Below are positions 1 through 16,762 of a stretch of DNA of 16,762 nucleotides, piece after piece (the first letter of the stretch is position 1; each line of letters starts with the position of its first letter). The stretch lies in the IMG/VR virus record IMGVR_UViG_2595698513_000001, positions 94,745-111,506 of that record; one strand, written 5' to 3'. A program made the translations under genes and the position numbers. Origin of the DNA: a virus. Lineage: Duplodnaviria > Heunggongvirae > Uroviricota > Caudoviricetes > Demerecviridae. The notes beneath the pieces are model-generated. The model had not been told where the DNA came from. It saw nothing but the letters and a program-made list of their open reading frames with translations, and searched no databases.

Positions 1-2
1 CA

Positions 3-758
3 TTGCACTCAAGACGAGCAAAACCTTATACTTTTGCTAATTCTAAAAATTCGGCTACGTTCAGTCTAAGCATTTTAGGTACTCAAAGCTTTGCAGAAGG
101 TGTTTTGTTTGAACTAGCAGGATTAACCAAAATACATAATAGCGTGTATAGTTATGAGGATAATTTAAACATATCTCCAGAGATATGTGACATATTCTTA
201 GTTACTACTGAAGGGGTATACAAAGTAAAAACAGCAGCACTAGAGTCTTTAAGTATATCACTGTCGTTAAGTGAAGCACTTACTTTTGAAACCTCGTTCA
301 CTGCTAGCTCTATAGATAAGGTTCCTAGTATTGATTTAAGTGCAGGAATGGTAGAGCAAGGTACACCCCTAAAACCTACACCTATACAATATAAATTAGA
401 TAATGAGATAAGAAATTCTATTATAAATGCAGGAATCTCGATACAACAAACTATAAGTTGGAGAGAAGACAGATCACTTCATGATGTAGGTAGTTTATAC
501 ATCCCTAAACACCCTGTACTAACAGACAGAAGTTTTGGTATTAATACTAACGTATACTTAAATACCATACACCCAACTCCTGACAAATCTCACTATTCTA
601 ATTTAGAGTTATATAAATCAGGTTTACTATGCTCTATGAAGGATGCATTAGTAACCCATAGAGTTGCCCCTGCTGACGTTTTTACTGAAGCACATGATAT
701 AAGGGTAACAGATCAAACAAATAAAATAATTGTGGAATATGGAGGATATTTAGTATGA
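3..758 (+). CDS. Baseplate tube / minor tail protein (T5 p140-like), 5'-truncated by the window edge
   Basis: Frame is open from the window start. LHSRRAKPYTFANSKNSATFSLSI and SIQQTISWREDRSLHDV resemble T5 p140 as recalled. It lies immediately upstream of the chaperone pair, as in T5. The stop overlaps the next start (ATGA 755-758). Confidence 0.8.
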   Translation: MHSRRAKPYTFANSKNSATFSLSILGTQSFAEGVLFELAGLTKIHNSVYSYEDNLNISPEICDIFLVTTEGVYKVKTAALESLSISLSLSEALTFETSFTASSIDKVPSIDLSAGMVEQGTPLKPTPIQYKLDNEIRNSIINAGISIQQTISWREDRSLHDVGSLYIPKHPVLTDRSFGINTNVYLNTIHPTPDKSHYSNLELYKSGLLCSMKDALVTHRVAPADVFTEAHDIRVTDQTNKIIVEYGGYLV

Positions 759-1165
759 AGCTAAATTTAGCAGCACTAGCACTAGACTCAAAAACATCAG
801 AGTTTGAGTTCCCAGGAATCCCGGGCTTTAAGGTAAAACTCACTTACCTATCAAGAGAAGCTAGACGAAAACTTCAGGATAAGTGTAAGGTACAGAAGTT
901 TGACGATCAGTCAGGGCTACCTTATATGGACTTAGACGTAGACATGTATACTCAAGAGTATGTTAAGTCTGCTATTAATGGATGGTCAGGTCTAACCTTA
1001 AATAAAGTGGCAAAACTTATCTTAATTGATACCAAAGAGGTCGAAGACCCTGATGCAGAAATTGAATTCGATGTGGAGACAGCTATCCAACTAGTAAAAC
1101 TATCTGAGTCTTTTGACAACTGGGTTACTAGTAAGCTGGCGTTGATAGACAACTTTCGAGACTAA
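755..1165 (+). CDS. Tail assembly chaperone (T5 p139-like, lambda gpG analogue)
   Basis: SD GGAGGA at 741-746. 136 aa with LDSKTSEFEFPGIPGFKVKLTYLSR, AINGWSGLT and a C-terminal FDNWV...DNFR pattern matching T5-type chaperones as recalled. Position upstream of the tape measure gene. Confidence 0.85.
   Translation: MKLNLAALALDSKTSEFEFPGIPGFKVKLTYLSREARRKLQDKCKVQKFDDQSGLPYMDLDVDMYTQEYVKSAINGWSGLTLNKVAKLILIDTKEVEDPDAEIEFDVETAIQLVKLSESFDNWVTSKLALIDNFRD
1151..1165 (+). other. Candidate +1 programmed ribosomal frameshift site AAC_TTT_CGA_GAC_TAA
   Basis: TTT (1154-1156) is followed by C, allowing tRNA-Phe to slip to TTC (1155-1157), which is in frame with 1176..1568. The A-site codon is CGA. Confidence 0.6.
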
Positions 1166-1175
1166 ACGACGAAAG

Positions 1176-1568
1176 TTGCTATTCGAAGCTCTAGACAAAT
1201 ACTTCGATAAACAGAATGGTTTCTCAAAAAGTAAGTACCTAAAAATGTGTGCTCAACTAGGAGAGACCCCTGATCCTAAAAGAATCCCAGTAGACTTCTC
1301 TGACTTTCCAAGTCTGGTTAAGGATGCTATAGAAATTTATAACAGACTAGGTGACAGATTTACTAGTACTGATTTGGGTCCTCTATATATCGGGAAAGAT
1401 TTAAATACGCTCGATTTATTTTATAATGTATATCAAATTAATGATATGGAGGATAGAAAATTAGTAATGGAAGTAATACAACACGTAGACAGTAAAATGG
1501 TTAAAAAAGCAGTTAGCAAATGGAACACTGAGGCTAAGAAAATAAAAGCTAAGGCAAAACACCGCTAA
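1176..1568 (+). CDS. Tail assembly chaperone C-terminal part (T5 p138-like, gpT analogue), probably made as a frameshift fusion with 755..1165
   Basis: SKSKYLKMCAQLGETPDPKRIPVDFSDFP and YIGKDL resemble T5 p138 as recalled. The TTG start has no clear SD, and the frame is open from 1149, overlapping the end of the upstream ORF. Confidence 0.8.
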   Translation: MLFEALDKYFDKQNGFSKSKYLKMCAQLGETPDPKRIPVDFSDFPSLVKDAIEIYNRLGDRFTSTDLGPLYIGKDLNTLDLFYNVYQINDMEDRKLVMEVIQHVDSKMVKKAVSKWNTEAKKIKAKAKHR

Positions 1569-1605
1569 CTACTTAACAGAGTCCTCACGGGCATTCCACG
1601 AGCTT

Positions 1606-1634
1606 GCTCTGGGTGTAATGCCCAGAGCTTTTTT
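1606..1634 (+). terminator. Intrinsic terminator after the chaperone genes
   Basis: Stem GCTCTGGG (1606-1613) / CCCAGAGC (1621-1628), loop TGTAATG, followed by T6 (1629-1634). Confidence 0.8.
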
Positions 1635-1649
1635 CGTATGGAGAAAACA

Positions 1650-2408
1650 ATGATTAAAGACCTAAAAACATATATCGAAACCGTGAACAAATCAGCAACA
1701 TCTTCTGTGTCAGGCGCAGAAGACACTAAAGTAGAGTCATTACGACAAGCTACTTTAAAAGGTAGTAAAGTTTTACCACTACTACCTCAAGTAACCTTAC
1801 CAGGAAAGTACACTGATATTCCTTTCCTTCACTTACCTAACGATACTGACGTTATCTTCTCTGTAGGCGGTATCCAGGTACAAAAAGAATTACTAGCAGC
1901 ATCTGCAACTCTAGTAGACGAGACCACAGAAGATGCTAACCCTAATATGGAAGTAGCTCTAGATAAGATTCTTACCTCTCAGGCTAGAATTAAGTTAGAG
2001 AATTATGTGGCAGATAGAATGACTACTCCTACACCAACATCAGGTGCTTCATCTAAGACTTTTGCTACTATTGTAGATACTATTAAGAAGTTCCCTTCTC
2101 AAATGCTTGCTATCGAAGGGCAGTTCCTAGCAGTGGTATCCCCAATGACATACTTTACTATTCTAGGTACTATGGATAATGCGCACCGTGAAATGGTAAA
2201 AGAAGGTATTATCAAACTATTACCTCTTTACGGTATGGATGATAGCTCACTAGTAGTACTACACACACAAGGAGTAGCCTTAGGATTTACTATTTATAGT
2301 CTAGAAAAAGATCGTGAAGCAAGTAAAGGTAAGGACGATTTAATTGTACAAGTTGCAGCAGGCTTTGGATACGATAGAAACTACATCAAACACGTAAAAC
2401 TAAGCTAA
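1650..2408 (+). CDS. Uncharacterised 252-aa protein with HK97-fold (capsid/encapsulin-like) sequence motifs, inserted in the tail module
   Basis: SD GGAGA at 1640-1644 favours ATG 1650 over 1638. The ORF fills the space between the terminator and the tape measure SD, so the CDS itself is solid. The fold call is by eye from motif order (see findings) and needs an HMM or structure check. Confidence 0.65.
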   Translation: MIKDLKTYIETVNKSATSSVSGAEDTKVESLRQATLKGSKVLPLLPQVTLPGKYTDIPFLHLPNDTDVIFSVGGIQVQKELLAASATLVDETTEDANPNMEVALDKILTSQARIKLENYVADRMTTPTPTSGASSKTFATIVDTIKKFPSQMLAIEGQFLAVVSPMTYFTILGTMDNAHREMVKEGIIKLLPLYGMDDSSLVVLHTQGVALGFTIYSLEKDREASKGKDDLIVQVAAGFGYDRNYIKHVKLS

Positions 2409-2423
2409 TAAACGGGAGTTTAT

Positions 2424-5400
2424 ATGGCTAATAAGCTAATAGAAGAACTAATCATCAAGGTGAAGCAGCAAGGTGCTAAACCTACAGAAAAAGCTATTAA
2501 GGGTGTCGGTGACGCCCTTACTGAAGCAAAAACTGCTAATAATGCTTTTAATGCTTCACTTGAACGTTCTCCAAAGATGTTCAAAAAGGTAGAAGAGGCA
2601 GCTAACAGGGCAGCTAAATCTACTAGTAAGATAAACTTTGGGTTTGATTCTAACGCCATACAACGTTCACTAGACGATGTAGTAGAGACATTGCATTCTA
2701 TGTTATCAGAAATACAGGATGTAGATACTACTATTGGTAAGATGAACAATAACATGATACACTCTTTCGATAATCTAGCTAATAGCCTAGGTGCTGACTT
2801 AGAGAGAGTAGAAGATAGTCTTATAGATGTTAGACAAGAAGCTGGTAAAACTAACGACGCGTTAGTAGGCGTAGGTAAAGGTGCCAAAAAAGCCGGGCGT
2901 GGTATGGCTAACCAGAACCGCCAAGGTAGAAACCAGGCACGTACTTTTGCTGATATAGCTAAGTTTGCTGGCCCACTCCCACTACTATATGCTAATATTG
3001 CTGCTAACGTATTCGCTCTTAGTGAAGCTTTTCGTTTAATAACCGAAGGTGAACAACTAAACCGTCTAGAGGAAGTAGGTAAAATAGTAGGTGCTCAGAT
3101 TGGACAGCCTGTTCAATTTACTGCTATGAAGATGCAGGAGCTGACTGGGCATACCCTTAACTATGGTGAAGCCTTGAGAAACGCAGCAGCTGCAGCGTCC
3201 TACGGTTTTGACAGTGAACAAATTGAACAACTAACCATGGCTGCTCGTCGTGCATCTATTGCCTTAGGTGTAGACATGCAGGATGCAATGAACCGTGTAA
3301 TTCGCGGTACGTCTAAGTTAGAAATTGAGCTTTTAGACGAACTTGGTATTACAACTAAGCTTACAACAGCATACGAGCGTTATGCTGAAAAAATAGGGGT
3401 TAGTGCTAATTCTCTTAACTCGTATCAACAACGTGCGGCTTTAGTTACTGAAATCAATGCCCAGTCTGTAGAGAAGTTTGGCGACTTAGATGAAATGCTA
3501 CGCAATGGTGCGCCTTGGGAAACGTTTGGTGCCAATATGGGTACGGCATTCCAAACGTTCTTAAAGAACCTAGCTGAAGCTAGTTCTGGTATGGCTAAGT
3601 TCTTTAATCGTTGGATGTTTGGGGAGAAAATACTATCAGAAGCAAACACCAAAGCGCAGCTATTAGGTGAAACCCTATCAAAAGCTTTTGAGCAAGATAC
3701 TAGGGCTGGTATGATTGGTGGTCTGGTACAAGTGCGAGACCTAACTAAGCAGTACCAAAAAGAACTAGAGGTAGTACTAGCTACTATACAAAATCCGGCT
3801 CCAGGAGAGAAAATAGATGACCTTACTAAAAGAGCGGGGTATCTACGCAGTGCTATAACCAGACTTAAAGTTATGACTAAGGAGTTTTCTGTTGGCTCAG
3901 TAGAAGACTTAGATAGAGCGGATACAGCGTATAGAAATCTTAGCTCTACTGTTAAAGGCACAGTTCAATCATACAACTCTAGTCTTGCTAGTATTCGTGG
4001 GCAATCTGCTTCTTACGAAAAGCTATATTCTGACATAGAGAGTATGAAAAAGGCATACTTTGAGCTTAAAGCTGCTGACCCTGCGTTTGATTCAGCAGAA
4101 GCACTAAAACGTCTAGGATTTGAATCCGAAGCGGCTCTTATTAAGTCGGAAAGGCTAGCTAAACGATATAGGGACACTAACAGAGAACTGGCTATCTTTG
4201 CAAAAACCCAAGCAGAGGCTGAAATTCAGGGACGCTGGTCTGGCAAAGACCCTAACGCAGTAAGACTTACTATTCTAAAACAGCAACGTGAGTTATATAC
4301 TGCCCTATTAGTAGACCAGAGAAGACTCGGGGCGAATGCTACGGAGCAGGCAAAGACAGAAGCTGAAATAGCAAAAATATCTCAACAAGAGTTAAATACT
4401 GAAATAGCACTTGTTAACGAGAAAAATAAACGTCTTAATACGCAGACCCAACTAACTATGGCTGGTCAGCCAGAACTTCTTATTAAGAAAGATTTACTAA
4501 CTAATGAGAGAGCCAGGTTAGCTAATTTACAGCTGATTAGAGGTACTTACCTAGAACAAGAACAGTCTCTTAATAGAATAAAGCAACTAGAAAATGAAAT
4601 ACTAGCTACTCAAACAGCTCAATCAAATCAAATGATGGAGTCTGCTTTAGGTAACTTAGCATCATTCGCTCCTGGTATTGATCAAATGACAAGCTCATTG
4701 AATGGGCTAGCAATGTCATTTAACAATATGGGTCAGTCTAGTATGACTGCTACCCAAATGGTATCTTCAGGACTAACTGCCTTCCAAGGTATGTTGTCAT
4801 ACACATCAAGTCAAGCTATTGGAGCTATTGATCAACAGATAGCTGCTGAGCAAAAACGTGACGGTAAGTCTAAAGAGTCTGTAGCTAAAATAGCAGCTCT
4901 TGAGAAGAAGAAAGTAGAACAACAGAAGAAAGTAGCTAAACAACAAATCCTTATCTCTACTGCGGTAGCGGTAATGAATGCGGCTGCTAACCCTTGGCCT
5001 GTTCCAGCTATCCCGTTAATGGCTTCAGCAGCATTAGCAGGTGGTTTAGCATACCAACAAGCATCTAGTGCAAGTGCTAACTTAGTTTCTGGGGCTACAG
5101 GAGATACTAAGGCTTCTCTAACCTTAGGTGATAGATCTAATCAGGTAGACGTATCTCAGTCAGCTACTCGTGGCGAACTTTCTTATATAAGAAATGAAGG
5201 AGGTACTGGCAGCTTACAATCATTTACTCCTAGAGCAAATGGTGGTATAGGTACTCCGGGCAACAGTATTATAGTAGGCGAAGATGGACCAGAGGTAATT
5301 ACACCACTAGAGCCAGTAAGAGCATACAGTGCTGAGGAATCAGCTGCGGGAGGTAAGGGTGGTTACACCTATGCCCCTCAATTTAATATTGATACTATGG

Positions 5401-5495
5401 ATGCTAGATCATTCTTGGAAAGGAAAGACGATATTATGGCTGCATGGAGAGATTCCGCACAAGAAAACGGCATGAATCCTGACAAGTTATATTAA
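2424..5495 (+). CDS. pb2: Tail tape measure protein (T5 pb2-like)
   Basis: SD GGGAG at 2414-2418. 1023 aa, Ala-rich and helical. N-terminus MANKLIEELIIKVKQQGA, core YGFDSEQIEQLTMAARRASIALGVDMQDAMNRVIRG, AIDQQIAAEQKRDGKS, hydrophobic segment AVAVMNAAANPWPVPAIPLMASAALAGGLA and C-terminal FTPRANGG..VGEDGPEVITP all match T5 pb2 as recalled. Confidence 0.95.
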   Translation: MANKLIEELIIKVKQQGAKPTEKAIKGVGDALTEAKTANNAFNASLERSPKMFKKVEEAANRAAKSTSKINFGFDSNAIQRSLDDVVETLHSMLSEIQDVDTTIGKMNNNMIHSFDNLANSLGADLERVEDSLIDVRQEAGKTNDALVGVGKGAKKAGRGMANQNRQGRNQARTFADIAKFAGPLPLLYANIAANVFALSEAFRLITEGEQLNRLEEVGKIVGAQIGQPVQFTAMKMQELTGHTLNYGEALRNAAAAASYGFDSEQIEQLTMAARRASIALGVDMQDAMNRVIRGTSKLEIELLDELGITTKLTTAYERYAEKIGVSANSLNSYQQRAALVTEINAQSVEKFGDLDEMLRNGAPWETFGANMGTAFQTFLKNLAEASSGMAKFFNRWMFGEKILSEANTKAQLLGETLSKAFEQDTRAGMIGGLVQVRDLTKQYQKELEVVLATIQNPAPGEKIDDLTKRAGYLRSAITRLKVMTKEFSVGSVEDLDRADTAYRNLSSTVKGTVQSYNSSLASIRGQSASYEKLYSDIESMKKAYFELKAADPAFDSAEALKRLGFESEAALIKSERLAKRYRDTNRELAIFAKTQAEAEIQGRWSGKDPNAVRLTILKQQRELYTALLVDQRRLGANATEQAKTEAEIAKISQQELNTEIALVNEKNKRLNTQTQLTMAGQPELLIKKDLLTNERARLANLQLIRGTYLEQEQSLNRIKQLENEILATQTAQSNQMMESALGNLASFAPGIDQMTSSLNGLAMSFNNMGQSSMTATQMVSSGLTAFQGMLSYTSSQAIGAIDQQIAAEQKRDGKSKESVAKIAALEKKKVEQQKKVAKQQILISTAVAVMNAAANPWPVPAIPLMASAALAGGLAYQQASSASANLVSGATGDTKASLTLGDRSNQVDVSQSATRGELSYIRNEGGTGSLQSFTPRANGGIGTPGNSIIVGEDGPEVITPLEPVRAYSAEESAAGGKGGYTYAPQFNIDTMDARSFLERKDDIMAAWRDSAQENGMNPDKLY

Positions 5496-5499
5496 GTAT

Positions 5500-5534
5500 A
5501 ATGGGCTACTGTAATGGTAGCCCATTTTTATTTT
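5500..5534 (+). terminator. Intrinsic terminator after the tape measure gene
   Basis: 10-bp stem AATGGGCTAC (5500-5509) / GTAGCCCATT (5517-5526), loop TGTAATG, then a T-rich tail. It begins 5 nt after the stop codon. Confidence 0.85.
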
Positions 5535-5546
5535 ATAAAATTTGAG

Positions 5547-5574
5547 TTGACTTTAGATTATTTACGTGTATAAT
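5547..5574 (+). promoter_or_regulatory. Sigma70-type promoter for the tail-tip genes
   Basis: -35 TTGACT (5547-5552), 16-nt spacer, perfect -10 TATAAT (5569-5574), with an AT-rich UP-like tract upstream (5524-5543). T5-like phages use host sigma70 RNA polymerase. Confidence 0.7.
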
Positions 5575-5623
5575 TACCTATATAACGAGATGAAGAGATT
5601 CATTATTCCTTTAAAAGACCTAG

Positions 5624-5645
5624 GCCATTCAACGCGTTGAATGGC
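5624..5645. repeat. Perfect 22-bp palindrome GCCATTCAACGCGTTGAATGGC
   Basis: Read directly from the sequence. It ends 4 nt upstream of the SD (GGAG 5650-5653) of the distal tail gene. Confidence 0.9.
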
Positions 5646-5659
5646 ATTTGGAGCACCTA

Positions 5660-6277
5660 ATGGCTATTAGATTACCTGATCCATTCACACATCCTGATGA
5701 AGCACCAGGATTCTTAAAAGCTCCGTTGGTAGATAATGAGCCTATTCTACAAGATGAGCTCCCAAACGGAAAAGTGCTTCAAACAAAAACTTCAGCGCAA
5801 TTCTGGAGTGTTAATATTACATACCCAGAGTTATACGAATTAGAGTATCGTTTGGTTTCTTCTGCGATAAACGAGGCGAAAAGGACTGGGGACTCTATTG
5901 AGTTGATTCTACCTCAGTATGTTAATTTTAGGATACTAGGAGACCTGACTGCATGCTCTATCGCTGCAGGTCAGAAGGGTAGTACTATAGAAATTACTGG
6001 TACCAACTCTCTACAAGGAGCACCTTACCTAGGTGATCTATTTAAACTTAGTACACATCCTAAAGTATATAAGATAACAGGATTTAAGAAAGAAGATAAT
6101 AAATTTATTCTTAATATATATCCAGATTTATTTATAGAGACCACGGGAAATGAAAAACCTGTGTTTAATACTGTACCTCTGCAAGTCAAACTAATGGGTA
6201 GAGAGTCTATCTCCGAAGACGTAAATGCAGATGGTATGTACGAAAATATCAGTTATTCATTTAGGGAGAGCTTATGA
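5660..6277 (+). CDS. pb9: Distal tail protein Dit (T5 pb9-like)
   Basis: SD GGAG at 5650-5653 favours ATG 5660. RLPDP, DELPNGKV, SAQFWSVNITYPEL, AGQKGS, GDLFKLSTHPKVYKIT and terminal RESL match T5 pb9 as recalled. Confidence 0.95.
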   Translation: MAIRLPDPFTHPDEAPGFLKAPLVDNEPILQDELPNGKVLQTKTSAQFWSVNITYPELYELEYRLVSSAINEAKRTGDSIELILPQYVNFRILGDLTACSIAAGQKGSTIEITGTNSLQGAPYLGDLFKLSTHPKVYKITGFKKEDNKFILNIYPDLFIETTGNEKPVFNTVPLQVKLMGRESISEDVNADGMYENISYSFRESL

Positions 6278-9117
6278 GTAATATATTAGACTCAGCCAAG
6301 AAGTATATAGAAGAAACAGAAGAAATAAATTTAGCACATCTAATCTCCCTAGAGCTACCTGGCAGTTCAGGTGTTTTTATATACTTAACAGATTATTTTA
6401 GAGATATTACTTATAAAGGTCAAGTATATAAATCGGGAGTAATTAAAAGAGTAGGTGATGTAAAACAGACTAAAGAGCTAACAATCTATAGAGTCCCAGT
6501 ACAAGTAAGTGGGGCTATAGATGAAGAGATAGACAGAGTGCTAAATTCTAAGAGCTTTTTGAATAGAAAACTAAAAATAGATAGAGTATTCTTAGATGAA
6601 GATGGTGAGATTATTCAAATATATGCGGATGGCAGTACCATTACCTACTTTGAAGGGGTTATAGTAAGTAGTGCATTAGACGAGTCAAATACTAATAAAG
6701 GTAAAGGACGTTCTGTAATTACATGGAACTGTGCTAGTAAGCTATACGCACTTGATGCCATTAACGGCAGGCTCACGGATGATGCATCTCACCGAGGATT
6801 GATCAATGTAAACGGAATTATGCAACCCTCAAGCAGTGCCAAAAAGCCAGAGTATCAATTAGATAAGGGCTTCTTCCACGCCAATAAGTCCGTCAAGCTG
6901 CTAGCTGAATACCAGACAAAAGAAAAACGTTATCGTCTAAAGAAAAGACGTGCTGGAGGCTTCCGTGGTCTTATGGGACAAAAACATTATGACATGGAAG
7001 AATACTGGGCAAATGTAGTAAAAGAAGTAGATATGGATATAAACCTTACTGCCAAATATTTACCTGTAGTATACGGGGTACAGAAGGTTGCCGGTATACC
7101 TATTTTCTTTGATACGGATATTAATAACCCAGAAGAAATATGGGCTGTATATGCGTTCTGTGAAGGCGAGATAGATGGATTTCTAGATATATTTTTTGGG
7201 GATAACCCAATGATTTGTATATCTGAAAATGACCAATCTAAACGAGCTTGTGTAGGGATGAAACGTAACAACGGTGACACTATAGGAGCTCTAGCACCTG
7301 CTAGTGGAAGAACTGTACCTAGTAAGCATGGTGAGCACTATGTTTATGATGATGGTAATGGGCCTATAGACTTCTGGACGTTCCATGGGTCGGTAACTCA
7401 GGATGCTGCAAAAGTACTTGTGGATAAAGCATCAGCAGGATCATTCAAGTTACAAAATGACGGTAACTATGGGGCAGAGTACTGGGATGACTCATTTAAG
7501 CTAACGGACACTGCTTACCTAGTTGTTAAGTTCGAACTAAATGAAAATAGAACCTCAATACCTGAAGTATCGGCAGAAATCCAAGGTAAGAAGATACCAG
7601 TATACCATGAAGACGGGACAGTAACTGCGGATAGAACCTCCTTGAATCTAGCATGGCAAACACTAGACTATTTACGTAGTACAACTTACGGGGCAGGACT
7701 TACTTTAGATGAGATTGACTTGGCTTCTGTAAGAGAATGTGCTAAGTATATGGATGCAGTAGATACTTCATATGACCCTGACTGGGTTCCTTATTGGCGA
7801 TACCTAGGTTGGGAGGATTATACAGCAGAGAATAGACAAATACTGCAAGGATCCGCTATCCTATCTACTAGTGATACTGTGTTTAAGAATGTGCAATCCT
7901 TGATTGCTCAATACGATGCTTCTTTAAATATAGTTAGTGGTAAGTATACTCTGACTATGGAGGCAGATAAGCCAGTAGTATATGATATAAATGAAGGAGA
8001 TATAATTGATGGTAGTATCAAAGTCTCTGACAACTCTATGGAGAACAAGTATAACTCCATCCAAGCAAGTATAATTGATCCTGCTAATGCATGGGGTAGT
8101 AATACTATTACCTTCTTCAATAAAGATTATAAGATAGAAGATAATGGGAAGGATAGAAAAGCAAACGTAACCTTCCCTTTCATAACTAACTACTATACTG
8201 CCCGTACAAGAGCCGAGTATTATTTAAGGAAGTCTAGATATAACAGAACTGTTTCATTTAGTCTACCGTTTACTTTCTTATGGCTATACCCAAATGCTAA
8301 TATAACTCTAAGTGTAAAGAGATATGGGTGGGACAAGAAGCATTTCTTAATCCAAGATATGACTTGGAAAGCAAATGGGCACATTATGGTAACTGCTAGA
8401 GAATACGCTCCAGATGTGTTTATAAACTCTACGCAAACAGATAACAGTGATGATCAGATACCTGATGTAGTTGTAAGTGTATTACCTCCACGAGATCTAC
8501 AGTATGATCCTAAGTTAGGCGAGCCTGAGGTAGGACTAAACGGTACTCTTTCATGGTTACCAAGTTTAACTAAGAGGGTGTCATACTATACTATTAAATA
8601 CACAGGATTGGTAGATTTAATTACTGTACCTGTATCTGGCACAGCTCCACTGAACTCAAGAGTTACTCTCCCTCTATATAATCTAGCAGAGGGAGAGTAT
8701 ACCTTTGAGGTTAGAGCAGTATCTCCAGATGGTGACACTAGCCTACCAGCTAAGTTGGTAGTTAATGTTAACCCTAGTGCTATTCTACCTAAAATCGAAA
8801 ATCTTAGACTTATAAATAGAACAGATACATCTGCAAAAGTATTTATAGGTAAAGATGTAGAGCTTATGTGGGACGAACTACTGGAAGGTGCTTCGGTTTC
8901 AGGCTTTAGATATAGACTTAGATTTTTAGATGGCGATACTGGTGAGGTTTTACGAGACACCACTACTACCTCTACCTCTTTTATTTATACTTATGATATG
9001 AATAAAGAAGATTATAAAAGAACACATGGAACTCTCGGTATATGTAGAAATATTATAATATATATTCGAGGAGAAGCTGATAACAATATAACTTCAATTG
9101 ATTGGACAATACTATGA
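6274..9117 (+). CDS. pb3: Baseplate hub protein (T5 pb3-like) with C-terminal fibronectin-III-like domains
   Basis: ATGA overlap with pb9. 947 aa. ILDSAK, IYLTDYFRD, SVITWNC, TDDASHRGL, YAFCEGEIDGFLD, ITNYYTAR, VLPPRD and GTLSWLPSLT match T5 pb3 as recalled. Confidence 0.95.
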   Translation: MSNILDSAKKYIEETEEINLAHLISLELPGSSGVFIYLTDYFRDITYKGQVYKSGVIKRVGDVKQTKELTIYRVPVQVSGAIDEEIDRVLNSKSFLNRKLKIDRVFLDEDGEIIQIYADGSTITYFEGVIVSSALDESNTNKGKGRSVITWNCASKLYALDAINGRLTDDASHRGLINVNGIMQPSSSAKKPEYQLDKGFFHANKSVKLLAEYQTKEKRYRLKKRRAGGFRGLMGQKHYDMEEYWANVVKEVDMDINLTAKYLPVVYGVQKVAGIPIFFDTDINNPEEIWAVYAFCEGEIDGFLDIFFGDNPMICISENDQSKRACVGMKRNNGDTIGALAPASGRTVPSKHGEHYVYDDGNGPIDFWTFHGSVTQDAAKVLVDKASAGSFKLQNDGNYGAEYWDDSFKLTDTAYLVVKFELNENRTSIPEVSAEIQGKKIPVYHEDGTVTADRTSLNLAWQTLDYLRSTTYGAGLTLDEIDLASVRECAKYMDAVDTSYDPDWVPYWRYLGWEDYTAENRQILQGSAILSTSDTVFKNVQSLIAQYDASLNIVSGKYTLTMEADKPVVYDINEGDIIDGSIKVSDNSMENKYNSIQASIIDPANAWGSNTITFFNKDYKIEDNGKDRKANVTFPFITNYYTARTRAEYYLRKSRYNRTVSFSLPFTFLWLYPNANITLSVKRYGWDKKHFLIQDMTWKANGHIMVTAREYAPDVFINSTQTDNSDDQIPDVVVSVLPPRDLQYDPKLGEPEVGLNGTLSWLPSLTKRVSYYTIKYTGLVDLITVPVSGTAPLNSRVTLPLYNLAEGEYTFEVRAVSPDGDTSLPAKLVVNVNPSAILPKIENLRLINRTDTSAKVFIGKDVELMWDELLEGASVSGFRYRLRFLDGDTGEVLRDTTTTSTSFIYTYDMNKEDYKRTHGTLGICRNIIIYIRGEADNNITSIDWTIL

Positions 9118-12100
9118 TTGAGAATACATTACCAAGAAAACTAGTTCTAGGTACTATTGCTCCGGGATATACAAAACTGTATATCCCTCATTCTAGCTAC
9201 GAGGACGAAGACGTAGTTGGTAAAGCATTTTGGGTAGATGGAACTAGATTTATAGACACAAATATAGATGTTTTATATACTATAGTCGATAATTTAAAAG
9301 ACAACACAGAATATAAACTTATCGAAGGGTCTTACTATGATGCTATGGTAGACTCAGAGCTTCTGGACAATAAGCTAGGTATTAATATGTCAGAAGCATC
9401 TTCAGCAAAAACGTTGGAGTATCCTAGCATTCACAATGTTATAGTAGGTGCTCAAGAAGTAGATATTGGTGTTGGTGATCCTATTATAACTATGGATATA
9501 CAAGGAGACGCTCAATCTATAAGAATAGATAAGAAGCTGTCTTCTGAGGACGATACTCACTGGCAACCTTGTTATAGTGGTGCTCCAGATGCGGTATCTT
9601 TTACTACAGGGCAAGGCACATATGACTTTAGGGTTATAGGTTTCATTTATATGCCTGATGGGGTTACTACAGAATCCTCACCTTATAGTACAATAAAAAA
9701 TGTTAAAGTAGAGAACATGTTCCGCCCACCTAGTGCTCCGGAGAATATTAATTTTAAAGTAGCAAAAATAATGGATGGGATAGAGCGTTACGACCTACAA
9801 GTAAGTTGGGACTGGGATAAAGGTACTGGCAGTTCTGTCAGAGAATTTGTTCTTTACTTTGTAGAGACTAGCGAGTATAATAAAACTCAATGGAGAAAGG
9901 CAAGCAAAATTAACAGTGGTGCTGCTAAAGCATCAGTGATTACAAGTTTTCCTTTTAATAAAGAATACAAATTTAAGGTAGCCGCTATAGCATGGGGTCC
10001 TGCTGACCAAGCACTAACCGACTCTAATACCGCAGCCTTTAAAATTACAAGCTCAACCCCTCTAGACTCTTCTTTTGCCAATGAGACCGGCATAGAAGTT
10101 ACTTATGACCATATCAAAGCATATAGAGACCTAGCAGGTAGAAAAGAGCAAACATTTAGACTAGATGCGAAAACTGGTTCATTAGCTATTGGTAAGCTAG
10201 ATGACCAAGGTCATGCGCCTATTTCTGTTGACCCTTTAAGTGGTAATGTCAACGTAGATGGTGCGGTAATATCAAAGACAATGTACTCAGCTTCTTTTGT
10301 ATTATCTAATTTATCTGGTAAAGATAATCCTAGTATAAGAACAGCATCTAAGACAGGGTATGGACAATCTGCACAAGGTATGTGGATGGGTTACACTAAC
10401 AATGACCAGAAGTTTAAGTTTGACCTAGGAGATTCCACCAAGTTTATTAGATGGGACGGGGAGAAGCTCCTTATATCTGGTAAAGTACAAATTGGTACTC
10501 CAGGTGGTAATGTGGACATAGATAAAGGTATTCAAGGTAACTTTGTAGCCAATATCTATAAAGAAGCAGCTACACAACCAAGCGCCCCTTTAGGTAATAA
10601 TTATCCACCAGCAGGTTGGAGCGAAGCCCCAATTACCAACGCTACAGACTTAGTATGGATTTCTACGGCTGTTATAGATTCTAAGACTAACCAAGTTGCT
10701 AGTGGTAGTGCATGGTCTACGCCAATCCAGTTCACAGCTAAAGCAGGGGAGGATGGTGTTGCATCTGTTATTATATATAAACAGTCAGCTACACAGCCAG
10801 CTACCCCAACAAATAAATCCATACCACCAGCAGGATGGGCATTACAAGCCCCAGCAAGGGCGGTAGGACAATCCATCTGGGTATCTAGTGCAGTACGTAC
10901 CGGTAATGAGCCTAACATCACCGGTAACTGGTCTGTTCCTAGTAAGTTTAGTGGTGACCAGGGTGATCAAGGTATTCCGGGACGAAATGGTAGGGACGGC
11001 CAAACCTTTTACACTTGGATTAAATATGCTGATGCAGCCTCAGGCGCAGGCATGAGTAATTCACCGACTGGTAAAAAATATATTGGTATCGCTAGTAACA
11101 TGACAAGCTCTACTGAAAGTAATAATCCTACTGATTATACTTGGGCTCTTATGAAGGGTGATCAAGGTATTCCAGGTACCAATGGTAAGGATGGCAAAAC
11201 TACATATACTTGGATTAAGTATGCTGACGATAGCGCAGGGAGGGGCTTTTCAGACGATCCTACTGGTAAGGCTTACCTTGGTATAGCTACTAATAAGACT
11301 GTACAACAGGAAAGTAGTGATTGGCGAGACTATAGATGGAGTAAGATTCAAGGAGAAAAAGGAGACACCGGTATTCCTGGTCGTAACGGTAAAGATGGTA
11401 GAACTACATATACTTGGGTTAAGTATGCTGATAATGCTACAGGAGCTGGCATGTCAGATAATCCAGCTGGTAAGAAGTATATAGGTATTGCGGTTAACCA
11501 ACTATCTCCAACCGAAAGTACTAACCCTAGTATTTATACTTGGAGTAAGTTTGAAGGTGACGCAGGTGTTCCTGGCCGTAATGGTGTAGATGGTAAGACT
11601 TACTATACTTGGATTAAATATGCGGATAACTCTAGTGGTGGCGGTATTTCTAATAGCGGTATTGGTAAGAAGTATATTGGTTTCGCATATAATAAACCCA
11701 CACCTACTGAGAGTAATAATCCTAGAGATTATACTTGGAGTTTAATTCAGGGCCCGGCAGGTAAAGACGGGCGTCCTGGTAGAGACGGTGCTAATGGTAC
11801 AAATGGTAAGGATGGTAGCAGAGGACCTGGCTTCTATTCTCAAGCTATAAATGGTTTCTCAGGATTCAATACTAGTTCGGCAGCCACATTCTTCCGTAAT
11901 ACTTTCGGGAGTGGGCCAGTTAAGTATGACATACTTACTCAGTTTAATACTAGCAAGCCCTCAATAGCAGAGGCTCGTCAATGGAATGGCTCTAGTTGGG
12001 TTAGTGCGGCGTTATTAGTGCACGGTAACATGATAGTGGATGGCTCTATAACTGCTAAAAAACTTATAGCTACCGATGCGTTCTTGCAACAAATAGGTGT

Positions 12101-12200
12101 TAATAAGATTTACGATAATGCAGCAGCGCAGACTAGTAACCCTGAGGCCAATTACAAAATGAAGATAGACCTTCAAAAAGGCTCTATACATATAAGATAA
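9114..12200 (+). CDS. pb4: Central straight tail fibre / spike (T5 pb4-like) with an internal repeat expansion
   Basis: ATG 9114 overlaps the pb3 stop (ATGA) and aligns with the T5 pb4 start. VDIGVGDP, ERYDLQVSWDW, NETGIEV, FGSGPVKYD and terminal YKMKIDLQKGSIHIR match T5 pb4 as recalled. ~1028 aa versus about 690 in T5. Confidence 0.92.
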   Translation: MIENTLPRKLVLGTIAPGYTKLYIPHSSYEDEDVVGKAFWVDGTRFIDTNIDVLYTIVDNLKDNTEYKLIEGSYYDAMVDSELLDNKLGINMSEASSAKTLEYPSIHNVIVGAQEVDIGVGDPIITMDIQGDAQSIRIDKKLSSEDDTHWQPCYSGAPDAVSFTTGQGTYDFRVIGFIYMPDGVTTESSPYSTIKNVKVENMFRPPSAPENINFKVAKIMDGIERYDLQVSWDWDKGTGSSVREFVLYFVETSEYNKTQWRKASKINSGAAKASVITSFPFNKEYKFKVAAIAWGPADQALTDSNTAAFKITSSTPLDSSFANETGIEVTYDHIKAYRDLAGRKEQTFRLDAKTGSLAIGKLDDQGHAPISVDPLSGNVNVDGAVISKTMYSASFVLSNLSGKDNPSIRTASKTGYGQSAQGMWMGYTNNDQKFKFDLGDSTKFIRWDGEKLLISGKVQIGTPGGNVDIDKGIQGNFVANIYKEAATQPSAPLGNNYPPAGWSEAPITNATDLVWISTAVIDSKTNQVASGSAWSTPIQFTAKAGEDGVASVIIYKQSATQPATPTNKSIPPAGWALQAPARAVGQSIWVSSAVRTGNEPNITGNWSVPSKFSGDQGDQGIPGRNGRDGQTFYTWIKYADAASGAGMSNSPTGKKYIGIASNMTSSTESNNPTDYTWALMKGDQGIPGTNGKDGKTTYTWIKYADDSAGRGFSDDPTGKAYLGIATNKTVQQESSDWRDYRWSKIQGEKGDTGIPGRNGKDGRTTYTWVKYADNATGAGMSDNPAGKKYIGIAVNQLSPTESTNPSIYTWSKFEGDAGVPGRNGVDGKTYYTWIKYADNSSGGGISNSGIGKKYIGFAYNKPTPTESNNPRDYTWSLIQGPAGKDGRPGRDGANGTNGKDGSRGPGFYSQAINGFSGFNTSSAATFFRNTFGSGPVKYDILTQFNTSKPSIAEARQWNGSSWVSAALLVHGNMIVDGSITAKKLIATDAFLQQIGVNKIYDNAAAQTSNPEANYKMKIDLQKGSIHIR
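10953..11750 (+). repeat. Four tandem 65-68 aa repeats in pb4 (Gly-X-Y linker + YTW[IV]KYAD...GKKYIGIA.N....ES.NP.DYTW)
   Basis: GDxG[IV]PG starts at 10962, 11157, 11361 and 11556 (spacings 195, 204 and 195 nt). Confidence 0.95.
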
Positions 12201-12202
12201 TT

Positions 12203-12985
12203 ATGAGTAAGATAGTTAATTTAAAGATAGAAGAAGGGGCTACTTTTGCTCACGCATTAAAGTTTACAACTAACAAAGTAGTGGGTTCTCAATTGAACCC
12301 GCTTACTAATCAAGAAGTCCCAATTAAACAACGAGTTCCAATCTCTTTGACAGGATATACCATCGTAGCGCAGCTTAGAACGTCTTTCTCGAAAGATTCT
12401 AAGTTAATAGTGAATTTCGAAACTACTATAGCCTCTGGTACTATGGGACTCGCATATATAGGACTAACCAAGGAGCAAACAGCAGCTTTAGGTAAGTTTA
12501 CAGATAGACGTGTAATAGAAGTAGGCTCTAATAGAGTTTATGATCTAGGTTACTATGACGTATTACTTATTAGCCCTAATGGCTCCGCTACCCGTATATA
12601 CCAAGGTAAATGTTATCTTAGTAGGGCGGCCACACTAGATCCTCTAGTGGAAACAGGCCTAGGAAGCACAGTTACTAAATCTCCAGTTACTCCTATTGAG
12701 CAATCAACTACAATTACAGTAGATAAAACTAAACCGCATTACTTTGCAGGCATCCGATATTTTAGTGGCGGTATTCAATCAACACCTACAGGTGGTGTAG
12801 TAAATATCTATAAAATGCCAGATACCTCTAGCGCTTTTCAGAGTGCTCCTGTAGGTACATTGGCTGCTACTGTACCAACTGCTGAGGTAGCATGGTATGG
12901 TAACTCAAAACAGGTTAAGGCAGTTCCTAAGAATATTACTGGGGCTGACTCTTATCAATTAGTTGTTGTAAGCAACATTTCATAG
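12203..12985 (+). CDS. Collar / lateral-fibre attachment protein (T5 p132-like, BppU-like N-terminal domain) with a C-terminal extension
   Basis: Lies between pb4 and the fibre gene. IVNLKIEEGATF, PISLTGYTIVAQLR, FETTIASGTMGLAYIGLT and GYYDVLL...RIYQGKCYLS match the p132 pattern over ~146 aa, followed by ~114 extra residues. Confidence 0.8.
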   Translation: MSKIVNLKIEEGATFAHALKFTTNKVVGSQLNPLTNQEVPIKQRVPISLTGYTIVAQLRTSFSKDSKLIVNFETTIASGTMGLAYIGLTKEQTAALGKFTDRRVIEVGSNRVYDLGYYDVLLISPNGSATRIYQGKCYLSRAATLDPLVETGLGSTVTKSPVTPIEQSTTITVDKTKPHYFAGIRYFSGGIQSTPTGGVVNIYKMPDTSSAFQSAPVGTLAATVPTAEVAWYGNSKQVKAVPKNITGADSYQLVVVSNIS

Positions 12986-12994
12986 AGGAATTTT

Positions 12995-15900
12995 ATGGCT
13001 GACAATATTGAAATAGAACAAAGAGTACTTGACGGGGACCTAGCTGGTCCCGTTAACGTGGAAATAGATACTAAGGAATTCACTGGGGAAGTTTCTCTAG
13101 AAAACAGCTTACTTGACGGTACTGGTAGTGAGATTAATGTTGAACTATCAGAGAGCATGGGTGTAGTTGGTATCGATGACTTAGTAGAGGTTAAGAGCGA
13201 AATCGACAAGTCTGTAAATAAAGCAGAAGCTACAGTAGCAGAAGCTCAGCGACAAATTGATAAAGCTAACCAAACTATTGAAAACATGGTTGCAGCTAAA
13301 GATCAAATTGCTGTACAAGTCGATACTGCTAAGAAGGCCGCAGTGGCTTCTAAGAATAGTGCAGATGCAGCATACCTGAGCCGTAACAATGCTCTAGTAA
13401 GTGAAACAAAAGCTAAGGACTCAGAAGACGCTGCTAAAGCTTCCCAGTCGGCAGCCAAGATTAGTGAGGATAAAGCCAAAGCTTCTCAATCAGCAGCTAA
13501 GGATTCAGAGACACTAGCATCACAGAAAGCAGCAGAAGCAACTGGTCAAGCAGGTACAGCTACAGAACAAGCAAAAGCAGCGAAGGCATCTGCAACAAAA
13601 GCAGAGCAAGAACAACAAGCAGCACTAGCAGCCCAAAAGGCAGCAGAAAAAGCGAGAGACGCAGCTAAATCTTCTGAAACAGCAGCAGCTCAATCAGCAG
13701 GCAGCGCATATAGCTACCAACAGGCAGCTAAAGCATCTGAAGATAAAGCAGACCAATACCAAGCTGCGGCAGCCACTTCAGCCGCAGATGCAGCTGCATC
13801 AGCAGCGTCAATGACACAATCTGTAGCAGACGCAACAGCAGCCAAGGTTGCAGCAGAATCTGCTCAATTAGCTTCTGAAAATGCTAGAGATGTTTCAACT
13901 GCTAAATCAGTAGTCGCAACTGAGAAGGCAGATGCAGCTAGTATTTCAGCAGCGGCAGCATTAACTTCTCAACGAGCAGCTAAAACTAGCGAGACCAACG
14001 CTAAAGCTAGTGAAACTAAAGCTAAAACTAGTGAAACCAATGCTAAAACTAGTGAAACCAATGCTAAAGCATCTGAGGATAAAGCAGATCAATATAGCGT
14101 AGCAGCTAATACTAGTGCAACTGAAGCTAATATCTCAGCCAAGGCAGCATCTGTATCTCAAATAGCAGCAGCAGAGAGTGCAAGTCAAGCAGTAGGAAGT
14201 AAACAAGCAGCGGCTCAATCAGCAAGTGCAGCAGCTAATTCTGCACAAGAATCTGAGGTATCTAATCAAGCAGCCAAGGTAGCTCAAACAGCAGCAGAGA
14301 CAGCACAAAAATCATCAGAAGATGCTCGTGACGCAGCTAAAGATAGCGAGACTAAAGCTAAGACTAGTGAAACTAATGCGGCTACTAGTGCTACTACGGC
14401 TTCTCAAAAAGCTAATGCAGCTAGTAACTCTGCAACAGCGGCAGCTACTAGCGCTAATCAAGCAGCACAATCTAAGAATGCAGCTAAAGTTAGTGAAACC
14501 AACGCTAAGTCTAGTGAGGATAATTCTAAGTCTAGTGAAACCAAAGCTAAAGCAAGTGAGTCTAATGCAGCGGATTCCGCACTACAAGCTCAAGCCCATG
14601 CTGGTGGTGCTTTAGCAGCACAACTAGAAGCTGAAAAAGCTCGTGATGTTGCTAAAGTTAGCGAGACCAATGCAAAGGCAAGTGAAGTCAAAGCTAATGC
14701 TAGTAAATTGGCAGCTAAGGCTAGTGAAACTAATGCAAGTAACTCTGCAACAGCGGCAGCTACTTCAGCTAGTGAGGCCAGCTCTAGTAAAACAGCAGCG
14801 GCTAACTCAGCATCAAATGCAGCTAGTTCAGCAACAGCGGCTAAGACTAGTGAAGATAAAGCTAAAGCCTCTCGTGATGAAGCTGAGAAGTTTGCTATAG
14901 AACTTCGTAAAGGTAACGTATACAGAGGTACCTGGAACCCTAACTCAGGTAAGTATCCTGATGTCCCACCAACTAACTCACGTTGGGATGTTCAGTTAAA
15001 TCAAGGTCAATTAAAAACAGACTTTGATGGTAAAGAATGGAACTGGGGCGACCGTCTAATCTACGTATTAGAAACTAAGTCTTTTGATATTGTAGAGTCT
15101 GGTACAGGTGTTGCATCTGTAAACGGTGACACCGGGGCTGTAACAGTAACTCCAGATAGTATTGGGGCTGTCAAGAAGACTGGAGGTACTGTTAGTGGTA
15201 ATCTAGTCATCCAAACGCCCAATAACCCTACATTAACTATTAGTGAGAATAACACTACTGCTAATAGTGGGCCTCGTTTACGTTTTGAAACCAGTAATAC
15301 TCAAGGAGTGGAACTATATCACTTAGAGCATGATGGTGATATTCCTGGTGGAGGCTACGCGCTAAAACTACAGAAAGCTCCTGGTAATACTCAGTCCCTT
15401 GGTGCTACCCTGGTCGTAGAAGGAGATATCTACGAACAAAATAATAAGCGAGTCTACTCTGAAGCTAATAAACCTACCCCAGCGGATATTAACGCAGTAT
15501 CTAAATCTGGTGACCAAATCAATGGTAATCTAATTACTACAGGTTATACTCGTGCAAACAATGTACAAGTTGGTACGCTAACTTCTAGTGATAAATCTGT
15601 TCTATCAGGTACACAAAAGATTGCTGTAGTTGGTAACGATCAGCTAGATAGAGTGGATATTAAGGGTAAACTTCTTACCCATAACGGTAAAGAAGTTTAC
15701 TCAGAAGATAATAAGCCATTACCTTACGATATTAATGCGGTTACTAATACTGAACAATTCAGAGTATACGCTAGAAACTATGTAGCTAATAAGACCATAA
15801 ACCCTGAGCTTCTAGGGTATGAAGGTAAGCCACTAACCTTAGCAGATAAATCTTACTATATTAGAGTATATACATTATCTACTGGTACAGTTACAGGGGC

Positions 15901-16762
15901 AGTATATTTTATTCAAGGTGTGCCTGATACTGGAATTCCTATTATCAAGCTAGTAGGTCGTAATGGTTCAGGGGCTAATCACCCAGAGCTTTTCTTCGAC
16001 ACGGTAGCTAAGAAGGTAAAACTACGCTCAGATCATAATAACAACTATACTTTTGCAGTACAGATAAATGAGACTACCAATGATGCCAACCCTTGGGTAG
16101 AGTTGACTAATGCATATAGCCCATTCAATAAACCTAGTTGGGGAGATATAAACGGCGTACCTGAGGCTGCTAAGCGTTGGCCAGCATTCAATGAAGTTAC
16201 TGGTAAGCCTAGTGTATACCCTACAAACTGGGCATCTGTAAGTAACATACCAACTACGGCTAAACGTTGGCCTACTTGGGGGGAAGTTGGTGGTAATAAT
16301 TATATCCGTCCAATAGATACACACCTACAAGTAGGGGGTAGTAAGTGGTTACGTGCTGCAGATGACGTTGCAGGCTTCTTACCTGCCTCTCCAGGTACTG
16401 AGGGTAAGTCTTTCTTAGGTACAAATGGCTGGTGGTTTGATGAGGCTTATGTGGCTAATTATTATGGTAAAATTTTGAGTCTAACTGGGGATGCTCGCGT
16501 AACTGGTAAGGTATCTTCTAACTCTCAATTCCAACATAGTGGTAGTCGTACATCTAACACTTTATTTACTATGCCTAACGCCCCTTTAAACAGTAAATTC
16601 TATATTAATTGGGTTGGTGGAGAGAATGTATTAAGCTTCACTCGTAGAGCTGTAGGTAAGGGGGATAATCAGTCTACTATCAATGCTCATGGATATCTTA
16701 CTGAGAATGGCAATAGAGTATACTCGGCAGCAAACAAACCTACTCCAGAGGATATTGGAGCA
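12995..16762 (+). CDS. Long lateral (L-shaped) tail fibre, 3'-truncated by the window edge (>1256 aa)
   Basis: SD GAGGA at 12985-12989, ATG at 12995. Manual translation stays open to the window end: acidic N-terminus MADNIEIEQRVLDG, Ala/Ser-rich coiled coil with AKTSETN heptads, then beta-rich modules joined by RVYSEANKPTPADINAV-type motifs. Occupies the position of T5 pb1/ltf. Confidence 0.93.
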   Translation, partial: MADNIEIEQRVLDGDLAGPVNVEIDTKEFTGEVSLENSLLDGTGSEINVELSESMGVVGIDDLVEVKSEIDKSVNKAEATVAEAQRQIDKANQTIENMVAAKDQIAVQVDTAKKAAVASKNSADAAYLSRNNALVSETKAKDSEDAAKASQSAAKISEDKAKASQSAAKDSETLASQKAAEATGQAGTATEQAKAAKASATKAEQEQQAALAAQKAAEKARDAAKSSETAAAQSAGSAYSYQQAAKASEDKADQYQAAAATSAADAAASAASMTQSVADATAAKVAAESAQLASENARDVSTAKSVVATEKADAASISAAAALTSQRAAKTSETNAKASETKAKTSETNAKTSETNAKASEDKADQYSVAANTSATEANISAKAASVSQIAAAESASQAVGSKQAAAQSASAAANSAQESEVSNQAAKVAQTAAETAQKSSEDARDAAKDSETKAKTSETNAATSATTASQKANAASNSATAAATSANQAAQSKNAAKVSETNAKSSEDNSKSSETKAKASESNAADSALQAQAHAGGALAAQLEAEKARDVAKVSETNAKASEVKANASKLAAKASETNASNSATAAATSASEASSSKTAAANSASNAASSATAAKTSEDKAKASRDEAEKFAIELRKGNVYRGTWNPNSGKYPDVPPTNSRWDVQLNQGQLKTDFDGKEWNWGDRLIYVLETKSFDIVESGTGVASVNGDTGAVTVTPDSIGAVKKTGGTVSGNLVIQTPNNPTLTISENNTTANSGPRLRFETSNTQGVELYHLEHDGDIPGGGYALKLQKAPGNTQSLGATLVVEGDIYEQNNKRVYSEANKPTPADINAVSKSGDQINGNLITTGYTRANNVQVGTLTSSDKSVLSGTQKIAVVGNDQLDRVDIKGKLLTHNGKEVYSEDNKPLPYDINAVTNTEQFRVYARNYVANKTINPELLGYEGKPLTLADKSYYIRVYTLSTGTVTGAVYFIQGVPDTGIPIIKLVGRNGSGANHPELFFDTVAKKVKLRSDHNNNYTFAVQINETTNDANPWVELTNAYSPFNKPSWGDINGVPEAAKRWPAFNEVTGKPSVYPTNWASVSNIPTTAKRWPTWGEVGGNNYIRPIDTHLQVGGSKWLRAADDVAGFLPASPGTEGKSFLGTNGWWFDEAYVANYYGKILSLTGDARVTGKVSSNSQFQHSGSRTSNTLFTMPNAPLNSKFYINWVGGENVLSFTRRAVGKGDNQSTINAHGYLTENGNRVYSAANKPTPEDIGA
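13979..14076 (+). repeat. 21-bp (heptad) tandem repeat array within the fibre coiled coil
   Basis: Units start at 13979, 14000, 14021, 14042 and 14063. GCTAAAACTAGTGAAACCAAT occurs exactly twice in tandem (14021-14062). Confidence 0.85.

Follow-up and report, generated by a model that had tools for sequence, protein, structure and literature searches.

A capsid-like gene between the tail chaperone and tape measure genes of T5-like Vibrio phages and its possible role as a minor subunit of the head

In the tail module of a T5-like Vibrio phage, a gene for a 252-residue protein (positions 1650-2408, + strand, of the 16,762-nucleotide stretch of DNA analysed here, hereafter the window) lies between the tail assembly chaperone genes and the tape measure gene. 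The protein is predicted to adopt the HK97 fold and, judged by sequence comparison, the T5-type major capsid protein is its paralogue, from which it has diverged. The reading that we favour, and in which we place moderate confidence, is that it serves as a minor capsid subunit of the head, probably the penton; its presence in the virion, its position at the vertices and its stoichiometry are what we infer. A preliminary description of the locus had not listed a penton or minor-shell role among the possible functions of the protein, yet it is the role best supported here. A possible but rather doubtful alternative is that the protein forms no part of the head and is an HK97 capsomer that has been repurposed, either as a partner of the tape measure protein in tail assembly or as a capsid mimic that weakens immunity or satellites in Vibrio hosts. 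Such a role outside the head is compatible with the position in the operon, the joint transcript, the exchange of the gene as a cassette and its restriction to Vibrio phages, all described below.

The list of ORFs and their family matches identify the window as the tail module of a T5-like Vibrio phage, whose nearest public records are VPT02 and VF16 (~92%). It begins with a baseplate tube protein of the p140 family (3-758, from a family match), followed by two tail assembly chaperone genes (755-1165 and 1176-1568, + strand; phrog_313 and phrog_3914), which form the upstream edge of the slot occupied by the capsid-like gene. The downstream edge is the tape measure gene (2424-5495, + strand), which encodes a 1023-residue protein with a TMP_N domain and is followed by genes for pb9-, pb3- and pb4-like proteins and then by fibre genes, again recognized through family matches. 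The capsid-like ORF opens at an ATG at 1650, 6 nt after a Shine-Dalgarno GGAG (1640-1643, + strand, read from the sequence), and closes with a TAA at 2406-2408, 15 nt before the tape measure ATG at 2424; the Shine-Dalgarno sequence of its own, the length and the spacing reported in the preliminary description are all verified. An in-frame ATG at 1638 would add four residues, and the orthologues match the form that starts at 1650. The product has a calculated mass of 27.5 kDa, a pI of 5.6 and no cysteine. That it is not a chance ORF follows from its match to PHROG 15693 (E 2.4e-146; labelled 'unknown function'), from the homologues in 355 phage records, and from its dN/dS of 0.06-0.21, which is like that of the capsid protein and the tape measure protein.

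The signals around the capsid-like and tape measure genes suggest how they are expressed. A terminator-like hairpin of the intrinsic type (1606-1634, the hairpin itself at 1606-1628, + strand; 10-bp stem with six G-C pairs, T6 tail, -17.7 kcal/mol) precedes the capsid-like gene, and another with a T-run (5500-5535, hairpin at 5500-5526, + strand; -16.4 kcal/mol) follows the tape measure gene, beyond which lies a sigma-70-like promoter site (5547-5574, TTGACT-16-TATAAT, 11/12 positions matching the sigma-70 consensus). No terminator-like hairpin was found between the capsid-like ORF and the tape measure gene, and no promoter-like site between the hairpin at 1606-1634 and the capsid-like ORF. 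Since hairpins with T-runs flank the pair and no promoter-like site precedes the ORF, the two genes would form one read-through unit, in agreement with the single transcript that had been proposed for them, and the hairpin at 1606-1634 probably attenuates transcription into the pair.

The AlphaFold2 model of the capsid-like protein, for which an alignment of 33 homologues was the input, has a pLDDT of 85.6 and a pTM of 0.83, and it presents the elements of the HK97 superfamily in their proper order. An N-arm (residues 11-50; 1680-1799, + strand) leads into an E-loop hairpin with the adjoining P-domain strand (residues ~50-89; 1797-1916, + strand; strands at 54-60, 72-78 and 80-89); the acidic motif DETTEDA and then the long spine helix of the P-domain (residues 100-124) occupy the stretch most like T5 pb8 (1917-2021, + strand); and a reduced A-domain (residues ~125-205; 2022-2264, + strand) is followed by C-terminal beta strands (residues 205-252; 2262-2405, + strand) that carry the conserved H205, G208 and E219. 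Across the family the consensus of the acidic motif is TDETxEDA, with T92, E94 and D95 invariant or nearly so, and E219 sits in an ExDR motif that corresponds to ERER/YERR of T5-type capsid proteins.

Structural searches with this model agree with one another. All 50 of the 50 matches listed by Foldseek against the PDB are HK97-fold capsids or encapsulins, with a probability of 1.00 and a best E value of 5e-11 (top matches 5e-11 to 7e-9, among which T5 ranks third). VIA-align gives Z scores of 12-15 across residues 3-252 to HK97 capsids and encapsulins, and the ESM Atlas leads to phage capsid families both by feature search (0.96) and by structure search (TM 0.64-0.76, full length). Among the BFVD matches the orthologues of JSF10 and VspSw_1, both labelled 'uncharacterized', come first, with capsid proteins behind them. 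The HK97-fold assignment first made from motifs is thus borne out by AlphaFold2, Foldseek, VIA-align and the ESM Atlas; the topology is as predicted, and no unrelated fold was seen. As to the motifs themselves, the proposed order is broadly correct, for the spine helix (100-124), for the strand and helix around VVSPMTYFTIL and for the C-terminal hairpin, but not for the acidic motif, which had been placed at KELLAAS and is in fact LVDETTEDA (residues 88-96). An earlier companion claim, that the E-loop is missing, was rejected: the loop is ~14 residues shorter than that of the phage's own capsid protein and is still present. Searches of Pfam and the PDB with single sequences returned nothing useful, and the capsid proteins were reached by profiles only; a Pfam scan of the window protein with E values up to 1 gave no match to PF05065 (gathering threshold 24.2 bits), to which one of 33 family members matches, at an E value of 0.081.

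Once profiles are used, the affinity of the family is to the capsid proteins of T5-like phages. An hmmsearch of the family profile against all PDB sequences produced six hits, all six of them capsid proteins, the best to T5 pb8 (PF05065; PDB 5tjt and 8zvi; E 7e-4 and 4e-3) and with DT57C also hit. Aligned by hhalign with the T5-type capsid proteins, the family reaches a probability of 91.7% (E 7.8e-7, 200 columns). In a six-frame scan of the phage's own genome the capsid protein is the only significant second hit of the family profile (E 4e-4), and in the T5 late region the capsid protein is the only significant hit (E 3.2e-6), with no second copy in T5. The capsid-like family and the T5-type capsid proteins share, collinearly, the TDETxEDA motif and spine helix, VS..Y..L, and E.(D/E)R, at ~19% identity between the protein here and either pb8 or its own capsid protein.

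That own capsid protein has 465 residues, includes a delta domain and passes PF05065 with 55.3 bits, and its gene, a neighbour of the protease gene, lies 5 kb upstream of the capsid-like one, so that the separate true capsid gene to be expected elsewhere in the genome does exist. Compared with it and its T5 counterpart, the capsid-like protein differs in having no 160-residue delta domain, in an A-domain that is shorter by ~45 residues through two deletions (~25 and ~20), and in being encoded in the tail operon whereas the T5-type capsid gene lies beside the protease. The conserved part of the family opens at the maturation cut of pb8: residues 11-22 of the capsid-like protein, TVNKSATSSVSG, line up with the opening residues of mature T5 pb8, AVNQSSSVEVSS, which follow K159 (AVNQSSS directly after the cut in T5, TVNKSATSS here). 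The protein itself starts ~10 residues ahead of the point that corresponds to this cut, where the sequences of several other members begin. The view that this is a protein without a delta domain and not the main capsid protein therefore stands. A likeness between residues 5-14 and the beginning of the delta domain in the capsid protein was also considered and rejected, as it is neither significant nor conserved in the family.

A fold so minimal, of encapsulin size and with no scaffold domain, might also build a shell of its own, either an encapsulin-like compartment or a small T=1 particle made during infection and apart from the head. Family 1 encapsulins (M. xanthus EncA, P. furiosus PfV) have the same minimal HK97 fold and the same size, and they are among the best structural matches, with Z scores of 14-15. 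We nevertheless regard a separate shell as very improbable. The neighbours of the gene are the tail chaperone and tape measure genes, with no evident cargo gene or targeting peptide; Linocin_M18 does not appear among the matches listed in the Pfam scans; and in sequence the protein is nearest to the capsid proteins of T5-type phages and not to encapsulins, the family having been seen only in T5-like phage contexts.

A shell subunit of the head proper has closer precedents. In Jabs, a siphophage of Mycobacterium abscessus, cryo-EM has located MCPp (ORF73), an uncleaved HK97-fold protein of 257 residues with a smaller axial domain, in the pentons; its gene directly follows that of the hexon protein, which has 594 residues and loses its N-terminal half, and the capsid is T=9 and disulfide-linked (bioRxiv 10.64898/2026.07.24.740622). 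Like MCPp, the protein here is a short HK97-fold paralogue of the hexon-forming capsid protein of the same genome; its axial domain is likewise reduced and its propeptide small or absent (the Jabs side of this comparison coming from the text of the paper), and it occurs beside a long, processed capsid protein. It differs from MCPp in having no cysteine, in being encoded away from the capsid gene, 5 kb downstream and within the tail operon, and in that its vertex location is inferred; the likeness drawn here is one of structure and architecture. The second precedent is the vertex protein of T4, gp24 (PDB 1yue), to which VIA-align fits the model with a Z score of 14.0 and an rmsd of 3.9 Å over 236 residues. 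It too is a paralogue of a major capsid protein, and it is a specialist of the five-fold vertex. It is also larger (the 1yue chain has 390 residues), has retained both an insertion domain and a short propeptide, and has its gene beside that of gp23, and T4 has a separate scaffold protein.

In the model we propose, the capsid-like gene would have originated as an old duplicate of a pb8-family major capsid protein gene, which diverged and lost the delta (scaffold) domain; as it has no such domain, the protein would be made already 'mature'. Late in infection it would be made, along with the tape measure protein, from the attenuated transcript that the two genes have in common, and would form its own capsomers, most likely pentamers. 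These would co-assemble with hexamers of the 465-residue capsid protein, whose delta domains would supply the scaffolding, and would fill the eleven non-portal five-fold vertices, at ~55 copies per head; the heads of T5-type phages are T=13. The place of the gene in the tail operon would then be a historical accident, the slot behind the chaperone terminator being a hot spot of recombination.

Some features of the system sit less easily with a penton. For something needed at ~55 copies, it is odd to be encoded among tail genes, downstream of a strong terminator and on a transcript common with a 3-copy protein. In T5, the model of siphophage head assembly, one capsid protein, pb8, makes hexons and pentons alike, and with 60% identity between pb8 and the Vibrio capsid protein there is no obvious need for a separate penton protein. 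Literature searches found no virion proteome, structure or mutant for the Vibrio T5-like phages, nothing relevant on a capsid paralogue near a tape measure gene, and no paper on this gene in Demerecviridae; one UniRef entry names an orthologue 'Major capsid protein', presumably by automatic annotation.

Relatives in which the gene is doubled or fused provide further insight into where the protein might reside. A T5-like contig (L008:8001-11174) carries two capsid-like copies in the slot, one of which (P0044) has 717 residues and a C-terminal Laminin_G_3/ConA-like lectin domain, and a second locus (L019:6001-7536) has tandem copies in the slot that are 33% identical to each other; duplicates of this kind, in two lineages, are not predicted by a simple penton model. 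In yet another relative (P0050), a T5-like prohead protease, 48% identical to the protease of this phage, is fused to the N-terminus of a capsid-like family member, the fused domain matching the capsid-like family (E 1.7e-11) with no match to the capsid protein. This protease::capsid-like element was seen in two runs (L010 and L011), with capsid and portal genes as its neighbours. The N-terminus points to the interior in HK97-fold shells, and in encapsulins and phi29 the C-terminus is outside, so that a protease at one end and a lectin at the other fit a subunit embedded in a shell: the lectin fusion suggests an exposed C-terminus, and the protease fusion links the family to the procapsid interior. 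A search for longer fusions with the alignment as query returned nothing, but as the known 717-residue form escaped it as well, this negative carries little weight.

Two of these loci have peculiarities of their own. At the L019 locus protease and true capsid protein are fused into one protein of 659 residues. The 6.5-kb L010 contig (231-6499) has all its genes on one strand: a T5-like capsid gene (450 residues, with a short N-domain), a 52-residue ORF and the protease::capsid-like fusion are followed by a portal gene, immediately after which comes a tape measure gene of the T5 type. This order is unlike that of any T5-like phage and could reflect a rearranged relative or a reduced, satellite-like element; a metagenome scan for further context of the contig found nothing.

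The slot itself is also present in T5, with another occupant. It had been supposed that in T5 the chaperone genes are followed directly by the tape measure gene, but T5.141 lies between them (L002:20778-21588; T5 95777-96587), encoding a 250-residue protein with CapR and treble-clef zinc finger domains that is annotated as an endonuclease. Homology of T5.141 to the capsid-like protein was considered and rejected (BLASTP E 2.4, in addition to the CapR and zinc-finger domains); T5.141 is homing-endonuclease-like and unrelated to the capsid-like protein. T5 has the same layout of (putative) terminator, slot, tape measure gene, terminator and promoter, and the terminator and promoter site at 5500-5574 of the window mirror the terminator and promoter P-G25 that separate pb2 and pb9 in T5. 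Across the family, the stretch behind the chaperone terminator and ahead of the tape measure gene thus seems to be open to insertions. Elsewhere in the genome, the gap between portal and protease (G000:C1:89046-89354) contains an ORF of ~80-100 residues where T5 has its 164-residue decoration protein pb10; it might be a pb10 remnant with the capsid-binding domain only, or it might be unrelated.

Among phages that carry the capsid-like gene its position is constant. The same slot between chaperones and tape measure gene is occupied in VF16, JSF10, V. crassostreae phages and metagenomic T5-like contigs, so that synteny was confirmed in every lineage examined. Within this fixed position the gene can, to judge from sequence comparisons, move as a cassette. 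In one pair of phages whose flanking DNA is 98-99% identical, the capsid-like alleles are only 70% identical, and the block of low identity (66-78%) begins with the capsid-like gene and ends near codon 190 of the tape measure gene. The capsid proteins of the same pair are 94% identical, and an allele swap of this depth beside so similar a capsid protein implies little co-adaptation between the two, which again is not what a penton would lead one to expect.

The fixed position, the transcript common with the tape measure gene, and the recombination event that moved the capsid-like gene and the first ~190 tape measure codons together could all be taken to mean that the protein works on the tail, for example as a capsomer-like oligomer that binds the tape measure protein in its N-terminal part, or the tail as it grows, and acts as an assembly factor, cap or ring. 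We think it quite unlikely that this is so. The joint transfer was rejected as evidence of binding, since the adjacency of the two genes is sufficient to account for it and other tape measure swaps spare the capsid-like gene, as in Dax compared with Thalassa. We know of no HK97-fold protein in any tail, and T5 builds the same tail without a capsid-like protein, every T5 tail protein having a homologue in this phage. The protease fusion, moreover, connects the family with heads. Mosaicism is a feature of the tape measure gene itself: in the region corresponding to 2600-4200 of the window, Dax differs from Thalassa and River4 in a block of 40-85% identity within genes that are otherwise 95-100% identical, and this block was swapped independently of the capsid-like gene.

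The phylogenetic distribution is sharply bounded. A tblastn search found homologues in 355 phage records, all of them from Vibrio, and a T5-type tape measure gene is present in 909 records, of which the same number, 355, are from Vibrio; among the phage records searched, no non-Vibrio T5-like phage has the capsid-like gene. A distant family member used as query again found only Vibrio phages, and 32 of 1.84 billion protein representatives match the family. The D415 lineage is as distant from this phage as T5 is (terminases 53% identical, against 59% for T5).

It is tempting to connect this restriction to one host group with a role inside the cell and outside the virion, in which the protein would mimic a capsid subunit, either as a decoy or sponge for host sensors of capsid protein or as a poison subunit directed against the capsids of satellites or co-infecting phages. 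The use of the slot as a site for accessory genes (T5.141 in T5), the exchange of the cassette between close phages and the existence of tandem paralogues would be in keeping with such a role, as would the divergence of the gene, which in comparison with D415 is the greatest of the module (23% identity, against 30-55%). Yet we consider it unlikely. The whole fold, including N-arm, E-loop and A-domain, is under purifying selection, which exceeds the need of a decoy epitope, and a mimic of a sensed protein would be expected to trigger the sensors and not to silence them. A decoy in the cytoplasm would have little use for a C-terminal lectin, the fusion to a protease suggests the procapsid instead, and no link to defence or satellites was seen.

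Whichever of these roles applies, all of the Vibrio-infecting T5-like members in the phage collection carry a second, scaffold-less capsid paralogue that until now has been annotated as 'hypothetical'. If the protein is the penton, heads with two capsid proteins, known from T4 and, since 2026, from one mycobacteriophage, would be commoner than thought, and a second capsid gene displaced into the tail operon of a T5-type phage would represent a new form of such a head. In that case the Vibrio phages, set against T5, would give a natural comparison for the evolution of vertex specialization and for the recruitment of a subunit that has no scaffold. If it acts outside the head, it would be a rare case of a capsid fold co-opted for another job. 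The lectin- and protease-fused relatives suggest that the subunit can display or deliver other domains, which may be useful for engineering. Finally, metagenome runs of oyster, mollusc and food origin, from several studies, contain DNA nearly identical to positions 1400-2700 of the window (word share 0.4-0.74).
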